This document shows positions 1-64,000 of a stretch of 64,000 nt of DNA, piece after piece. How positions within the stretch are numbered: the stretch's first letter is position 1; the number at the start of each line of letters is the position of its first letter. Under the pieces are notes generated by a model. The model worked only from the letters and a program-made list of their open reading frames with translations, had not been told where the DNA came from and ran no database searches. The position numbers and the translations under genes are program-made. Source of the DNA: an uncultured Planctomycetia bacterium (GTDB taxonomy: Bacteria > Planctomycetota > Phycisphaerae > FEN-1346 > JAACEH01); assembly GCA_903929765.1 (NCBI GenBank), contig CAIYVX010000082.1, positions 16,974 through 80,973 on the forward strand, given 5' to 3'.

Positions 1-167
1 TCGCCTTTTTCATCGTGTACGCGGAGCGTAGTTTCGCGCCGCATAACCTTCGAGTACTTCGGATGCTTCACCGTCCGCTTCACCGAAACGGTGATGGTCT
101 TCTGCGACTTGGCGCTGGTGACCACGCCTTCGAGCGTCTCGAGTATTTTCGTCGGGTTCTGACTCAT
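1..167 (-). CDS. rpsQ: 30S ribosomal protein S17 (5' part only; 3' end lies beyond the window start)
   Basis: Minus-strand translation from ATG 167-165 reads MSQNPTKILETLEGVVTSAKSQKTITVSVKRTVKHPKYSKVMRRE, an S17-like N-terminus. ATGA start/stop overlap with rpmC. It follows L29 as in the S10/spc cluster. Not in the ORF track because it is truncated. Confidence 0.85.
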   Translation of the reverse strand, partial: MSQNPTKILETLEGVVTSAKSQKTITVSVKRTVKHPKYSKVMRRETTLRVHDEKG

Positions 168-382
168 GCTTTCACGCTCCCACCAGCAGACTGGGCGGCA
201 ATTTCTCGCTCACGCAACACCGTTTTAATCTTGGCCACGTCCTTGCGACCCTTAATAAGTTCGCTGACCTTCACCTTCTCCGTCACCGACTGGGTCCGCA
301 GGTCGAACAGGCGGCGCTCGATCGCTTCCAGTTCCGTCCCGAGTTGCGCCGATGAGTGGTCGCGCACTTCTTTAATCTTCAC
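164..382 (-). CDS. rpmC: 50S ribosomal protein L29
   Basis: Last 72 codons of ORF 164..499. GTG at 382 is preceded by GGAGA. VKIKEVRDHSSAQLGTELEAIERRLFDLRTQ is L29-like, and the gene lies between L16 and S17. Confidence 0.85.
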   Translation of the reverse strand: MKIKEVRDHSSAQLGTELEAIERRLFDLRTQSVTEKVKVSELIKGRKDVAKIKTVLREREIAAQSAGGSVKA

Positions 383-398
383 GCCTGATTCTCCGCTT

Positions 399-436
399 TC
401 GTAGGGGCACCCCTCGTGGACGCCCTGCCCTGCTAC
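399..436 (+). repeat. Family F (GTAG-headed) REP inside the ribosomal-protein operon
   Basis: TCGTAGGGGCAcccctcgtggacgcccTGCCCTGCTAC has the same head (TCGTAGGGGCA) and tail (TGCCCTGCT) as 63521-63552. It fills the 53-nt rplP-rpmC spacer. Confidence 0.5.
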
Positions 437-849
437 TAGAAACTGTGCCGCCGGACGACGAACCGCGTCTTGACCGGCAGTTTGTGGCTGACGCGACACA
501 ACGTTTCCTTGGCCGTCTCTTCCGAGACGCCGCCGACCTCAACCAGCACCTGGCCCGGCCGGACACACGCGACGTAATATTCTGGTTCGCCCTTGCCCTT
601 GCCCATGCGGGTTTCCAGGGGCTTGGCCGAAACCGGCTTGTGCGGGAACATCCGCATCCAAAGCTTGCCTTCGCGGTGCATGTGGTGCGTCGCCGTGACG
701 CGGCTGGCCTCAATCTGGTTGCCGGTGATCCAGGCCGCTTCGAGCGTCTGGAGGCCGTACTCGCCGAAGGCAACAAAGTTGCCACGGGTGGCGTTGCCAC
801 GAATGCGTCCGCGCTGGGCTTTGCGGAACTTAACTCGCTTTGGCATCAT
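436..849 (-). CDS. rplP: 50S ribosomal protein L16
   Basis: ORF 436..906. [23 protein letters not shown] is the canonical L16 N-terminus. Start set at ATG 849 (855 or 846 also possible); it overlaps the 3' end of rpsC. Confidence 0.9.
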
Positions 850-1492
850 GGCCATCGGCGGCGCCCTCCTCGTACTGCCCCTTGTAAATCCAAACCTTGA
901 TGCCAATCGCGCCGTAAGTCGTGAACGCTTCGGTGAAACCGTAGTCGATGTTGCTCATCAGCGTCTGCAGCGGAATCGACCCGACAATCTGCTTTTCGGT
1001 GCGGCTCATTTCCGCCCCGCCCAGACGACCGGCCAAGACGATCTTCACTCCTAAGGCTCCGTTCTGCATGATCGCTTCGGACCGCATCCGCAACACCCGC
1101 CGGAAAGCCTGGCGTTTCAACAGGTTGTCGGCAATCATCTCAGCGGCGAGCAAGGCGCTGGTGTCCGGGTTCTTGACTTCAATAATGTTCACGACCACCT
1201 TGCGGCTGGTCAGATCTTCGAGTTGCTCGCGCAGCTTGTCAACCTCGGCGCCTTTGCGACCGATGATCAGGCCGGGCCGGGCGGCGTGCAGCACAACCTT
1301 GAGTTCCTCGCGCGTCCGTTCGATCTCTACCTTCGGGATACCGGCGAACCGGTAGTTGTCCTTGATGAACTTCCTGATCTTGAAGTCCTCGATCAGCAGC
1401 ACCGGAAACACCTTTTTGCCGGCGTACCAGCGGCTTTTCCAGTCTTCAGTGATGCCGACCCGGAACCCGATTGGATTAACTTTTTGTCCCAT
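830..1492 (-). CDS. rpsC: 30S ribosomal protein S3
   Basis: [27 protein letters not shown]... over 220 aa is full-length S3-like, in conserved operon position. Confidence 0.95.
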
Positions 1493-1505
1493 GCTCTCCG
1501 GCTTC

Positions 1506-1838
1506 CTACTGTTTTTCGTCCAGTTCGACGATAATGTGACACGTCTGAATCTGTAGCGTATCAGCTCGCCCGCGACCGCGCGCCCAGAACCGCTTCATCG
1601 ACGGCCCCTCATCGACGCGAATGGTCGAAACGACCAGCGCTTCGAGATTGGCTTCCTTCTCGTCGGCGTTGGCCAGGGCCGACTTGATCACCAGGCGGGT
1701 GAAATAGGCCGCCCGCTGCGGCTGAAACTGAAGCTGATCCAAGGCCTGCTGGACCGGCAACCCGCGAACCGTATTGACCACCCGGCGCGCCTTGTGGGCC
1801 GCCATCGGGGCATACCTGTGTTTGGCTATGTATGGCAT
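1506..1838 (-). CDS. rplV: 50S ribosomal protein L22
   Basis: ORF 1506..1964, but L22 similarity starts at MPYIAKHRYAPMAAHKARRVVNTVRG (ATG 1838, GGAG 8 nt upstream). The Arg-rich N-terminal extension is an alternate-frame reading of the S19 Ala/Pro tail. Confidence 0.9.
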   Translation of the reverse strand: MPYIAKHRYAPMAAHKARRVVNTVRGLPVQQALDQLQFQPQRAAYFTRLVIKSALANADEKEANLEALVVSTIRVDEGPSMKRFWARGRGRADTLQIQTCHIIVELDEKQ

Positions 1839-1878
1839 CGCATCCACTCCAGGGTCCGCTTTCGGACCCGCATTACAC

Positions 1879-2196
1879 TTACGCCTTCGGCGCCGCCGGA
1901 GCCGGGGCCGCCGTCGCGGCCGCTGCCGCCGCCGCACGTCCGCCGGAATGACCGCGGAATACACGTGTCGGCGAGAATTCGCCCAGTTTATGGCCGACCA
2001 TGTCTTCCGTCACATAGACCCGATGAAAAATCTTGCCGTTGTGCACGTTGAAGGTGTGCCCGATGAAGTCCGGCACGATGGTCGAGCGCCGCGACCAGGT
2101 CTGCATCGGCGTCCGCTCGCCGGTGGCGTTCATCTTCTCCACGCGCGTCAGCAACTTCGCGTCCACAAACGGCCCTTTTTTCGTCGAACGACCCAT
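1879..2196 (-). CDS. rpsS: 30S ribosomal protein S19 (with Ala/Pro-rich C-terminal tail)
   Basis: [23 protein letters not shown]...[27 protein letters not shown] is S19-like. Confidence 0.95.
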
Positions 2197-2243
2197 AGCT
2201 TCCCTCGCTCTGGTCCGGACTCAAGCGGCCCGGACCGGACTGA

Positions 2244-3098
2244 CTATCTAAGTTTCACTTCGCCATAGCGACGGCTGCGGCGCCGCCGAATGATGTTCCG
2301 ACTCGTCGGATTGCGCGGCTTGCGGGTCCGACCGCCCTTGGCCAGCACGCCGGTGGGCGAGCAGGGATGGCGACCGCCGCCGGACCGACCCTCGCCGCCG
2401 CCCAGCGGATGATCCACGGGGTTCTGCGACGTGCCGCGATTGTGCGGCTTGCGGCCACGGTAGCGCGTCCGACCGGCCTTGCCCCAGCGGATGTTCTGAT
2501 AGTCGCCGTTGCCGAGCTTGCCGATGGTGGCCATGCAGTCCAGGTTGACACGCCGTGTTTCGCCGGACGGCATGATGATAGTGGCATCATTGCCTTCCTT
2601 GGCCGAGAGTACCGCCGCACGTCCGGCGGAGCGAATGAACTGGGCGCCGCGACCGCGGTGCAACTCGATGCAGTGAATCTCCAGGCCCGCCGGGATGTTG
2701 CGAATCGGCATAGCATTGCCGGGCTTCGGTTCAACGCGGTCGCCGCTCAGCAGCATCTCGCCGACCTTGATCCCCTCGGGACAGAGAATATAACGCTTCG
2801 CACCGTCGGCGTAGTGCAACAGGGCGATTCGGCAATTGCGGTTCGGATCGTACTCAATCGTAGCCACCTTGGCCGGAATGTCGAACTTTTCGCGTTTGAA
2901 GTCGATCAGGCGGTAAATCAGCCGTGCTCCGCCGCCACGGAACCGCACCGTGTGTACGCCCGTACAGTTGCGGCCGCCGTGCTTCTTGATCCGGAAACTG
3001 AGCGACTTTTCCGGCTTCGACGCCGTCAGATCCGAAAAGTCCTGAACGCTCGAATTGCGGCGCCCGGCGCTCGTCGGATTATAGACCCTGTTTGCCAT
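2244..3098 (-). CDS. rplB: 50S ribosomal protein L2
   Basis: 284 aa containing ...GGGEGRSGGGRHPCSPTGVLAKG..., the L2 C-terminal signature region. Operon position fits. Confidence 0.95.
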   Translation of the reverse strand: MANRVYNPTSAGRRNSSVQDFSDLTASKPEKSLSFRIKKHGGRNCTGVHTVRFRGGGARLIYRLIDFKREKFDIPAKVATIEYDPNRNCRIALLHYADGAKRYILCPEGIKVGEMLLSGDRVEPKPGNAMPIRNIPAGLEIHCIELHRGRGAQFIRSAGRAAVLSAKEGNDATIIMPSGETRRVNLDCMATIGKLGNGDYQNIRWGKAGRTRYRGRKPHNRGTSQNPVDHPLGGGEGRSGGGRHPCSPTGVLAKGGRTRKPRNPTSRNIIRRRRSRRYGEVKLR

Positions 3099-3158
3099 CT
3101 CGACCGTCCTCGTCTTAAACCTGTCGGGTCCGTTGACCCGGCCTGCGTAACTTAAGTT

Positions 3159-3440
3159 CTAGAACAAATCAATGTGGTCTTCTTCGTGCAGCGTGACCAC
3201 GGCTCTCTTGAAACTTTTGGTGTGCCCGACCTTCCGGGTCCGCGTGTGACGCACCTTGCCCTTGCGATTCATGGTCCGCACGTTGACCACGCGCACACCG
3301 TAAATCTGCTTGATCGCCGCAGCGATCTCGGCCTTGTTGGCATCCGCATGGACCTCAAAGGGGTACTGATTCAACTCCTCGTTCAAAGAGGTTCCCTTTT
3401 CGGTGATCATCGGACGAACGATAATTTTATACGGATCCAT
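3159..3440 (-). CDS. rplW: 50S ribosomal protein L23
   Basis: ORF 3159..3509. L23 similarity begins at MDPYKIIVRPMITEKGT (ATG 3440), directly after the rplD stop at 3443. Confidence 0.9.
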   Translation of the reverse strand: MDPYKIIVRPMITEKGTSLNEELNQYPFEVHADANKAEIAAAIKQIYGVRVVNVRTMNRKGKVRHTRTRKVGHTKSFKRAVVTLHEEDHIDLF

Positions 3441-3442
3441 TG

Positions 3443-4072
3443 CTAGTTGCTCCGTGCCGAAACCAGGGCATCGAACGCCTCGCGGGTGAAAATCAACCGC
3501 TTCGGCCACAGCACTTCCCAGGGATTGAGTTCAGCCACCGGCCGCACCTTCAACCGCGGCAGATTCCGCGAACTCTTCCAGATATTTTCGTTTGGATTAC
3601 CGATGGTCAACAGGCAGGTACTGGAAACTTTCAGGGCTTTGAGAATGGCCGTCATGCTCTTGGTCTTCGGGGCGGCGATCTCCAGAGCCGACAGCACACA
3701 GACCGACCCGTCGATCATCTTCGACAGGAGGGCCGAGTCCAGGGCCGCCCGCCGCGCCTGCTTCGGCATCGACTGGCGGAAGCTCCGGTTCTTCTTGCCG
3801 AAGGCCACACCGCCGCCCCGGCGGACATTGGTCCGGATGGTGCCCATGCGGGCCCGGCCGGTCCCCTTCTGCCGGTAAATCTTCTTCGTCGAGCCGGCCA
3901 CCAGGCCGCGACCCTTCGTCGTCGCCGTGCCTACATGCTGATTGGCCTCGTAGCGGATGATCGCGGCCCGCAACAACTCGCGCCGCACTTTCGACCCGAA
4001 CAGCGCCTCGTCGACCTGCACGGATTCGACCTGGCTGCCATCGGGACTATAGACCGGTATTTCCAACATCAC
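3443..4072 (-). CDS. rplD: 50S ribosomal protein L4
   Basis: 209 aa containing ...KGTGRARMGTIRTNVRRGGGVAFG..., an L4 hallmark. Confidence 0.95.
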   Translation of the reverse strand: MMLEIPVYSPDGSQVESVQVDEALFGSKVRRELLRAAIIRYEANQHVGTATTKGRGLVAGSTKKIYRQKGTGRARMGTIRTNVRRGGGVAFGKKNRSFRQSMPKQARRAALDSALLSKMIDGSVCVLSALEIAAPKTKSMTAILKALKVSSTCLLTIGNPNENIWKSSRNLPRLKVRPVAELNPWEVLWPKRLIFTREAFDALVSARSN

Positions 4073-4096
4073 GCTATCCTCGGACGTTCCTACGTC

Positions 4097-4732
4097 TTAT
4101 TCCTTGACGCTCTTACGAACCATCACATAGCCGCCTGTGGGACCGGGAATGCTGCCCTTGACGATCAGCAGATTCCTGGCCGCATCGATCTTGATTAACG
4201 TCAGCCGCTCGGCCGTGCGGCGCACATGGCCCATGTGGCCGGACATCTTTTTGCCGGGCAGAATGCCCTTGTCCGGTAGGGCGTTGGAGGCAATGGCCCC
4301 GGGACTGCGATGCTTGCGCTCGGTGCCGTGACTGGCGCACTGGCCGCCGAAGTGCCAGCGTTTCATGACGCCCTGAAAACCTTTACCCTTGGTCGTGCCG
4401 ACCACGTCGACCAGCTTCACGCCCTCAAACGAGCCGACCGTGATGGTCGCGCCCGGCTCGACCGTCTCGCCGGCCGCCAGGCGGAACTCACGGACATAAT
4501 ACATCGGTTTGCCGTTGGTCTTGGCCGCATGGCCGGCCAAAGGCTTCGTGATGCGGGCTTTCTTGAGCGGGTCGAAGCCGAGTTGCATGGCCTGATAGCC
4601 ATCGGTCTCCACGGTTCTGACCTGGAGTACGTGGCACGGCCCCGCCTCGATGAGCGTGACGGGAGAACTTCGGCCCTCGGTGTCAAAAAGCTGAGTCATA
4701 CCCAGCTTTTTGCCAAGAATTGCTGGCGCCAT
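4097..4732 (-). CDS. rplC: 50S ribosomal protein L3
   Basis: ORF 4097..4747 starts at a GTG. ATG 4732 (MAPAILGKKLGMTQLF) has GAGGA 9 nt upstream and matches the usual L3 N-terminus. Confidence 0.9.
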   Translation of the reverse strand: MAPAILGKKLGMTQLFDTEGRSSPVTLIEAGPCHVLQVRTVETDGYQAMQLGFDPLKKARITKPLAGHAAKTNGKPMYYVREFRLAAGETVEPGATITVGSFEGVKLVDVVGTTKGKGFQGVMKRWHFGGQCASHGTERKHRSPGAIASNALPDKGILPGKKMSGHMGHVRRTAERLTLIKIDAARNLLIVKGSIPGPTGGYVMVRKSVKE

Positions 4733-4820
4733 CTCTAAGTTCCTCACTTGCGCGGTAGTCGGGCCGTGGCACGGCCACTATCGCTCGCTAGGACTTCACC
4801 CGCTGGACTGCCGACCAAGG

Positions 4821-5129
4821 TTAAGCCTTGATCTTGATATAAACGCCGGCGGGCATATTCAACTTGTTGAGCGCATCGACCGTCTTGGCCGTCGGCTCTT
4901 CAATATCGATCAGACGCTTGTGCGTCCGAATCTCAAACTGTTCGCGCGACTTCTTGTCCGTGTGCGGCGAACGCAACACCGTGTACCGTTCGATTCTCGT
5001 CGGCAGCGGAATCGGCCCCTTGACCCGGGCCCCGGTCCGCTTGCTGGTCTCGACGATCTCCATCGCGCTGGTATCCAGAACGCGGTGATCGTAGGCTTCC
5101 ATCCGGATACGAATTCGGCCTTCTGGCAT
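4821..5129 (-). CDS. rpsJ: 30S ribosomal protein S10
   Basis: 102 aa: [39 protein letters not shown]... is S10-like. Confidence 0.95.
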
Positions 5130-5255
5130 ATCTTGCTCTCACTCCCGAAAACTGACCCGCCCAGTACGGCCACAGTTCGTTGTTCACTTGTTCCGAAGCC
5201 GCCCTGCCGCCCGACTCCTTCACTCTACCGCATTTACCAATTCGACAGACCGAGC

Positions 5256-5283
5256 AGTCTATCATCCCGAAGCGTTATGTCAA
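5256..5283 (-). promoter_or_regulatory. Candidate sigma-70 promoter of the S10 operon
   Basis: Minus strand reads TTGACA(5283-5278)-16 nt-TAGACT(5261-5256), about 125 nt upstream of the rpsJ ATG, in the 194-nt fusA-rpsJ spacer. Confidence 0.4.
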
Positions 5284-5323
5284 ACAGAAAAATTACTTTT
5301 CTGACACAAAAAATACTATTTTC

Positions 5324-7435
5324 TTACTTCAAGCCGTTCGCGATGTCCTCGGCCACGCTCTCCGGCACCGGTGCGTAAACGTGCGGTTCCATGCTGTAGG
5401 AGGCCCGACCCTGGGTCAAACCACGAATCACAGTTGAATATCCAAACATCTCGCCAAGAGGAACTTCTGCATGAATGATTCGCAGATTGTTCCGCATGTC
5501 GGTGTGGGTGATCGTGGCCCGGCGGCTCATCAGGTCGCCCGTCACGTCGCCGAAAAACTCGTTGGGTGTCACGACTTCGACCTTCATCAGCGGTTCCAGC
5601 AGCGTCACCCCGGCGTGTTCCACGGCCGCCTTGAGGGCAATGGACCCGGCCGCCTCGAAGGCCATTTCGGAGGAGTCCACCGGGTGATCCTTGCCGTCCA
5701 CCAGAGAAACCTTGATATCAATAAGCGGATATCCCGAGACGATGCCGCTCTGGGCTGCGGTGCGGACGCCGGCTTCAACGGCCGGGATGTAGTTCCGTTC
5801 GATGGCCCCCTGGCGAATCTCATTGACGAAGGTCACCGTAATGTCTTCGTCCTCGTTCTTGAAGGGTTCGACCACCAACTTGCAGACGGCGAAGGCTCCG
5901 TGGCCGCCGGTCTGGCGAACAAATTTTCCTTCGGCCTGGGCGGCGCTCTTGATGGTTTCGCGATAGGCCACGCGCGGCCGGCCGACGCGCACGTCGAGAT
6001 TAAAGTCGCGCAGCATCCGGTGCTTCAACACCTCCAGGTGCAACTCGCCCATGCCGGCGACGATGGTCTGGCCGGTCTCGGAGTCGCCGAAGAATTTAAA
6101 CGTCGGATCCTCGCGGGCCAGGATGCGCAGCACCTCGCCCAGGCGGTCCTTCTCGGCGCTCGACTGCGGTTCGATCGACATCGAAATTACCGTCTTGGGG
6201 AAGTGCATCTTTTGCAGCAGCACCGGACGCTTCGGGTCGCAGAGCGTGTCGCCGGTGACCGACTCCTTCGGCCCCACGGCGGCGATGATGTCGCCGGCCA
6301 CGGCCTCGTCGACCCGAATCCGCTCGTCGGCGTGCATCCGCCACAGGCGGCTGACGATTTCCTTCTTGTCACGGTTGACGTTCAGAACCCGCGAGCCGGA
6401 CTTCAGCGTCCCCGAGTAGATGCGAATCCAGGTCAGGTCGCCGTGCTGGTCGCTGGCAATCTTGAAGGCCAGCCCGGCAAACGGTTCATTCGGGTCGGGA
6501 TGAAGTTCGACCATCTCCTCTTTTTTCTCTTTGTCTTTGCTCGGCACGTGAGCCTGGTAAACGCCGATGTCGGCCGGACTCGGCAGGTAGGCCACCACCG
6601 CGTCCAGGAGCGGCTGAATATTCCGTTTTTTCAGGGCCGACCCGCAGAGCACGGGGTTGACCCGGCCGAGGATGGTGCCCTTGCGGATGGCCCGGCGAAT
6701 CATCTCGTTGGTGATCGTCTGATGCTCCAGGTAGGCGTGCATCATTTCATCGTCGAACTCGGCCACGTGTTCGATCAGGTGTTCGCGTTCGATGTGGGCG
6801 GTGACGTGCTGCTCCTCGCTGATCTCCGTCTCTTCGAATTTGTTGCCCATTTCGTCCGTGTAGACGTAACCCTTCTGCTCGATGACGTCGATGAACCCGT
6901 TAAAATCGGCTTCCCGGCCCAGGGGCAGAATCACCGGCACGGGATTGGAGTGCAACCGTTCCTTGATGTCGGCCAACACGCGGGCGAAATCGGCCCCCGT
7001 GCGGTCAAGCTTGTTGATGAAAATCAGGCGCGGCACCTTGTAGCGGTCGGCCTGGCGCCAGACCGTCTCGCTCTGGGCCTCGACCCCGGCCACGCCGCAA
7101 AAAACGGTGATCGCTCCGTCCAGCACGCGCAGCGAACGCTCGACCTCGGCCGTAAAATCGACATGGCCCGGCGTATCGATCAGGTTGATCGTGTGGTCGG
7201 CCCACGGGCAGGTTGTGGCCGCAGCGTGAATGGTGATGCCGCGGGCCTGCTCCTCGGGGTCGAAGTCCATGATGGCCGTGCCCTCGTGGACCTCGCCCAT
7301 CTTGTGCGTCAGCCCCGTGTAATAGAGGATCCGCTCCGTAACCGTGGTCTTGCCGGCGTCGATGTGTGCCATGACACCGATGTTGCGCAGTTGCCGCAGA
7401 TCAAACTGAACTTGAGATTCGCCTTTTTCCGTCAT
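5324..7435 (-). CDS. fusA: Translation elongation factor G
   Basis: 703 aa: [24 protein letters not shown]..., with a G domain and EF-G domains II-V throughout. Confidence 0.97.
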
Positions 7436-7530
7436 TTGTCCTTACCCATAAAAAGACCGACGGCGAGGTCGTCGCATTCCTGCGGCCGACCTCGCCGTGG
7501 TCGACCGTGGCCTGGGGCCACGGACTCGTG

Positions 7531-8004
7531 TTACCACGCAAAGTGGGCAAAGGCCGTGTTGGCCTCGGCCATCTTATTCACATTTTCCCGAGTGGTCATG
7601 GCGGTGCCTTCCTTGCGATACGCCGCCATCAATTCATCGGCCAGGCGAACGCACATGGCCTTGCCGCCCTTGTCGCGAGCAGCGCCAAGAATCCAGCGGA
7701 TGGCCAGCGACTGCTGGCGCTTCCGGTTAACCTGCATCGGCACCTGGTAGGTGGCCCCGCCGACGCGCTTGGAACGCACTTCGAGGTAAGGCTTGACGTT
7801 GTTCAACGCCGTCTCAAAGACGACGATCGGCTCGGCGTCCTTGATCTTCTTGGCGATGATCTCCAGCGCATCATAGAAGATCCGCTGGGCCACGCTCTTC
7901 TTGCCTTGCCACATCATGCAGTTAATGAACTTGGCCGCCAGAACGTTGCCGAACTTCGGGTCCGGCTTCAACGTCTCGACCGATGCCGTGAATTTCTTCG
8001 CCAT
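7531..8004 (-). CDS. rpsG: 30S ribosomal protein S7
   Basis: 157 aa: ...[23 protein letters not shown]... is S7-like, in str-operon position. Confidence 0.95.
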
Positions 8005-8061
8005 CCGTTATCCTCTTTACCCCTTGCGGCGGCCATAAGGCCCGAGCCGCAAAAAATGTCC

Positions 8062-8433
8062 TTACTTGCCTTTCTTCGCCCCGTACCGTGAACGCGACTG
8101 CTTGCGGGCCTCGACGCCCATCGCGTCGAGTGTGCCGCGGATAATGTGGTAGCGCACGCCGGGCAGATCGCGGACGCGCCCACCGCGCACCAGCACGATC
8201 GAGTGTTCCTGCAGGTTGTGATCGACGCCTGGAATGTAGACGGTCACTTCCTTGCCGTTCGAGAGCCGCACGCGAGCCACTTTCCGCAAGGCCGAGTTCG
8301 GCTTCTTGGGCGTCATGGTCTTTACCAGCGTGCATACGCCGCGCTTGAACGGGTTCCGGTCGAGCACCGGGCTCTTCGACTTGGCCCGGACCTTGTTCCG
8401 ACCCTTCCTGATCAACTGGTTAACTGTGGGCAT
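8062..8433 (-). CDS. rpsL: 30S ribosomal protein S12
   Basis: [15 protein letters not shown]...[20 protein letters not shown] is canonical S12. Confidence 0.97.
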
Positions 8434-8514
8434 CGAAACCGCCTCTCCTGTTTTCAGTCCTTCTTCAACTTCCGGTTATCCCAGCGCCGCCCAAAGGGCC
8501 GACGCGAGTCCCAT

Positions 8515-8538
8515 AGTATAGCACATCTTTTCGGGATT

Positions 8539-8542
<4 letters not shown>
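8515..8542 (-). promoter_or_regulatory. Candidate promoter of the str operon (rpsL-rpsG-fusA)
   Basis: Minus strand reads TTGAAA(8542-8537)-16 nt-TATACT(8520-8515), with a TGc extended -10 immediately upstream. The -35 overlaps the rpoC stop codon. It lies about 80 nt upstream of rpsL. Confidence 0.5.
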
Positions 8543-12843
<4,301 letters not shown>

Positions 12844-12897
12844 ATTTCCGCTCCTCTGGAAATCCCTCGTCCGGCCCTGAAGCGGCCGGCCAAAGAA

Positions 12898-15800
12898 CTA
12901 AATCCTCTTCTTTTCCATCTGAATGTTCAGGCCCAGGCCCTTGATTTCGTTGCACAGAACGTCGAAGGACACCGGCGTCCCGGCCTCGAGCTTGTTCTTG
13001 CCCATCACGATGGCCTCGTAAATCTTCGTCCGGCCCTCGACGTCGTCGCTCTTTACGGTCAGTAGTTCCTGGAGAATGTGGGCGGCGCCGTACGCCTCCA
13101 GGCCCCACACTTCCATTTCGCCGAACCGCTGACCGCCGCTGCGGGCCTTGCCGCCCAGGGGCTGCTGGGTGATCAAGCTGTACGGCCCCGTGGCCCGGGC
13201 GTGCACCTTGTCGTCGACCAGGTGATGGAGCTTCATCATGTAAATGTACCCAACCGTCACTTGCTGGTCGAACGGCTCGCCCGTGCGCCCGTCGTACATC
13301 TCCACCTTCCCGGAGGACGGCAGACCGGCTTCTTCCAGCAACTCGTGAATCGTGTCTTCCTTGCAGCCGTCGAAAATCGGCGTGATGGCCTGGAAGCCCA
13401 GCAACTTGGCCGCCCAGCCCAGGTGCGTCTCCAGAATCTGCCCGACGTTCATGCGGCTCGGAACGCCCAGCGGGTTCAGCAGAATCTCGACCGGCGTGCC
13501 ATCGGCCTGGAACGGCATGTCCTCTTCCGGCAGAATCCGGGCAATGACGCCCTTGTTGCCGTGCCGGCCGGCCATCTTGTCGCCCACCGAAAGTTTACGC
13601 TTCGTGGCGATGTAAATCTTGACCATTTCCAGCACGCCCGAAGGCAACTCGTCGCCGCGCTTCAGGCGGTTCAACTCACGTTCCCGGTCGTCCAGCAGGG
13701 TCTGCAGTCGCGGCCAGGCCCGCACCACGTAGGCCCGCCCGTCATCAACATTCTTCGACCGCGTCTTCAAGGCATCGTAGTTGAATGCCGACGCTTCACG
13801 CACCAGGTCGGCTTCAACCTGGCTCGTGGCGTACTCGACGCCGTTCTGCGGATCGGCCACCTTGGTGTTCAGCATCACGTTCAGATTTGTGATGATCTCG
13901 CGGAACACGTCGGCGATGCGGGCGTTGATTTCCTTCTCGAACTTGCGGGCTTCGCGCTGCCGGTTCTTCTTGGCGTCCTCGCTCAGGTGCTGGAGCCGCG
14001 AAAAATGGCTGTGCCCGATGACGATGCCCTCGGTGCCCGCCGGCACGGTCAGCGAATCGTTTTTCACGTCCTCGCCCGCACGGCCGAAAATGGCGTGCAG
14101 CAGTTTCTCTTCCGGCGACAGCTCGCTCTTGGATTTCGGACTGACCTTGCCGACCAGCAGGTCGTTCGGGCCGACCCGCGTCCCGACCCGGACCACGCCC
14201 ATTTCGTCCAGATTCCGCAGGGCCTTTTCACTGACGTTGGGAATGTCGCGCGTGAACTCCTCGCGGCCCAACTTCGTCTCGCGGATCTCGACGTCGAACT
14301 CTTCGATATGAATCGACGTGAACCGGTCGTCCTTCAGCAGGCTCTCGCTGATCAGGATGGCGTCCTCGAAGTTAAAGCCGTCCCAGGCCATGAAGCCCAC
14401 CAGGACGTTCTTCCCGAGGGCCAGTTCGCCCTGGTTCGTCCCGGCCCCGTCGGCCACGATCTGTCCCTTCTTCACCTTCTGACCCTGGCGGACGATGGCC
14501 GTCTGGTTCAGGCAGGTCCGCTCGTTCATCCCGACGTACTTGCGCAACTCGTATTCGTCCTCGTCGTCGATGATGATCCGCTGGCTGTCGACGTAGGTCA
14601 CCGTCCCGGCGCGCTTGGTCCGGACCACCAGACCCGAATTCTGGGCCACCGGCTTTTCCATGCCCGTAGCCACGATCGGCGGCTCCGGCCTCAAGAGCGG
14701 CACGGCCTGACGCTGCATGTTCGAACCCATCAAGGCCCGGTTGGCGTCGTCGTGCTCCAGGAACGGAATGAGACTGGCCGAGACGCCGACCAACTGCTTC
14801 GGGCTGACGTCACAATACGTCACGTCCTCGGGCGCCACCTCGCGGAAGTCGCCGCCCTGGCGGCTCAGAACCGTCGTCCCCTTGATTTTCTTATTGTCGT
14901 CCTGCGGCACGTCGGCCGGGGCCAGCACCGCCGCCAGATCCTCGTCGGCCCGCAGGTTCACCACCTCATCGGTGATCTTCGACCGGGACACTTTGCGGTA
15001 AGGCGTGATCAGGAAGCCGTACTCGTCCACCGCGGCAAAGATACTGAGCTGGGCGATCAGACCGATGTTCGTGCCTTCCGGCGTCTCGATCGGACAGATG
15101 CGGCCATAATGGCTGATGTGTACGTCGCGGACCTCGAAGCCCGCACGCTTCCGGTTCAATCCGCCCGGTCCCAGGGCGCTCAAGCGACGCTCGTGGGCCA
15201 GGGTGCTCAGAGCGTTGGTCTGGTCGACCACCTGCGACAACTCGCTCCGGCCGAAGAAAAACTCGATGGCCGACGAAACGCTCTTGGTGTTGATCAGCGT
15301 GCGCGGCGTCATCTCCTTGGGATCTTTGATGCTCATCCGTTCCTGGACGGTGCGGCGCAGCTTCAGGAAGCCCTTGCGGATTTCGTCGCCCGACAATTCG
15401 TCGATGGTCCGCAGGCGGCGATTACCCAGGTCGTCGATATCGTCGACCAGGCCTTCGCCGGCCCGCAGCTTCATGATGTAACGGATCGATTCGATGAAGT
15501 CCTCGGGCCGCAAGGTCATCTCGGTGTCCTTGACCTCGGTCCCGAACTTGCGGTTCAGACGGAACCGGCCCACGCGGCCCAACCGGTAGCGATTCTCGTC
15601 ATAGAATTTCTCAAAGAAAAGCTGCTTGGCCTTGTCGAGGTTCGGCGGGTTGCCGACGCGGAGTCGGGCATAGATCCGCAGCAACGCGTCGTCGTTGGTC
15701 TTCGTCGAATCTTCGGCCAGCGTGTTCAGAATCAGCGGATCGACCACCTTCTGATCGACCACTTCCAACTGCTTAATCGTCGAGTTGCGGATCACGTCCC

Positions 15801-16572
15801 ACTTCTCGCCGATCTGGCGACCGGCCTCGACGATAACCTCGCCCGTCTCCGGGTCGATCACGTCGCCCACCACATACATCTGCTGGGGTTTCTGGCTCGG
15901 CTTGACCTGACTCAGGTTCTGGACTTTGGTCTGGTAGAAGAGCCGGATCAGGTCCACCGAATCGCCGAACTTCGGGTCCATGGCCCGCAGGAACGCCGTG
16001 GCCAGGATCTTGCTCGACTGGTCGATCTTGATGGTCAGAACGTCTTTCTTGGTGACGTTGACCTCGATCCAACTGCCGCGCTCGGGAATGATGCGGCAGG
16101 AGTGCAGGCGCCGGTCGCCGGCCTCCAACTCCACACTGAAGTCGATGCCGGGGCTGCGGTGCAACTGGCTGACGATGACGCGCTCGGCCCCGTTGATGAT
16201 GAATTCGCCGCCGCCCATCATGATCGGCATTTCGCCGAGATAGACGTCCTCTTCGATCACTTCTTCCAGTTGCTTGCCCGACAGGCGAATCCAGATCCGC
16301 AGCGGCATGCCGTAGGTCAGCCGCAACTCGCGGCAATCGGTCGGCCGGTAGCGGGGCTTGCCGAGATCATATTTCACATAATCCAGGGTCAGCGACTCGT
16401 CGTAGGACTTGATCGGAAAAATCTCGCGCAGCGTCGATTCCAGTCCGTGATTCTTGCGCTTTTCCGGATCGACGTCGGCCTGAAGGAACCGCTCGTAAGA
16501 CTTGGTCTGAATCTCCGTCAGGTTCGGGATCTCGATCAAATCCCCCAGACGACCAAAATTGCGGATCTGCAT
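12898..16572 (-). CDS. rpoB: DNA-directed RNA polymerase subunit beta
   Basis: 1224 aa with typical rpoB blocks such as [20 protein letters not shown] and [18 protein letters not shown]. Confidence 0.98.
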
Positions 16573-16642
16573 AACGTGTGATCCTCTTCTTAAGAAGGCT
16601 TCAGTCTTCAGACCTCAGACTTCAGGAACGGCAGAACACATG

Positions 16643-16672
16643 CCGGGTGCGCGGCCGAAACCGCTCACCCGG
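16643..16672 (-). promoter_or_regulatory. Strong hairpin in the rplL-rpoB spacer (possible attenuator/processing site)
   Basis: CCGGGTG-c-GCGG-ccgaaa-CCGC-t-CACCCGG forms 7+4 bp. It lies in the 152-nt gap between rplL and rpoB, where an attenuator is known in E. coli. There is no clean U-tract on the transcribed strand. Confidence 0.3.
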
Positions 16673-16724
16673 CCTTTTTCTCCAGGCCAACCTCTCCCAA
16701 GAGAGAGGGGTACAATCGCCGCGA

Positions 16725-17150
16725 CTACTTGATCTCGACGGCCGCGCCGACTTCTTCCAGCTTCTTCTTGAGGTCGGCCGCCTCGTCCTTCGAGACGCCG
16801 GTCTTGACCGGCTTGGGGGCGCCGTCCACCAGGTCTTTGGCTTCCTTGAGACCGAGGCTCGTGATTTCGCGCACGACCTTGATCACCGGAATCTTCTTGT
16901 CGCCAGCGCCCACCAGAATGACGTCGAAGGTCGTCTTCTCGGCCGGGGCCGCGGCAGCCGCCGCCGGAGCCGCCATCATCATGCCGCCCGCCGCCGGCTC
17001 AATGCCGTACTGATTCTTCAGATAATCCTTGAGGTCCCGGGCCTGGAGCACCGTCAGGGCCACCAGCTTGTCGCCCAGTTCCTTGATTTCCGGAGCCACT
17101 GCCGCCGCCGGAGTCGCCACCACCGCCGCTGTTTCTTCCGCCATGTTCAA
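16725..17150 (-). CDS. rplL: 50S ribosomal protein L7/L12
   Basis: 141 aa with an Ala-rich hinge and the C-terminal domain [31 protein letters not shown]... Confidence 0.93.
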
Positions 17151-17250
17151 TCTCCTCGACTTCCCTGGGGCCGACCGTCGCCCCCGTTAATGACCAGATT
17201 CCTTATTTGCACTGCTTCCGACCGCCGGCACCCTGCCGGCACGCCGGCCA

Positions 17251-17784
17251 TCATGCCGCTTGTTTGCCTTCCTCCGTACGTTCGGAGATCTTCTCGATCT
17301 GGCTGGCAATTTGCGACGCCGGGGCGTTGATCGCGCCCACCACGCCGGAAACGGTCGCCAGCAATCCGCCCACCACCATGCCCAGCAGTTCCTCACGACC
17401 GGGCAACTTGCTCAGCGCCGTCACGTCGGTGGCACTGAAGACCAGGCCGTCGCCGGCCCCGCCGCGCAGCACCACCATCTTGAACGGTTTGGCGGCCTCG
17501 ACCAGAACCTTGGCCGTGTCGACCAGCGTTTCGCCGCCATAAATCAGCGTGCTCGGCCCCTCCAGCACCGGACGGGCATAGCTCATCTCCATCGCGTCGA
17601 ACGCCCGACCGCAGAGCGAATTTTTGACCACCAGTGCCCGTACGTCTTTCGCACGGAGGGCGGCACGAAACTTCACGGCGTCTTTCACCGTCAGGCCCTT
17701 GGTCGAGACCACCAGCAGGCCCGGTGCGCCTTTGAGCCGCCGGACGATCTCATCGACCACGAGCTGTTTGACTGCCTTACTCAT
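17251..17784 (-). CDS. rplJ: 50S ribosomal protein L10
   Basis: 177 aa, MSKAVKQLVVDEIVRRLKGAPGLLVVSTKGLTVKDAVKFRAALR... is L10-like, upstream of rplL. Confidence 0.9.
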   Translation of the reverse strand: MSKAVKQLVVDEIVRRLKGAPGLLVVSTKGLTVKDAVKFRAALRAKDVRALVVKNSLCGRAFDAMEMSYARPVLEGPSTLIYGGETLVDTAKVLVEAAKPFKMVVLRGGAGDGLVFSATDVTALSKLPGREELLGMVVGGLLATVSGVVGAINAPASQIASQIEKISERTEEGKQAA

Positions 17785-17924
17785 GTCGCTATCCTCGCTT
17801 GAACTTCCACTCTCGAAAAGCCGTTTATGTACACCGCGCTATTGCTCCGGTGAGAAGCGCCGGCCCTCGAAAGCTCGTTCTCCCGAGCCGGCCACCAGAG
17901 TTTTTTCGCGGACGGTTGTCCCGC
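17785..17924 (-). promoter_or_regulatory. Possible L10 leader region (structured 5' UTR)
   Basis: 140-nt rplA-rplJ spacer with nested pairings (GCCGGC...GCCGGC enclosing CTCG-ggagaa-CGAG). The position matches the L10(L12)4 autoregulatory leader known in other bacteria. The fold was not verified. Confidence 0.25.
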
Positions 17925-18608
17925 CTACAGCGCCAACTTGATCCCCGGACTCATCGTCGCCGTCAGGGTCAGGCTCTTGATATAGACGCCCTTGACCGCG
18001 GCCGGCCGAATCCGCCGGATGTGTTCCAGGAAGGCATCAACGTTCTGCTTCAGGGCCGGCGCCGCGAACGACACCTTGCCCACAATCACGTGCAGGTTCC
18101 CGCCGTCGTCGTTGCGGAACTCCACCTTGCCGGCCGCAAATTCCTTAACCGCCTGAACCACGTCCGCCGTCACCGTCCCGGCCTTGGGACTGGGCATCTT
18201 GCCTTGCGGTCCGAGCACGCGGCCCAGCTTGCCCACCTTCGACATCAGCGTCGGATGGGCGATAGCCACGTCGAAATCGAGCCAGCCGCCCTGAACCTTG
18301 GCGATCAGATCGTCGGCCCCGGCCTCAATCGCGCCGGCCGCCTTGGCCTGCTCCGCCGCAGCGCCGTCCACGAAACAGATCACCTTCTTGGTGCCGCCGA
18401 TGCCCTGCGGCAGGCTGAGGGCCCCGCGCAACGTCTGGTCGCTCTGCTTCGGATCGATTCCTAAATTCAGGTGCAACTCGACCGTCTGGTCGAATTTCGT
18501 CTTGGGCAGCGCCAGCAGCAGCGCGATCGCCTCGTCCAACGTATATAGACGCGGTTCGACCTTACCCGCCGATTCCCTGAAACGTTTACTGTGCTTGGTA
18601 ATAACCAT
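17925..18608 (-). CDS. rplA: 50S ribosomal protein L1
   Basis: ORF 17925..18668. ATG 18608 (MVITKHSKRFRESAGKV) has AAGGAG 5 nt upstream. L1-like throughout. Confidence 0.9.
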   Translation of the reverse strand: MVITKHSKRFRESAGKVEPRLYTLDEAIALLLALPKTKFDQTVELHLNLGIDPKQSDQTLRGALSLPQGIGGTKKVICFVDGAAAEQAKAAGAIEAGADDLIAKVQGGWLDFDVAIAHPTLMSKVGKLGRVLGPQGKMPSPKAGTVTADVVQAVKEFAAGKVEFRNDDGGNLHVIVGKVSFAAPALKQNVDAFLEHIRRIRPAAVKGVYIKSLTLTATMSPGIKLAL

Positions 18609-18689
18609 GTTCGCTCCTTGTGGTTCCGGCGATTCCTGTGGCTCCCGAAGAGCCTCGGAATCTCCCACTCCGAAGAGTTCGTTCGAAGG

Positions 18690-19115
18690 CTAGTCCTTGA
18701 TCGTAATGCCCATGCTGCGGGCCGTTCCGGCCACGATTTTCGCCCCGGCTTCGAGGCTGCCCGCGTTCAGGTCCGCCAACTTCGTCTTGGCGATTTCCAG
18801 AACCTGGGCCATCGTCACCGTACCAACGGTCTGGCTGTGCGGCGTGGGAGAGCCTTGCGCAACGCCGGCCGCCTGCTTCAGCAGCACCGACGCCGGCGGG
18901 CTCTTCAGAATGAAGTCGAAGGTCTTGTCGTGGTAGACGTTGATCTCAACCGGGATCGTCGTCCCGTTGAACTCCCGCGTCCGTTCGTTGAACTGGCTGA
19001 TGAACTGCCCGATGTTGACGCCGTGCTGGCCCAGCGCCGGGCCGACCGGAGGCGCAGGCGTCGCCTTGCCGCCGGGACATTGCAACTTGATCTTGGCCAC
19101 TAATTGCTTCGCCAT
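18690..19115 (-). CDS. rplK: 50S ribosomal protein L11
   Basis: [35 protein letters not shown]... is canonical L11. Confidence 0.95.
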
Positions 19116-19177
19116 TGTTCTTCTCTTCCTTTCGCGGTCCGAACGGAACCCTCACCGGGTTCCTCCCGCAACGAGGA

Positions 19178-19744
19178 TTAAACGGCTTCAACCATCCAGT
19201 ATTCGAGTTCGACCGGCGTCGGCCGACCGAAGATCGTCACGATGACCTTGACCAGGCCCTTCGAGGGCACCACTTCGTCGACCACGCCGTCGAAGTTCTC
19301 GAACGGACCTTCCTTGATCTTGACCGAGTCGCCCTTCTTGAAGTCGATCTTCAGCGTCGGCGCCTGGTCCGGGGCCTTGTCCACCTGAATCAGCAGCTTC
19401 TCAACCTCGTGCGTCTCCATGGCCACGGGCTTCGAGTACTTGCCGCCCTCGGTCCCGATAAAATCGCCGACGCCGTTGGTCTCCCGAATCAGGAACCAGG
19501 CCCGCTCGGGAATCGTCCCGTCTTCTTTCACGTCCATTTCGACGAAAACATAGCCGGGATAAAGCTTGCGCTCCATGATGCGGCGCTTGCCGCTCTTCAT
19601 CACCGAGACGCTTTCGGTCGGCACCAGGACGCGCGCGATCTCGCTCTCCAGGCCCTCAATCCGTATCTTCTCCTGGAGCGTCCGGCAGACACTCACTTCC
19701 CGGTTGCTCTGAACGCGAAGGACCAGCCAGCGCTTCGCCATCAA
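19178..19744 (-). CDS. nusG: Transcription termination/antitermination factor NusG
   Basis: 188 aa with an NGN domain (WLVLRVQSNRE...) and a KOW motif (FKKGDSVKIKEGPFENFDGVV). Lies between secE and rplK. Confidence 0.93.
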   Translation of the reverse strand: MMAKRWLVLRVQSNREVSVCRTLQEKIRIEGLESEIARVLVPTESVSVMKSGKRRIMERKLYPGYVFVEMDVKEDGTIPERAWFLIRETNGVGDFIGTEGGKYSKPVAMETHEVEKLLIQVDKAPDQAPTLKIDFKKGDSVKIKEGPFENFDGVVDEVVPSKGLVKVIVTIFGRPTPVELEYWMVEAV

Positions 19745-19767
19745 AAACCTCGCAGACGCTCAACGGG

Positions 19768-20352
19768 TTAGTAAACGCCTAATTTCTGATTGCCCCAGAT
19801 GACGATCATGTCCGCCAGCCAGATAATCACCGCCAGGATGACCACTGTTGCAATCACCACCGCCGTCGAACCCAGCAACTCCTGCCGGCTCGACCACGAA
19901 ACTTTCTTCATCTCGCTTTCCGTGGCGATCAGGAAGTCGGCGAACCGCTCCTTGTTCACCAGGACGAAAATAAAATATGCCCCGACCAGGAACACCAAAA
20001 ACGGCACGCAATACTGGATGTACATGGCGTAGGGAATCGGGTGGGCCGGGGCCACCTTCCACTTCTTCAGGCCCGCCTTCTCCACCTCGTCAATCATCTG
20101 CTCCGTAACCAGCGTCCCGACCGCGTACTTCGGATTTTCGGTCGTCGGCCAACCGTCCGTCAGCGCCATGCCCTTGGTGTTGTGAATCTCCATCGTCACG
20201 GGCTTGTTACTGGGGATCACCTGCAACAGGTAGGCGTTGATCAGGTAACAAATCGCCCCCAACGCCACCACCAGCCCGACCGCCGTCAGGCTGCGGGTCG
20301 TCTGGCCCTGATTCCTCTTATAGATCGTCGGCAGTACAGGCACTTTTAGCAC
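19768..20352 (-). CDS. secE: Preprotein translocase subunit SecE, long three-TM form
   Basis: The C-terminal ~55 aa (ATESEMKKVSWSSRQELLGSTAVVIATVVILAVIIWLADMIVIWG) look like the SecE core. There are two extra N-terminal hydrophobic segments. Canonical position between tRNA-Trp and nusG. Confidence 0.7.
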   Translation of the reverse strand: MLKVPVLPTIYKRNQGQTTRSLTAVGLVVALGAICYLINAYLLQVIPSNKPVTMEIHNTKGMALTDGWPTTENPKYAVGTLVTEQMIDEVEKAGLKKWKVAPAHPIPYAMYIQYCVPFLVFLVGAYFIFVLVNKERFADFLIATESEMKKVSWSSRQELLGSTAVVIATVVILAVIIWLADMIVIWGNQKLGVY

Positions 20353-20460
20353 CTCTTATTATCGTCCGGCATCCGCGACCTCACCTGGCCGCACTCCGGA
20401 CTCTCTTCGGCCCAGCCGCCACCCTGGGGGGCCTCGCTCAGCGGCTCGACCGGCTCTTTG

Positions 20461-20537
20461 TGGCAGGGGCGGAGGGACTCGGACCCCCAACATGCGGTTT
20501 TGGAAACCGCCGCTCTACCAATTGGAGCTACGCCCCT
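20461..20537 (-). tRNA. trnW: tRNA-Trp (anticodon CCA)
   Basis: The minus strand AGGGGCGTAGCTCCAATTGGTAGAGCGGCGGTTTCCAAAACCGCATGTTGGGGGTCCGAGTCCCTCCGCCCCTGCCA folds as a cloverleaf. Anticodon loop is TT-CCA-AA, and the 3' CCA is encoded. Confidence 0.9.
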
Positions 20538-20570
20538 GTGGATTCTCGTCCGGCCTGCGGCACGGACGGT

Positions 20571-20720
20571 CTACTTCTTCTTCTCCTTGTGCGCCGTGCG
20601 CTTGCGGTCGAACTTGCAATACTTCTTCAGTTCGAGCTTCTTCTGCGCCCGGGAATCGATCTGCGTCCGGTAGTTCCGGTTGCCGCACTCGGTACATTCC
20701 AGTGATACATACTCACGCAT
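20571..20720 (-). CDS. rpmG: 50S ribosomal protein L33
   Basis: ORF 20571..20780. L33 starts at MREYVSLECTECGNRNYRTQ (ATG 20720). 49 aa. Confidence 0.9.
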   Translation of the reverse strand: MREYVSLECTECGNRNYRTQIDSRAQKKLELKKYCKFDRKRTAHKEKKK

Positions 20721-20812
20721 CGAACACACCCCTGAAAAAGACGATGACGCCGCTACGGCAGGTTCTGCTTCTCGGCCCAACCTGCCGCGCTTCGCTTCGT
20801 TGCTCTAGTTCC

Positions 20813-22021
20813 CTAGGCAATAATCTTGGACACCACGCCGGCCCCGATCGTCCGGCCGCCCTCGCGAATCGCGAAACGCAGCCCTTCCTCCATGGCGATC
20901 GGATACCCAAGTTTCACCTTCACCCGGACGTTGTCGCCCGGCATGCACATGTCGGCCCCGCCGCCCAGTTCCAGGCTTCCCGTCACGTCCGTCGTGCGGA
21001 AATAGAACTGCGGCCGGTAACCCGTGAAGAACGGCGTATGGCGGCCGCCTTCCTCTTTCGTCAGAACGTAAATCTCGCCGTCGAATTCCGTGTGCGGCGT
21101 AATCGAACCAGGCGCCGCAATGACCTGACCGCGCTCGATGTCCGTACGCTCCACGCCGCGGAGCAGAACGCCCACGTTGTCGCCGGCCATGCCTTCGTCC
21201 ATCGTCTTCTGGAAAGCCTCGACGCCCGTGACGGTCGTCTTCTTCGCGTCAGGCGACAGACCGATGATTTCCACCGGATCGCCGACGTGCACTTTGCCGC
21301 GCTCGATACGGCCCGTGGCCACCGTGCCGCGGCCCTTGATCGAGAACACGTCTTCAACCGCCAGCAGGAACGGCTTGTCGACCAGACGCACCGGCTCTGG
21401 AATCGACTTATCCAGGGCCGCAACCAGTTCGAGAATGCACTTGCGGGCTTCCGGCGGACAGTTGAGCACCGTGGCCGGCAGGGCCGAGCCGCGAACGACC
21501 GGAATGTCGTCGCCGGGGAATTCGTACTTCGACAGCAGTTCGCGAATTTCCAGTTCGACCAGGTCCAGCAGTTCCGGATCGTCCACCAGGTCGCACTTAT
21601 TCATGAAGACGACCAGCGCCGGCACGTTCACCTGGCGAGCCAGGAGGACGTGTTCGCGCGTCTGCGGCATCGGGCCGTCGGCGGCCGAAACCACCAGGAT
21701 CGCCCCGTCCATCTGGGCCGCGCCCGTGATCATATTCTTCACGTAATCGGCGTGACCGGGGCAGTCGATGTGGGCATAGTGCCGCGTCGCCGACTGATAT
21801 TCGACGTGCGCGACCGCAATGGTCAGAATCTTCGTCGGATCGCGCCGGCCCTGCGACTCGCTGGCCTTGGCGATTTCGTCGTAGCTCTTGCTCTTGGCCA
21901 GGCCTTCGAGCGACAGCACGTTCAGAAGCGCCGCCGTCAAGGTCGTCTTGCCATGGTCAACGTGCCCGATCGTCCCGACGTTCACGTGCGGCTTGGTCCG
22001 TTGGAAAGTTTCTTTAGCCAT
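20813..22021 (-). CDS. tuf: Translation elongation factor Tu
   Basis: [32 protein letters not shown]... The ORF begins at an upstream TTG (22033), but ATG 22021 gives the universal EF-Tu N-terminus. Confidence 0.97.
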
Positions 22022-22110
22022 CGCCGATGTCAACCTCCATGAAAAGGTTATTAGTTTCCGTCTCTACACAGTCCGCGGGGACTTCCCGCGGGAACCGATT
22101 CTCTCGTTAC

Positions 22111-22186
<76 letters not shown>

Positions 22187-22279
22187 GACACTTCTGCGGC
22201 TCCTCAAAAATTCGCCGCCCGCCGCTTCCCAGCACTGATAGACGCCCTGCGCAGGGAACGGCCAACGTTAAGACCGCCC

Positions 22280-22308
22280 ATTAAACCGTAAAGAATCGGT
22301 TACGTCAA
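22280..22308 (-). promoter_or_regulatory. Candidate promoter for tRNA-Thr/tuf
   Basis: Minus strand reads TTGACG(22308-22303)-17 nt-TTTAAT(22285-22280), preceded by an A/T tract, about 90 nt upstream of the tRNA. Confidence 0.45.
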
Positions 22309-22373
22309 CCGAAAAAAAACAAAATTCCGCTTTTTCACCACAAAAAATGAACCCGCCGTTGACTGACCTGAAA

Positions 22374-23870
22374 CTACTCCACGCGTTCCCAGATCGGCTT
22401 GATCCGCTTTTTGCCGCGCTTGCCCAGTACCACCGGCGTTATGCCCGCGATTTCGCACAGGTAAACCAGCGGCTGCACGTGGTCGCCCGCCAGGCCGAGT
22501 ACATGGTTGCATGGGAACGTCGCCAGGAATTCCTCAAAATCGCAGTCCAGCTTGGCGTGAACGTGCGGCCAGGTCGGCGTCGTCTGAGCGTTGAGCTCTT
22601 TCCGCGTCTCGGCGTCCAGTTCGGTCGACTCGCCCGGCACGATCACCATATACGGCTTCTGGTCCCACAGTCCGAGCCGCGCGAACGTCATCGGCCCCGG
22701 CAGAGCGTCGAACTCCACGCTCGCCCCGCCCGCCTTGAAGTAGAACTTCAGCGCCGGGTGGAGCGTCACCGTCTCGAAATTCTTCTTGGCCGTCAGGCTC
22801 TGCGCCGCAAAATAACTGGCGTGGTTGCCCGAGTTGCACCAGTCCCACAAATCGCGGTCCGGGTGATAGAGCCGCACGTCCATGAACAGCGTCGGATAAC
22901 CACCAGAGATATATTTCATTAGCTGCATGGTTATGGCGGCATAGGCGTCGGCTTCCGTGGCGCAGACCGTCGGCTCCTTCGGCCCGTTCCAGTCGTAAGG
23001 ATCGTTCATCAGCATCTCCGGCACGTCGCCCAGGCAGACGTATTCCGTCATCTCGCGCTGCCCCTTCAGCCCGCAGTAGTCGAAGCCGTTTTCCTCGTTG
23101 ACCTGACGCATGGCGCAGTACAGGCGAATCTGCGTCGAGAGCCTCTCCTCCGTCAGCATGTCGCCGTCCCAGAGAATCCGCTGGCCCAGCAGCCGCTTGA
23201 ACCACTGGAGCCCCTTCTTCACCTCCGCCTCATCCACCTTCTTCATCGCCTCTACGAGCCAGAGCTGGTCGATCTGGTAACAGGTCGTGCCCAGCGACTT
23301 CAGCGTCGGCGTCAGGTGGAAAAACCCGGTTTCCATACCCATCGAGTGGCCGCCGTACAGGCCATAGACCTCGTTCTTGATCGTCGTCCGGGCCTGGGCC
23401 GCCCGAACCCAATCGAACACCTGCTGCTGCGTCGCCGCATCGTTCATGTCGCCCACGATCCGATGCGTGCGCCGCCCCGCCTGCCGCAACGCTCCGTCCG
23501 TGGCCAGCAGGCCCACGTTCCCCGGATACTCCCCGTTATTGTTCGACAGGCTCAGGATCGGCGTATCGACGCCGAAGCAATTCACGAACGGCCAGCACAG
23601 ATACGGAAAATCCCAGACGTTGTAGAGCATGATAATGCTGCGGCACCCCGCCTTGAGCAACTGTTCGCCGATCTGCTGGGCCGACCGCACCGAATGGACC
23701 GTCGAGCGGGCCGCGACCAGATTCACCGTGCTGCCGTCGAGATTCTTGACCTTCTTCTCAATCAGCGCCGCCCAGTCCGCGACGATCTTCAGATTCTCCG
23801 CCTGGTTCGCCTTCCACACCGCGTCCCGCCCGTCGTTCAGCATCACAATTCCAATTGGGGTACTTCGCAT
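22374..23870 (-). CDS. L-fucose/L-arabinose isomerase-family sugar isomerase (putative)
   Basis: 498 aa. Overall size and sequence feel match the short FucI-like isomerases. Assigned from memory of the family, not from a search. Confidence 0.5.
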   Translation of the reverse strand: MRSTPIGIVMLNDGRDAVWKANQAENLKIVADWAALIEKKVKNLDGSTVNLVAARSTVHSVRSAQQIGEQLLKAGCRSIIMLYNVWDFPYLCWPFVNCFGVDTPILSLSNNNGEYPGNVGLLATDGALRQAGRRTHRIVGDMNDAATQQQVFDWVRAAQARTTIKNEVYGLYGGHSMGMETGFFHLTPTLKSLGTTCYQIDQLWLVEAMKKVDEAEVKKGLQWFKRLLGQRILWDGDMLTEERLSTQIRLYCAMRQVNEENGFDYCGLKGQREMTEYVCLGDVPEMLMNDPYDWNGPKEPTVCATEADAYAAITMQLMKYISGGYPTLFMDVRLYHPDRDLWDWCNSGNHASYFAAQSLTAKKNFETVTLHPALKFYFKAGGASVEFDALPGPMTFARLGLWDQKPYMVIVPGESTELDAETRKELNAQTTPTWPHVHAKLDCDFEEFLATFPCNHVLGLAGDHVQPLVYLCEIAGITPVVLGKRGKKRIKPIWERVE

Positions 23871-23896
23871 GTTTTGTTTCTCCTTATTTTCTGTCC

Positions 23897-24973
23897 TTAC
23901 CGTGGAAACCGTTCCGGCCGCGTCGGCAGTTTCGGAAACTTGCCGTGCGGCTCCGCCTGATACCAGTACGCCGTGCTGGCGATATCATCCGTCAAGGGCT
24001 GGTACCTAAAGTTCGGCCACCAACCCAGAGCCTGCATCGTCACCCGTAAATCTTTCCCAAACCGCACCGGATCCATAATGTGCCAGCGATACAGGCCGTG
24101 CTTCGGCACCTTACCCTCGCCCTTGACAAACAAGGGATAGCCCAGGAACGCCGTCGTGAACGTCTCGCCCAAAGGATTCTGCGGCGTCTGAAAACCCCAC
24201 GCCCCGCCGAAGTAATCCTCCGTCCCCGTGCCGCAAATGGTCGGATCGTCCTTGTCGCCGTCCATGAAAAACTTGATCTCGCCCTCGCCCCACCACCCGT
24301 CCGACATCTGCGTCCAGGCCAGATACGTGCCGACGTACTGCCCCTGCCCTTTCACTCCGTCCAGAATCGTGTGCTCCGGGCACTCGCGCGTCGTCACGCT
24401 CCGCCGCCACTGGGCATGAAAATACGCCGCCTCCGCCGGCACGTCGGTCAGACTATAGTTGATCTGATAGAAGAACCCGTCGATCTTATCGATATGCTGA
24501 TTCTCGATCGTGATGCGGGCCGACTTCCGGAACGGCATCGGCCAGTAGCAATTCATCCCGCCGCTCGCATTCACCGCCACCGCCAGGCTGTCAATCTTGG
24601 TCCGCAGGGCATGACCGCAGGCGAAGAAATCTCCCAGCGGCACTTCCACGCTCGGCGTCGTCTCCCCATCCCAGTAGAAGCGCAGCAGACAATTCCGATA
24701 AGCGACCTCGGCCACCGTCATCCAGATCTGCCCAATGACGCCAGGCCCCTTGATCTCCGCCAGCGTCACCGTCTCGCCCGCTGGCAGAGTAATACAAGGC
24801 CGCGCTTTCCAGCCTCGCCCCAGGTCGCTCGCCGGACCGCCCGGTTCGGGCTTGGCTTTCGCCCCGCCGCCCTTGGCCCCGTCGGGATTCTCCGCCGAAA
24901 TGCTTCGCGTCTGGGCTTTCGACATCAAAAAGATATTGCCCAGCCCCATGGACAGCCCGCTGAATGAATCCAT
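23897..24973 (-). CDS. DUF2961 / GH172-family glycoside hydrolase-like protein
   Basis: 358 aa. WWGEGEIKFFMDGDKDDPTICGTGTEDYFGGAWGF matches the DUF2961 core motif (GEGDE..DG...GTGTEDYF). Confidence 0.7.
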   Translation of the reverse strand: MDSFSGLSMGLGNIFLMSKAQTRSISAENPDGAKGGGAKAKPEPGGPASDLGRGWKARPCITLPAGETVTLAEIKGPGVIGQIWMTVAEVAYRNCLLRFYWDGETTPSVEVPLGDFFACGHALRTKIDSLAVAVNASGGMNCYWPMPFRKSARITIENQHIDKIDGFFYQINYSLTDVPAEAAYFHAQWRRSVTTRECPEHTILDGVKGQGQYVGTYLAWTQMSDGWWGEGEIKFFMDGDKDDPTICGTGTEDYFGGAWGFQTPQNPLGETFTTAFLGYPLFVKGEGKVPKHGLYRWHIMDPVRFGKDLRVTMQALGWWPNFRYQPLTDDIASTAYWYQAEPHGKFPKLPTRPERFPR

Positions 24974-25061
24974 TACGCCATCCCTTACTTTTTTACCGCC
25001 GGGTACGCATCAAAGTGACCCTCGCGGGCCAAGACTGTTCTTAAAGAACTGCTCTTGGCGC

Positions 25062-26111
25062 TCAGGCGCCGCCGACGCTGACCCAACCTCCGGTCTCGGC
25101 CGAGTCGTACATGGCCAAGGCCAGTTCAAGCGTCTTGCGGCCTTCGCGTCCGGTGATTCGCGGATCACGGTTCCGGCGGATCGCCTCGCACAGATCCTCG
25201 ATCAGGTATTGGTGTTCGAAGTACTGAAACGACGCCGCGCCCGCCGCCCCGGTCGGCCCCTGCTGGGCGCCGATCTGGAGCACCGCCGCGTCCTCCGGCC
25301 GCTCGTCCTCGAACTGGAACCGGACCAGCCGTTCGCCCACCAGCACCGCCGTGCCTTTTGATCCGTTGATTTCGATCCGCAAGTCGCTACCCGGGTACAT
25401 GGCGGTCGAGGCCTGCATCACGCCACGGGCCCCGTTGGCGTACTCGAACAGCGCGGTCGTCGAGTCTTCCACCGGCACTCCGGGATGAGCGAGATTGTCC
25501 ATCCTGGCCCAGACCCGGCTGATCGGACCCAGCAGGTAGAGCAAGAGATCGTAGTAATGAAACGCCTGCTGCACCGTCACTCCGGCCCCATGCTCGCGGC
25601 TCGAGCGCCACGAGTCCAGATGATAATAGCTATCCGGTCGGAACCATTTCATATACACGTCGCCCGACAGCAGCGTTCCGAACCGCCCCTGCGCCAGGGC
25701 CTCGCGGATCGGCACAAGGGCCTTGCGGAACCGACAGTTCAGGCAAATAGCCAGCTTCGTCCCCGAGCGGTCAAAAGCCGCGATCAGCCGGTCCGTCTTC
25801 TCCAGCGTCATGTCCGGCGGCTTCTCCACCAGACAATGCTTGCCCGCCGCCGCCACTTTGATCCCCAACTCCGCGTGTGTGGCGTTCGGTGTCAACACGC
25901 TAATCACGTCGAGATCCTTACGGGCGAGCATGGCCTCGGTCGAACTCTCCGCCTCGCAACCGTAGGTTTTCGCGAACTTCGCCAGGCGTTCGCCATTGGG
26001 ATCGCAGGCCGCCACCAGCGTAGTCTCGGCGGAAGCCTGGAGAGCCTTGGCGTGAAAATCGGCCACCAGCCCCGTGCCGATCAGCCCGAAACGCAACCTT
26101 TTATTTTCCAT
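25062..26111 (-). CDS. Gfo/Idh/MocA-family NAD(P)-dependent oxidoreductase
   Basis: N-terminal Rossmann motif RFGLIGTGLVADFHAKAL plus the EKP motif (CLVEKPP). 349 aa. Confidence 0.85.
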   Translation of the reverse strand: MENKRLRFGLIGTGLVADFHAKALQASAETTLVAACDPNGERLAKFAKTYGCEAESSTEAMLARKDLDVISVLTPNATHAELGIKVAAAGKHCLVEKPPDMTLEKTDRLIAAFDRSGTKLAICLNCRFRKALVPIREALAQGRFGTLLSGDVYMKWFRPDSYYHLDSWRSSREHGAGVTVQQAFHYYDLLLYLLGPISRVWARMDNLAHPGVPVEDSTTALFEYANGARGVMQASTAMYPGSDLRIEINGSKGTAVLVGERLVRFQFEDERPEDAAVLQIGAQQGPTGAAGAASFQYFEHQYLIEDLCEAIRRNRDPRITGREGRKTLELALAMYDSAETGGWVSVGGA

Positions 26112-26125
26112 GACGACCTCCTCGA

Positions 26126-27172
26126 TTAGGGGATCAGGATGGCCTTGAGCCCGCGCTGGGCTTCGACGTCCTCAAACACGGTTTTCCACTTTTCCAGCGG
26201 TTCGCGATGCGAAATCAGAGCTTTCAGATTCAATTGTCCGGACGCGGCCATGGCCAGCGTCCGGTCCCAGCACTCGAAGGCCGTCGAGATGTGGAAATCG
26301 ATCCGGCAATCGCGGAAAATGGCCGCGTCCCATTTGAAAGCAATCTGCGGTTTGCCGGTCATGCCGATGACCGCGATGCGGCCCTGCTTGCGAATGAGTT
26401 GCACCGCCTGGTTGATGGCAGGCTCGGCCCCTGAGGCTTCGACCACCAGGTCGGCCCCGCGTCCGCCCGAAAGTTGTGTCACCAGCGCCGGCAGATCCTG
26501 CTGTTGAACATTGATCGCCTGATCGAAACCGAGCTTCCTGGCCGTCGGCAGGCGCAGTTCCTCATCTCGGTTTGTGCCCGCCACGATCACCGCTTTGGCC
26601 CCGCCCAACCGGGCACACATCGCCGCCATCAGACCGATCGGTCCGGGTCCCAGCACGACCACGACGTCGCCCGGATCGACCCGCGTCCTGAGCAGGACGT
26701 CCTGAAACACGTTGGCCGCCGGTTCCACCACCGCCGCCTCGTCATAGCTCATGCCTTCGGGAATCCGGTGCAGCAGAACCTCAGGCATCACGATGAACTT
26801 GGCGAACGCGCCATCGATGCCCCAGCCCGGACTGCGTTTCTCCGGACAGATCTGCCGGTTCCCCGTGCGGCACAGATAGCACTTGCCGCAAGCCCGCGTA
26901 TGCGGTTCGCCGATGACCCGGTCGCCGACTTTGAATCCCGTGACCTGCGGCCCGACCTCCACGATTTCGCCCGAGAACTCGTGACCCAGGATGACCGGTG
27001 GCCAATAGGGGAATTCGTCATGCAGAATGTGAATGTCGGTGCCGCAAATGCCCGCCGCCTTCACGGCAATCAGCACCTCGTCGCCGCCGCGAATCACCGG
27101 CACCGGCTTGTCCTGCAGTTCGACGTGGCCCACGCCTTTGGCCGTCTTGACCAGCGCCTTCATCGTTGCCAC
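26126..27172 (-). CDS. Zinc-dependent alcohol/polyol dehydrogenase (MDR family)
   Basis: GICGTDIHILHDEF, GHEFSGEIVEVG, a structural-zinc Cys cluster (CGKCYLCRTG) and GPGPIGL. Confidence 0.85.
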   Translation of the reverse strand: MATMKALVKTAKGVGHVELQDKPVPVIRGGDEVLIAVKAAGICGTDIHILHDEFPYWPPVILGHEFSGEIVEVGPQVTGFKVGDRVIGEPHTRACGKCYLCRTGNRQICPEKRSPGWGIDGAFAKFIVMPEVLLHRIPEGMSYDEAAVVEPAANVFQDVLLRTRVDPGDVVVVLGPGPIGLMAAMCARLGGAKAVIVAGTNRDEELRLPTARKLGFDQAINVQQQDLPALVTQLSGGRGADLVVEASGAEPAINQAVQLIRKQGRIAVIGMTGKPQIAFKWDAAIFRDCRIDFHISTAFECWDRTLAMAASGQLNLKALISHREPLEKWKTVFEDVEAQRGLKAILIP

Positions 27173-27267
27173 CGCTCCGCTCCTCTCTTATCTCGGGCGC
27201 CCTGGCCCACGCTTGCCTGGCCAGACACGGGAGCCGCTCAGTTGCTGTCCCGCGCGCCCGTATCCCG

Positions 27268-28530
27268 CTATCGTCCAAGTCTCTCGATGGCCAGCACCAG
27301 CGTTTCGGCCGCCCGCAGGATCTCGCCGATCTTGATCTGTTCGTCCTTGCCATGAGCCGTGCCCAGGTCGCCCGGTCCGAAGACCACCGTAGGAATCTCA
27401 AGCTGGTTGGCATAGAACCAGGCGTCGCACGAACCCGTCAGGGCGCTCAGGCACGGTTCCACCCCGACCGACCGCAGGCCGTCCTGGAGGGCCGTCACCA
27501 GCGCATGTCCCGGGTCAAGTTCGTTGCCGTCCGAGTTGAGCATCGGGAACGTCAACTCGAAATGCTCGCGCAGGTATTCATCGTCGGACTGCCGTAGAGC
27601 TTCGGCCATTTCCTTCTGAACCTGGTGCCGCGATTTCGGCGGCAGGAATCCGAAGACGCCCTTCAGGGTGGCCTCGGCCGGCGCCGCCGCCGGCCAGTTC
27701 CCCGCCTCACAGACCCCGAACGTCACGGGCATCGGATTGGCAAAGGCGTCGAACAGCGGATTTCGTCCCCGGCTGGCGGTCAGCAGCCGGTCGTGATAGT
27801 CCTCCAGCACCTGCATGGCCAGGACCGCTTTCTTCAGGGCGCTGACACTCGAACCCGGAGTGCCGCTGTGGCCCGGACGTCCGAAACACTTCAGTTGGAA
27901 CCAGACCGCCCCGCGGACGCTCGGCATGATCCGCAGATTCGACGGTTCCAGCACCACCGCTGCGGCGGCACAGCGCCGTCCGCGCGTAGCTTCCAGATGG
28001 CGAATCATGGCCAGGGTGCCGTTGCCGCCGTTCTCTTCTTCGACTACCAGGTGCGCTTCCACCGGCCCCGGCAACCGCAGATCCAACTCCTTCAGGGCAC
28101 GCATCACGGCATAGATGGTCGCCGCCTGGCCCTTGGCGTCACAGGCCCCGCGGCCGAAAACCGTCTCGCCCTCAACCCGCGGATCGAACGCCCGCTCCTG
28201 CCCCACGCTCGCCGGCACCACGTCCAGGTGCGTATTCAGAAAAACCGCCGGTCCCCGCCCGGCCCCTTGCCGCACCGCCGCCACATTCGGGCGGTCGGCA
28301 TAGGTGAGGCTCGGCAGTTTGAAGGCGTAATCGCGGTCGTTCTGGATGGTCTCGGGAATCGTCACGTCCGTGCTGGAATCGCAGACCGAGGCCAGGGCCT
28401 CGCGCATGATCCCCAGCGCCGGCCCTTCCTGGCCGCGTGTCGATGGCACGGCGATCAAACGGCACAGGAGCGACTGAACGTCGCCGCGCGCTGCTTCAAG
28501 AATCGGACGGAGCCTGTTCTGGTCGATCAT
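27268..28530 (-). CDS. M20-family metallohydrolase (ArgE/DapE-like deacylase)
   Basis: 420 aa with LNTHLDVVP, RGACDAKG and EEENGGNG, the typical M20 metal and catalytic motifs. Confidence 0.8.
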   Translation of the reverse strand: MIDQNRLRPILEAARGDVQSLLCRLIAVPSTRGQEGPALGIMREALASVCDSSTDVTIPETIQNDRDYAFKLPSLTYADRPNVAAVRQGAGRGPAVFLNTHLDVVPASVGQERAFDPRVEGETVFGRGACDAKGQAATIYAVMRALKELDLRLPGPVEAHLVVEEENGGNGTLAMIRHLEATRGRRCAAAAVVLEPSNLRIMPSVRGAVWFQLKCFGRPGHSGTPGSSVSALKKAVLAMQVLEDYHDRLLTASRGRNPLFDAFANPMPVTFGVCEAGNWPAAAPAEATLKGVFGFLPPKSRHQVQKEMAEALRQSDDEYLREHFELTFPMLNSDGNELDPGHALVTALQDGLRSVGVEPCLSALTGSCDAWFYANQLEIPTVVFGPGDLGTAHGKDEQIKIGEILRAAETLVLAIERLGR

Positions 28531-28540
28531 GATTTCCGTC

Positions 28541-29860
28541 CTACAGGCCCTTCAGCACCTTCTCCATGATATCGCACGACCGCTCGGCTTCGTCGCGGCT
28601 GATGACCAGCGGGGGCGCCACGCGAATGACCGAGCCATAGTAGCCCACGCGGCCGACCAGCAGCCCCTGGGCCGCCGCCCGGTTGATGACCTCGACCGTG
28701 AGACCCGGTCCCGGCTCCTTGGTCTTCTTGTCCTTGACGAACTCCAGGCCCATGACCAGCCCCTTGCCGCGCACGTCGCCCAGATAACGGCAGGTCTGCT
28801 GCATTTTACGGAAGCGTCCGAGCATGTACCGGCCGATGGCCACCGCATTGGCGACCAGATGCTCTTCCTCGAAAATGTCCAGCACGGCCAGCGTCCCGGC
28901 GCTGCACAGGGGATTGCCGCCGTGGGTGCTCGACATCTCTCCCGGCGACAGGCAACTGAATATCCGCTCTTCGCTCATCAGCGCTGCGGTCGTCACTCCC
29001 GAACCGATGCCCTTGCCCAGGCAGAGCATGTTCGGCTTCAGTTTCTCATGTTCGAGCGCGAACATCTTGCCAGTCCGGCCGAACGAGGCCTGCACTTCGT
29101 CCAGAATAAATAGCACGTCGTTCGCTCGGCACCACTCCTGGACGCCCGTCAGCCAGCCGTCCGGCGGGAAGATGAACCCGGACGCCCCCTGATATGGTTC
29201 GACGATCAGCCCGCCCACGTCGCCGGCCGTTTCGGTGGCCATCACCTTGTCCAGCCACTGGAGGCAATGCATCTTGCACTTCGGATAGCTCTCGCCGAAC
29301 GGGCAGCGGTAGCAATAGGCATACGGGCTGAAGTACACGCCCGGGAGCATGGTCCCGAAGCCTTTCTTCCCGGACGCCTTGCCGCCCATGCTCGTGGCCC
29401 CCATGGTGCGGCCGTGGAATCCACCCCAGAAACTCATGATTCCATTCCGCCCGGTGTAGCGTTTGGACAGCCGCATCGCCGCTTCCGTCGCCTCGCTCCC
29501 GGTCGTCAGCAGGAAACAGCGGTTCAGGTGCTTGGGCATCAGCCCCACCAGCCGCCGGGCCACTTCCAGCCGGGGCGGCGTCGGAAAATCATAGACGTTC
29601 AAGAGCAGCGACGCCTGCTTCTGGATGGCCGCCACCAGCTTCGGGTGGCAGTGGCCGACGTTGGTCACCAAAACCCCGCTGGTCCAGTCGATAAACTCGC
29701 GGCCATCGACGTCCCACAACTTCGCTCCGCGACCATGATCGAGCACCACCGCCGCCTGTTGGCTCATACAACCGGCCTCATACTCGCGGCTGATCTTCAA
29801 AAGCTCAGCGCTGCGCGGACCGGTGACACTACCCGTGGAACGACTCTGTTTCTTAGCCAT
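28541..29860 (-). CDS. Class-III (PLP-dependent) aminotransferase
   Basis: 439 aa with LFILDEVQASFGRTGKMFA (PLP-Lys region) and GSEATEAAMRLS. Confidence 0.85.
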   Translation of the reverse strand: MAKKQSRSTGSVTGPRSAELLKISREYEAGCMSQQAAVVLDHGRGAKLWDVDGREFIDWTSGVLVTNVGHCHPKLVAAIQKQASLLLNVYDFPTPPRLEVARRLVGLMPKHLNRCFLLTTGSEATEAAMRLSKRYTGRNGIMSFWGGFHGRTMGATSMGGKASGKKGFGTMLPGVYFSPYAYCYRCPFGESYPKCKMHCLQWLDKVMATETAGDVGGLIVEPYQGASGFIFPPDGWLTGVQEWCRANDVLFILDEVQASFGRTGKMFALEHEKLKPNMLCLGKGIGSGVTTAALMSEERIFSCLSPGEMSSTHGGNPLCSAGTLAVLDIFEEEHLVANAVAIGRYMLGRFRKMQQTCRYLGDVRGKGLVMGLEFVKDKKTKEPGPGLTVEVINRAAAQGLLVGRVGYYGSVIRVAPPLVISRDEAERSCDIMEKVLKGL

Positions 29861-29905
29861 CGTAGAACTGATCCTTCCTATCTATCCAGAGGCGAGGGCA
29901 CCAAC

Positions 29906-30946
29906 TCAGCCCCGCGCCAGGGCCTTCTCAACTTCCGCATTCACCGTGAACCGAGGCGGCCGGCCTTCCAGGTGCAGAATAATGTTTTCGAGAATCTTCT
30001 CCCGGATGCTCCAACCCGACTCCTCGCTGTACCAGGAGAGGTGAGGCGTCAGCAGGCACTTCGGCGAACCCAGGAGGGGACTGTCCGGAGAAGGCGGCTC
30101 GCGATGATAAACGTCCAGCGCCGCCCCGGCGATCGTGCCCTGGGCGAGCGCCGCCGCCAGGTCCTCATCGACGATGAGCGGCCCGCGCGCTGTATTCACC
30201 AACAGGGCGGTCTTTTTCATCTGGGCCAGCGTGCGCTTGTTGATCAACCCGCGAGTCTCGTCTTTCACGGGGATGTGCAGGGTGAGCACGTCTGCTTCGG
30301 CCAGCACCTTTTCCAGGGACACCGGCTCGACATCCAGTTCCCGGCGACTCTCCGGGCTTAGGTACGGGTCGCAGACGAGGATCTTCATGTCGAACGAGCG
30401 CATCTTGCGCAGCACGCGACTGCCGATACGTCCGCAGCCGACGATGCCCAGAGTTTTGCCCTCCATCAGGCCCACCGGAGCCACGGGCGAGAAATCCCAT
30501 TGCCCCTTGGCCACGCTGGCCGCCATGGAAACCTGCTGCTCGACCAGGTGGCGAGCCGCACACATGATCAGCATGACCGTCTGCTCGGCCACTTCCCCGA
30601 CGCAGTAATCCGGAATGTTCGCTACCCGGATGCCCTTGGCGGTCGCGGCGGCCAGGTCGACGTTGTCGTAGCCGATGCCGTGGCGGATAATCAGCTTGCA
30701 ATTCTGAAGCCGGCCGATAACGCCCGCCGTCATGCGGGCCATGTTCACCACCAGGACGTCGGCCTCACGGATGGCCGGCGCCAATTCCTCCTCCGAGGCG
30801 AACTTGAGCTGGTGTTCCTGCCAGGAAAAATCAAAACCCCGGTTGCGAAGCTGCTCCTTCTCCCAATTGAAGTCAGGTTCCAGGTAGTCGGTGACGACGA
30901 TTTTCGTGGGCACGATGGTAACTCCTGCGCCGAATGGGTTAAACAA
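29906..30946 (-). CDS. D-isomer-specific 2-hydroxyacid dehydrogenase (PGDH/CtBP-like)
   Basis: GIVGCGRIGSRV NAD motif and ...LVNTARGPLIVDEDL...LDVY..EP. The real start may be GTG 30913 (GGAG 8 nt upstream) rather than ATG 30946. Confidence 0.8.
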   Translation of the reverse strand: MFNPFGAGVTIVPTKIVVTDYLEPDFNWEKEQLRNRGFDFSWQEHQLKFASEEELAPAIREADVLVVNMARMTAGVIGRLQNCKLIIRHGIGYDNVDLAAATAKGIRVANIPDYCVGEVAEQTVMLIMCAARHLVEQQVSMAASVAKGQWDFSPVAPVGLMEGKTLGIVGCGRIGSRVLRKMRSFDMKILVCDPYLSPESRRELDVEPVSLEKVLAEADVLTLHIPVKDETRGLINKRTLAQMKKTALLVNTARGPLIVDEDLAAALAQGTIAGAALDVYHREPPSPDSPLLGSPKCLLTPHLSWYSEESGWSIREKILENIILHLEGRPPRFTVNAEVEKALARG

Positions 30947-31023
30947 ATAGGACGATCAAACCCGGGTCGCCAGGACGAAACTGCTGCCGCCCTGGACGAA
31001 CTCCCGCGATAATTCCGGGCCAG

Positions 31024-31052
31024 ATTCTATAGTCCCGACAAGCTCGTGTCCA
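31024..31052 (-). promoter_or_regulatory. Candidate promoter of the seven-gene operon 30946-22374
   Basis: Minus strand reads TGGACA(31052-31047)-17 nt-TAGAAT(31029-31024), about 75 nt upstream of the first ATG. Confidence 0.4.
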
Positions 31053-31130
31053 CCAGATTATACCGGAGTTACATCTGGTCTGAGCCGTGCGCAGGAATAG
31101 AGCAGTTCACGATTGAATGGTTACTTCCAG

Positions 31131-31175
31131 GGTGCCACACCTTGGCCCCCGGCTGTATGGGGGCAAGGTCTGTGG
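31131..31175 (+). repeat. REP-A hairpin repeat (divergent copy)
   Basis: GGTGCCACACCTTGGCCCCCggctgtatGGGGGCAAGGTCTGTGG has the same head (GGTGCCACAC) and the same architecture as the REP-A copies. It lies just downstream of the cytochrome c gene. Confidence 0.6.
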
Positions 31176-31221
31176 AAGGCCGGCATACTTTCCCAGAGAG
31201 AACACCCCATCGTTAACTGCT

Positions 31222-31587
31222 CTAGGAGGCCGAAGCTGCCGGTTTCGCGCTAACGGCGGAGGTTGGTTTCGCCACTGGCGGGACGCCCGCCGCCCAGGCC
31301 CGGTGCGCCCCTGTCGCCGCCAAGCCGCCGGCCAGGTTACGCAACAACGTGTCCGCGTCGTTCAGCTTCTTCGCCGCCGTCGCGCTGTCACCGGTCGTCA
31401 GAGCTTTTTTCGCCGCCGCCACATCCTGCGCCGCTTTGTCCACCGCCTGGCTGCCGCCATGACACGTGACGCAGTGGCTGACGACCTTGGGCGGCGCCGG
31501 GGCCTGGGCCGTCACAGCGTGAACCGCCGCCAGGGCCAGGAACGTCGCGGCCGCCACACCTAGGACCAAAGCAATTGTCTTACTCAT
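31222..31587 (-). CDS. Small secreted protein with one CxxCH motif (putative monoheme c-type cytochrome)
   Basis: 121 aa with signal peptide MSKTIALVLGVAAATFLALAAVHA, a single CVTCH, and an Ala-rich tail. Confidence 0.5.
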   Translation of the reverse strand: MSKTIALVLGVAAATFLALAAVHAVTAQAPAPPKVVSHCVTCHGGSQAVDKAAQDVAAAKKALTTGDSATAAKKLNDADTLLRNLAGGLAATGAHRAWAAGVPPVAKPTSAVSAKPAASAS

Positions 31588-31633
31588 CCACCGCTCCTTT
31601 TATAATGGGGTTCTCACCTCTGAATTGCCCGCT

Positions 31634-32701
31634 TCAGGATTTAGCCTTTTCCGGCGGCGCGTACCACCTCAGGCACCAGTTGCGCCAGCGCCGCTCCAGT
31701 TCCTTATAATTCAGCCCGGGATAGGCCTGCCCCAGCGCTTCTTCCCCCCGCGTGCCGTCCTTCATCAAGTCCAGAAAACGCCGGATGCCGTCCGGGTCGC
31801 GGCTCGCCAGGTAATCGATCAGGCTCATGCTCACCTCATAGGCCTGGATGTCGCTGGGCGGAAACGGTTCGGTCAGTATCCGCTGAATGGAAACGTATGG
31901 CTCCGTTCCCGCCCGCTGGTAAGCCGGAACCTCTTTCCCGACCCGCAGCCCCGGATCGATTTCCACCGTCATGTATTCCGCCAGGCCTTCATGCACCCAG
32001 AGCGGCAGGGGCACCGACTCCCGGTACATCTCCACCAGGGCGTGCGTGCTTTCGTGCACCAGCACGTCCCGGAAATGTTCGATGCCTCCCTCGGCCGGCT
32101 GATAGGTCGCAATGTGCACCAGCCGCGGCCCGCCGGCCTGCCGGGCTTCCAGAACAAAGTACCCGCGCGAGTGCGTCACCAGGTGCCGGTCGAACCGCCG
32201 GGCGAAGGCGTCCAGGGCCTCCTGCTGGGAAAAAACCACCACCAGGCACTTGCCGTCCCACAAGCGTTGCTCGGCGGGAATGGCCAGCCGAGCCATCAGC
32301 TTCGTCCGCAGATCCTCCAGCCAGACGAGGATCGCGTTTCGCATCTTCGGATCAAGATCTGAAAAAAGAATATAATTCTTCGATTCCTTCGCCACCAGCG
32401 CCGTCTGCAAGGTCCGCCGCATCTCCCCCAGCCGGTCACGCTGGCTCTGCACGATGGCCGCCTGGTCGATCTGCGGCCGCGGCGGCAAAGCCTCCGTCGC
32501 CGGCGCCGACAGAATCACCGTCGCCGAAGGCGACGCCACCGGGGCCGCCTGACCTGAGGGCGCTGCCGAACTCCAGACCACCGCGTCGGCCGCCATGCTG
32601 CCGGAGACGAACGAGAGCATGAGAACCAGGACGACTGCCGCTCCTGGAATCCTGCCGTTTATAATTTTTAATTTTTCATTTTGCATTTTGCCTTCTTCCA
32701 T
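31634..32701 (-). CDS. Secreted DUF1570-like HExxH metallopeptidase (putative)
   Basis: Signal peptide, VLVHESTHAL (HExxH) followed by WVHEGLAEY, the pattern of the DUF1570/MA-clan family described in Rhodopirellula. ATG 32701 overlaps the hflX stop (TGATG). Confidence 0.55.
   Translation of the reverse strand: MEEGKMQNEKLKIINGRIPGAAVVLVLMLSFVSGSMAADAVVWSSAAPSGQAAPVASPSATVILSAPATEALPPRPQIDQAAIVQSQRDRLGEMRRTLQTALVAKESKNYILFSDLDPKMRNAILVWLEDLRTKLMARLAIPAEQRLWDGKCLVVVFSQQEALDAFARRFDRHLVTHSRGYFVLEARQAGGPRLVHIATYQPAEGGIEHFRDVLVHESTHALVEMYRESVPLPLWVHEGLAEYMTVEIDPGLRVGKEVPAYQRAGTEPYVSIQRILTEPFPPSDIQAYEVSMSLIDYLASRDPDGIRRFLDLMKDGTRGEEALGQAYPGLNYKELERRWRNWCLRWYAPPEKAKS
32658..32690 (+). repeat. AT-rich element J (copy 1)
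   Basis: Contains AATTTTTAATTTTTCATTTT (32663-32682) and TAATTTTTCATTTTGCATTTT, both shared with copies at 59698 and 63694. It sits immediately 3' of the hflX stop. Confidence 0.7.
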
Positions 32702-34029
32702 CACGACGCCGACTTCCTCGTTTCACCCGCCAGAACTACGCCCGCGCGCTCGGCCGGGTGCAACGTAATCTCCAGCCGCGAAAACTCCCGCAGCAAAAAA
32801 TCCGTCAAATGTTGCGGCAACCGCACCTTCATCACCGTCCGGCTGCCGTCCAGTTCGCACTCCACCCGCCCGGCGTGCCGCGTCACCGCCGACTGCCACG
32901 CCCCGTCCTCGCTCGGACCCTTGATCGTCAGATCCCGCAGCGGACCGCCCAGAATCTCCAGCACCCGTTCCCGCAGCGCCTCGATCCCCCGACCCGTCAC
33001 GGCGCTGGTGAGCACGTTTTCCTGATGGCGGAATTCCAGCACGCGCAACCCGTTCTCGTCCGCCAGCAGATCCGTCTTGTTGAACACCATCAGGACCGGT
33101 TTAGTGCCGCACCCAATTTCCCGCAGCACCACGTTCACCGCCTCAATCTGCCCTTCCACGTCCGCCGCGCTTGAGTCCACGACGTGCAGCAACAAATCCG
33201 CGCTGCGGGCCTCCTCCAGCGTCGCCCGAAACGACGCCACCAGATGGTGCGGCAAGTCGCGCACAAATCCCACCGTGTCGCTCAGCAGCACCCGCAGGTT
33301 GTACGGCAAAGTCCAGGTCCGCGTCCGCGTGTCCAGCGTCGCAAACAGCTTGTCTTCCACGTAAGCATTAGCGTTCGTCAGGGCGTTCAGCAGCGACGAT
33401 TTCCCGGCGTTGGTATACCCCACCAGGCTCACCGCAAACTCTTCCTTGCGCGATTGCACCTGCCGCTCGCGCCGCTCCTGAATCTCCTGAATCCGCCGCT
33501 TCAAATCCACGATGCGCTTCCGCACCAGCCGCCGGTCGGTTTCCAACTGCGTTTCGCCCGGCCCGCGCACCCCGATGCTCCCGCCGCCCTCCAGCCGCGA
33601 CAAATGCGTCCACATCTGCCGCAAGCGCGGATAGGTGTATTCCAATTGCGCCAGTTCGACCTGAAGCTTTGCTTCCGACGTGCGCGCCCGTGTGGCAAAA
33701 ATGTCGAGGATCAATTCGCTGCGGTCCAGCACCTTGACCCCAACCGCCTTTTCGAGGTTCCTGATCTGCCCCGGCGTCAGGTCATTATCAAAAATCACCA
33801 CCGTCGCCTTCCGCGCCACGGCCAGCCGCCCGATCTCCTCGGCCTTGCCTTTGCCGACGTAAAGCCCGGCGTCGGTCATGCGACGGTTCTGCACCACCGT
33901 CCCCACCACCGCTCCGCCCGCCGCCTCCGTCAACCGCGTCAACTCCGCCAGCGGCTCTTCGCCGACATCGGCCTTGCGCTCCGGCAGAATCACCTCCACC
34001 AGAATCGCCCGTTCGCGCGCCACCGTCAT
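32701..34029 (-). CDS. hflX: GTPase HflX
   Basis: 442 aa with an HflX N-domain and G domain (LVGYTNAGKSSLLNALT, DTVGF, NKTD). Confidence 0.9.
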   Translation of the reverse strand: MTVARERAILVEVILPERKADVGEEPLAELTRLTEAAGGAVVGTVVQNRRMTDAGLYVGKGKAEEIGRLAVARKATVVIFDNDLTPGQIRNLEKAVGVKVLDRSELILDIFATRARTSEAKLQVELAQLEYTYPRLRQMWTHLSRLEGGGSIGVRGPGETQLETDRRLVRKRIVDLKRRIQEIQERRERQVQSRKEEFAVSLVGYTNAGKSSLLNALTNANAYVEDKLFATLDTRTRTWTLPYNLRVLLSDTVGFVRDLPHHLVASFRATLEEARSADLLLHVVDSSAADVEGQIEAVNVVLREIGCGTKPVLMVFNKTDLLADENGLRVLEFRHQENVLTSAVTGRGIEALRERVLEILGGPLRDLTIKGPSEDGAWQSAVTRHAGRVECELDGSRTVMKVRLPQHLTDFLLREFSRLEITLHPAERAGVVLAGETRKSAS

Positions 34030-34105
34030 CGTCGCGCGCTTCGGCTCGTTTATATTCTTTCCCAGGCTTTGTTACCCCTCAAAAAATGCAGTTATTGTAC
34101 ACCTC

Positions 34106-34134
34106 ATTCTATACCTGCCGCGCCTGACATTCAA
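34106..34134 (-). promoter_or_regulatory. Candidate hflX promoter
   Basis: Minus strand reads TTGAAT(34134-34129)-17 nt-TAGAAT(34111-34106), about 75 nt upstream of the hflX ATG. Confidence 0.45.
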
Positions 34135-34149
34135 CGCGGCTGCTTCACA

Positions 34150-34196
34150 GTGGCACGGGCATCTTGCCCGTGAGTCTTAGGGGCATCTTGCCCCTG
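34150..34196 (+). repeat. REP-B double-hairpin repeat
   Basis: GTGGCACGGGCatcttGCCCGTGAGTCttAGGGGCatcttGCCCCTG: two consecutive 7-bp hairpins. Confidence 0.85.
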
Positions 34197-34208
34197 GTTC
34201 TTCTTTTA

Positions 34209-35633
34209 TTATTGTTTCTTCTCTCCGGGTGCCACACTTTGAAGCCCCGGCTTTGCCGGGGCCAAAGTGTGTGCTTTGTCGCGCTCCTCGCTCTCCTCGA
34301 CAACCACCTTCGGCTCCGGGAACAACCACATCACCAGCCGCCCGTGATTCGACACGGCCGCAGCGGGCAATTCTACCGCCGAATTTCCGTCGAACCACCC
34401 GAACAGCACGCCCACGCCCTGCCGCACATATTGCTGCGCGACCCAGCGCATGGCCCGCCGCCTAAACGCATCCGCCGGCGCTTCCGCCGAAAACGCCGCC
34501 GCGTCGATCGAAACCGCCTCGCTCGTCGGCCGGTACACTTCGTCAACCAGCCCCATCCGCCACGCCCGGCCCGCCAGATAGCACCACGCATCCTCCAGCC
34601 GCGCCCCATCACCTAAACGCACTCCGGGCACACCCGATTGCACCCAAAACATTTTACCACCACTCGAAGGGTAGGTGCTTATATCCCACTCGCCAGCCTC
34701 AAAGGCCAGAATCAGACCAGGGGTAGCAGGAATGTTCTCCACCGACCATTCTCCGCCCTCGTGGCGATGAAGTATCACCCCTTCGTACATCACCCGGTCC
34801 GCCTCGGCCGCCACCAGCGGGCGCGGCTGCAACCGTGCCTTAAAGTACAGCGTCGCTGGACCTGCTCGGAGAGCCGTCACCGCCGCCAGATCTTCCACCA
34901 GGGCCTGACCCGTCGAGCCATCACGGGAAACGACCGAAACTGCATCCACCGAATACAGCGGTTTTTCAACCAGGGCCACGGCCCAGACCGCCCCACCCAA
35001 AGCCACAACAACCATCGCCGCGATCTTAATCCTATGCGAAAAAAGTTCTGCCACCAACGCCAGGCAAACCAGCACCGCCGTCACCGCCAGCGCCGGAATC
35101 AGAAAATGCCAAACGTCAGCCAACTGCCACGACCGCCCCTGAAACAACATCGTTGGAATCTGTCCTTTATTCTGATCCACATATCCAATCAAATCCGGCC
35201 GCACATGCGTCCGCGCCGCCAGACGGTCGAGCAAACTACCTGACGAAGCCGCACCCTGCCCTCCCAAGCTCGGCCTCAGTTTCGCAGGAGCATAGCTAAC
35301 CAACAACTTCCCTGCGGCGTCCAGCCCCTCGATGGCCGAAAGGTTCAGCGACCCGTCGAAATACCACGGCTCAAACGTCACGTCGCCCGTTTGCCGCGCC
35401 GGAATCAGCACGTCCAGCCGGTACTCGAAAAGTTGATTGGTTTTAATCCGCACCTGCCGGATGTCGGCCGCCGAAGTGTTCGCCAGTTGCAGCGCCACCG
35501 GCAGCTTCATCCCCGAAATTCCCACATCCGAGCCGGCGAAACGAACGTTCGCCCCCGTCTCAGCCCGCGCCTCCACACCCAACGCCGCCGAAAACATGAA
35601 AACCAACAGAACGACGAGCGGCAACTTTTTCAT
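34209..35633 (-). CDS. Hypothetical membrane-anchored protein
   Basis: ORF 34209..35648. ATG 35633 gives MKKLPLVVLLVFMFSAALGVEA (signal peptide) 5 nt after the upstream stop. There are two central TM segments. No recognisable domain. Confidence 0.5.
   Translation of the reverse strand: MKKLPLVVLLVFMFSAALGVEARAETGANVRFAGSDVGISGMKLPVALQLANTSAADIRQVRIKTNQLFEYRLDVLIPARQTGDVTFEPWYFDGSLNLSAIEGLDAAGKLLVSYAPAKLRPSLGGQGAASSGSLLDRLAARTHVRPDLIGYVDQNKGQIPTMLFQGRSWQLADVWHFLIPALAVTAVLVCLALVAELFSHRIKIAAMVVVALGGAVWAVALVEKPLYSVDAVSVVSRDGSTGQALVEDLAAVTALRAGPATLYFKARLQPRPLVAAEADRVMYEGVILHRHEGGEWSVENIPATPGLILAFEAGEWDISTYPSSGGKMFWVQSGVPGVRLGDGARLEDAWCYLAGRAWRMGLVDEVYRPTSEAVSIDAAAFSAEAPADAFRRRAMRWVAQQYVRQGVGVLFGWFDGNSAVELPAAAVSNHGRLVMWLFPEPKVVVEESEERDKAHTLAPAKPGLQSVAPGEKKQ
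34228..34274 (+). repeat. REP-A hairpin repeat
   Basis: GGTGCCACACTTTGaAGCCCCGGCtttGCCGGGGCcAAAGTGTGTGC is a long imperfect palindrome. It overlaps the last ~20 codons of ORF 34209..35633. Confidence 0.85.
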
Positions 35634-35637
35634 GTCA

Positions 35638-37605
35638 TCACAAATCATAAGCCCGCTTCACCCTCAGTATTTCCGCCACGCTCCAGGCCTGAGCGAAACA
35701 GCCGCGCGGCCAGTGCGGCTCGTCCCCATCAAATATCTCCGCCACCGTGCCCAGCGTCCCCTGGTCCAACGTCGCCAGGGCATTGTCGATCACGCCCTGA
35801 GCCTCGCCGTGGGCCACAAACTCCGACTCCGCCGACGCCATCAGGGCATCGACATACGGCCCCAGCAGCCACGGCCAGACCGTCCCCTGGTGATACGCGA
35901 AATCCCGCTCGAACCAATTCCCGATGCACCGGCCCCGGTAATCCCGATCCTCGCGCGCGAGCGTCCGCAGGCCGCACGGCGTCAAAAGTTTCCGCCGCAC
36001 CGTCCCCACCACCGCCCGCGCCCGCTCGCCCGTCACCGGGGCAAAGGGCAGCGACACCGCGAAAAGCTGATTCGGCCGCACCCGGACATCCCGGTTCTTA
36101 CCGTCCACGCAGTCATAAAGGTAGCCGCCCTCAGCGTTCCAGAACGTCTCGCCGAAGGCCGCCGTCGTCCGAGCCCGCCCGCGCACCGCCTCGGGCAATT
36201 TCGCTTTCGTCGCCCACTTTTCGCCCCAGTCCGCCACGATCCCCAGCGCCGACAGCCACAGGGCGTTGATCTCCACCGCCTTGCCGCGCCGCTGCGTAAA
36301 GGGAACGCCCCCGTGCATCGCGTCCATCCAGGTCAGGGCGTGGCCGTCCTCGCCCGCCCAGATCAGCCCGTCGGTGTCCGCATGAATGTGGTGCCGCGTC
36401 CCCGAGTGGTAGCGCCGCACAATTTCCAGAATCGGCTTCCACAGCTTGTCGTGGACGAAGTCCAGGTCGCCCGTCGCCTGCCCATAGGCCCGCGCCGCCT
36501 GGATGAACCAGAGCGACGAATCCACAGAGTTATATGACAACTTCTTGTTGTCGTCCTCGAAGCGGTTCGGCATCATCCCTTCGTCAATGAGGCCGGCGAA
36601 AAGTTCCAGCACCGCCCGGGCCAGGTCGTGCCGCCCCGTCGCCAGGCACAGCCCCGGCAGCGCAACCATCGCGTCGCGGCCCCAGTCCGCGAACCACGGA
36701 TAACCCGCCAGAATGCTCGCCAGAGTCCGCTCCCGGCTCGGCCGTTCCACCAGGAACTGATCCGCCGCGATCACCAGCATCTCTTCACGCTGCCCGCGCG
36801 GCCCCGCCAGCCGTACCAGTTCCCGCCGCCGCGCCAGTTCTCCCTGACACGCCGCCGCGAACGTCAGCGCCGGTTCATCCGCCCCCAGACTCGCCGTCAG
36901 CACCACTTCCTGCCGCGCGTCCAGATCGACCGTCGCCGACCCGACGCGCAACAAATCTTCCACGTCGTCCTGCCCGCGCTCCGTCTCCACGCGATAGCAA
37001 ATCCCCTTGTACCAGATCGGCTCAACCATGATCTCCGCCCCGCCCGCACGAATGAAGAGATCCTGTCCCCCGACACCCGACACCCGCCAGCCCGCGTCCG
37101 CCGGCTCAACATTCAGCCCGTCGCGCCGCCCTTTCAACTCATGAAAACTCCGCATCGCCACAAACGGCGCGAGCACCAGCTTGGCCCCCGCCGGCGCCCC
37201 GGTCACCTGGTACTGAATCATCACGCAATTGGTCCGGTACACCATCAGGACGCGCTTCGTCACCACCGTTTCGCCGACCTGCCAGCGCCAGACCGGCAGC
37301 GGATCGAGCCGGAAGTCGAGCAGCCGCCGATTGCCATCCGGAAAAAATCCGTCGCGATATTCCGTTGTGTTGAGGTAATGTTCGCCCGACGGCAGGACCA
37401 GCATTTCGTCCAGGTGCGACAGCAGGACGTAACGATCCAGCGGCGGATTCAGCGCCGCCACCAAGAGGCCGTGGTACCGCCGCGTGTTGCACCCCACCAG
37501 GCTCGACGAGCAATACCCGCCCAGCCCGTTGGTCAGCAGAAACCCGCGCCGCAACGACCACTCCAAATCCTGAAGATTATCCGCCCCGGCCACAAACGTC
37601 CACAT
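35638..37605 (-). CDS. Glycogen debranching enzyme (amylo-alpha-1,6-glucosidase, GDE_C type)
   Basis: 655 aa. N-terminus ...GFLLTNGLGGYCSSSLVGCNTRRYHGLLVAAL... and an (alpha/alpha)6-type C-terminal region typical of archaeal/bacterial GDE-like proteins. Confidence 0.8.
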   Translation of the reverse strand: MWTFVAGADNLQDLEWSLRRGFLLTNGLGGYCSSSLVGCNTRRYHGLLVAALNPPLDRYVLLSHLDEMLVLPSGEHYLNTTEYRDGFFPDGNRRLLDFRLDPLPVWRWQVGETVVTKRVLMVYRTNCVMIQYQVTGAPAGAKLVLAPFVAMRSFHELKGRRDGLNVEPADAGWRVSGVGGQDLFIRAGGAEIMVEPIWYKGICYRVETERGQDDVEDLLRVGSATVDLDARQEVVLTASLGADEPALTFAAACQGELARRRELVRLAGPRGQREEMLVIAADQFLVERPSRERTLASILAGYPWFADWGRDAMVALPGLCLATGRHDLARAVLELFAGLIDEGMMPNRFEDDNKKLSYNSVDSSLWFIQAARAYGQATGDLDFVHDKLWKPILEIVRRYHSGTRHHIHADTDGLIWAGEDGHALTWMDAMHGGVPFTQRRGKAVEINALWLSALGIVADWGEKWATKAKLPEAVRGRARTTAAFGETFWNAEGGYLYDCVDGKNRDVRVRPNQLFAVSLPFAPVTGERARAVVGTVRRKLLTPCGLRTLAREDRDYRGRCIGNWFERDFAYHQGTVWPWLLGPYVDALMASAESEFVAHGEAQGVIDNALATLDQGTLGTVAEIFDGDEPHWPRGCFAQAWSVAEILRVKRAYDL

Positions 37606-37662
37606 AGTGACCCCCAGTATACGCTACTGTTGGTATGGTGCAATAGAAGATGACAAATACAG

Positions 37663-37710
37663 GGTGCCACACTTTGTCCCGACCGCCTTTTGGTCGGGCA
37701 AAGTGTGTGG
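37663..37710 (+). repeat. REP-A hairpin repeat (left flank of RAYT)
   Basis: GGTGCCACACTTTGtCCCGACCgccttttGGTCGGGcAAAGTGTGTGG, 18 nt downstream of the RAYT stop. Confidence 0.85.
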
Positions 37711-37727
37711 TTGGTCTGCCGGAAACC

Positions 37728-38264
37728 TCAGACCGGAAGAATATCCATCTCTAAACCTTCATGTCGTTCGTACCACGCGGCACTACTCCAGCGCCAGTCC
37801 GCGACCGACTCGACCAGGCCTCGCCGCACCGGATTATTGTGAATGTAATTGAGCTTCTCATAGAGTTCTTCCCGGCTTGTGATATTCCTATCATAACCAC
37901 CTCCTCCCAGCCAGAAGTGCGGCCTTCCCTGAGCGTCGGTGATCCGAGAGAGAATGGGGGCGTTCAACTCGCGCCACCGAGCGAGAACATCTTTCGAGAA
38001 CGGGCGCTTCAGGGCGTGAAGAATAGCCGTGACGGTAAAGTCAGGGAGGTCAGGTGTCAGAAGCAGGTGGAAATGCTCCGGCATAACGACCCAGGCGTAG
38101 AGGGCAAAGTCCGTCTGCCGCCGGACAAAAGACAACCGGTCTACGAAGGCGTCCTTGACGCGATCACTCTTGAACAGCGGCAACCGGCCGTAGCAGGAAC
38201 AAGTCAGGTAGCGAACATGGTTTGGCAACTCGTAGCGTTTAAGAGTTCGACGATTGTCGCTCAT
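37728..38264 (-). CDS. REP-associated tyrosine transposase (RAYT; IS200-like Y1/HUH family)
   Basis: ORF 37728..38393. The likely start is ATG 38264 (MSDNRRTLKRY...). HUH motif VMPEHFHLLL and Tyr region GGGYDRNITSREELYEKLNYIHNNPVRRGLV...WRWSS. Confidence 0.8.
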   Translation of the reverse strand: MSDNRRTLKRYELPNHVRYLTCSCYGRLPLFKSDRVKDAFVDRLSFVRRQTDFALYAWVVMPEHFHLLLTPDLPDFTVTAILHALKRPFSKDVLARWRELNAPILSRITDAQGRPHFWLGGGGYDRNITSREELYEKLNYIHNNPVRRGLVESVADWRWSSAAWYERHEGLEMDILPV

Positions 38265-38323
38265 GACGGGGCATCTCGACCAATCGGCACGAAGTTTATT
38301 CGGAAGATTTACTTGCGGTCCGA

Positions 38324-38370
38324 ACACACACTTTGCCCGGCATACTGCCGCCGGGACAAAGTGTGGCACC
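38324..38370 (-). repeat. REP-A hairpin repeat (right flank of RAYT, inverted)
   Basis: ACACACACTTTGcCCGGCatactgcCGCCGGGaCAAAGTGTGGCACC is the reverse-complement orientation of the other REP-A copies. Confidence 0.85.
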
Positions 38371-38403
38371 CTCGTTCCAAGGATCCCAAACAATCAGCTG
38401 AAA

Positions 38404-39579
38404 CTACCTCTTCAGCCGCTGCCGGATGTTGTCCAGGACGTTCATGTAGTTGATGTAGGAATCGTACGGTGAATCGTACGGATTGAAGTACTTATGAACG
38501 TCCCCGTCCGCGAACCACTTCGTGCACATGTAATAGAAATGGTCCGACGTCAGCAGCCGCCGCCAGTCGTGCAGCAGGTTCGGATCAGCCTTGTCCTTGA
38601 TCTGCTTCTCCAGCCGGTAGACTTCGTGCAGGGCGTTGGACTGCATGGCGTTGCCGAGCCACGCCGACAGGTCGCGCTCGATGTCCGCCCACGATATCAT
38701 GTGCGGCACGTCCAGCGTCCCCTCCGGCTCGTAGCGGTCCGTCGCCTCCGAGAGGGTCAGAAAATTATTATCCGGGTGCTGCAGCACGATCTCCGGCAAC
38801 TTCTGCATGAACTGGAAAATCCCCGTGTCTTCCCACTGGTGTTCGCCGAAGGTCTCATAGTCCATAAACAGGTTGACCATGTAGCCGTTGCCGTTGACCT
38901 GGTTGACCCACTGCCCGAACTTCTCCGCCGTCAGCGGCCACTCGTTCCACTGGCGGTTCGAGAAGCGGAAGGCGATGTCGTCGCTCAGGCGATAATTCTT
39001 CAGCAGCAGCTTGATGTTGCGCGTGCCCAGCGGCCGGTACATGAACGTCGGGCTGCGGTAGCCCAGAATGTGGTCCGCCCCCTCGGCCAGGATGCCCTTG
39101 AAGCCCATCTCCTCGATGTAGTGCGCCAGATCATTATTATAAATAAGCTCGGTGTTCCGGAAAACCTGCGGCTTGTAGCCGAACACTTCCTGCATCTTGG
39201 CCGCGTGCGAAACCACCTGCTGCCGGAATTCTTCCCGGCTGTACAGGAAGGCCAGCGAGTGGTAATAGGTCTCGTTCAGAAATTCCACGCAACCGGTGGC
39301 CGCCAGTTGCTTGAAGCTCTCGATCACCTCCGGGCAATAGGCCAGGAACTGATCGACCGCGATCCCGGTGATCGAATAGCTGCACCGGAACCGTCCCTGG
39401 TTGCGGCGGATCAGATCCAGCATCACCTGGTTCGCCGGCAGGTAGCACTTGGTGGCCACCTTCCGACAAATTTCCGCATTCTTGTAGTCATCGAAATAAT
39501 ACGGATCGGTGTCAAAGACGGAATAGCGGCGCAACCGGTACGGCTGATGCACTTGGAAATAAAAACACACTGAGGCCAT
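38404..39579 (-). CDS. GH57-family alpha-amylase/glycoside hydrolase
   Basis: MASVCFYFQVHQPYRLRRY...ELIYNNDLA...ETFGEHQWE matches the GH57 conserved blocks (HQP, E..GEH). Confidence 0.8.
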   Translation of the reverse strand: MASVCFYFQVHQPYRLRRYSVFDTDPYYFDDYKNAEICRKVATKCYLPANQVMLDLIRRNQGRFRCSYSITGIAVDQFLAYCPEVIESFKQLAATGCVEFLNETYYHSLAFLYSREEFRQQVVSHAAKMQEVFGYKPQVFRNTELIYNNDLAHYIEEMGFKGILAEGADHILGYRSPTFMYRPLGTRNIKLLLKNYRLSDDIAFRFSNRQWNEWPLTAEKFGQWVNQVNGNGYMVNLFMDYETFGEHQWEDTGIFQFMQKLPEIVLQHPDNNFLTLSEATDRYEPEGTLDVPHMISWADIERDLSAWLGNAMQSNALHEVYRLEKQIKDKADPNLLHDWRRLLTSDHFYYMCTKWFADGDVHKYFNPYDSPYDSYINYMNVLDNIRQRLKR

Positions 39580-39618
39580 ATCGTCGTTTCGTCCTTCCCC
39601 CGCAAGTTGTCCTTACCA

Positions 39619-39666
39619 GTGGCACGGGCGTCCCGCCCGTGAGTCCCACGGCCATCTTGGCCGTGG
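39619..39666 (+). repeat. REP-B double-hairpin repeat
   Basis: GTGGCACGGGCgtcccGCCCGTGAGTCcCACGGCCatcttGGCCGTGG, in the spacer between the GT gene and GH57. Confidence 0.85.
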
Positions 39667-39687
39667 TTGTTTTTGTTTTTTGCGCCA

Positions 39688-41073
39688 CTACGCCTGCGTC
39701 ACCGCCCGCTCGTACACCTTCACACACGCATTGGCCGCGTCATGCCACGAGAACTTCCGCACCTCAAAGTGGGCGTGTTTCTTCAGCGTCTCCTGCAACG
39801 GCGCGTGCCGCAGCACCGCGATGATCTTGTTGGCCATCTCGTTGATGTCCCAGAAATCGACCTTCAGCACGTGCGTCAGCACCTCGCTCACCCCGCTCTG
39901 CTTCGAGATGATCACCGGCACGTTCTGGCTCATCGCCTCCAGCGGCACCAGCCCGAACGGTTCGCTCACGCTCGGCATCACGAACAGGTCGGCCATCCGG
40001 AAAATCTTCTGCACGTCATCGCCCCGCAGGAACCCCGTAAAGAGAATCCGGTGCCCGATCCCCAGGTGCGCCGCCAGTTCGATCACCCGCCGGAACATGT
40101 CCCCGTCCCCGGCCATGACGAACTTCACGTTCCCCATTTTTTCCAAAACCTTCTTCGCCGCCGCCACAAAATATTCCGGCCCCTTCTGCATCGTCATCCG
40201 GCCCAGGAAGAGCACCAGCCGCTCGTCCGAATCGAAATCCACCGGGCCTTCCTGCACCGCCTCGGCCGCCGTCTCGTCGATGTCGATCTGGTTGTGCACC
40301 ACCTCCACCTTCTCCGGGTCCGCCCCGTAGCGCGAAATACAGATGTTCCGCGTCAGGTTCGACACGGCGATGACCTTCGTCGCCCCGTGCATCCCCGCCC
40401 GCTCAATGTCGTAGACGACCTGGTTGACGTTGTCCCCCGACCGGTCGAACTCCGTGCTGTGTACGTGGACCACCAGGGGCTTGCCGGTAATTCCTGCCAC
40501 AGCCAGCGCCGCCGGGAAGGTCATCCAGTCGTGGGCGTGAATCACGTCGAACTCGATCCGGTGAGCGAAGGCCATCAGCAGTTTCGTGTAGCGGTGCACC
40601 TCCGACATCAGGTTCCGCCCGTACTGTCCGGTCAACATGGCGCTTTCGGGTCCCGAGGCGGCGGAGCTTTGCTGCTCCCGCCCGATTTCCCGCAGTTCGC
40701 CCTCGGCCGTCATTTCTTCCAGGAACGCCGTACGTTCCTTTTCCGCCCGCTGGGCATAAGTCCCGGCCGTCGCGTACGGCATGAGGTTAACCTGCACCGG
40801 CACGAACGTCACGTTCTCCATATTCTTCAGCCGGTAGCTCAGCAATCCGCCCGGACCCAGGATCGGCACCCACGGCGCTGCATTGCCGTTGGTCTCCGCC
40901 TTTGGCGCGATCAGCCGCACGTGCGTTGCCAGGTCGCTTCGCACCGCCCGCGGCAGCACGAAAAACACTTCCACGCCCAGTTCGCTCATGGCCCGCGTCA
41001 GTCCATAGCAGGCCACCCCCAGGCCCCCACTGATGAACGGCGGAAATTCCCATCCTAACATCAATACACGCAT
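39688..41073 (-). CDS. Glycosyltransferase (GT-B fold, glycogen-synthase-like)
   Basis: MRVLMLGWEFPPFISGGLGVACYGLTRAMSELGVEV, a C-terminal E..G....EAM-type motif (SEPFGLVPLEAMS), and a glycogen-gene context. Confidence 0.75.
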   Translation of the reverse strand: MRVLMLGWEFPPFISGGLGVACYGLTRAMSELGVEVFFVLPRAVRSDLATHVRLIAPKAETNGNAAPWVPILGPGGLLSYRLKNMENVTFVPVQVNLMPYATAGTYAQRAEKERTAFLEEMTAEGELREIGREQQSSAASGPESAMLTGQYGRNLMSEVHRYTKLLMAFAHRIEFDVIHAHDWMTFPAALAVAGITGKPLVVHVHSTEFDRSGDNVNQVVYDIERAGMHGATKVIAVSNLTRNICISRYGADPEKVEVVHNQIDIDETAAEAVQEGPVDFDSDERLVLFLGRMTMQKGPEYFVAAAKKVLEKMGNVKFVMAGDGDMFRRVIELAAHLGIGHRILFTGFLRGDDVQKIFRMADLFVMPSVSEPFGLVPLEAMSQNVPVIISKQSGVSEVLTHVLKVDFWDINEMANKIIAVLRHAPLQETLKKHAHFEVRKFSWHDAANACVKVYERAVTQA

Positions 41074-41197
41074 GAATAACCTCTCGAGCCCGGCGTCTCC
41101 GCCGGACTCCCATGTCCCGTCCCTGGGTTACTTCGGATTGCCCCCTGGTCGATAGCGGCGTGGTTGTTCCGTCAACGGACGTGCTTCGACTTGCTTG

Positions 41198-41226
41198 AAG
41201 ATACTCTGCGCGCTGTTTTAAGTCAA
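41198..41226 (-). promoter_or_regulatory. Candidate promoter of the glycogen operon
   Basis: Minus strand reads TTGACT(41226-41221)-17 nt-TATCTT(41203-41198), about 125 nt upstream of the GT start. Confidence 0.4.
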
Positions 41227-41261
41227 TCGTTATAAACCAAAATTTTTTCGTGAGCGACAGG

Positions 41262-42245
41262 TTAACTTGTCAGCCGTGCGAACTCCGCCGCGTAGTACGT
41301 CAGAATAATGTCCGCCCCGGCCCGACGAATACTCGTCAGCGTCTCACGAATCGCCGCGCCGCGGTCGATCCACCCCGCCCGCGCCGCCGCTTCGATCATC
41401 GCGTACTCACCGCTCACCTGGTACGCCGCCACCGGCACGCCAAACCGCTGTTTCACCCGCCAGATCACGTCCAGATACGCCAGGGCCGGCTTCACCATCA
41501 CGATGTCGGCGCCTTCCTGCAAATCGTTTTCCACCTCACGCAATGCTTCGTTCCCATTGCGATAATCCATCTGGTACCCGCGCCGGTCGCCGAACTGCGG
41601 CGGACTTTCCGCCGCCTCCCGGAACGGCCCGTAAAAACTCGACGCGAACTTCGCCGCATAAGACATGAGCGGCACGTGGCTCAGGGACGCCGCATCCAGC
41701 GCCTGGCGAATCGCCCCCACCCGCCCGTCCATCATGTCGCTCGGCGCCACCACGTCCGCCCCCGCACGGGCGTGGGCCAGCGCCATCGCCGCCAGGAGCG
41801 GCAACGTCTGATCATTATCTATGACGCGCCGCCCGCCGCGCTCCACCGGCACGCCGCAATGGCCGTGATCGGTATATTCGCACAGGCAGACGTCCGTAAT
41901 CACCGCCAGGTCCGGCAGCGCCTTCTTGAGCGCCCGCACCGCCCGCGGAATCAGCCCGTCCGGATCGACCGCGCTCGTCGCCCCGGCGTCCTTGCGGTCC
42001 GGTATCCCGAACAGAATCACCGCCGGCACGCCCGCCGCCGCCACCTCGCCCGCCCGCTCCACCAGCGTGTCCACCGACCACTGGAACTGCCCCGGCATCG
42101 ACGAAATCGCCCGCCGCTCCCCCCGCCCTTCCCGCACAAACAGCGGCTGCACCAAATCCTTCGCCTCCAGCGTCGTCTCCGCCACCATCTCGCGCAGCAC
42201 TGCCGTGTCCCGCAGCCGCCGCAGACGTGTTATCGGAAAAGCCAC
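41262..42245 (-). CDS. hemB: Porphobilinogen synthase (delta-aminolevulinate dehydratase)
   Basis: ORF 41262..42278. GTG 42245 (VAFPITRLRRLR...) has GGAGGA 7 nt upstream and matches usual HemB N-termini. Active-site region DVCLCEYTDHGHCG and the Schiff-base Lys region (MVKPALAYLD) are present. Confidence 0.9.
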   Translation of the reverse strand: MAFPITRLRRLRDTAVLREMVAETTLEAKDLVQPLFVREGRGERRAISSMPGQFQWSVDTLVERAGEVAAAGVPAVILFGIPDRKDAGATSAVDPDGLIPRAVRALKKALPDLAVITDVCLCEYTDHGHCGVPVERGGRRVIDNDQTLPLLAAMALAHARAGADVVAPSDMMDGRVGAIRQALDAASLSHVPLMSYAAKFASSFYGPFREAAESPPQFGDRRGYQMDYRNGNEALREVENDLQEGADIVMVKPALAYLDVIWRVKQRFGVPVAAYQVSGEYAMIEAAARAGWIDRGAAIRETLTSIRRAGADIILTYYAAEFARLTS

Positions 42246-42273
42246 GATCCATTCCTCCGCGTGCCGCTTCTTT

Positions 42274-42318
42274 TTCACCCCTCTCCCTTGAGGGGAGAGG
42301 GTAGGGTGAGGGTGTTGC
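42274..42318 (+). repeat. Family C repeat, variant (45 nt)
   Basis: TTCACCCCTCTCCCTTGAGGGGAGAGGGTAGGGTGAGGGTGTTGC. Its exact reverse complement occurs at 48782-48826. Confidence 0.9.
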
Positions 42319-42374
42319 TGTTTCTTCTGCTTTTGTTGCTGCGCCTTAAGCCTTAAGCCTCAAGCCTGCCTTTC

Positions 42375-43607
42375 CTACTCCTTCTCCAGTTCAAACGCCG
42401 CATGCACCGCCCGCAGCGCCTGTTCCGCGTGATCGCGGCTGATGATGCACGAAATCTTGATCTCGCTCGTCGTGATCATCTGGATGTTGATCTTCGCGTC
42501 GGCCAGGGCCTTGAACATCTTCTGGGCCACGCCCGTGTGGCTCCTCATGCCCACGCCGACAATCGAAACTTTCGATATATTCTTGTCGATTTCGACCGCG
42601 CCCGCCCCGAGTTCTTTGGTCAGACCGTTGGCCACGTCGATCACATCCTCAATGTCGGCCAGGGCCACGGTGAATGACAGGTCGGTCTGCCCTTCGCGCG
42701 AAATGTTCTGAATGATGTCGTCCACCACGATGTTGGCCGACGCGATTTGGTGGAAAATTTCCGCCGCCGCCCCCGGCCGGTCCGGCACCGACCGCAGCGT
42801 CACCTTGGCCAGGTCCCGCGTCATGGCCGCCCCGCGCACCACGATGCCTTCCATGCTCTTTACCTCCTTCGTAATCAGCGTCCCCTCCGCCTCGCTGAAA
42901 CTAGAGCGGACGTGAATCGCTATGTCGTATTTCTTTCCGAACTCAATCGACCGGCTGTGCATCACGCCCGCCCCCAGCGAGGCCAGTTCCAGCATCTCCT
43001 CGTAGCTGATCTCCGTCAGCTTCCGCGCCTCCGGCACTTTCCGCGGATCGGCCGTATACACCCCGTCCACGTCCGTGTAAATCTCGCAAACAACATTTTC
43101 GCTGCCGCACAATTTCAGCGCCGCCGCCAGGGCCACCGCCGTCGTGTCGCTCCCGCCGCGCCCCAGCGTCGTCACGTTCGCGTTCGCGTCCACGCCCTGA
43201 AACCCCGCCACGATCACGATGTTGCCCTTGGCGAACTCCTTCTTGATCCGTTCGCAATCGACGCTCTTGATCCGGGCCTTCGTGTGCACGCTGTCCGTAA
43301 TCATCCCGACCTGGTGACCCGTGAAGCTGATCGCCCCGGCCCCCTCGGCATGAATCGCCATGGCCATCAACGCGATCGAAATCTGCTCGCCCGTCGCCAG
43401 CAACTGGTCCATCTCCCGGGCCGACGGTCGATCCGTAATTTCCTTGGCCAACTCGATCAATTCGTCCGTCGTGTCGCCGCGCGCCGAGACCACCACCACC
43501 ACCTGGTTGCCCCGGTCCCGCGCCGCAATCGCCCGCCGCGCCGCCCGCTTGATCTTCTCGGCCGTCGCCACGCTCGACCCACCGAACTTCTGCACCACCG
43601 TCGCCAT
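42375..43607 (-). CDS. lysC: Aspartate kinase
   Basis: ORF 42375..43664. ATG 43607 gives MATVVQKFGGSSVAT, the canonical AK start. ACT domains at the C-terminus. Confidence 0.9.
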   Translation of the reverse strand: MATVVQKFGGSSVATAEKIKRAARRAIAARDRGNQVVVVVSARGDTTDELIELAKEITDRPSAREMDQLLATGEQISIALMAMAIHAEGAGAISFTGHQVGMITDSVHTKARIKSVDCERIKKEFAKGNIVIVAGFQGVDANANVTTLGRGGSDTTAVALAAALKLCGSENVVCEIYTDVDGVYTADPRKVPEARKLTEISYEEMLELASLGAGVMHSRSIEFGKKYDIAIHVRSSFSEAEGTLITKEVKSMEGIVVRGAAMTRDLAKVTLRSVPDRPGAAAEIFHQIASANIVVDDIIQNISREGQTDLSFTVALADIEDVIDVANGLTKELGAGAVEIDKNISKVSIVGVGMRSHTGVAQKMFKALADAKINIQMITTSEIKISCIISRDHAEQALRAVHAAFELEKE

Positions 43608-43634
43608 CAGAACCAACCTTTCAAACCTGTGCTG

Positions 43635-43663
43635 GGTGGCATGGCCGCTTGCGGCCATGCGCA
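43635..43663 (+). repeat. Family D-like hairpin (variant)
   Basis: GGGTGGCATGGCCGCttGCGGCCATGCGC has a perfect 10-bp stem (GCATGGCCGC/GCGGCCATGC, central tt unpaired) and the same GGGTGGCATGGC head as family D. It lies in the 66-nt spacer upstream of lysC. Confidence 0.6.
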
Positions 43664-43673
43664 TAACCCCGCC

Positions 43674-44870
43674 TCACGCCCTCAAAAAATATTCCATCAA
43701 CTCATAACCCACCGGAATCCGGAACCCGCTCGCCGCCGCATGTTTCTCCGTGTACGGCCCCGGCCGCGACGGACTCATCCCCGTCCCGATAATTCCCACC
43801 GGCACCGCATCGTGCGTGTGCGTCCGCAAGCTGATCGGCGTCAGGTGATCCGGCAGAACCATCAGCCGCCACTTCTCCAGCGTTTCCATGTAGCCCAGGA
43901 GCGGCGCCAGAATGTGCCGGTCGATCTGCTGAATCGCCTGAATCTTGTGCTGCGCCGAGCCCTCGTGCCCCGCCTCGTCCGTCGCCTCCACGTGCACGCA
44001 AACGATGTCGCAATCCTCCAGGGCCTTGATCGCCGCCTCGCCTTTGCCCTTGTAATTGGTATCCAGATAGCCCGTCGCCCCCTCGACCTCGATCACCCGC
44101 CAGCCGATGCCCTTGGCCAGCCCGCGCACCAAATCCACCGCCGTGATCGCCTCCCCTTGCAGCTTGTGCAGTTCCCGGAACGGCGTCAGCTTCGGCCGCG
44201 TCCCCTGGCCCCACAGCCAGATCTGCGTCGCCGGCCGCTCGCCCAGATCGCGCCGCACTCGATTTATTTCATGCTCCCCCAAGAGCGCCCGGCTCCCTTC
44301 CATCAGCCGCACCAACTCCGCCGCCCCCGGACCGCGCGGCAAATGCGTCGCCACCTCCTGATCCAGAATGTCGTGCGGCGGAGTCGTCTGAAGCTCGTCC
44401 TTCCCGTGTCCGCGATGCACCAGCAAATGCCGGTACCCGACCCCGTTGTGAAATTCCCACCGGTCGGATCCCAACGCGATGGCGAGTTCCTTAATTATCG
44501 CCGCCCCTTCCTCCGTCGAAATCCCGCCCGCCGTGTTATCCAGCATTTTCCCGTCGATCACCGTCACCAGATTACACCGAAACACCACGTCGTCGTCGCC
44601 AAGCTCGATGTCGCGGGCCAACGCCTCCAGCGGCGCCCGGCCCGTGTAATATTTGTGCGGATCGTAGCCCAGGAGGCTCAGGATCGCCACGTCGCTGCAC
44701 GCCGGCAAATCCTTCGGCGTGTTGCACGTCGTCCCGAACAGACCTTCCATCGACACCCGGTCAAAAGCAGGACACTCCGCCATCTCCAGCGGCGTCCGCC
44801 CCTTCAGCGACGCCTGCGGCAGGTCGCCCGCTCCGTCCGGAATGACAATCGCAAATTTCATCCCGCTCAT
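43674..44870 (-). CDS. Cofactor-independent phosphoglycerate mutase-like protein (ApgM family; candidate alternative homoserine kinase)
   Basis: MKFAIVIPDGAGD...DVVFRCNLVTV... is the metalloenzyme (alkaline-phosphatase superfamily) ApgM type. ATG 44870 overlaps the hom stop (ATGA); ATG 44861 is also possible. The gene lies between hom and lysC. Confidence 0.7.
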   Translation of the reverse strand: MSGMKFAIVIPDGAGDLPQASLKGRTPLEMAECPAFDRVSMEGLFGTTCNTPKDLPACSDVAILSLLGYDPHKYYTGRAPLEALARDIELGDDDVVFRCNLVTVIDGKMLDNTAGGISTEEGAAIIKELAIALGSDRWEFHNGVGYRHLLVHRGHGKDELQTTPPHDILDQEVATHLPRGPGAAELVRLMEGSRALLGEHEINRVRRDLGERPATQIWLWGQGTRPKLTPFRELHKLQGEAITAVDLVRGLAKGIGWRVIEVEGATGYLDTNYKGKGEAAIKALEDCDIVCVHVEATDEAGHEGSAQHKIQAIQQIDRHILAPLLGYMETLEKWRLMVLPDHLTPISLRTHTHDAVPVGIIGTGMSPSRPGPYTEKHAAASGFRIPVGYELMEYFLRA

Positions 44871-46174
44871 CGGCTCCGCTCCTCGTCCAGAACTCGTATG
44901 CACACCGGCCGATTATGCACCACGTCCAGCCCGGCAAATTCCTTCAGCGCCACCCGCATGTCCCGTTCCACCGCCAGGTGCGTCATAATCATGAGCGGCA
45001 CGCTCGTCGCCTCCACCGGCTCGTGCTGAAGCACGCTGGCGATGGAAATGTGGTGCGCGCCCAGCACCCCCGTGATCCGCGACAGCACGCCCGGCTGATC
45101 CACCACGTCGAACCGCAGATAATACCGCGACGGCACGTCGTCAATCGACTGCACCGTCCCCTTTCCCGCGATGCTGAAAATGTCCCGCGCCGCAAACGTG
45201 ATCTCCGCCCGGCCCAGGGCCACGTCCACCAGGTCCGCCACCACCGCCGAAGCCGTCGGCCGCTGCCCCGCCCCTGCCCCATAATATAAGGTGTCGCCCG
45301 TCTCGTCGCCGCGCACCATCACCGCGTTGAACGGCCCGTCCACGTGGGCCAGCGGATTGCTGCGCGGCACAAAGGCCGGATGCACCCGCAGGCTCACCCC
45401 GCCGTCCGCCCCGCGCCGCCCGATGGCCAGCAGCTTGATTGTGTAATTCAACTCGGCGGCATAACGCACGTCCGCCGCCTCGATCTTCTGAATCCCTTCG
45501 CAGTGCACGTCCTCGAACCGCGCCGGCACGTCGAACGCCAGCCGCGCCAACACCGTCAGCTTGTGGGCGCTGTCCCCGCCCGACACGTCCAGCGTCGGAT
45601 CCGCCTCCGCATAGCCCTTGGCCTGCGCCTCCGCCAGGGCCTTCTTATAGCTCGTCCCCTGCTTCGTCATGCTCGTCAAAATGTAATTCGACGTCCCGTT
45701 CAGTATCCCCGTCAGCCCGGTGATCCGGTTGGCCACCAGCCCGTCCCGCACCGCCAGAATGAGCGGCAACCCGCCGGCCACCGCCGCCTCAAAACAAATC
45801 GCCTTGCCCAACTCCCGCGCCAACTTCACGAGCGGCTCTCCCCGCTCGGCCAGCAACGCCTTGTTCGCCGTGACCACGTCTTTGCCCGCCCGCAGACAGC
45901 GCTCGACCACGTCGTAAGCCGTCGTCGTCCCGCCGACCAACTCGCACACCACCGTCACTTCCGGGTCGGCCAGCACGCGATCCAGATCGTTGGTCAACAG
46001 TTCCGCCGGAACCTTCACCCCGCGATCCCGCGCCAGCTCTGTGTCGCAAACATATTTCAACTTTAGCCGCACCCCGGCCCGCGCCGCCACGGTCTCGCCG
46101 GACTCCAACAGAATCCGCGCCACCCCGCTGCCCACGGTCCCGAACCCGACTATCGCCACAGTTACCGTCTTCAT
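44867..46174 (-). CDS. hom: Homoserine dehydrogenase
   Basis: ORF 44867..46198. ATG 46174 gives MKTVTVAIVGFGTVGSG (NAD motif). C-terminal ACT domain. Confidence 0.9.
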   Translation of the reverse strand: MKTVTVAIVGFGTVGSGVARILLESGETVAARAGVRLKLKYVCDTELARDRGVKVPAELLTNDLDRVLADPEVTVVCELVGGTTTAYDVVERCLRAGKDVVTANKALLAERGEPLVKLARELGKAICFEAAVAGGLPLILAVRDGLVANRITGLTGILNGTSNYILTSMTKQGTSYKKALAEAQAKGYAEADPTLDVSGGDSAHKLTVLARLAFDVPARFEDVHCEGIQKIEAADVRYAAELNYTIKLLAIGRRGADGGVSLRVHPAFVPRSNPLAHVDGPFNAVMVRGDETGDTLYYGAGAGQRPTASAVVADLVDVALGRAEITFAARDIFSIAGKGTVQSIDDVPSRYYLRFDVVDQPGVLSRITGVLGAHHISIASVLQHEPVEATSVPLMIMTHLAVERDMRVALKEFAGLDVVHNRPVCIRVLDEERSR

Positions 46175-46233
46175 GGTTTCCCCGGACGCGACTCGCACGT
46201 CGTCTCTTTACCCCTCTCCCCATAAGGGAGGAC

Positions 46234-46271
46234 GGGTGGCATGGCGGCGTCGTTTGCCGCCATGTTTCGCC
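46234..46271 (+). repeat. Family D hairpin repeat
   Basis: GGGTGGCATGGCGGCgtcgtttGCCGCCATGTTTCGCC, near-identical to 58075-58113. Confidence 0.85.
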
Positions 46272-46300
46272 AGTGCCCGTTCTTCGGGTGCCGCCGTTTC

Positions 46301-46349
46301 TTCACCCCTCTCCCTCGGGAGAGGGTGGCCCGAAGGGCCGGGTGAGGGG
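46301..46349 (+). repeat. Family C repeat
   Basis: TTCACCCCTCTCCCtcGGGAGAGGGTGGCCCgaaGGGCCGGGTGAGGGG. The same element lies inside valS at 56210-56269. Confidence 0.85.
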
Positions 46350-46488
46350 TTAGCTCACCACCTCAAAAACTTCACCAGAACGCCATCATACGCGAGGACA
46401 TGCCCTGCCCGCGCCCTAAGCCCGACCAAAGTATTCCGAATCGCCCCATTTTTCAAGTAAAAACGCTGTGCGTACAGCCTTTGTTGTT

Positions 46489-46514
46489 CGTAGGGACAGG
46501 GCTCTGCCCTGTCC
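46489..46514 (+). repeat. Family F (GTAG-headed) REP
   Basis: CGTAGGGACAGGGCtcTGCCCTGTCC, identical to 63476-63500. Confidence 0.85.
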
Positions 46515-46544
46515 AGCCGTTTCTTTTGCCGTTGCCGCTTCACC

Positions 46545-46595
46545 GTGGCACGGGCTTCCCGCCCGTGAGTCGCAGGGGCATCTTGCCCCTGTGCC
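46545..46595 (+). repeat. REP-B double-hairpin repeat
   Basis: GTGGCACGGGCttcccGCCCGTGAGTCgCAGGGGCatcttGCCCCTGTGCC. About 75 nt including flanks is nearly identical to 61598-61675. Confidence 0.9.
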
Positions 46596-46615
46596 GTTGT
46601 TCTTGCCGTTGCCGC

Positions 46616-46648
46616 GTGTAGGGGCAACCCGTGGGTCGCCCGTTGCTG
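46616..46648 (+). repeat. Family F (GTAG-headed) REP, variant
   Basis: GTGTAGGGGCAACCCgtgGGTCGCCCGTTGCTG: a GTAGGGGC head followed by an imperfect hairpin. Confidence 0.6.
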
Positions 46649-46672
46649 TTGTTTGTTGCTTCTCTCTAGGCC

Positions 46673-46740
46673 CCCGCGCCATCGCCCTCCACTCCGCTCT
46701 CCCCCAGCCGCGAAGCGGCGAAAGTTTTTAGCCGGGCGGC
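46673..46740 (+). repeat. Family I 68-nt direct repeat (copy 1)
   Basis: CCCGCGCCATCGCCCTCCACTCCGCTCTCCCCCAGCCGCgaaGCGGCGAAAGTTTTTAGCCGGGCGGC has 5 mismatches over 68 nt against 46907-46974. Confidence 0.85.
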
Positions 46741-46906
46741 GTCAGCCCCCGGTCCCCGCCGCAAACACATTCTTCTTCTTTTTCTTCTTATTTCTCTTCT
46801 CAGCCGCAGCGCGGCGTCTGATAATAACCACGCGGCGCAAGCCCGTGGTTCCCAACGCGCCGACCCGGCTTTTTTCTTCTTCTTTTTCTTTTCCCAGCCC
46901 CCTCCC

Positions 46907-46974
46907 CCCGCGCCATCCCCCTCCCCTCCGCTCACCCCCAGCCGCGAAGCGGCGAAAGTTATTAGCCGGGTGGC
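46907..46974 (+). repeat. Family I 68-nt direct repeat (copy 2)
   Basis: CCCGCGCCATCCCCCTCCCCTCCGCTCACCCCCAGCCGCgaaGCGGCGAAAGTTATTAGCCGGGTGGC, 234 nt downstream of copy 1. Confidence 0.85.
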
Positions 46975-47167
46975 ATAAGCCAGCCACACCCTGTCCGCGC
47001 AGACATTCACCATCCGCTTTGGCTTGGTTATTAACACATGACAATGTTCATTTTGAGGAGGGCAGGTCGAAGTAAAGGCGGAGCCAGGGTTCAAGGTCTT
47101 CGAGCGCCACGGCCTTGCCTGTAGAGATGAGGAAGGACTTCATGTTCTCGGTGAATCCGTCGCCGTC

Positions 47168-47920
47168 TTAGGAAGCGAGATTCATCTCAATGCCGAATAA
47201 GTTTTTGCCCCGCTCAAACCCGACAGCAAAATCATGCAACTCCCCGACTTCTTCGTATCGGTGAAATCGAAATCGTTCTCGGTACTGTCTGAATGGCGAT
47301 TGACTCATGTAACGCTCGAAAAGATGCTCTTCCTCATCACCCTGCCCAATGATATAGAGACCTGTTTGGAATCGTTTGGGGATTTTTAGCAACCGCAGGA
47401 GCCCGCTTTTCACTTTGGTGCTATGCTCGACTTCGAATGCGTAACGAGGGTAAAGGCCCTCATCGTCCTCGGACAGCCACATTACATCAACGTCTCGCAT
47501 CCTTGAAAGTGGCAAGCCGCTTATGCTGGCCGAGTCATTACGAACTGTGGCAAAAGAATGAATTGGGATTGCACCCATCGAGCGAATGGTCCGGTCAGTC
47601 GCATTGGTGTAGGTTTCATAGCCACATAATCGTCCGATATGAAGAAGCAACCCTTGCTGTTCCCCGTGTGGATCATTTGCGGCTCCATCGACCACAGGAG
47701 GAAGCTGGCCAAACTCAACGAGGCGATATGCCGCCCTTCCCGACGACGAACGAAATGGCTCAAATATCCGGTATTGCCGCACGACGCGACGAACAGTTGC
47801 CTCCCATGTGGCGGTCCGCGGTCGTTGCGGGCTATTCGCCAAGCACTCCGTAAGAGTTTCAAGCGTCGCCTCACCCCCGAGCTGGCGCAAAGCGTCGGCG
47901 ACAATATCTTTCCAAGTCAT
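47168..47920 (-). CDS. Hypothetical protein: N-terminal winged-helix-like domain plus C-terminal PD-(D/E)xK-like nuclease core (putative)
   Basis: 250 aa. The N-terminus MTWKDIVADALRQLGGEATLETLTECL...TVRRVVRQYRIFEPFRSSSGRAAYRLVE resembles Mrr-N/HARE-type wHTH. The C-terminus has DVDVMWLSEDDEGLYPRYAFEVEHSTKVKSGLLRLLKI (D...E-x-E...K spacing of restriction-endonuclease folds). Lies in the low-GC island. Function is inferred from motifs only. Confidence 0.45.
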   Translation of the reverse strand: MTWKDIVADALRQLGGEATLETLTECLANSPQRPRTATWEATVRRVVRQYRIFEPFRSSSGRAAYRLVEFGQLPPVVDGAANDPHGEQQGLLLHIGRLCGYETYTNATDRTIRSMGAIPIHSFATVRNDSASISGLPLSRMRDVDVMWLSEDDEGLYPRYAFEVEHSTKVKSGLLRLLKIPKRFQTGLYIIGQGDEEEHLFERYMSQSPFRQYRERFRFHRYEEVGELHDFAVGFERGKNLFGIEMNLAS

Positions 47921-47922
47921 AT

Positions 47923-48180
47923 TTATGCCCTGCTAGTTTTGGCGCCCGGTTTCAATTTGGTCACAAACCTTTTACCGGCACGGCCTCTTGAAACTGGCTT
48001 TGCGGAAACAACATTGGTCACCAACGTTGGCCCGACAACGGACATACGGGGGCCTTTGCAACAAAAATCAATTATCGACTCTGGTGGGAGGCACTCTACC
48101 CAATCACGAGCATCAGCCTCATCGTCGCACTCAACAACCATCTTAAAAGGAACAGAAAGGTTCACAAGGAATTCCGGCAT
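47923..48180 (-). CDS. Small hypothetical protein (85 aa), first gene of the low-GC island operon
   Basis: ORF 47923..48357. ATG 48180 has AGGAGG 5 nt upstream. MPEFLVNLSVPFKMVVECDDEADARDWVECLPP... has an acidic, 4-Cys N-terminal part and a basic tail. Its stop is 2 nt before the next ATG. Confidence 0.5.
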   Translation of the reverse strand: MPEFLVNLSVPFKMVVECDDEADARDWVECLPPESIIDFCCKGPRMSVVGPTLVTNVVSAKPVSRGRAGKRFVTKLKPGAKTSRA

Positions 48181-48204
48181 TGTATCCTCCTGGAGGGACG
48201 AACT

Positions 48205-48234
48205 ATTATGCACCTCAAAGCTTGCTTGATGCAA
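48205..48234 (-). promoter_or_regulatory. Candidate promoter of the island operon
   Basis: Minus strand reads TTGCAT(48234-48229)-18 nt-CATAAT(48210-48205), with TG immediately upstream. It would give an ~20-nt leader carrying the AGGAGG. Confidence 0.35.
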
Positions 48235-48395
48235 TAGGCAAATGCCAAACCCGCAAGATTTTTCTCCACCCTCAGACAAATGGGCTGGGAAAGAGGTGAT
48301 AATTGAGTGGCCTGAGCCACAACTCTTTCCACCACACCATTGTTTTTTCTCCTTCATTCGGCGACAATATCCCCATTCTCTCGCGGAGGTCTCTT

Positions 48396-48764
48396 ATGTC
48401 CTACGAACTTCTTGTCACCATGGATTTCGGCGCCGCCCATTCCCTGCGGCAATATAAGGGCAAGTGCGAGCGGCTGCACGGCCACAACTGGCACATCGAC
48501 GTTTGCCTCGCCGCCGACGTCCTCAACCCCGACGGCATGGTCATGGACTTCGTCGAGGCCAAGGCCCTCATCCGCGAAATCCTCTCAAGTTACGATCACT
48601 ATCATCTGAACGAGGTGCCGCCCTTCGACCAGATCAACCCCACCAGCGAGAACCTGGCCCGTGTTCTGTCCGAGCGGCTCCAGCCCGGCCTGCCGCCGGG
48701 CGTCCGCGTCGTCCGCGTCACCGCCTGGGAAAGCGATAATTGCGGCGCGACGTTTATTGTGTAA
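48396..48764 (+). CDS. queD: 6-carboxy-5,6,7,8-tetrahydropterin synthase / 6-pyruvoyl-tetrahydropterin synthase family
   Basis: ORF 48303..48764. ATG 48396 (GGAGG upstream) gives MSYELLVTMDFGAAHSLRQYKGKCERLHGHNWHI, carrying the C-x3-HGH QueD/PTPS signature. Confidence 0.8.
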   Translation: MSYELLVTMDFGAAHSLRQYKGKCERLHGHNWHIDVCLAADVLNPDGMVMDFVEAKALIREILSSYDHYHLNEVPPFDQINPTSENLARVLSERLQPGLPPGVRVVRVTAWESDNCGATFIV

Positions 48765-48781
48765 GATGAACGACAAAAGAA

Positions 48782-48826
48782 GCAACACCCTCACCCTACC
48801 CTCTCCCCTCAAGGGAGAGGGGTGAA
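48782..48826 (-). repeat. Family C repeat, variant (inverted copy)
   Basis: GCAACACCCTCACCCTACCCTCTCCCCTCAAGGGAGAGGGGTGAA is the exact reverse complement of 42274-42318. Confidence 0.9.
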
Positions 48827-50150
48827 GAAGAAAAAGAAGAGGCAGGCCGTGACCGAACGAAAAATCCGCATCCAACTCGCCCTCGATTTCGCCGACCTGA
48901 GCCGCGCCCTGGCCGTGGCCCGCGCCGCCGTGCCCGAGGGCATCGACATCGTCGAAGCCGGCACGCCGCTCATCAAGAGCGAGGGTCTTAACGCCGTCCG
49001 CGAGTTGCGCCGCCTCTTTCCCGACCGGCCGATCCTGGCCGACCTCAAGACCGCCGACGCGGGCCGCATCGAAATGGAATGCGCCGCCAAGGCCGGGGCC
49101 ACGATGGCCATCTGCCTCGGCGCCGTCAGCGAATCGACCGTCCAGGAATCCATCGAAGCCGGCCGCAATTACGGCATCGAGGTCGGCGTCGACATGCTCG
49201 GCGTCGCCGATTACGTCGCCCTGGCCAAAAAATGCGAAGCCTGGGGCGCCGCCTTCCTCAACGTCCACCTCCCCATCGACGACCAGATGCGCGGCCTCCA
49301 ATCATTCGACCGCCTCCGCCAGATCGCCGAAGCCGTCTCGATTCCCGTCGCCGCCGCCGGGGGACTTAATTCCGAAAACGTCGTCGACGCCATCGCCGCC
49401 GGCGCTGCCATCGTCATCATCGGCGGCGCGATCACCAAGGCCGCCGACGTGGCCCAGGCCACGAGGGACATTCGCCGCGCGGTGGACACGCGGGCCAAAG
49501 TCGCCACCGAACTTTTCCGCCGCGCCGGCGAGACCGACATCCGCGAAGTCCTCGGCCGCGTCTCGGCCGCCAATTTAAGCGACGGGGCACACCGCCTGCC
49601 CTCGCTCGACGGACTCCGCCCGCTCTGGCCGGGCATCCGCTTTTGCGGCCCGGCCCTGACCGTCCGCACCGTCCCCGGCGATTGGTCGAAGCCCGTCCTG
49701 GCCATCGACCAGGCTGAGCCTGGCGACGTTCTCGTCATCGACGCCGGCGGCCGCCCGCCCGCCGTCTGGGGCGAACTGGCCACACAGAGCGCCATCGTCA
49801 ACAAGCTCTCCGGCGCCGTCATCGACGGGGCCGTCCGCGACACCATGGACATCCGCCGCCTCGAATTCCCGATCTTCTCCCGCTGCGTCTCGGCCAACGC
49901 CGGCGAACCCAAGGGCCTCGGCGAAATCGGCCAGCCGATTTTCCTTTCCGGCCAGCGAATCATGACCGGCGACTGGATTCTCGCCGACGACGACGGCGTC
50001 GTGGTTCTGCCCAAGGCCCGGGCGGTGGAAATGGCCAACCGCGCCCAGGACGTTCTGGAAAAAGAAAACCGCCTTCGCGACGAAATCACCAGCGGCCGCA
50101 GCTCGCTCGGCAAAGTCGCCGAACTTTTGCGCTGGGAGAAAAAATCTTAA
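48822..50150 (+). CDS. Fusion protein: 3-hexulose-6-phosphate synthase-like (OMPdecase/HUMPS fold) plus RraA-like domain
   Basis: The N-terminal half has IQLALDF...IVEAGTPLIK...LADLKTADAG (HPS/KGPDC pattern). The C-terminal half has ...PGDVLVIDAGG...AVWGELATQSA...GAVIDGAVRD (RraA/aldolase pattern). The start may be GTG 48849 instead of GTG 48822. Confidence 0.75.
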   Translation: MKKKKKRQAVTERKIRIQLALDFADLSRALAVARAAVPEGIDIVEAGTPLIKSEGLNAVRELRRLFPDRPILADLKTADAGRIEMECAAKAGATMAICLGAVSESTVQESIEAGRNYGIEVGVDMLGVADYVALAKKCEAWGAAFLNVHLPIDDQMRGLQSFDRLRQIAEAVSIPVAAAGGLNSENVVDAIAAGAAIVIIGGAITKAADVAQATRDIRRAVDTRAKVATELFRRAGETDIREVLGRVSAANLSDGAHRLPSLDGLRPLWPGIRFCGPALTVRTVPGDWSKPVLAIDQAEPGDVLVIDAGGRPPAVWGELATQSAIVNKLSGAVIDGAVRDTMDIRRLEFPIFSRCVSANAGEPKGLGEIGQPIFLSGQRIMTGDWILADDDGVVVLPKARAVEMANRAQDVLEKENRLRDEITSGRSSLGKVAELLRWEKKS

Positions 50151-50251
50151 CCCCGCATTTCCCCGTTGTCCCTTACAATCTTTTGTTCGCGCCCGACAAG
50201 TTTGCTCGGTAGAATACGTCCGATTCCGATGTTGAAAAACAGGAGAGAAAT

Positions 50252-51319
50252 ATGGTGCCGACGATCCGATCCGTTGCAGCGTGGTTGTTATTGGCTGTGT
50301 TCCTGGCGACTGCGGGGTGTACTGCGCCATCCACGATGCCAACGGCTCCGAAGGGCGCCGTGACGGGCGCCGCGTCGGCAGCCTCCAGCGCCCAGCCCCC
50401 CTGCCCGGCTACGGCGACCGACCTCAAGGGCGCCTATGCCATGAACGGTGAACTGTACGTCAACACCTTCGGCACGCCGGAGGGCCGGCCGATCACGACC
50501 GGACACCATGACATGAAGCCCTCCTGGTCCAAGACGGGCGACAGTCTCGTCTTCTTCCGCGTCATCGCCTTCGCCAAGCAGGTTCCCGACTGGAAGACCG
50601 CGATCTGCACGATCAAGACCGACGGCTCGGGCTTCCGCCAGCTCACCGACGGAACCCACACCGACTTCAATCCCACCTGGACGCGAGACGGCCAGAACCT
50701 GATCGTCTTGAATCGACAGGACAAACAGGTCGTCGGAACCCACAGTTACGTTGTGATGTTCACCCGCTCCGACGCCGGCCCCGGCGATGAGTACGCCGTG
50801 AGCGACACGCGGACCCCCACCGAGTCCCTCAGTTGCCTCAAGGATGGCCGCGAACTGGTCTGGGCCTTCAGGGGCCTGGGGATCAAACGTGGCTACTTTC
50901 TCATGACGCCCGGCCGAGACAACAGTGCGAAATACGAACCCCTTCAGTGCGAGTTGGCGAACGCGGGCCTGCTCGATCGTGTCAGCGTCTCGCCCGGCGA
51001 GACGAAGATCTGCTTCGAGTTCCAGAGAGGCTCCGGCGCCTACCGCTACCCCGGCCGGATTCTCTACATCGCCGACTTCGACGCCAGGGCGAAAACCATC
51101 ACCAACCCGAAGATCATTGCCAACGAGGCCGGCGACCCGGACACCGTCTATCTCTACCCCCGCTGGACCAGGGACGAGAGTGCGGTCGTTTACCACTGCA
51201 ATAAGACCGGCAAGAATCAGTTGTACCTGTACCGGCTTAAGGACGGATCGACGATCCGCGTTTCGACCAACGCCGGCGCGGATTATATGTTCCCCCACGG
51301 CGAGGCGACGCCGAAATAG
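50252..51319 (+). CDS. Lipoprotein with TolB-like PD40 beta-propeller repeats
   Basis: Lipobox LLAVFLATAGC, AGGAGA SD, and repeated P.W(S/T)..G..(L/V)V(F/V) blades (MKPSWSKTGDSLVFF, FNPTWTRDGQNLIVL, LYPRWTRDESAVVYH). Confidence 0.7.
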   Translation: MVPTIRSVAAWLLLAVFLATAGCTAPSTMPTAPKGAVTGAASAASSAQPPCPATATDLKGAYAMNGELYVNTFGTPEGRPITTGHHDMKPSWSKTGDSLVFFRVIAFAKQVPDWKTAICTIKTDGSGFRQLTDGTHTDFNPTWTRDGQNLIVLNRQDKQVVGTHSYVVMFTRSDAGPGDEYAVSDTRTPTESLSCLKDGRELVWAFRGLGIKRGYFLMTPGRDNSAKYEPLQCELANAGLLDRVSVSPGETKICFEFQRGSGAYRYPGRILYIADFDARAKTITNPKIIANEAGDPDTVYLYPRWTRDESAVVYHCNKTGKNQLYLYRLKDGSTIRVSTNAGADYMFPHGEATPK

Positions 51320-51366
51320 GCTTCCTCCGCGGCAGCTTTGCCGTGGGCCGACGAAAGGAACCGAGA

Positions 51367-52443
51367 ATGGCGAAAGAAACTGACCAACTCTCGCGGCGGG
51401 ACATGCTCAAGCTGGCCGCGCAAGCCGCCCTCGTGGCCACAGTTTCGGGCTGCCTCTCGCGGACGGTTACGCCGCCGGTTGTTAAGGTCGCGCCGGTTGA
51501 CCAGCCCGCGCCGGCGGACCAGGCCGTGGCGACCGGGACCATCCCCGCGCGGGCCTTCGGCCGGACCGGCCTGGAACTGCCGATTCTCGGCTTTGGCGGC
51601 GCCGCCCTCCCCGCCACCTGGGGCAATCCGCTCTCGCTCGACGACCGCGTGAAACTGGTTCGCTACGCCTATGATCGCGGCGTGCGCTACTTCGACACCG
51701 CCGGCAACTATTTTGAGAGCGAGTCGATTCTCGGCCAGGGACTGCTGGGCCTCCGTCAGCACGTCCAGTTGGCCACGAAGGTCCAGACGACCATCCCGGC
51801 CGAGGTGCCGAAGGCCGTGGAGAAGTCTCTCCAGCAACTCCAAACGGACTACCTCGACTTCATCCAGATTCACGGCACGCCGGGCCTGGAGCAGATGAGC
51901 GTCAAGCAGGCCATGGCGATCCACGGTGAACTGGTCAAGCTGCGCGACCAGGGCGTCGTCCGACATATCGGGTTCAGCGCCCACTCCTACTTCGACAAGG
52001 CCCTGGCCCTAATCGAGACCGGCGGCTTCGAACAGTGCATGCTGGCGTACGGCTATCTTCCCAAAGGCTACAATCAGGTCTTTGCCGCCAGAATGCTGGA
52101 GCTGCGTAACGCCTGCCTGGCCAAAGCCCATGAGCGGGGCATGGCCATCGTCGCCATGAAGGTCGTTGGCGCCGGGTGTCTCGGCGTACGGGCCGGATCC
52201 TTGGTCCCCGACTTCGACAAAAAACGCCTCACCCAACTGCCCGCCGCCGCGATCCGCTATGTGCTGCAAGACCAGCGGGTTAACCTCCTCGCCATCGGCA
52301 TGCGTCTCAAGCAGGAGATTGACGCGAACATCGGTACGCTTGCGGGGGATACTGCGTTCACCGCCGCAGACCGCGCGCTTCTTGCGGAGTTCTCCGTGCG
52401 CGTGCTGGATAGCGAACCGCTCAAGAAGCTGCGGGTGGACTGA
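51367..52443 (+). CDS. Aldo/keto reductase with Tat-type signal
   Basis: ATG 51367 (AGGA upstream) gives MAKETDQLSRRDMLKLAAQAAL (twin-arginine motif). AKR blocks follow (YAYDRGVRYFDTAGNY, DYLDFIQIHG). Confidence 0.8.
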   Translation: MAKETDQLSRRDMLKLAAQAALVATVSGCLSRTVTPPVVKVAPVDQPAPADQAVATGTIPARAFGRTGLELPILGFGGAALPATWGNPLSLDDRVKLVRYAYDRGVRYFDTAGNYFESESILGQGLLGLRQHVQLATKVQTTIPAEVPKAVEKSLQQLQTDYLDFIQIHGTPGLEQMSVKQAMAIHGELVKLRDQGVVRHIGFSAHSYFDKALALIETGGFEQCMLAYGYLPKGYNQVFAARMLELRNACLAKAHERGMAIVAMKVVGAGCLGVRAGSLVPDFDKKRLTQLPAAAIRYVLQDQRVNLLAIGMRLKQEIDANIGTLAGDTAFTAADRALLAEFSVRVLDSEPLKKLRVD

Positions 52444-52603
52444 GTTCACCGCCGGGGCCGGGCGTCATTGGTTCATCGCCGCAACACTTTTTATCCCCAA
52501 GGTCTTGATTTCCTGACACGAAGTCCTCAAACTGTTGTCCGAAGAGCCCGGCTTCGTGGCCGGACCAGTCCAAGTGGAAAATATCGGTTAAAAGGAGATT
52601 CTC

Positions 52604-53404
52604 ATGCTCGTAGTTGCCGAACGCCTCAACTGCACCCGTAAACGCATCCGCCAGGCCGTCCTGGACAAGAACGCGGAGTTCGTCCGCGATGAGGCCACCC
52701 GCCAGGCCGCGGCCGGCGCCGCCTATATCGACGTCAACTCCGCCACCGGCGTCGACTCGGAAGTCGACGACATGAAATGGATGATCGAGCAGGTCCGCTC
52801 TGTCACCGCCCTGCCCATCAGCGTCGACACGGCCAACCCCACGGCCATGCGCGTCGGCCTGGAGCTGCACGGCCCCGGCCAGCCCATGCTCAACTCCATC
52901 ACCGGCGAAAGTGAACGCCTGAAGATCATGCTGCCTCTGGCCGCGGCGTTCCACACCAAGGTCGTCGCCCTGGCCATGGACGACACCGGCATGCCCGAAA
53001 CCATCGACGCCCGCTTCGTGGCCATCGAAAAAATTCTTGCCGCCGCCGGCCCTCTCGGCATCAAACGAGAGGACATCTACATCGACCCGCTCATCCGCCC
53101 CATCTCGACCAACCCCACCCACGCCCTGGACTGCCTGGAAACGGTGCGGCGCATCAAGGCCGAGTTCGGCCCGCTCCAGACCACCGGCGGCCTCTCCAAC
53201 GTCAGCTACGGCCTGCCCAAGCGCAACCTCATCAACCGCGTCTTCATCCCCTACATGATCCTCTCCGGCATCGACGCCGCCATCATCGACCCGCTGGAAC
53301 CCGGCATCATGGCCGCCATCTACGCCGCCGAAGCCATCCTCAACCGCGACGAATACTGCATGAACTACATCACCGCCGACCGCGAAGGACGACTGGGACT
53401 ATAG
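52604..53404 (+). CDS. Pterin-binding methyltransferase (methyltetrahydrofolate:corrinoid type, AcsE/MtrH-like)
   Basis: 266 aa TIM-barrel pterin-binding pattern: ...YIDVN...ISVDT...MLNSITGE...GGLSNVSYGLP... Strong AAAGGAG SD. Confidence 0.7.
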   Translation: MLVVAERLNCTRKRIRQAVLDKNAEFVRDEATRQAAAGAAYIDVNSATGVDSEVDDMKWMIEQVRSVTALPISVDTANPTAMRVGLELHGPGQPMLNSITGESERLKIMLPLAAAFHTKVVALAMDDTGMPETIDARFVAIEKILAAAGPLGIKREDIYIDPLIRPISTNPTHALDCLETVRRIKAEFGPLQTTGGLSNVSYGLPKRNLINRVFIPYMILSGIDAAIIDPLEPGIMAAIYAAEAILNRDEYCMNYITADREGRLGL

Positions 53405-53445
53405 GCTGCGGTTGCCCTTTCTTTTTCACCCGCACCCCCTTGCCG

Positions 53446-53482
53446 GTGGGTGAAATGGTCTGGCGCAGACAGGCCATGAAAG
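53446..53482 (+). repeat. Family H hairpin repeat
   Basis: Core ATGGTCTGgcgcagaCAGGCCATGAAAG (53455-53482) has 2 mismatches against 61704-61731. Confidence 0.8.
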
Positions 53483-53501
53483 AATAACTGTTCGCAAATA
53501 T

Positions 53502-53526
53502 TGTAGGGTGCGTGCTTGCACGCACC
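53502..53526 (+). repeat. Family F (GTAG-headed) REP, variant
   Basis: TGTAGG-GTGCGTGC-tt-GCACGCAC-C: a GTAG head and a perfect 8-bp hairpin. Confidence 0.6.
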
Positions 53527-53587
53527 AAAATTAAAAGCTGTTTTCCGCTTGCTGTTGCCGTCGTTTCTTTTATTGAATTTTCTTCTT

Positions 53588-53620
53588 TTGAAGCCCCCAG
53601 CACTACTGGGGGATGCTGTT
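53588..53620 (+). repeat. Family G hairpin repeat
   Basis: TTGAAGCCCCCAGcactaCTGGGGGATGCTGTT has 2 mismatches against 61566-61598. Confidence 0.85.
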
Positions 53621-53647
53621 TCTTCTTTTTCTTAGAAATCTTTCGCC

Positions 53648-54133
53648 ATGACCAAAACTTCTTTCACCATCCGCCCCGCCACTCCCGCCGACGCCGACGC
53701 CGTCGTCGCCATGTGGCAGATCATGGTGGACCAGCACCAGGCTTACGATCGCCTGCGCTGGCGCATGAAGCCCAACGCCCCCGCCCTTTGGCGCAAGTTC
53801 TTTCTGGAAGTCCTGGCCAAAAAAGATTCCTTCGCCCTGGTCGCCGTCAACGCCACTGGTCAACCCATTGGCTATCTCGTCGCCAACATCGCCGCTCCGC
53901 CGCCGATCGTGGCCATCCGCTCCCGCGGCGATATCGGCGATCTCTTTGTCCGAAAAGAATATCGCCGCCACGGTCTCGGCCGCCGACTAATGAACCACGC
54001 CGTCAAAATCATGAAGAGCCGCGGCGCCGAATATATCAGCCTCTACGTTGCCGCCTCGAACCGCAGCGCCGTCCGTTTCTACAAAAACCTCGGCCTGAAA
54101 CCGCTCGTGCTGCAGATGTGCAATAAGTTATAA
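53648..54133 (+). CDS. GNAT-family N-acetyltransferase
   Basis: 161 aa with acetyl-CoA motif A region VRKEYRRHGLGRRLMNHAV and ...SAVRFYKNLGLKP. Confidence 0.8.
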   Translation: MTKTSFTIRPATPADADAVVAMWQIMVDQHQAYDRLRWRMKPNAPALWRKFFLEVLAKKDSFALVAVNATGQPIGYLVANIAAPPPIVAIRSRGDIGDLFVRKEYRRHGLGRRLMNHAVKIMKSRGAEYISLYVAASNRSAVRFYKNLGLKPLVLQMCNKL

Positions 54134-54139
54134 TGAAAC

Positions 54140-54174
54140 GTGCCACGGCGGGTCTTGTCCCGCCGTGCGAATGC
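54140..54174 (+). repeat. Family E hairpin repeat (upstream of valS)
   Basis: GTGCCACGGCGGGtcttgtCCCGCCGTGCGAATGC. A second copy in the same orientation is at 58120-58153. Confidence 0.85.
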
Positions 54175-54207
54175 GGGCCGACGCTCGCTAAAAGGATAAT
54201 TGTCCCG

Positions 54208-57200
54208 ATGACCCAACCCGAAACCAACTCCACCAACCCCACCGACCTTCCCACCCAATACGACCCCAAGCTCTTCGAAAAGGAAGTTTACGCCTTCTGG
54301 GAATCTCATAACTATTTCCACGCCGACCCCGCGCGCGGCGGAAAACCCTACGCCATAGCCATCCCGCCCCCCAACGTCACTGCCGCCCTCCACCTCGGCC
54401 ACGCCCTCAACAACACCCTTCAGGACATCCTCGTCCGCTGGCGCCGCCAGCAGGGCTACAACACCCTCTGGATGCCCGGCACCGACCACGCCGGCATCGC
54501 CACCCAGGCCGTCATCGAAAAACGTCTCCTCGCCAACGAAGGCCTGCGCCGCAAAGACCTCGACCCCGACCCCGCCGTCGCCCGCACCAAGTTCGTCGCC
54601 CGCGTTCAGGCCTGGAAAGACGAGTACGAAGCCCGCATCCTCGGCCAGCTCAAAGCCATGGGCTGCTCCTGCGACTGGGACCGCACCCGCTTCACCATGG
54701 ACGAAACCTGCGCCGCCGCCGTCCGCGAAGCCTTTTTCCGCCTCTTCAAAGACGGCCTCATCTATCGCGGCAAACGCCTCGTCAACTGGGACCCCGCCAC
54801 CCAGACCGTCCTCGCCGACGACGAAGTCGAACACGAAACCGTCCAGGGAAATTTCTATTACCTCCGCTACCCGCTGGCTGAAGCCGTTGCTTTACCCAGT
54901 GACACGGGCATCTTGCCCGTGAGTCCCACGGGCGTCCCGCCCGTGGCCGCCGTTTCTTCTTCACCCAGTGGCACGGGCGTCCCGCCCGTGAGTGCCACGG
55001 GCATCTTGCCCGTGGAAGACTTGCCTGTAATCAAGCGTCAGGGTGCCAACCTGCCTCACTGGACTCAATCCGGCGCAACCTATGCCATCACGTTCCGGTT
55101 GGCCGATTCTCTCCCCGCCCAAGTCATTGAATCATGGAAGCATCACCGGGAAGAAATCGAACAAAGAGCCAACTCCCAAGGCCGCAAGATGACCTGGCAG
55201 GAGCGTAAGGAACTCCACCAACTGTACGAATCCCGCATCGACAGCATGCTGAACACCGGTCTTGGGGCGTGTTATCTCAACAATCCGGAAGTAGCCGAAA
55301 TCGTCCAGGACGCACTGAAACATTTCCACGGCGAGCGATACGAACTGATCGCCTGGTCACTCATGCCCAACCACATCCATGCCGTTCTCCGTCCTCTGGG
55401 AGAACACCATCTCGCGGACATCATCCACTCCTGGAAGTCCTTCACGGCTAAGCAAGCCAACAAAATTCTTGGACGAGAAGGACAGTTCTGGATGGAGGAA
55501 TACTACGACCACCTGATTCGCGACGAAGAGGATTTTGGCCATGCGGTAATGTACGCGATCAGCCATCCGGAGCGCGCCGGCCTGGCCGACTGGCCGTGGG
55601 TCGGACTGCAAAAAACGGCACAGGGGCAAGATGCCCCTGCGACTCACGGGCAAGATGCCCGTGCCACTGTTATAACACACATCACCGTCGCCACCACCCG
55701 ACCCGAAACCATGCTCGGCGACACCGCCGTCGCCATGAACCCCCGCGACCCCCGCGCCGCCGCTCTCGTCGGCCAGATGGTTCGCCTCCCCATCGTCGGC
55801 CGCCTCATCCCCATCATCGCCGACGAACACGTCGTCCTCCCCAACCCCGAAGGCGACGAAAAAGCCCGCTTCTCCACCGGCTTCCTCAAAGTCACACCCG
55901 CCCACGACCCCAACGACTGGGACATCGGCCAGCGCCACAAACTCCCGGCCATCAACGTCATGGCCCCCGACGGCTCAATCTCCGACAAGCACGGCTGGAC
56001 CGACTGGGACGCCGTCAAAAATCCTGATGTCGAAAAATTCATTGGCCTCGACCGCTTCATAGCCCGAAAGAAGATCGTCGACTGGTTCGGCGAAAACAAT
56101 CTTCTCGAAGAAGTCCGCCCCTACGCCCACGAAGTCGGCCACTCCTACCGCAGCCATGTCCCCATCGAACCCTACCTCTCCGACCAGTGGTTCATCGCCG
56201 TGAAAAAGCCGTTTCTTCTTCACCCCTCTCCCTCGGGAGAGGGTGGCCCTTCAGGGCCGGGTGAGGGGTTGAGGCCCTTGCCCGTTCCGACCGCGCCCGA
56301 ACTGATCCCCGGCACCGACGTGCCAGTTAATTCTTTAGCCGGCTTGGCCATCAAGCCGCTCCTCGACGGCAAACTCAAATTCGTCCCCGAGCGCTACGCC
56401 CGCAACTACCAGAACTGGCTCGAAAACCTTCGCGACTGGCCCATCTCCCGCCAACTCTGGTGGGGACACCGAATTCCAGTGTGGCAAGGAATCACTGAAT
56501 TTGGATCGAAGGTGTTTGAGGGCAAGGACACAGCAAAATCTCCATTCGGAATAGCCGGCGTAGAAGGAATACACATACAGCACAGAGATGAGGCTGGAAA
56601 ACTGGGACTGTATGCCTCGGTACCGCCCGGCCATCCAGACAAGGAAAAGAAACTGGAGGAGGCTGGCCTAACCCGCGACCCCGACGTCCTCGACACCTGG
56701 TTCTCTTCCGGCCTCTGGCCCATCTCAACCCTCGGTTGGCCGGAACAAACCGACGCGCTGAAATTCTATTACCCCACCTCCGTCCTCTGCACCGCCCGCG
56801 AAATCATCACCCTCTGGGTCAGCCGCATGGTCATGTTCGGCGAATATTTCCAGCACGACCTCCCCTTCCGCACCGTCTACATCCACGCCATGATTCAGGA
56901 CGGCGAAGGCCGCAAAATGTCCAAGAGCCTCGGCAACGGCATCGACCCCCTCGACATCATCGACTCTCACGGGGCCGACGCCATGCGCTTCACCATCGCC
57001 GCCATGACCACCGAAACTCAGGACGTCCGCATGCCGGTCGAAACCCTCACCCTCCGCGACGGCCGCACCGCCAACTCCAGCCCCAAGTTCGACCTCGGCC
57101 GCAACTTCTGCAACAAGCTCTGGAACGCCTCCCGCTTCGCCTTCATGAACCTCGCCGAACTTTCCCCCGAGCCGTTCGACCGCGCAAAAATGCTCCTCGA

Positions 57201-58053
57201 AGACCGCTGGATTCTCTCCCGCCTCACCACCACCGTCGAAGCCGCCACACAGGCCCTCGAAAAGTTCCAGTTCCACGACGCCACCGACGTGATCTACTCT
57301 TTCTTCTGGAACGATTTCTGCGACTGGTACCTCGAAATCACCAAGCCGCGCATGCGCGACGCCGCCACCAGAGCCGTCCCCCAACGCATCCTCGCCTACG
57401 CCCTCGACCGTCTCCTGCGGCTCCTCCACCCCTTCGTCCCGCACATTACCGAGCACCTCTGGACCCACTTCGCCCGCCTCGTCCCCGACCGCTCGCTCGA
57501 CTCTGCGGCCCCCGCCCCACCCGCCGAAGCCTGCATCATCGCCCTTTGGCCCGAGCCGGTCGCCGCTTTTTACGCGCCCCAGGCCGAAACCGATTTCGCC
57601 CTCGTCCAGGCCGTCATCCGCGCCATCCGCAACATCCGTTCGCGCATGAACATCGCCCCGCGCGTCCCGCTCCGCGCCGTCATCCGCTCGAGCGCCGCCG
57701 CCACCGCCCGCCTCTCCGCCGCCGCCGACACCATCCGCCACCTCGCCGCCCTCGAATCTCTTGAGGCCGACCCTGCCGCCGAAAAGCCCAAAGCCTCCGC
57801 CGCCGAAATCGTCGAAGGCCTGGAAGTCTTCGTCCCCCTCGCCGGCGTCATCGACCTCGCCACCGAGCGCGACCGCCTCGCCAAACTCTCGGCCGAGAAG
57901 GATAAGGCCCTCGACAGCGTCCGCAAAAAACTCTCGAACGAAAACTTCGTCGCCCGCGCCAAGCCCGAAATCGTCGCCAGCGAACGCGACCGCGCCGCCA
58001 AGCTCGAATCCGAACTCGCCGCCCTCACAGCCAACATGAAAGATTTGGAATAG
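54208..58053 (+). CDS. valS: Valyl-tRNA synthetase carrying in-frame mobile-element insertions
   Basis: ORF 54133..58053. ATG 54208 gives MTQPETN...PTQYDPKLFEKEVYAFWE. HIGH (PPNVTAALHLGHA), ATTRPETMLGDTAV, DWPISRQLWWGHRIP, KMSKS (RKMSKSLGN) and a coiled-coil C-terminus are all present in one frame. 1281 codons because of the inserts at 54899-55667 and about 56200-56300. Confidence 0.9.
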   Translation: MTQPETNSTNPTDLPTQYDPKLFEKEVYAFWESHNYFHADPARGGKPYAIAIPPPNVTAALHLGHALNNTLQDILVRWRRQQGYNTLWMPGTDHAGIATQAVIEKRLLANEGLRRKDLDPDPAVARTKFVARVQAWKDEYEARILGQLKAMGCSCDWDRTRFTMDETCAAAVREAFFRLFKDGLIYRGKRLVNWDPATQTVLADDEVEHETVQGNFYYLRYPLAEAVALPSDTGILPVSPTGVPPVAAVSSSPSGTGVPPVSATGILPVEDLPVIKRQGANLPHWTQSGATYAITFRLADSLPAQVIESWKHHREEIEQRANSQGRKMTWQERKELHQLYESRIDSMLNTGLGACYLNNPEVAEIVQDALKHFHGERYELIAWSLMPNHIHAVLRPLGEHHLADIIHSWKSFTAKQANKILGREGQFWMEEYYDHLIRDEEDFGHAVMYAISHPERAGLADWPWVGLQKTAQGQDAPATHGQDARATVITHITVATTRPETMLGDTAVAMNPRDPRAAALVGQMVRLPIVGRLIPIIADEHVVLPNPEGDEKARFSTGFLKVTPAHDPNDWDIGQRHKLPAINVMAPDGSISDKHGWTDWDAVKNPDVEKFIGLDRFIARKKIVDWFGENNLLEEVRPYAHEVGHSYRSHVPIEPYLSDQWFIAVKKPFLLHPSPSGEGGPSGPGEGLRPLPVPTAPELIPGTDVPVNSLAGLAIKPLLDGKLKFVPERYARNYQNWLENLRDWPISRQLWWGHRIPVWQGITEFGSKVFEGKDTAKSPFGIAGVEGIHIQHRDEAGKLGLYASVPPGHPDKEKKLEEAGLTRDPDVLDTWFSSGLWPISTLGWPEQTDALKFYYPTSVLCTAREIITLWVSRMVMFGEYFQHDLPFRTVYIHAMIQDGEGRKMSKSLGNGIDPLDIIDSHGADAMRFTIAAMTTETQDVRMPVETLTLRDGRTANSSPKFDLGRNFCNKLWNASRFAFMNLAELSPEPFDRAKMLLEDRWILSRLTTTVEAATQALEKFQFHDATDVIYSFFWNDFCDWYLEITKPRMRDAATRAVPQRILAYALDRLLRLLHPFVPHITEHLWTHFARLVPDRSLDSAAPAPPAEACIIALWPEPVAAFYAPQAETDFALVQAVIRAIRNIRSRMNIAPRVPLRAVIRSSAAATARLSAAADTIRHLAALESLEADPAAEKPKASAAEIVEGLEVFVPLAGVIDLATERDRLAKLSAEKDKALDSVRKKLSNENFVARAKPEIVASERDRAAKLESELAALTANMKDLE
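54899..54946 (+). repeat. REP-B double-hairpin repeat (inside valS, left copy 1)
   Basis: GTGACACGGGCatcttGCCCGTGAGTCcCACGGGCgtcccGCCCGTGG, translated in the valS frame as SDTGILPVSPTGVPPV. Confidence 0.85.
54968..55014 (+). repeat. REP-B double-hairpin repeat (inside valS, left copy 2)
   Basis: GTGGCACGGGCgtcccGCCCGTGAGTGcCACGGGCatcttGCCCGTG, translated as SGTGVPPVSATGILPV. Confidence 0.85.
55617..55667 (-). repeat. REP-B double-hairpin repeat (inside valS, right copy, inverted)
   Basis: GGCACAGGGGCaagatGCCCCTGcGACTCACGGGCaagatGCCCGTGCCAC is the reverse complement of the REP-B consensus, translated as TAQGQDAPATHGQDARAT. Confidence 0.85.
56210..56269 (+). repeat. Family C repeat with shared leader, inside valS
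   Basis: GCCGTTTCTTCTTCACCCCTCTCCCtcGGGAGAGGGTGGCCCttcaGGGCCGGGTGAGGGG, the same element as the intergenic copy at 46301-46349. It is read in frame as PFLLHPSPSGEGGPSGPGEG. Confidence 0.85.
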
Positions 58054-58074
58054 GTGGACTCACATCCGTCGAAC

Positions 58075-58113
58075 GGGTGGCATGGCGGCCGTCGTTTGCC
58101 GCCATGTTTCGCC
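58075..58113 (+). repeat. Family D hairpin repeat
   Basis: GGGTGGCATGGCGGCcgtcgtttGCCGCCATGTTTCGCC, 22 nt after the valS stop. Lies between convergent valS and the response regulator gene, so it may act as a terminator. Confidence 0.85.
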
Positions 58114-58119
58114 CCGGGT

Positions 58120-58153
58120 GTGCCACGGCGGGCTTGCCCCGCCGTGCGAATGC
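58120..58153 (+). repeat. Family E hairpin repeat (downstream of valS)
   Basis: GTGCCACGGCGGGcttgcCCCGCCGTGCGAATGC, in the same orientation as 54140-54174. Confidence 0.85.
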
Positions 58154-58215
58154 CCGCCAACCCCGGTTGCTCTAAAACGTGTTTTGATTCTTCTTTTTCT
58201 CTTTCCGCAACTCCC

Positions 58216-59607
58216 CTACCTCGGCCCCTCCCCAAAATCCAACCCGAACTTCTTCATCTTCTTATATAGCGTCGTCCGATTGATCTCCAGCACGTCGGCC
58301 GTCACCTGCCGGTTCCAGTTGTTCGCCCGCAGCGTCCGCTCGATGATCTCCTTTTCCGGCACCTCCAGCGCGTCCTTCAGCGGCCGGATCCGCCCGTCCG
58401 TCCCCGCCAGCCCCGCCTTCGGGCTTTCCCCGTGCTTGATAATCGTCGGCGGCAAATCCCCCGCCTCCACCTGCCGCCCCCGCGCCAGCACCGTCACCCG
58501 CTCCATCGCGTTTTCCAGTTCCCGCACATTCCCCGGCCAATCATACGTCTGCATTAGTTGCATCGCCTCGTTCGAGAACCCCAGGATCTTCTTCCCGTTC
58601 CGCTCACAGAACATCTTCAGAAAATGGTCTGCCAGGAGCGGTATGTCGCTCAGCCGCTCCCGCAGCGACGACAACTCAATCGCCACCACGTTGATCCGGT
58701 AATACAAATCCTGCCGGAACTTCCCATCATGCACATCCTGCAACAGGTCGCGATTCGTCGCCAGAATCACCCGCACATCGCTCTTGATGGTCTCCGATCC
58801 GCCCACCCGCTCGAACTCGAACGTCTGTAGCACGCGCAGCAACTTCACCTGAAACGCCGGGCTGGCGGTGGAAATTTCGTCCAGAAAAATCGTCCCCGTG
58901 TTGGCGATCTCAAACTTGCCTTGCCGGTCCGCCACCGCCCCGGTGAACGATCCCTTCGTATGCCCGAACAGTTCCGACTCCAGCAGCGTCTCCGGCAGAG
59001 CCCCGCAGGCCACTTCTATGAAGGGCCGGGCGTTGCGGCTGGACCGCTGGTGAATCGTCCGCGCGATCATGCTCTTGCCCGTCCCGCTCTCGCCGGTGAT
59101 CAGCACCGTCGCCCGCGAATCCGCCACCGCCTCGATCAGGTCGAAAACTCTCAGCATCTTATAATCGTTCCCGATCACGTTGTCGAGCGAGTAACGCATG
59201 TTCAACTGTTGCCGCAGGTTCCGGTTTTCCCCCACCAGGGCCTGCTGTTTCATCGCCCGCTCGATGACCAGTTTGATCTCGTCGTCGATAATCGGCTTGG
59301 TCAGATAATCATATGCCCCCAGCTTGATCGCATCGACCGCCGACTCAATCGTCCCGTACCCCGTAATCATAATCACCGCCGCGTCCGCGTGCCGGTTCTT
59401 GCAGACCTTCAGCAACTCGAACCCGTCCACTCCCGGCATGTTCACGTCGGTAATGACCACGTTGAACGGTTTGGTGTCGAGCCAACTGATCGCCGACTCG
59501 AACTTCTCCGCCGTCTCGACCTCGTACCCTTCCAGCCGCAAAAACTCGCACAGGCTGGTCAGAATAATCCGGTCGTCATCGACCACCAGAATGCTTCCCT
59601 TAGCCAC
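58216..59607 (-). CDS. Sigma-54-dependent response regulator (NtrC family: REC-AAA+-Fis HTH)
   Basis: The REC domain has ILVVDDD...DVNMPG. The AAA+ domain has Walker A GESGTGKS, GAFTGA-like GSFTGA and ESELFGH. C-terminal HTH (NRTTLYKKMKKFGL). Confidence 0.9.
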   Translation of the reverse strand: MAKGSILVVDDDRIILTSLCEFLRLEGYEVETAEKFESAISWLDTKPFNVVITDVNMPGVDGFELLKVCKNRHADAAVIMITGYGTIESAVDAIKLGAYDYLTKPIIDDEIKLVIERAMKQQALVGENRNLRQQLNMRYSLDNVIGNDYKMLRVFDLIEAVADSRATVLITGESGTGKSMIARTIHQRSSRNARPFIEVACGALPETLLESELFGHTKGSFTGAVADRQGKFEIANTGTIFLDEISTASPAFQVKLLRVLQTFEFERVGGSETIKSDVRVILATNRDLLQDVHDGKFRQDLYYRINVVAIELSSLRERLSDIPLLADHFLKMFCERNGKKILGFSNEAMQLMQTYDWPGNVRELENAMERVTVLARGRQVEAGDLPPTIIKHGESPKAGLAGTDGRIRPLKDALEVPEKEIIERTLRANNWNRQVTADVLEINRTTLYKKMKKFGLDFGEGPR

Positions 59608-59630
59608 GTTTACATCCTTTCCTTGTTACA

Positions 59631-59677
59631 GTGGCACGGGCGTCTCGCCCGTGAGTCGCAGGGGCATCTTGCCCCTG
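59631..59677 (+). repeat. REP-B double-hairpin repeat
   Basis: GTGGCACGGGCgtctcGCCCGTGAGTCgCAGGGGCatcttGCCCCTG, in the 116-nt spacer between the kinase and regulator genes. Confidence 0.9.
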
Positions 59678-59696
59678 CTTACTGTTTTTGTTTCTT

Positions 59697-59730
59697 CAAT
59701 TTTTAATTTTTCATTTTTAACTTTTAATTT
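59697..59730 (+). repeat. AT-rich element J (copy 2)
   Basis: AATTTTTAATTTTTCATTTT at 59698-59717. It contains the stop codon of the histidine kinase gene. Confidence 0.7.
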
Positions 59731-61475
59731 CCCTTTTCCTCACGGCTCGCCCACCGCGTCGCAATCCGCACCACGAACTCCGCCCCGCCCGTCGCCCGGT
59801 TCCGCGCCAGCAGCGTCCCGCCCTGCTTTTCCACCAGTTCCTTGCAAATCGCCAGGCCCAGCCCCGTCCCCTGCCCCGCCTCTTTGGTCGAGAAGAACGG
59901 CTCGAAAATATGGTCGAGCGCCTCGTGCGACAACCCCGGCCCGTCGTCCGCCACGGAGATATCCACCGCCCCGTCGATGCACACCGCCCGCACCTGCACC
60001 CGCCCGCCCTGGGGCTGCGCCTCGATCGCGTTCTTGATCAGGTTCGTAAACACCTGATACAGTGAACTTGACTCCATCTCCGGCACGTTGTCCGCAATTT
60101 CCAACTCCAGCGCCACGCCCCGTTCCTGGGCCTTGCCCGACAGCGACGTGATCGCGTCCTCCATCGCCGCCCGCAGCGTCCCGTCGCTCGAAGCCGCCAC
60201 CGTCGAACGCGAAAATTCCAGCAACTCGCTGATGATCCGCACCATCCGCATCAGCCCGCCGCGCGCCGACTCGACGTACCCCACCGCCCGCTGATCCGGC
60301 GTATCCTTCAGCACGCGCACCGCCAGCCCCAGATACCGCAGAATCCCGTCCAGCGGATTATTCAACTCATGTGCAACTTTTGCCGCCAGCTTCCCCACCG
60401 CCGCCAGCCGCTCGCTCGCCGCCAGCCGGTTCTCCATCGACACGTCGCGCGTCACGTCCTCGATCGTCATAATCCCGCCCACCGCCGCCTCGCGCTTGCC
60501 CACCAGCGGCGAAGCCGACAGCCGCAGCACCAGCGGCGCCGCGCCCGTTTTCCCCTGCCCCTGGCTCACCGCGTCAAACGTGCAGACCTGACCCAGCCGC
60601 ACCACGTCACGGAAGATCGCCTGGTAATCCCCGTACCGCGCCGCTATGTCCGTCCGCGCCAAACCATGCAGCACGTTCCGGTCGTCCGGAAAAATCCGTT
60701 CCGCCTCCCGGTTGCGGAAGACGACCGCGAACGACCGGTCGAAGACCACCACCCCCATCGGTATCGATTCAAATATGTTTTCGTTGAACGTCTTGACCTG
60801 GACCAGCTCCGCCGAGGCCCGCGCAAGCTCCTTCGTCGCCTCCACAATCCGCGACCGCAGATCGTAGCTGAAACATTTGAACTGCGTCGCGCTGTCCACC
60901 AGCGCCGCCGAAAAATTCGCCACCACCCCGAGCGCCGCCTGGTCCGCCGTCCCCAGCTTGCGACCGGGAATCGTCGAGGCCACCACCAGAATCCCCACCA
61001 GACGCTCCCCGGTCATCATCGGCACGGCCGCCAGCGCCGTCAGGTGCCCGAACGACAGCCCGAGGCTTTCCTCCGGATCCCCGAGGCACAGCCCCTCGTT
61101 CCGCTCGATCAGAACTTCCGTCACCGGCCGGCTCGCGAAAAAGTCCAGCGTCTGCAGCATGTGCCCCTCGCCCAACGTCGCCCCGGGCTTCAGGGCCTGC
61201 TCCGCATCGTCCCACAACGCCACCGCGCCGCACTGGCAATCCACGAGCGCCGCCGAACGCTGCAGCACCGTCTGCATGAGTTCCGCAGGCTCCGCCACCG
61301 CCGTCAGCTCCGCCCCCAGAGCCGCCAGCGCCGCCAGAATCCGGCCGTCAGGTTGCCCCCGCGAAACATCGGACGTTGTCTTTTTTCTCGCCAAAGCCAA
61401 ACCCCTCGTCAATACGGCTCTTCCGATTCGAAGTTCCTCAAAGATCCTCCGGCCCGCCATGTTGCCATTCCACAT
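59724..61475 (-). CDS. Sensor histidine kinase (GAF + PAS + HisKA + HATPase_c), soluble
   Basis: 583 aa with H-box KVAHELNNPLDGI, N/G boxes (NLIKNAIEA, DDGPGL, GTGLGLAI), N-terminal GAF-like and PAS-like segments, and no obvious TM. The start could be ATG 61460. Confidence 0.85.
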   Translation of the reverse strand: MWNGNMAGRRIFEELRIGRAVLTRGLALARKKTTSDVSRGQPDGRILAALAALGAELTAVAEPAELMQTVLQRSAALVDCQCGAVALWDDAEQALKPGATLGEGHMLQTLDFFASRPVTEVLIERNEGLCLGDPEESLGLSFGHLTALAAVPMMTGERLVGILVVASTIPGRKLGTADQAALGVVANFSAALVDSATQFKCFSYDLRSRIVEATKELARASAELVQVKTFNENIFESIPMGVVVFDRSFAVVFRNREAERIFPDDRNVLHGLARTDIAARYGDYQAIFRDVVRLGQVCTFDAVSQGQGKTGAAPLVLRLSASPLVGKREAAVGGIMTIEDVTRDVSMENRLAASERLAAVGKLAAKVAHELNNPLDGILRYLGLAVRVLKDTPDQRAVGYVESARGGLMRMVRIISELLEFSRSTVAASSDGTLRAAMEDAITSLSGKAQERGVALELEIADNVPEMESSSLYQVFTNLIKNAIEAQPQGGRVQVRAVCIDGAVDISVADDGPGLSHEALDHIFEPFFSTKEAGQGTGLGLAICKELVEKQGGTLLARNRATGGAEFVVRIATRWASREEKGN

Positions 61476-61565
61476 CGATTATGTCGGCAGGAAACAACCT
61501 CGGAATGATGCAAAAATACAACATTTTCCGCTGTTAGTCAAGTCGCCGCCCAGCTTTTCTTGCTT

Positions 61566-61598
61566 TTGAAGCCCCCTGCACTGCTGGGGGATGCTGTT
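61566..61598 (+). repeat. Family G hairpin repeat
   Basis: TTGAAGCCCCCTGcactgCTGGGGGATGCTGTT. Confidence 0.85.
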
Positions 61599-61612
61599 GT
61601 TGCCGCTTCACC

Positions 61613-61663
61613 GTGGCACGGGCGTCCCGCCCGTGAGTCGCAGGGGCATCTTGCCCCTGTGCC
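61613..61663 (+). repeat. REP-B double-hairpin repeat
   Basis: GTGGCACGGGCgtcccGCCCGTGAGTCgCAGGGGCatcttGCCCCTGTGCC. Confidence 0.9.
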
Positions 61664-61694
61664 GTTGCCGTTGTTTCACCGCCAATCCTTAACT

Positions 61695-61731
61695 GTGAGT
61701 GGCATGGTCCGGCGCAGACGGGCCATGAAAG
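61695..61731 (+). repeat. Family H hairpin repeat
   Basis: Core ATGGTCCGgcgcagaCGGGCCATGAAAG (61704-61731). Confidence 0.8.
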
Positions 61732-61801
61732 GAGGTCGCCGAAAGTGGAACTGTTTCTGTTGTTTCTGTTGTTTTTGCCGTTCCTGAAGTCTGGCGTCAC
61801 T

Positions 61802-61833
61802 GTCCTCAACCGTCCTCAGAACGTCCTCAGAAC
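61802..61833 (+). promoter_or_regulatory. Three tandem ~11-nt direct repeats abutting the purE -35
   Basis: GTCCTCAACC / GTCCTCAGAAC / GTCCTCAGAAC with ~one-helical-turn periodicity (10- and 11-nt units), ending 1 nt before TTGACA. A candidate transcription-factor binding array. Confidence 0.3.
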
Positions 61834-61834
61834 G

Positions 61835-61864
61835 TTGACACGCCCCACCGCCCCCGCCTATACT
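61835..61864 (+). promoter_or_regulatory. Candidate purE-mtnA promoter
   Basis: TTGACA(61835-61840)-18 nt-TATACT(61859-61864), 42 nt upstream of the purE ATG, which has an AAGGAG SD. Confidence 0.5.
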
Positions 61865-61905
61865 GTGCCGATTCTCAATCGGACCTTTTTGTAAGGAGCC
61901 AATCC

Positions 61906-62409
61906 ATGCCCCGCAGCGACAAACCCCAAGTCAGCATCGTCCTCGGCAGCGACAGCGACCTGCCCGCTATGCAGGAAGCCACCGAAATTCTCAACGACTT
62001 CGCCGTCGATTACGAGGTCCGCATCATCAGCGCCCACCGCTCGCCCGCCCTCGCCCACCAGTACGCCTGCACCCTCGAAGAGCGCGGCGTGGAAGTCGTC
62101 ATCGCCGCCGCCGGCGGCGCCGCCCATCTCGCCGGCGTCGTCGCCAGTTTCACCCCCCTGCCCGTCATCGGCGTCCCGATTGCCACCGCCCTGGCCGGCG
62201 GACTCGACTCGCTCCTCGCCATGGTTCAAATGCCCTCCGGCGTCCCCGTCGCCACCGTCGCCGCCGGCAAGAGCGGCCCGAAAAACGCCGCCCTCCTCGC
62301 CGTCCAGATTCTCGGCGTCAAACTCCCGGCCATGCGAAAAAAAATCAGCGACTACAAGGCGGCCCTGGCCCGCAAGATCGAAGACAAAGACAAACAGTTC
62401 CGAGGATAA
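61906..62409 (+). CDS. purE: 5-(carboxyamino)imidazole ribonucleotide mutase
   Basis: VSIVLGSDSDLPAMQEA...ISAHRSP...AAGGAAHLAGVVA...PVIGVP is canonical PurE. Confidence 0.92.
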   Translation: MPRSDKPQVSIVLGSDSDLPAMQEATEILNDFAVDYEVRIISAHRSPALAHQYACTLEERGVEVVIAAAGGAAHLAGVVASFTPLPVIGVPIATALAGGLDSLLAMVQMPSGVPVATVAAGKSGPKNAALLAVQILGVKLPAMRKKISDYKAALARKIEDKDKQFRG

Positions 62410-62410
62410 C

Positions 62411-63460
<1,050 letters not shown>

Positions 63461-63475
63461 TGCCGTTGTTTTTTT

Positions 63476-63500
63476 GTAGGGACAGGGCTCTGCCCTGTCC
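63476..63500 (+). repeat. Family F (GTAG-headed) REP
   Basis: GTAGGGACAGGGCtcTGCCCTGTCC, identical to 46490-46514, 16 nt after the mtnA stop. Confidence 0.85.
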
Positions 63501-63520
63501 GGCAGTTGCTGTTGTTTCTT

Positions 63521-63562
63521 TCGTAGGGGCAGAGTTCATCTCTGCCCTGCTGTTTCTTTTTT
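63521..63562 (+). terminator. Family F REP acting as a likely intrinsic terminator of mtnA
   Basis: TCGTAGGGGCAGAGttcatCTCTGCCCTGC is followed by TGTTTCTTTTTTT: an 8-bp GC-rich stem plus a T-run on the mtnA strand. Confidence 0.45.
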
Positions 63563-63566
63563 TCCG

Positions 63567-63610
63567 GGTGCCACACTTTGAAGCCCCGGCCCTGCCGGGG
63601 CCAAAGTGTG
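63567..63610 (+). repeat. REP-A hairpin repeat
   Basis: GGTGCCACACTTTGaAGCCCCGGCcctGCCGGGGCcAAAGTGTG, near-identical to 34228-34274. Confidence 0.9.
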
Positions 63611-63687
63611 TTCTTTGCTTCGCTCTACAATCCCCAATCGCCGCAACCCATCCTACTTCCGCCCGCCTCATTTTCTGCTTCTTTCGC

Positions 63688-63740
63688 TTTTACATTTTTA
63701 ATTTTTCATTTTTAATTTTTCATTTTGCATTTTTCATCTC
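63688..63740 (+). repeat. AT-rich element J (copy 3, internally duplicated)
   Basis: ATTTTTAATTTTTCATTTT (63694-63712) followed by TAATTTTTCATTTTGCATTTT (63712-63732). It contains the trpC stop codon. Confidence 0.7.
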
Positions 63741-64000
63741 CCGCACTTTCCCCGCCCGATCCTTCGCCCGCATCAGCGTCTCGCCCACCAGCACCGCCTG
63801 CGCCCCCACATTCAGCACGCGCCGCACTTCCGCCGCCCCCGCAATCCCGCTCTCGGCCACCAGCACCCGATCCCCCGGCACCCGCGCCGCCAGCCGCTCC
63901 GTCGTCGCCAGGTCCACCACGAACGTCCGCAAATCCCGGTTATTCACCCCCACCAGAGTCGCCCCCGAAGCCACCGCCCGCTCCAATGCCTCCGCCCCAT
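63720..64000 (-). CDS. trpC: Indole-3-glycerol-phosphate synthase (3' part; 5' end beyond the window)
   Basis: ...ASGATLVGVNNRDLRTFVVDLATTERLAARVPGDRVLVAESGIAGAAEVRRVLNVGAQAVLVGETLMR is the TrpC C-terminal barrel. The frame stays open to position 64000. Confidence 0.8.
   Translation of the reverse strand, partial: GAEALERAVASGATLVGVNNRDLRTFVVDLATTERLAARVPGDRVLVAESGIAGAAEVRRVLNVGAQAVLVGETLMRAKDRAGKVREMKNAK

What the first reader, a model, noticed from the sequence alone, without database searches (positions are those of the whole stretch)
54880..55690. A complete REP-RAYT-REP module sits in frame inside the essential valS gene
valS (54208..58053) is one uninterrupted frame of 1281 codons, against roughly 860-950 for typical bacterial ValRS. 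Its HIGH (PPNVTAALHLGHA), ATTRPETMLGD, WWGHRIP and KMSKS (RKMSKSLGN) blocks are all intact. Between ...NFYYLRYPLA and ITVATTRPETMLGDTAV, the entry to the CP1 editing domain and normally a short variable loop, there are about 270 extra codons. These comprise two tandem forward REP-B double hairpins (54899-54946, 54968-55014), then about 200 codons with the hallmarks of a REP-associated tyrosine transposase, then one inverted REP-B (55617-55667). The transposase hallmarks are ANLPHW..YAITFRLADSLP, HUH = MPNHIHAVLRP, and the Tyr region FWMEEYYDHLIRDEEDFGHAVMYAISHPERAGLADWPW. This is REPtron architecture, but with no stop codon of its own, so it is read as part of ValRS. The hairpins translate as ..TGILPVSPTGVPPV.. 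and ..GQDAPATHGQDARAT... A hand count of 100 nt of the insert gives 55% G+C against about 65-70% in host genes, which fits foreign origin. Known analogues of selfish DNA kept in frame are inteins and Rickettsia palindromic elements. I am not aware of any description of a whole HUH transposase gene carried in frame within a housekeeping aminoacyl-tRNA synthetase.
Basis: partly seen in the sequence, partly recalled or inferred. Interest (0 to 1): 0.9.

Follow-up and report, generated by a model that had tools for sequence, protein, structure and literature searches.

The report
Transposase cassette translated inside valS
The essential valine-tRNA synthetase gene carries, in frame and without stop codons, a complete hairpin-flanked transposase gene, and this proves to be one case of a widespread, apparently undescribed habit of this transposase family of living inside essential genes in several bacterial phyla.

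Summary
valS (54208-58053) is one 1281-codon frame. Two forward REP doublets, a 200-residue RAYT (HUH/Tyr transposase) and one inverted REP doublet sit in frame in a loop at the entry of the editing domain.

- **Recurrence.** 118 other valS genes of Phycisphaerae and related Planctomycetota carry such a cassette at the same site.
- **Patchiness.** Near-identical valS genes (about 95% protein identity) exist empty, or filled with cassettes only about 55% identical. Breakpoints lie exactly at the hairpins, so the cassette is gained, lost and swapped.
- **Selection.** The embedded RAYT keeps its catalytic residues and is under purifying selection (dN/dS about 0.08-0.18). The translated hairpins still co-vary as nucleic-acid hairpins.
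- **Other hosts.** The same RAYT family lies in frame in MetH, IspG, LeuRS, AlaRS, DnaE, DinG-like helicases, Ddl, CPSase, MenF-like enzymes and others, in Verrucomicrobiota, Planctomycetota, Armatimonadota and other phyla. That applies to 46 of 80 genome loci and 69 of 150 protein representatives.

No intron or intein features were found, and I found no publication describing this. Most likely it is a mobile REPtron translated as a tethered domain, sheltered by its essential host gene. Activity and expression as a fusion are untested.

The parts
54208..58053 (+). valS: a single 1281-codon reading frame encoding ValRS with an internal RAYT cassette
   Evidence: ORF list. NCBIfam valS equivalog 1043.7 bits, above the cut-off of 704. 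Pfam tRNA-synt_1, Anticodon_1 and Val_tRNA-synt_C. HIGH, TTRPET, WWGHRIP and KMSKS are invariant across 14 aligned relatives.
54897..54945 (+). Left REP-B doublet 1: foot CAGTGA, hairpin 54903-54921 (loop ATCTT), spacer AGTCC, hairpin 54927-54945 (loop GTCCC). Translated as ..SDTGILPVSPTGVPPV..
   Evidence: Same architecture as the five intergenic doublets.
54966..55014 (+). Left REP-B doublet 2: foot CAGTGG, hairpin 54972-54990 (loop GTCCC), spacer AGTGC, hairpin 54996-55014 (loop ATCTT)
   Evidence: Each unit is 24 nt (8 codons), so it preserves the reading frame.
55012..55611 (+). RAYT (REP-associated HUH/Tyr transposase) core, ValRS residues 269-468
   Evidence: Pfam PF01797 at 26.6 bits against a gathering score of 23. 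NCBIfam REP_Tyr_transpos E 7e-19. PDB profile hit 4ER8 at E 9e-9. AlphaFold pLDDT 87-98. Foldseek top hit 4ER8_A at E 4e-7, probability 1.0. 49-72% identical to hundreds of free-standing RAYTs.
55372..55380 (+). HUH motif His-Ile-His (ValRS His389 and His391) within LMPNHIHAV
   Evidence: N164, H165 and H167 are invariant in a 96-sequence alignment. At least 90% conserved in 119 ValRS-embedded copies.
55552..55554 (+). Presumed catalytic tyrosine (ValRS Tyr449) in the Y-x-x-x-N-P motif, here YAISHP
   Evidence: Y225 and P230 are invariant in A2. Motif definition comes from Quentin et al. 2018, PMC6006769 Table 1. This copy has His where at least 90% of relatives have Asn.
55621..55669 (-). Right REP-B doublet in inverted orientation: hairpins 55621-55639 and 55645-55663 (loops AAGAT), then CCACTG, the complement of the foot. 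Translated as ..GQDAPATHGQDARAT..
   Evidence: The reverse complement aligns base for base with the intergenic doublets.
56208..56275 (+). A second, unrelated repeat element (core hairpin CCCTCTCCCTCGGGAGAGGG, 56224-56243) also inserted in frame in valS. Encodes ..PFLLHPSPSGEGGPSGPGEGL..
   Evidence: Near-identical over about 65 nt to the intergenic copy at about 46290-46360. Further copies at 42279 and 48799. Absent from relatives' ValRS.
34154..34196 (+). Intergenic REP-B doublet
39623..39665 (+). Intergenic REP-B doublet
46549..46591 (+). Intergenic REP-B doublet
59635..59677 (+). Intergenic REP-B doublet
61617..61659 (+). Intergenic REP-B doublet

Best explanation
The segment is a mobile REP-RAYT-REP cassette (a REPtron) that has no start or stop codon of its own and whose length is a multiple of three. 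It lies in a surface beta-turn at the entry of the ValRS editing (CP1) domain, where empty alleles read ..VEPVxI-DGxx(V/I)E-HVTVATTRPET...

**How it most likely works**
1. The whole cassette is transcribed and translated as part of ValRS (inferred).
2. This gives a synthetase with a folded HUH/Tyr transposase domain hanging on two disordered, Pro/Gly-rich linkers. Those linkers are the translated REP hairpins. The disorder and the fold are model predictions.
3. The hairpins therefore do double duty: DNA-level recognition sites for the RAYT, and protein-level tethers.
4. The tethered RAYT probably still binds and cuts single-stranded REP hairpins (inferred). That would account for three things: the same REP doublets dispersed through this genome, the repeated gain, loss and exchange of cassettes exactly at the hairpin boundaries, and jumps to other genes.
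5. Sitting in frame in an essential gene gives the element constitutive expression. It also protects it from frameshift, nonsense and imprecise-deletion mutations, since those would destroy the host gene. This is an intein-like 'hostage' strategy without splicing (inferred).

**What is shown:** the anatomy, the fold, catalytic-motif retention, purifying selection, hairpin covariation, presence/absence and swap polymorphism, and the occurrence of the same design in many other housekeeping genes.

**What is inferred:** translation as a fusion, catalytic activity, and the mechanism of re-insertion at the same site.
For: **Anatomy**
-.

**Fold**
- The core has pLDDT 87-98 and the hairpin-encoded flanks are below 50.
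- The best PDB fold match is the RAYT-REP complex 4ER8, followed by IS200/IS605 TnpA.

**Recurrence at the same site**
- 118 of 120 best ValRS hits carry the cassette between Y(L/M)xYPL and TTRPET.

**Selection on the RAYT**
- HUH, YDH and Y-x-x-x-N-P residues are at least 90% conserved in embedded copies, as in free-standing RAYTs.
- pN is 0.13-0.28 against pS of 0.54-0.94. Omega is 0.08-0.18 where dS is unsaturated, similar to the ValRS body.

**Hairpins remain nucleic-acid elements**
- 99.4% of stem cells pair, against 84% in shuffles (0 of 500 shuffles as high).
- 5 of 7 stem pairs show double compensatory changes, and slid controls pair in 34-55% of cells.
- With one exception (L014), left loops are forward types and right loops are their complements across 11 valS cassettes.

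**Mobility**
- Presence and absence are interleaved on the ValRS tree: 117 with, 111 without, and Fitch parsimony needs at least 55 changes.
- Filled and empty pairs occur at 93-95% ValRS body identity.
- Among 98 ValRS pairs with body distance below 0.10, cassette distance is bimodal: 42 pairs at 0-0.25 and 51 at 0.35-0.50.
- P0004 and P0025 are about 100% identical up to the hairpins and 45-55% identical inside.
- In the DNA three-way comparison (empty, cassette A, cassette B), flanks are 92-95% identical. About 18 nt are replaced by about 740-820 nt, and divergence does not rise next to the edges.
- The sister lineages of the window's ValRS (P0082, P0241) are empty.
- A cassette 80% identical to a valS cassette sits in NadE. 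One ValRS (P0100) carries it at a different site.

**Generality**
- 46 of 80 genome loci of this RAYT family lie in stop-free frames of at least 400 codons.
- Hosts are MetH, IspG, ValRS, LeuRS, DinG-like helicase, DnaE, Ddl, FabA, TatD and others, with inverted hairpins on both sides.
- 69 of 150 best representatives in a 1.8-billion-protein library carry at least 100-150 aa of host sequence. Hosts include AlaRS, CPSase, chorismate-binding enzymes and Mur ligases.

**Cognate REPs**
- The window has five intergenic doublets of the same sequence.
- REPs of the cassette type occur outside valS in 4 of 11 filled loci and in neither of 2 empty loci.

**No splicing signal**
- Rfam gives 0 hits. Pfam finds no Hint/intein domain.
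Against: - No expression or activity data exist. It is not shown that the fusion protein accumulates or that the tethered RAYT is catalytically active.
- The window's copy has His in place of the Asn that is at least 90% conserved in the Tyr motif.
- It scores below the NCBIfam equivalog cut-off: 68 bits against 80.
- In 7 of 11 filled valS loci no extragenic REPs of the cassette type were seen within 9-24 kb. REP spread is therefore not a constant companion.
- The trees are neighbour-joining on p-distances, so the count of gains and losses is inflated by tree error. Both homologue lists are biased by the query used.
- Insert and body distances do correlate weakly (r 0.33; 0 of 999 Mantel permutations as high). 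Part of the history is therefore vertical.
- Empty target sites share no DNA motif. How the same site is re-used is unexplained.
- A second valS elsewhere in this genome cannot be excluded from a 64-kb window.
Confidence: 0.7

Rival explanations
1. Exapted domain: the RAYT fold was recruited once by ValRS for a synthetase-related job, such as nucleic-acid binding, regulation or localisation. It is now an ordinary, vertically inherited ValRS domain.
For: Long-term retention at one site in more than 118 lineages. Purifying selection. Weak but significant co-divergence with the host. The ValRS-embedded copies form essentially one clade.
Against: - It is dispensable: empty alleles occur in ValRS about 95% identical, and in the window's closest relatives.
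- Cassettes are swapped between near-identical hosts.
- The same cassette type sits in dozens of unrelated enzymes.
- The flanking hairpins evolve as DNA/RNA hairpins rather than as peptides.
- Transposase catalytic residues are retained.
Confidence: 0.08
2. Tolerated relic: a dead transposase that cannot be lost because imprecise deletion would kill valS. Only the open frame is maintained.
For: The position in an essential gene would by itself select against stops and frameshifts. GC3 is lower than in the host gene. The window copy shows an Asn-to-His change in the Tyr motif.
Against: - Omega of 0.08-0.18, not about 1.
- HUH and Tyr residues are at least 90% conserved across 119 embedded copies.
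- There is continued turnover, including movement to other genes and sites.
- Hairpin covariation is maintained.
Confidence: 0.07
3. Separate expression: the RAYT is made, wholly or partly, as a free protein. This could happen by internal initiation (for example GTG 55012 or TTG 55021) or by proteolysis in the disordered linkers. The fusion would then be incidental. This is compatible with the main explanation.
For: - GTG and TTG codons sit at the start of the core.
- A gene caller started the NadE-embedded homologue P0121 at the equivalent VEQLPV.
- The linkers are predicted to be disordered.
Against: No conserved Met at the start of the core in embedded copies. No data on translation. An internal start would not remove the need to translate through the cassette to make ValRS.
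Confidence: 0.12
4. The cassette is removed after transcription or translation (intron, IStron-like or intein-like), so mature ValRS lacks it.
For: Known in-frame or gene-internal selfish elements, namely inteins and IStrons, do this.
Against: - Rfam finds no intron or ribozyme in 54000-58300 at E up to 1.
- About 600 of the about 770 nt are RAYT coding sequence and the rest are REP hairpins, leaving no room for a ribozyme.
- No Hint domain. Junction residues (..ALPS.. and ..ATVITH..) lack the Cys/Ser/Thr and His-Asn splice residues.
Confidence: 0.02
5. Assembly chimera or hidden frameshift in this contig.
For: The window comes from an assembly whose reads I cannot inspect. The exact protein was not found by the contig look-up.
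Against: The same architecture at the same site occurs in more than 118 independently assembled genes from NCBI, JGI, ENA and Logan, including the genome assembly assigned to Anaerobaca lacustris. The frame is intact and under selection.
Confidence: 0.01

Closest known systems
REPtrons / RAYT (TnpA-REP) with their REP or REPIN sequences (E. coli structure 4ER8; Nunvar 2010; Bertels and Rainey; Ton-Hoang 2012; Quentin 2018, PMC6006769; Corneloup 2021, PMC8266576)
   Same: - HUH plus Tyr catalytic motifs and the same fold.
- The gene is bracketed by REP hairpins in inverted orientation, with a short 5' foot (AGTG/GTGG/GTAG type).
- The same REPs are dispersed in the genome, and REP and RAYT vary together.
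- In-frame REP insertions within tnpA-REP genes are already described for subclass 2.4.
   Different: - Classical RAYTs are free-standing, single-copy, vertically inherited genes.
- Here the whole REPtron has no start or stop of its own and is read through as an internal domain of an essential enzyme.
- It shows presence/absence and replacement polymorphism at one site.
[quoted passage not shown]
Inteins with homing endonucleases
   Same: A selfish, protein-coding element carried in frame at a conserved site of an essential gene. Distribution among close relatives is patchy, with gain, loss and replacement resembling a homing cycle. The element is protected because imprecise loss is lethal.
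   Different: No Hint fold, no splice-junction residues and no evidence of protein splicing. The insert apparently stays in the mature protein. The enzyme is an HUH single-strand DNA transposase, not a LAGLIDADG or HNH endonuclease.
Rickettsia palindromic elements and other REPs inserted in frame in ORFs (Ogata 2000; Di Nocera 2013, PMC3733652, which lists tRNA synthetases among hosts)
   Same: Palindromic repeats inserted in frame in permissive loops of housekeeping proteins and translated. The window's valS also carries such a simple insertion at 56208-56275.
   Different: Those are short non-coding repeats of about 20-150 nt. Here the insertion includes the complete transposase gene.
IStrons (group I intron fused to IS200/IS605 genes, Clostridioides difficile)
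   Same: An IS200/IS605-type element living inside genes without inactivating them.
   Different: IStrons escape by RNA self-splicing. No ribozyme is detectable here, and the element is translated.
Host-transposase fusion proteins in eukaryotes (for example CSB-PGBD3, SETMAR)
   Same: The transposase domain is expressed as part of a host protein.
   Different: Those are terminal fusions made by alternative splicing and are fixed, single events. This one is an internal, in-frame bacterial cassette that recurs and turns over.

Membership tests
RAYT / TnpA-REP (HUH Y1 transposase, PF01797) | HUH metal-binding motif | tested here: met
   LMPNHIHAV at 55360-55386. N, H and H are invariant in A2 and at least 90% conserved in embedded copies.
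RAYT / TnpA-REP (HUH Y1 transposase, PF01797) | Catalytic Tyr in the Y-x-x-x-N-P motif | tested here: met
   YAISHP. Tyr (55552-55554) and Pro are invariant. Asn is replaced by His in this copy.
RAYT / TnpA-REP (HUH Y1 transposase, PF01797) | Profile score above the curated threshold | tested here: inconclusive
   Pfam 26.6 bits, above the gathering score of 23. NCBIfam REP_Tyr_transpos 68.2 bits, below the equivalog cut-off of 80, at E 7e-19.
RAYT / TnpA-REP (HUH Y1 transposase, PF01797) | TnpA-REP fold | tested here: met
   Foldseek top hit 4ER8_A at E 4e-7, probability 1.0, TM 0.60 normalised to the target. The model core has pLDDT 87-98.
RAYT / TnpA-REP (HUH Y1 transposase, PF01797) | Gene flanked by inverted REP hairpins that also occur dispersed in the genome | tested here: met
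   There are five intergenic doublets of identical design.
RAYT / TnpA-REP (HUH Y1 transposase, PF01797) | Conserved 5' tetranucleotide foot (GTAG type) | tested here: inconclusive
   The foot is AGTG(G/A) or AGTC(N) here. GTAG appears in cassette A of L003. GTGG-type feet are reported by Quentin 2018.
RAYT / TnpA-REP (HUH Y1 transposase, PF01797) | Free-standing, single-copy gene | tested here: not met
   It is embedded in valS with no start or stop of its own. A second, different RAYT lies at 37728-38265.
RAYT / TnpA-REP (HUH Y1 transposase, PF01797) | Cleavage and strand transfer on single-stranded REP DNA | not testable with these tools
   Needs the in vitro assay of Corneloup 2021 (PMC8266576).
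Valine--tRNA ligase | Full-length match to the equivalog model, with HIGH, KMSKS and editing-site motifs | tested here: met
   NF004349 at 1043.7 bits, above the cut-off of 704. The motifs are invariant in the alignment. Maps to T. thermophilus ValRS 1GAX.
Intein | Hint fold and splice-junction residues (N-terminal Cys/Ser/Thr; C-terminal His-Asn followed by Cys/Ser/Thr) | tested here: not met
   No Hint or intein Pfam hit. The junctions read ..AVALPSD.. and ..RATVITHITV...
Intein | In-frame element at a conserved site of an essential gene, with patchy distribution | tested here: met
IStron / self-splicing intron | Ribozyme core | tested here: not met
   Rfam E-value scan of 54000-58300 gave 0 hits.
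In-frame palindromic repeat insertion (RPE-like) | Short palindromic repeat of a genomic family, inserted in frame in a variable loop | tested here: met
   The REP-B doublets, and separately the family-2 element at 56208-56275. The cassette differs in also carrying the transposase gene.

The most novel reading that the evidence does not exclude
There may be a previously unrecognised class of bacterial mobile elements: 'translated REPtrons'. These would be stop-free REP-RAYT-REP cassettes that colonise permissive loops of essential genes (aaRSs, MetH, IspG, DnaE, CPSase and others) in Planctomycetota, Verrucomicrobiota, Armatimonadota and other phyla.

On this reading they are expressed as tethered domains of the host enzyme. 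They are exchanged site-specifically at their hairpin ends by their own HUH transposase. In effect this would be an intein-like homing system that needs no splicing, with REP hairpins serving both as DNA recognition sites and as protein linkers.
Probability: 0.5. Interest if true: 0.9.

Novelty: new variant of a known kind. Interest (0 to 1): 0.85.

Why it matters
- **Mobile-element biology.** RAYTs are regarded as domesticated, free-standing, single-copy genes whose mode of persistence and REP dissemination is unresolved. Here a large branch of the family persists as in-frame passengers of essential genes. It has clear signatures of mobility and of selection on the transposase. This is a third way, besides protein splicing and RNA splicing, for a selfish coding element to live inside an essential gene.
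- **An experimental handle.** It offers natural fusion proteins in which RAYT activity, REP recognition and the cost to the host enzyme can be measured. Anaerobaca lacustris, a validly named species whose genome assembly carries the cassette, is a possible culturable host.
- **Protein engineering.** It marks permissive insertion sites in many core enzymes and supplies ready-made flexible linkers.
- **Annotation.** Such proteins have been discarded as fusion errors. RAYT fragments have been mislabelled after their hosts, for example as 'isochorismate synthase'.

Tried and rejected
- **Exact-protein contig look-up for the window's ValRS.** Not on record, so the organism is placed only by relatives: Phycisphaerae or Sedimentisphaerales-like, with the closest relative in GCA_041690105.1.
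- **Conserved DNA target at empty sites.** The ACGGGCG in L007 resembles a REP stem, but other empty sites (L001, L002) differ. It was rejected as coincidence.
- **G+C as proof of recent foreign origin.** GC3 of 0.66 lies inside the range of other window genes (0.63-0.86), and another low-GC3 patch lies in a variable ValRS region. This is only weak support.
- **A single ancient insertion with purely vertical descent.** This was my first reading. It was rejected by the bimodal cassette divergence, the sharp swaps and the empty alleles.
- **Homologous-recombination tracts as the vehicle of swaps.** valS divergence does not rise next to the cassette at 60-nt resolution, so this is not supported. 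It is not excluded for donors with near-identical valS.
- **Ribozyme or intron.** Rfam gave 0 hits.
- **Literature.** Seven full-text searches found in-frame REPs in ORFs and within tnpA-REP genes. None found a description of RAYT genes in frame in host genes. The library lacks most subscription journals.
- **Insert-only word-index search.** It did not return long fusion proteins, not even the query's own ValRS, so it could not measure embedding. That was done.


Full report
**1. The observation**

- The frame 54208..58053 (+) is open for 1281 codons.
- It is a bona fide ValRS.
  - The NCBIfam valine--tRNA ligase equivalog scores 1043.7 bits, against a cut-off of 704.
  - Pfam finds tRNA-synt_1 (split over residues 27-942), Anticodon_1 and Val_tRNA-synt_C.
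- The extra 270 codons (54880-55689) reach the Pfam Y1_Tnp gathering score: 26.6 bits against 23. They match NCBIfam REP_Tyr_transpos at E 7e-19, which at 68 bits is below the strict equivalog cut-off of 80.
- Two forward hairpin doublets (54903-54945, 54972-55014) and one inverted doublet (55621-55663) flank the core.
- The hairpin has 20 matches in the window, against 0.06 expected by chance.
- Five intergenic doublets (34154, 39623, 46549, 59635, 61617) share the full design. That design is (C/A)AGTGG, hairpin 1, AGTCN, hairpin 2. Each unit is a 5-nt foot plus a 19-nt hairpin, 24 nt or 8 codons in total.
- G+C of the core is 0.54-0.565, against 0.63-0.68 in the valS flanks. GC3 is 0.66 against 0.81-0.83.

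**2. What the insert is**

- A profile built from the insert and 95 free-standing relatives hits E. coli TnpA-REP (4ER8) first, at E 9e-9, and then IS200/IS605 transposases.
- In the AlphaFold model the core (insert residues about 45-250) has pLDDT 87-98. The hairpin-encoded ends (1-41 and 256-270) are below 50, so they are probably flexible linkers.
- Foldseek's best PDB match is 4ER8_A, the RAYT bound to a REP hairpin (E 4e-7, probability 1.0).
- The HUH histidines (55372-55380) are invariant in the family. So are the Tyr and Pro of the Y-x-x-x-N-P motif (YAISHP, Tyr at 55552-55554). This copy has His where at least 90% of relatives have Asn. The motif definition comes from PMC6006769.
- The insertion point corresponds to about residues 205-210 of T. 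thermophilus ValRS (1GAX), just before the Thr-rich editing peptide.
- Rfam finds no ribozyme. There is no Hint domain and no splice-junction residues.

**3. It is not a one-off**

- Of the 120 best ValRS homologues (52-66% identity), 118 carry a RAYT between Y(L/M)xYPL and TTRPET. They come from NCBI, JGI, ENA and Logan assemblies.
- Where a source names them, they are Sedimentisphaerales, Phycisphaerales or Planctomycetota. One is Anaerobaca lacustris (assembly GCA_030012215.1), whose name is validly published.
- This excludes an assembly artefact.
- One ValRS (P0100) is empty at this site. It carries the same hairpin-flanked module in frame after the anticodon-binding domain instead.
- The ValRS-embedded RAYTs form essentially one neighbour-joining clade against 117 free-standing relatives.

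**4. It is mobile on evolutionary time**

- A search with the cassette-free sister protein P0082 shows that most of the nearest ValRSs from the same taxa lack the insert.
- On a combined ValRS-body tree (117 with, 111 without), the states are interleaved. Fitch parsimony needs at least 55 changes, against 64-77 with shuffled labels. This is a crude neighbour-joining tree, so the number is an upper-biased estimate.
- Direct pairs remove that caveat.
  - P0059 and P0260, and P0004 and P0287, are filled and empty at 93-95% body identity.
  - The empty site reads ..VEPVxI-DG(K/R)x(V/I)E-HVTVATTRPET.
- Among 98 ValRS pairs with body distance below 0.10, cassette distance is bimodal: 42 pairs at 0-0.25 and 51 at 0.35-0.50.
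- P0004 and P0025 are about 100% identical up to ..YPLVEPV and again from ..THVTVATT. Inside the cassette they are 45-55% identical.
- At the DNA level, three syntenic contigs from different samples were compared: L007 empty, L003 with cassette A, L004 with cassette B.
  - They share 92-95% identical flanks.
  - About 18 nt (GACGGGCGACTCATCGAA) are replaced by about 740-820 nt.
  - valS divergence does not rise next to the edges.
- The window's own ValRS groups with two empty proteins (P0082 at 74% body identity, and P0241). Its cassette is closest (70-72%) to those of P0002, P0003 and P0005, and to a cassette lodged in a NadE gene. This suggests acquisition in this lineage.
- Co-divergence of cassette and host is weak but real (r 0.33; 0 of 999 Mantel permutations as high). 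The history therefore mixes descent and replacement.

**5. It is under selection as a transposase and as a REP element**

- Between valS cassettes, pN is 0.13-0.28 and pS is 0.54-0.94. Omega is 0.08-0.18 where dS is not saturated, similar to the ValRS body.
- Across 11 valS cassettes there are 39 hairpins with nine different stems, all self-complementary. With one exception (L014, whose TTCCA loop appears on both sides), left loops are GTCCC, ATCTT or GTCTC and right loops are their complements.
- On 23 distinct hairpins, 99.4% of stem cells pair, against 84% in shuffles (0 of 500 as high). Five of seven pairs show compensatory double changes, and slid controls pair in 34-55% of cells.
- The translated flanks thus evolve as nucleic-acid hairpins, not as peptides.

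**6. The same design in many other genes**

- A scan of one genome per species returned 80 loci of this RAYT family. 46 of them lie in stop-free frames of at least 400 codons.
- The hosts:

| Host | Loci | Lineages or example loci |
|---|---|---|
| MetH | 10 | Akkermansiaceae and other Verrucomicrobiota |
| IspG/GcpE | 9 | includes a MAG labelled Akkermansia muciniphila |
| ValRS | 6 | Phycisphaerae and other Planctomycetota |
| LeuRS | 2 | Akkermansiaceae, Sumerlaeota |
| DinG-like helicase | 5 | Phycisphaerae, Tepidisphaerales |
| DnaE | 1 | Fimbriimonadales |
| Others | 1-2 each | Ddl, FabA, TatD, AdoMet decarboxylase, GH38, DNA methylases, Type ISP enzymes |

- Most of these cassettes show a hairpin on the left and its reverse complement on the right.
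- An exhaustive search of 1.84 billion representatives gives 4,515 family members at E up to 1e-10.
  - Of the best 150, 66 are at least 400 aa long.
  - 41 have more than 100 aa of host sequence on both sides of the RAYT.
- Further hosts found this way are AlaRS, carbamoyl-phosphate synthetase, chorismate-binding enzymes and Mur ligases. The chorismate-binding hosts explain why JGI labels some RAYT fragments 'isochorismate synthase'.
- Sua5 (P0208, P0226) and NadE (P0121) are also hosts.

**7. Mechanism: what is shown and what is inferred**

- **Shown.** A stop-free REPtron lies in a permissive loop. It has a folded HUH/Tyr domain between disordered linkers. It is under selection at both the protein and the hairpin level. 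It shows turnover with breakpoints at the hairpins, and cognate REPs are dispersed in this genome.
- **Inferred.**
  - ValRS is made as a fusion.
  - The tethered RAYT remains active on single-stranded REP hairpins. This follows the known chemistry of TnpA-REP (PMC8266576).
  - That activity mediates cassette exchange and spread.
  - In-frame residence in an essential gene shields the element from inactivating mutations.
- **Unexplained.**
  - How the same site is re-used, since empty sites share no DNA motif.
  - Why 7 of 11 filled loci show no nearby extragenic REPs.

**8. Comparison and novelty**

- The element is a RAYT/REPtron by motifs, fold and REP association. It fails the 'free-standing single-copy gene' character.
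- It behaves like an intein in location and population pattern, but it lacks every splicing feature.
- It extends the known in-frame insertion of short REPs and RPEs (PMC3733652) to the complete transposase gene.
- Quentin et al. 2018 noted in-frame REPs inside tnpA-REP genes and discarded long 'fusion' proteins.
- I found no description of RAYT cassettes in frame in host genes. This comes from a library that lacks most subscription journals, so prior description cannot be fully excluded.

**9. Verdict**

- It is a new variant of a known kind, of high interest.

Noticed in passing
window 37728-38265 (-), with hairpins at about 38335-38375 and about 37665-37715: A second, free-standing Y1_Tnp/RAYT-like gene (PF01797 at 24.3 bits; HUH motif MPEHFHLL). 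It is bracketed by its own long inverted hairpins (GGGTGCCACACTTTGTCCCGGC...GCCGGGCAAAGTGTG). This is a different REPtron, so the genome has at least two RAYT/REP systems.
   Followed up: partly
window 56208-56275 (in valS); copies at about 42279, 46290-46360 and 48799: A second repeat family (core hairpin CCCTCTCCCTCGGGAGAGGG) is inserted in frame in valS, encoding ..PSPSGEGGPSGPGEGL... The valS copy matches the intergenic copy at 46306 over about 65 nt. This is a classic RPE-like in-frame repeat insertion.
   Followed up: partly
window 54144-54167 and 58124-58146: Two similar 9-bp-stem hairpins (CACGGCGGG..CCCGCCGTG) bracket valS, one just upstream of the start codon and one just after the stop. 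Their role is unknown; they could be a terminator or a third repeat family.
   Followed up: no
window about 56440-56620 (ValRS after WWGHRIPVW): A second hypervariable ValRS segment with very low GC3 (0.42-0.50). In the otherwise near-identical P0004 and P0025, this region is completely different and of different length. It may be another exchangeable segment.
   Followed up: no
window 46494-46514 and 63480-63500: Another repeated hairpin (GGACAGGGCTCTGCCCTGTCC). The window is rich in distinct palindromic repeat families.
   Followed up: no
P0103 (ValRS, 1398 aa) and P0157: The hairpin units can expand in tandem within the coding frame. P0103 has at least 8 consecutive translated units (VSSMGVPPMSPG)n before its RAYT. 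P0157 has 5 units after its RAYT.
   Followed up: no
L002 12569-13281 (P0100, GCA_016235825.1): The same cassette type sits in frame at a different ValRS site, after the anticodon-binding domain, while the usual site is empty. REPs of the same type are intergenic in that contig.
   Followed up: partly
L055, L049, L037 and other IspG loci: In IspG the cassette lies after the part of the protein that matches Pfam GcpE profile positions 1-251. From my own knowledge this is near the boundary between the TIM-barrel and Fe-S domains, roughly where plant and chlamydial IspG carry their extra A* domain. I did not test this.
   Followed up: no
L005 5125-7431 (P0121): A cassette 80% identical to a valS cassette lies between the CN_hydrolase and NAD-synthase parts of NadE. 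In this contig NadE is split into several ORFs, either from sequencing errors or because it is a pseudogene.
   Followed up: partly
P0159, P0216, P0223, P0230: Short RAYT-only proteins are named 'menaquinone-specific isochorismate synthase' by JGI. This is probably annotation transfer from chorismate-binding enzymes that carry an in-frame RAYT.
   Followed up: partly
window 55564-55566 (insert residue 229): The window's RAYT has His where at least 90% of relatives have the Asn of the Y-x-x-x-N-P motif. This may be a sign of reduced activity in this particular copy.
   Followed up: no

Follow-up and report, generated by a model that had tools for sequence, protein, structure and literature searches.

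The in-frame insertion of palindromic repeats is a kind of event already known for repeats other than the one considered here. Rickettsia palindromic elements (RPE), reportedly described by Ogata et al. in 2000 and cited in PMC3733652, are palindromic repeats that occur both between genes and in frame within genes, including essential ones. They are about 100–150 bp long, AT-rich and confined to Rickettsia, and their insertion lengthens the protein by a peptide segment but does not destroy it. Di Nocera et al. (2013, PMC3733652) also documented in-frame REPs in genes with housekeeping functions, those for tRNA synthetases among them; the GTAG/CGTC-tagged intragenic REPs typically encode 20–30 residues and are read as neutral loop or linker inserts (PMC3733652). 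Furthermore, REPIN/RAYT systems have been described (Nunvar 2010; Bertels & Rainey 2011, PMC3116915), and a structure of TnpA-REP is available (4ER8). A different type of repeat is the TM intrastrand triplex motif, known as TMECO in E. coli (Holder et al. 2015, NAR 43:10126, PMC4666352), for which that paper cites Hoyne/Maher 2000 as earlier work. The TM motifs of E. coli were reported to be always intergenic and without link to mobile elements, and that work revealed no effect of them as promoter or terminator or in vivo; isolated TM oligonucleotides formed triplexes in vitro and could block DNA polymerase in vitro (PMC4666352).

The locus studied here belongs to valS, the gene for valine--tRNA ligase, and lies in the window, that is, the whole 64-kb stretch of DNA that was analysed. 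The public record calls valS at 54208–58053 on the plus strand (1281 aa), and the product is 100% identical to the database ValRS entry P0001 (1281 aa). The maximal ORF spans 54133–58053; it is intact, encodes 1306 aa, of which the first 25 codons are read-through of an upstream repeat, and matches the profiles tRNA-synt_1 (E=2.8e-121), Anticodon_1 and Val_tRNA-synt_C. Inserted in this ORF at 56212–56271 (plus strand) is a repeat of 60 nt, a triple-block motif of BoxC/PIT/TM type with a T-rich leader, read in frame as the 20 codons FLLHPSPSGEGGPSGPGEGL (aa 694–713). It is preceded by SDQWFIAVKKP and followed by LIPGTDVPVNSLAGLAIKPLLDGKLKFVPERY, and the preliminary description was right in stating that the reading frame is preserved. 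The length is a multiple of three, and three of the six frames are stop-free, the host frame +0 among them. With this length and these frames, a 20-residue Pro/Ser/Gly-rich peptide is therefore predicted to be translated; it is probably disordered, as far as modelling can tell, and its predicted tryptic peptide is PFLLHPSPSGEGGPSGPGEGLR. Over the insert, third-position C drops to 0.23–0.30 from about 0.7–0.85 in the valS core.

The element has an 18-nt leader, GCCGTTTCTTCTTCACCC (56208–56225, plus strand), whose CTTCACCC is able to pair with block 3. The GCCG of this leader overlaps the native Lys-Pro codons of valS and may represent a target site or a microhomology on the 5' side. Blocks 1 and 2 were located by exact pattern search. 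Block 1, the pyrimidine strand CCCTCTCCC (56224–56232), is the same 9-mer as in E. coli TMECO (PMC4666352 Table 1), and block 2, the purine strand GGGAGAGGG (56235–56243), forms a Watson-Crick hairpin with it. Then follows loop 2 (56244–56258), a mini-hairpin of 15 nt with the structure T-GGCCC-TTCA-GGGCC, and finally block 3, GGGTGAGGG (56259–56267), a potential third triplex strand; all of these parts are on the plus strand. Nearest-neighbour folding, which takes in Watson-Crick and wobble pairs only, gave −38 kcal/mol for 71 nt (z = −2.3) and, with the leader, a predicted three-way junction. The next residues, RPLPVPTAPE (56272–56301, plus strand), probably do not belong to the repeat and are a diverged form of the native loop, to judge from the comparison with IPSLPDAG in the closest ortholog, P0081, and with EHLAEKFGEG in most orthologs.

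The element had been filed at first as "family C", a local repeat family. Judged by its sequence, it is instead the G/C-rich BoxC / PIT / "TM" intrastrand-triplex motif, which is found across phyla and is not lineage-specific. Its layout is CCCTCTCCC-loop-GGGAGAGGG-loop-GGGTGAGGG, in which the pyrimidine block is followed after a short loop by the complementary purine block. Block 3 is the same as the third block of TMECO, and by inspection it would be compatible with an antiparallel arrangement to block 2 through G·G:C, A·A:T and T·A:T triads. The exact long core was found in at least 119 stretches from GTDB representative genomes of many phyla. Block 3, although not part of the cross-phylum search pattern, was present in 107 of the 122 cross-phylum copies listed. 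In Rfam, no family covering the element was found, sub-threshold noise being the only return. Like TMECO, the element has three identical 9-nt blocks, a hairpin between block 1 and block 2, a possible purine third strand, multiple copies (four in the 64 kb) and both orientations. However, loop 2 measures 15 nt in the valS copy and 14 nt in its sister copy compared with 3 nt in E. coli, and thus lies beyond the 1–6 nt that ITxF allows for both loops. Moreover, the T-rich leader here pairs with block 3, giving a predicted three-way junction instead of a triplex, and the valS copy is located in frame within coding sequence, unlike the E. coli copies, all of which were reported to be intergenic.

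Three of the four TM copies in the window are intergenic, and both orientations occur. The sister of the valS copy is a long (hairpin-loop) variant at 46294–46352 (plus strand), within a 1-kb spacer filled with repeats, and both long copies keep all three 9-nt blocks. That these two are the same repeat, as had been claimed, is borne out by two exact words that they share, a 29-mer and a 17-mer. The 29-mer, CACCCCTCTCCCTCGGGAGAGGGTGGCCC, occurs at just two sites in the window, 46303 and 56221, where shuffles expect 0.00. When both copies are aligned, the shared tract runs from GCCG…TTTCTTCAC through GGGCCGGGTGAGGGGTT; they differ at two points only, a CTT within the T-rich leader and the small hairpin's loop, which reads TTCA in valS and GAA in the intergenic copy. 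This identity is uninformative on recency, because the TM blocks hardly vary from phylum to phylum, and a recent insertion deduced from it was rejected on that ground. The two short copies are both intergenic with TA as loop 2 and are separated by 6.5 kb: one at 42265–42316 (plus strand), the other inverted at 48783–48834 (minus strand), directly upstream of a gene start. Both are 34/35 identical to TMECO no. 2 of E. coli K-12, and their loops (motifs at 42279 and 48799) fall within the 1–6 nt of ITxF. The leader has an exact twin at 54949–54966 (0.07 expected by chance), and related copies are located at 42263, 48820 (minus strand) and 53414.

Alignment of ValRS orthologs had been proposed as a means to delimit the insertion, and the TM peptide was absent from all 120 + 78 orthologs. 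The loop from DQW to NSLAGL has a modal length of 36 aa in orthologs versus 55 aa in the window. Relative to the ValRS of T. thermophilus, in which residues 364–366 of 1GAX are contiguous, about 43 residues are extra. The repeat gives 20 of these; about 23 others (…LIPGTDVPVNS) are ancestral to the clade, whose consensus loop is KKPIEHLAEKFGEGLIEGTDVPVNS, and the earlier estimate of about 40 residues added by the repeat was too high. The DNA flanks are colinear with those of the closest ortholog, the window being longer by 66 nt. In the collections searched, no valS relative with more than 75% identity was found, and the best metagenome matches were 65–73% identical. The same loop carries unrelated hairpin-repeat inserts in 31/120 and 13/78 orthologs (about 15–25%). 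Those of other lineages include D1-like GTGGCACGGGC… units, GCGGGCGTCCCGCCCGC and others, and some of them have further copies in their own contig. The insert junction falls in this length-variable loop; the secondary-structure elements on its two sides adjoin directly in 1GAX. An AF2 model of aa 26–1200, calculated with a 60-sequence ortholog alignment and kept out of fold search and surface calculations, gave the insert a pLDDT of 25–33 and no secondary structure. The model as a whole is poor (mean pLDDT 65), and the reading as a disordered surface loop is therefore weak.

It had also been suggested that two independent repeat families entered the same essential ORF. As a description of the sequence this is true; however, the first family, the D1 REPs, forms the junctions of a conserved RAYT-like domain and is not an equivalent independent insertion. 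This RAYT-like Y1 (HUH) transposase domain lies in frame in ValRS at 55024–55611 (plus strand; aa 298–493; PF01797; 4ER8 TnpA-REP, E=7e-6). It is present in 118/120 orthologs and apparently intact, with conservation of 90% or more in its catalytic HUH and Y…NP motifs. For the RAYT subfamily, 9881 hits were counted. At its N-terminal junction are two direct D1 double-hairpin REP units with a GTGG tag (54897–55014, plus strand), read as GILPV/GVPPV peptides, and at its C-terminal junction is a single inverted D1 double-hairpin unit (55621–55664, minus strand), read as GQDAPATHGQDARAT. The other "insertion" in valS is an old, conserved REP-RAYT-REP module and not a simple repeat insertion, and this RAYT/REP context is more novel than the TM insert itself. 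Nothing specific on a ValRS-RAYT fusion or on in-frame RAYT cassettes was found in the literature searched. As in REPIN/RAYT systems, a RAYT-like HUH/Y1 domain is placed between inverted REP hairpins in the canonical REP-RAYT-REP order; unlike those systems, the complete cassette is in frame within a host protein. No association with RAYT is seen for the TM element, and none of its copies in the window adjoins the RAYT domain or the stand-alone RAYT gene at 37728–38393. Additionally, TM lacks a 5' GTAG/GTGG, whereas the D1 repeats of the same gene are tagged (GTGGCACGGGC…). An assignment of TM to the CGTC/GTAG-tagged REPs was rejected, since the window copies do not include the tag. Intein-like splicing was likewise rejected, as no intein motifs were visible on inspection of the insert junctions.

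In other genomes, in-frame TM copies are located inside Pfam-confirmed domains of adenylate cyclase, DUF7948, HsdM, HrpA and BshC, and also in the editing domain of IleRS. Altogether at least six were found outside the window, in differing frames and both orientations, in unrelated proteins of other phyla. Intragenic copies were counted only with a Pfam or PDB match; a stop-free-span heuristic gave many spurious long ORFs in G+C-rich genomes. As expected of RPE-like elements and intragenic REPs, the repeat in valS has extragenic copies in the genome, is missing from orthologs with colinear flanks, and has an in-frame, stop-free length. It resembles RPE in being a palindromic repeat both intergenic and in frame within an essential gene, and differs in being 60 nt long, G/C-rich, part of a cross-phylum family and unrelated in sequence. 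With the intragenic GTAG/CGTC REPs it shares the character of a short hairpin repeat in frame in a housekeeping gene; in contrast to them, it has neither a GTAG or CGTC tag nor inverted dimers here. The D1 repeats residing in valS, which are GTGG-tagged double hairpins, do fit that class.

The insert is an in-frame copy of a BoxC/PIT/TM variant, with a 15-nt mini-hairpin as loop 2, and is probably a passenger that ValRS tolerates. It sits in a loop that is specific to the clade and variable in length; this loop follows the strand (…DQWF…) returning from the CP1 editing domain and precedes the LAGLAIKPLL helix. Selection would purge insertions elsewhere in the essential valS and retain in-frame ones in permissive loops. 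The insert is most likely harmless and flexible, and its neutrality at the protein level is what we infer from these comparisons. The element may have arrived through a Y1/RAYT enzyme, by single-strand transposition, or else template switching or gene conversion may have taken place at hairpins, with possible help from the GCCG microhomology at the 5' junction. The lack of a close valS relative (above 75% identity) in the searched collections weighs against this explanation, as does the report that in E. coli the motifs lie exclusively between genes and have no link to mobile elements (PMC4666352). A second valS copy might also lie outside the 64 kb of genome analysed. The preliminary description had left a choice between purifying filtering or tolerance of insertions and exaptation of the peptides. 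The former is favoured by the unrelated inserts in the same loop and by the in-frame occurrence of the element in unrelated proteins; for the latter, neither conservation nor a recurrent peptide was seen.

Retention for a function, e.g. as a flexible linker that joins the editing part to the catalytic part or as an mRNA or DNA structure that pauses translation or replication, is accordingly improbable. The stable predicted fold, the otherwise intact valS ORF and the ability of TM oligonucleotides to form triplexes and block DNA polymerase in vitro would agree with it. However, no ortholog examined carries the insert, unrelated sequences stand at the same place in other lineages, the element is read elsewhere in several frames and orientations, and in E. 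coli the motifs had no promoter, terminator or in-vivo effect (PMC4666352). A repeat-induced chimera, which would have put a repeat copy into valS of this metagenome-assembled contig, is highly improbable. The genome is indeed crowded with near-identical short repeats, and the protein is known in databases from this single contig only. Yet valS is colinear and in the same frame on both sides, the insert is exactly 20 codons long, and analogous inserts occur in many independent assemblies; moreover, loop and leader differ from those of the intergenic copy, which is therefore not the source of a copy-paste. There is hardly any chance that the segment is ancestral ValRS sequence resembling the repeat by coincidence. 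One part of the extra loop, LIPGTDVPVNS, is ancestral, but the 29-mer and 17-mer common with the intergenic element (0 expected), the absence of the peptide from about 200 orthologs and the alignment of the flanking DNA already refute this for the repeat itself.

A further proposal, possible though unlikely, is that valS is a mutational hot spot, in which the embedded RAYT-like transposase acts preferentially in cis and seeds hairpin repeats into its own gene. It concerns how the element arrived and not what the element is, and is thus compatible with the reading as a tolerated TM copy. In its favour, the motifs of the embedded domain are conserved as described, and its best PDB match is TnpA-REP. 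Furthermore, REP-derived peptides occur at valS core positions 515–520, 638–653, 786 and 993–997 in different orthologs, and the loop insert of two orthologs (L148 and L199) matches the RAYT-junction repeats of the same gene. Wherever a surveyed repeat family has an intragenic copy in the window, that copy lies within valS, and the exact 18-nt leader occurs in the window just twice, both times in valS. On the other hand, TM is untagged and does not flank RAYT, TM motifs have no known mobilising enzyme, and in-frame TM copies are present in genes of phyla in which no embedded RAYT was seen. Still more doubtful is a broader scheme, in which the TM insert would be one footprint of an undescribed gene-embedded REP/RAYT system of this order of Planctomycetota. 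Its cassette would be harboured in essential genes, like an intein without splicing, its repeats would have evolved to be stop-free and linker-like, and seeding in cis would make hot spots of loops in valS. If such a lifestyle is real, embedded RAYTs and REPs bear on the long vertical persistence of single-copy RAYTs and their repeats.

The TM copy in valS indicates that BoxC/PIT/TM, usually described as strictly intergenic, can sit in frame within an essential gene. The hairpin-loop variant is missed by published triplex search criteria, yet it occurs in many phyla, with repeated in-frame copies in real proteins. The in-frame copies form a natural set of insertion-tolerant sites and offer a route to asking whether and how these motifs move. 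For annotation, peptides such as PSPxGEGGPxGPGEG, HGQDARAT and GILPV in conserved proteins are translated repeats and not lineage-specific functional motifs. Some minor observations may be added. CGTC precedes many TM copies of Planctomycetota. A RAYT cassette is located at another site of valS in one lineage, and related cassettes are in frame in AlaRS, UvrA, MetH, MurC-Ddl, DinG-like helicases and DNA methylases.

Valine--tRNA ligase is encoded by a single long open reading frame at 54133-58053 (+) (tRNA-synt_1, E=2.8e-121; Anticodon_1; Val_tRNA-synt_C). The start of valS in the public record corresponds to Met26 of this maximal frame (P0001, the window's own protein, 1281 aa, 100% identical), and the true start is probably not at the ATG further upstream. 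The initial 25 codons of the maximal frame (54133-54207; …AGLVPPCECGP…) are a translated repeat, GG[GT]CTTG[CT]CCCGCCGTGCGAATG, which recurs immediately 3' of valS at 58075-58160. Within the gene, the repeat named family C in the preliminary description occupies 56212-56271 and is read in the valS frame as FLLHPSPSGEGGPSGPGEGL. It shares the 29-mer CACCCCTCTCCCTCGGGAGAGGGTGGCCC with a spacer copy; this 29-mer occurs exactly twice in the 64 kb, at 46303 and 56221, against 0.00 occurrences expected from shuffles. Similarity between the two copies runs from GCCG-TTTCTTC…CAC through GGGCCGGGTGAGGGGTT, the sole differences being CTT in the T-rich leader and the loop of the small hairpin, TTCA in valS versus GAA in the spacer.

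A search of Rfam returned no family for this element, and its identity emerged from a full-text literature search with its 9-mers. They match the G/C-rich intrastrand triplex motif TM, earlier named BoxC and PIT element, which has the form CCCTCTCCC-loop-GGGAGAGGG-loop-GGGTGAGGG (Holder et al. 2015, PMC4666352). As an isolated strand, TM adopts a highly stable triplex structure in vitro; it has no detectable promoter or terminator activity and is linked with local genomic instability (PMC4666352). Two short copies in the window, at 42265-42316 (+) and 48783-48834 (-), each share 34/35 positions with E. coli TMECO no. 2. The long copies, at 46294-46352 and in valS, possess all three blocks, but their loop 2, between the purine block and the potential third strand, is instead T-GGCCC-(GAA/TTCA)-GGGCC. 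Family C is therefore a variant, with a hairpin as its loop, of a motif already known across phyla. Loops were restricted to 1-6 nt in the published ITxF search (PMC4666352), so this variant would have escaped the published listing. Moreover, TM is intergenic without exception in E. coli K-12 (PMC4666352), whereas the valS copy lies inside coding sequence. The valS element thus belongs to a motif already known across phyla, but has a new structural form and lies at an unusual place, within coding sequence.

The hairpin-loop variant is widely spread. Scanning one genome per GTDB species with the pattern CCCTCTCCC-N3-6-GGGAGAGGGTGGCCC-N3-5-GGGCC yielded at least 119 stretches. The matches listed include Planctomycetes (Paludisphaera, Phycisphaeraceae), Alphaproteobacteria (Azospirillum, Caulobacter, Maricaulis, Roseomonas), Beta- and Gammaproteobacteria, Myxococcaceae, Dehalococcoidia, Nitrospirae, Acidobacteria, Gemmatimonadaceae, and a single Lachnospiraceae MAG. 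Among these matches the third block, which was outside the search pattern, directly follows it in 107/122 copies, as GGGTGAGGG (70), GGGAGAGGG (19) or GGTGAGGGG (18), and the 5' flanks are not conserved. Between E. coli and Planctomycetota the three 9-nt blocks show practically no variation, in contrast to the variable loops and flanks (L002-L120, loci in other genomes). Many Planctomycetota copies among the matches listed carry (C)GTC before the motif and TCGTCG after it.

The extent of the insert was delimited with 120 aligned ValRS homologs, 52-68% identical over their full length and mostly from MAGs of Sedimentisphaerales and other Phycisphaerae (named organisms include Anaerobaca lacustris), and with 78 further orthologous valS loci from a metagenome scan that are readable at the insert loop. 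In the orthologs the loop from DQW[YF] to NSLAGL has a mode of 36 residues, DQWYIAVKKPIEHLAEKFGEGLIEGTDVPVNSLAGL; in the window it has 55. The PSPSGEGG… peptide was found in none of the 120 homologs and 78 metagenome loci. The nearest core relative, P0081 (73% identity, alignment A2), has the loop KKQIPSLPDAGLIAGTDVPVNS, and at the DNA level its flanks can be aligned with those of the window, which has 66 additional nt. In T. thermophilus ValRS (1GAX), …QWWLRMR364 is directly joined to L366AEEVLKGL. Thus, the repeat insertion proposed in the preliminary description does exist, but is not as large as described there: the about 40 extra residues hold against canonical ValRS (1GAX) and not as repeat size, since the repeat accounts for 20 and about 23 are ancestral to the clade. 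RPLPVPTAPE (56272-56301) is best read as diverged native loop. Furthermore, third-position C drops to 0.23-0.30 over codons 691-720, compared with 0.7-0.87 in the valS core, which is an independent sign of the foreign origin of the insert. Another valS segment, at 56428-56607 (…QGITEFGSKVFEGKDTAKSPFGIAGVEGIHIQHRDEAGKLGLYASV…), has a GC3 of 0.40-0.47 versus 0.83-1.0 in the core; it lies 3' of WGHRIPVW in a region variable in length and sequence across nearly all orthologs, and no repeat copy of it was found in the window.

The insert loop is a recurrent insertion site, with extra sequence in 31/120 database proteins and 13/78 metagenome loci. Read as DNA, many of these extra sequences are hairpin repeats of unrelated kinds, such as GTGGCACGGGCTTCCAGCCCGTGAAGACACGGCCAAGATGGCCGTGCCAC, translated as WHGLPAREDTAKMAVP, in the metagenome loci L153/L155, and GCGGGCGTCCCGCCCGC… in L199; in L148 and L199 the repeat has further copies in the same contig. 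The hairpin-loop TM variant also lies in frame in unrelated proteins of other phyla (loci L003 (6213-7214, -), L007, L032, L035, L052 and L088). Copies inside Pfam-confirmed domains are found in two paralogous adenylate cyclases of a Dehalococcoidia MAG, a DUF7948/SBBP protein of an Acidobacteria MAG, HsdM of Rudaea, HrpA of Uliginosibacterium, and a BshC; a further one lies in an alphaproteobacterial IleRS, within its editing domain. Their reading frames differ and both orientations occur (PSPSGEGGPSGPGEG, PSPRGRGWPGGPGEG, SPLPAGEGGPKGRVRV, LTRPSGPPSPSGGEG, PTPGPSGHPLPQGERG); no one peptide is favoured by selection. Together, these observations favour tolerance, and the valS TM insert is most probably a passenger that this permissive loop tolerates. 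AlphaFold2 gives the insert a pLDDT of 25-33 and no secondary structure, but the whole model is poor (mean pLDDT 65) and carries little weight. For in-frame repeat insertion, the classical parallel is provided by the Rickettsia palindromic elements. In-frame REPs encoding 20-30 residues are known in housekeeping genes, among them those for tRNA synthetases, and were likewise read as tolerated inserts (Di Nocera et al. 2013, PMC3733652). The valS TM insert is a further case of such RPE-like or intragenic-REP-like in-frame insertion.

The valS TM copy is open in three of its six frames, which makes the survival of an in-frame insertion not improbable. The 5' junction contains a GCCG that belongs to the native Lys-Pro codon context and, in the other copies, begins the repeat unit. 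It may have served as the target site for single-strand (Y1-type) insertion; alternatively, microhomology-mediated template switching at hairpins might have occurred there. No mobilising enzyme is known for TM motifs (PMC4666352). Conceivably, though this is unlikely, valS acts as a mutational hot spot for hairpin repeats of any kind, since it encodes the RAYT enzyme discussed below; this would be compatible with the passenger reading, and for TM specifically it is less likely still. Owing to the near-invariance of the TM blocks across phyla, identity between the valS and spacer copies cannot serve as a clock, and as no valS relative above about 73% identity was found among the database homologs and in the metagenome scan, the insertion is not datable.

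The valS copy is preceded by an 18-nt leader, GCCGTTTCTTCTTCACCC, specific to the window genome. Because the CTTCACCC within it pairs with block 3, the fold predicted for the single strand is a three-way junction (TM plus leader, -38 kcal/mol, z = -2.3). The exact leader occurs twice in the 64 kb, both times within valS and in different reading frames: at 54949-54966, ahead of a unit of D1, a GTGG-tagged double-hairpin REP family, and at 56208-56225, ahead of TM. Related leaders lie ahead of the other TM copies and are found before hairpins at 42263, 48820(-) and 53414. The spacer at 46200-47160 holds, over about 1 kb, at least six hairpin repeat families with T-rich GCCGTT-type linkers between them, including GTAG-tagged REPs (GTAGGGACAGGGCTCTGCCCTGTCC, GTAGGGGCAACCCGTGGGTCGCCC), a D1 unit, TM, and a 77-nt repeat pair (D9). 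The Rfam Acido-Lenti-1 RNA motif (RF01687) matches at 46706-46752 (-) with 41.8 bits (gathering score 37) and at 46940-46969 (-) with 27.8 bits, both within the two D9 copies.

The first valS insertion, previously taken for a simple repeat, proved instead to be a RAYT-like Y1/HUH transposase domain (PF01797; residues 298-493; 55024-55611), in frame at the CP1/editing insertion point. Among solved structures its top relative is the RAYT of E. coli, TnpA-REP (4ER8, E=7e-6), and conservation of the HUH histidines and of the Y…NP tyrosine motif is at least 90% (n=60 orthologs). Two direct D1 units (54897-55014, +; translated GILPV/GVPPV…) and an inverted one (55621-55664; translated GQDAPATHGQDARAT) flank it, and the cassette at 54897-55664 is a canonical REP-RAYT-REP arrangement, though in frame. 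The RAYT module has a GC3 of 0.55-0.75 against 0.83-1.0 in the valS core. The domain is present at the canonical site, between YPL… and …TVATTRPETMLGD, in 118/120 orthologs. P0081 lacks the cassette entirely; in P0100, another ValRS homolog, the canonical site is empty and the whole cassette lies 3' of KMSKS, in the anticodon-binding region. These two cases suggest that the module moved or was captured more than once. The identity of the TM insert is unchanged by this cassette. A stand-alone RAYT-type gene at 37728-38393 (-; …VVMPEHFHLLL…YIHNNPVRRGL…) shares about 28% identity with the embedded domain, so at least two RAYT lineages are present within 64 kb.

The REP-RAYT-REP cassette that is embedded in ValRS, and likewise in other housekeeping proteins, is a subject worth separate study. 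No description of in-frame RAYT cassettes of this type was found in the literature searched, and a survey of TnpA-Y1 discarded 'unexpectedly long proteins' (Quentin et al. 2018, PMC6006769). With the ValRS RAYT domain as query, an exhaustive HMMER search returned 9881 proteins (E≤1e-3). Among the best 150 clusters of these matches (P0122-P0271), 41 have at least 100 residues on either side of the domain. Pfam hosts in these clusters include UvrA, a MurC-Ddl fusion, MetH, Type ISP restriction enzymes, N6 methylases and a DinG-like helicase, and the host domain is often cut in two by the cassette. AlaRS is a further host, in which three clusters have the site VL(T/S)MG|…|FSxELCGGTH in common. 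As in valS, the junctions in other hosts consist of inverted hairpin-repeat peptides.
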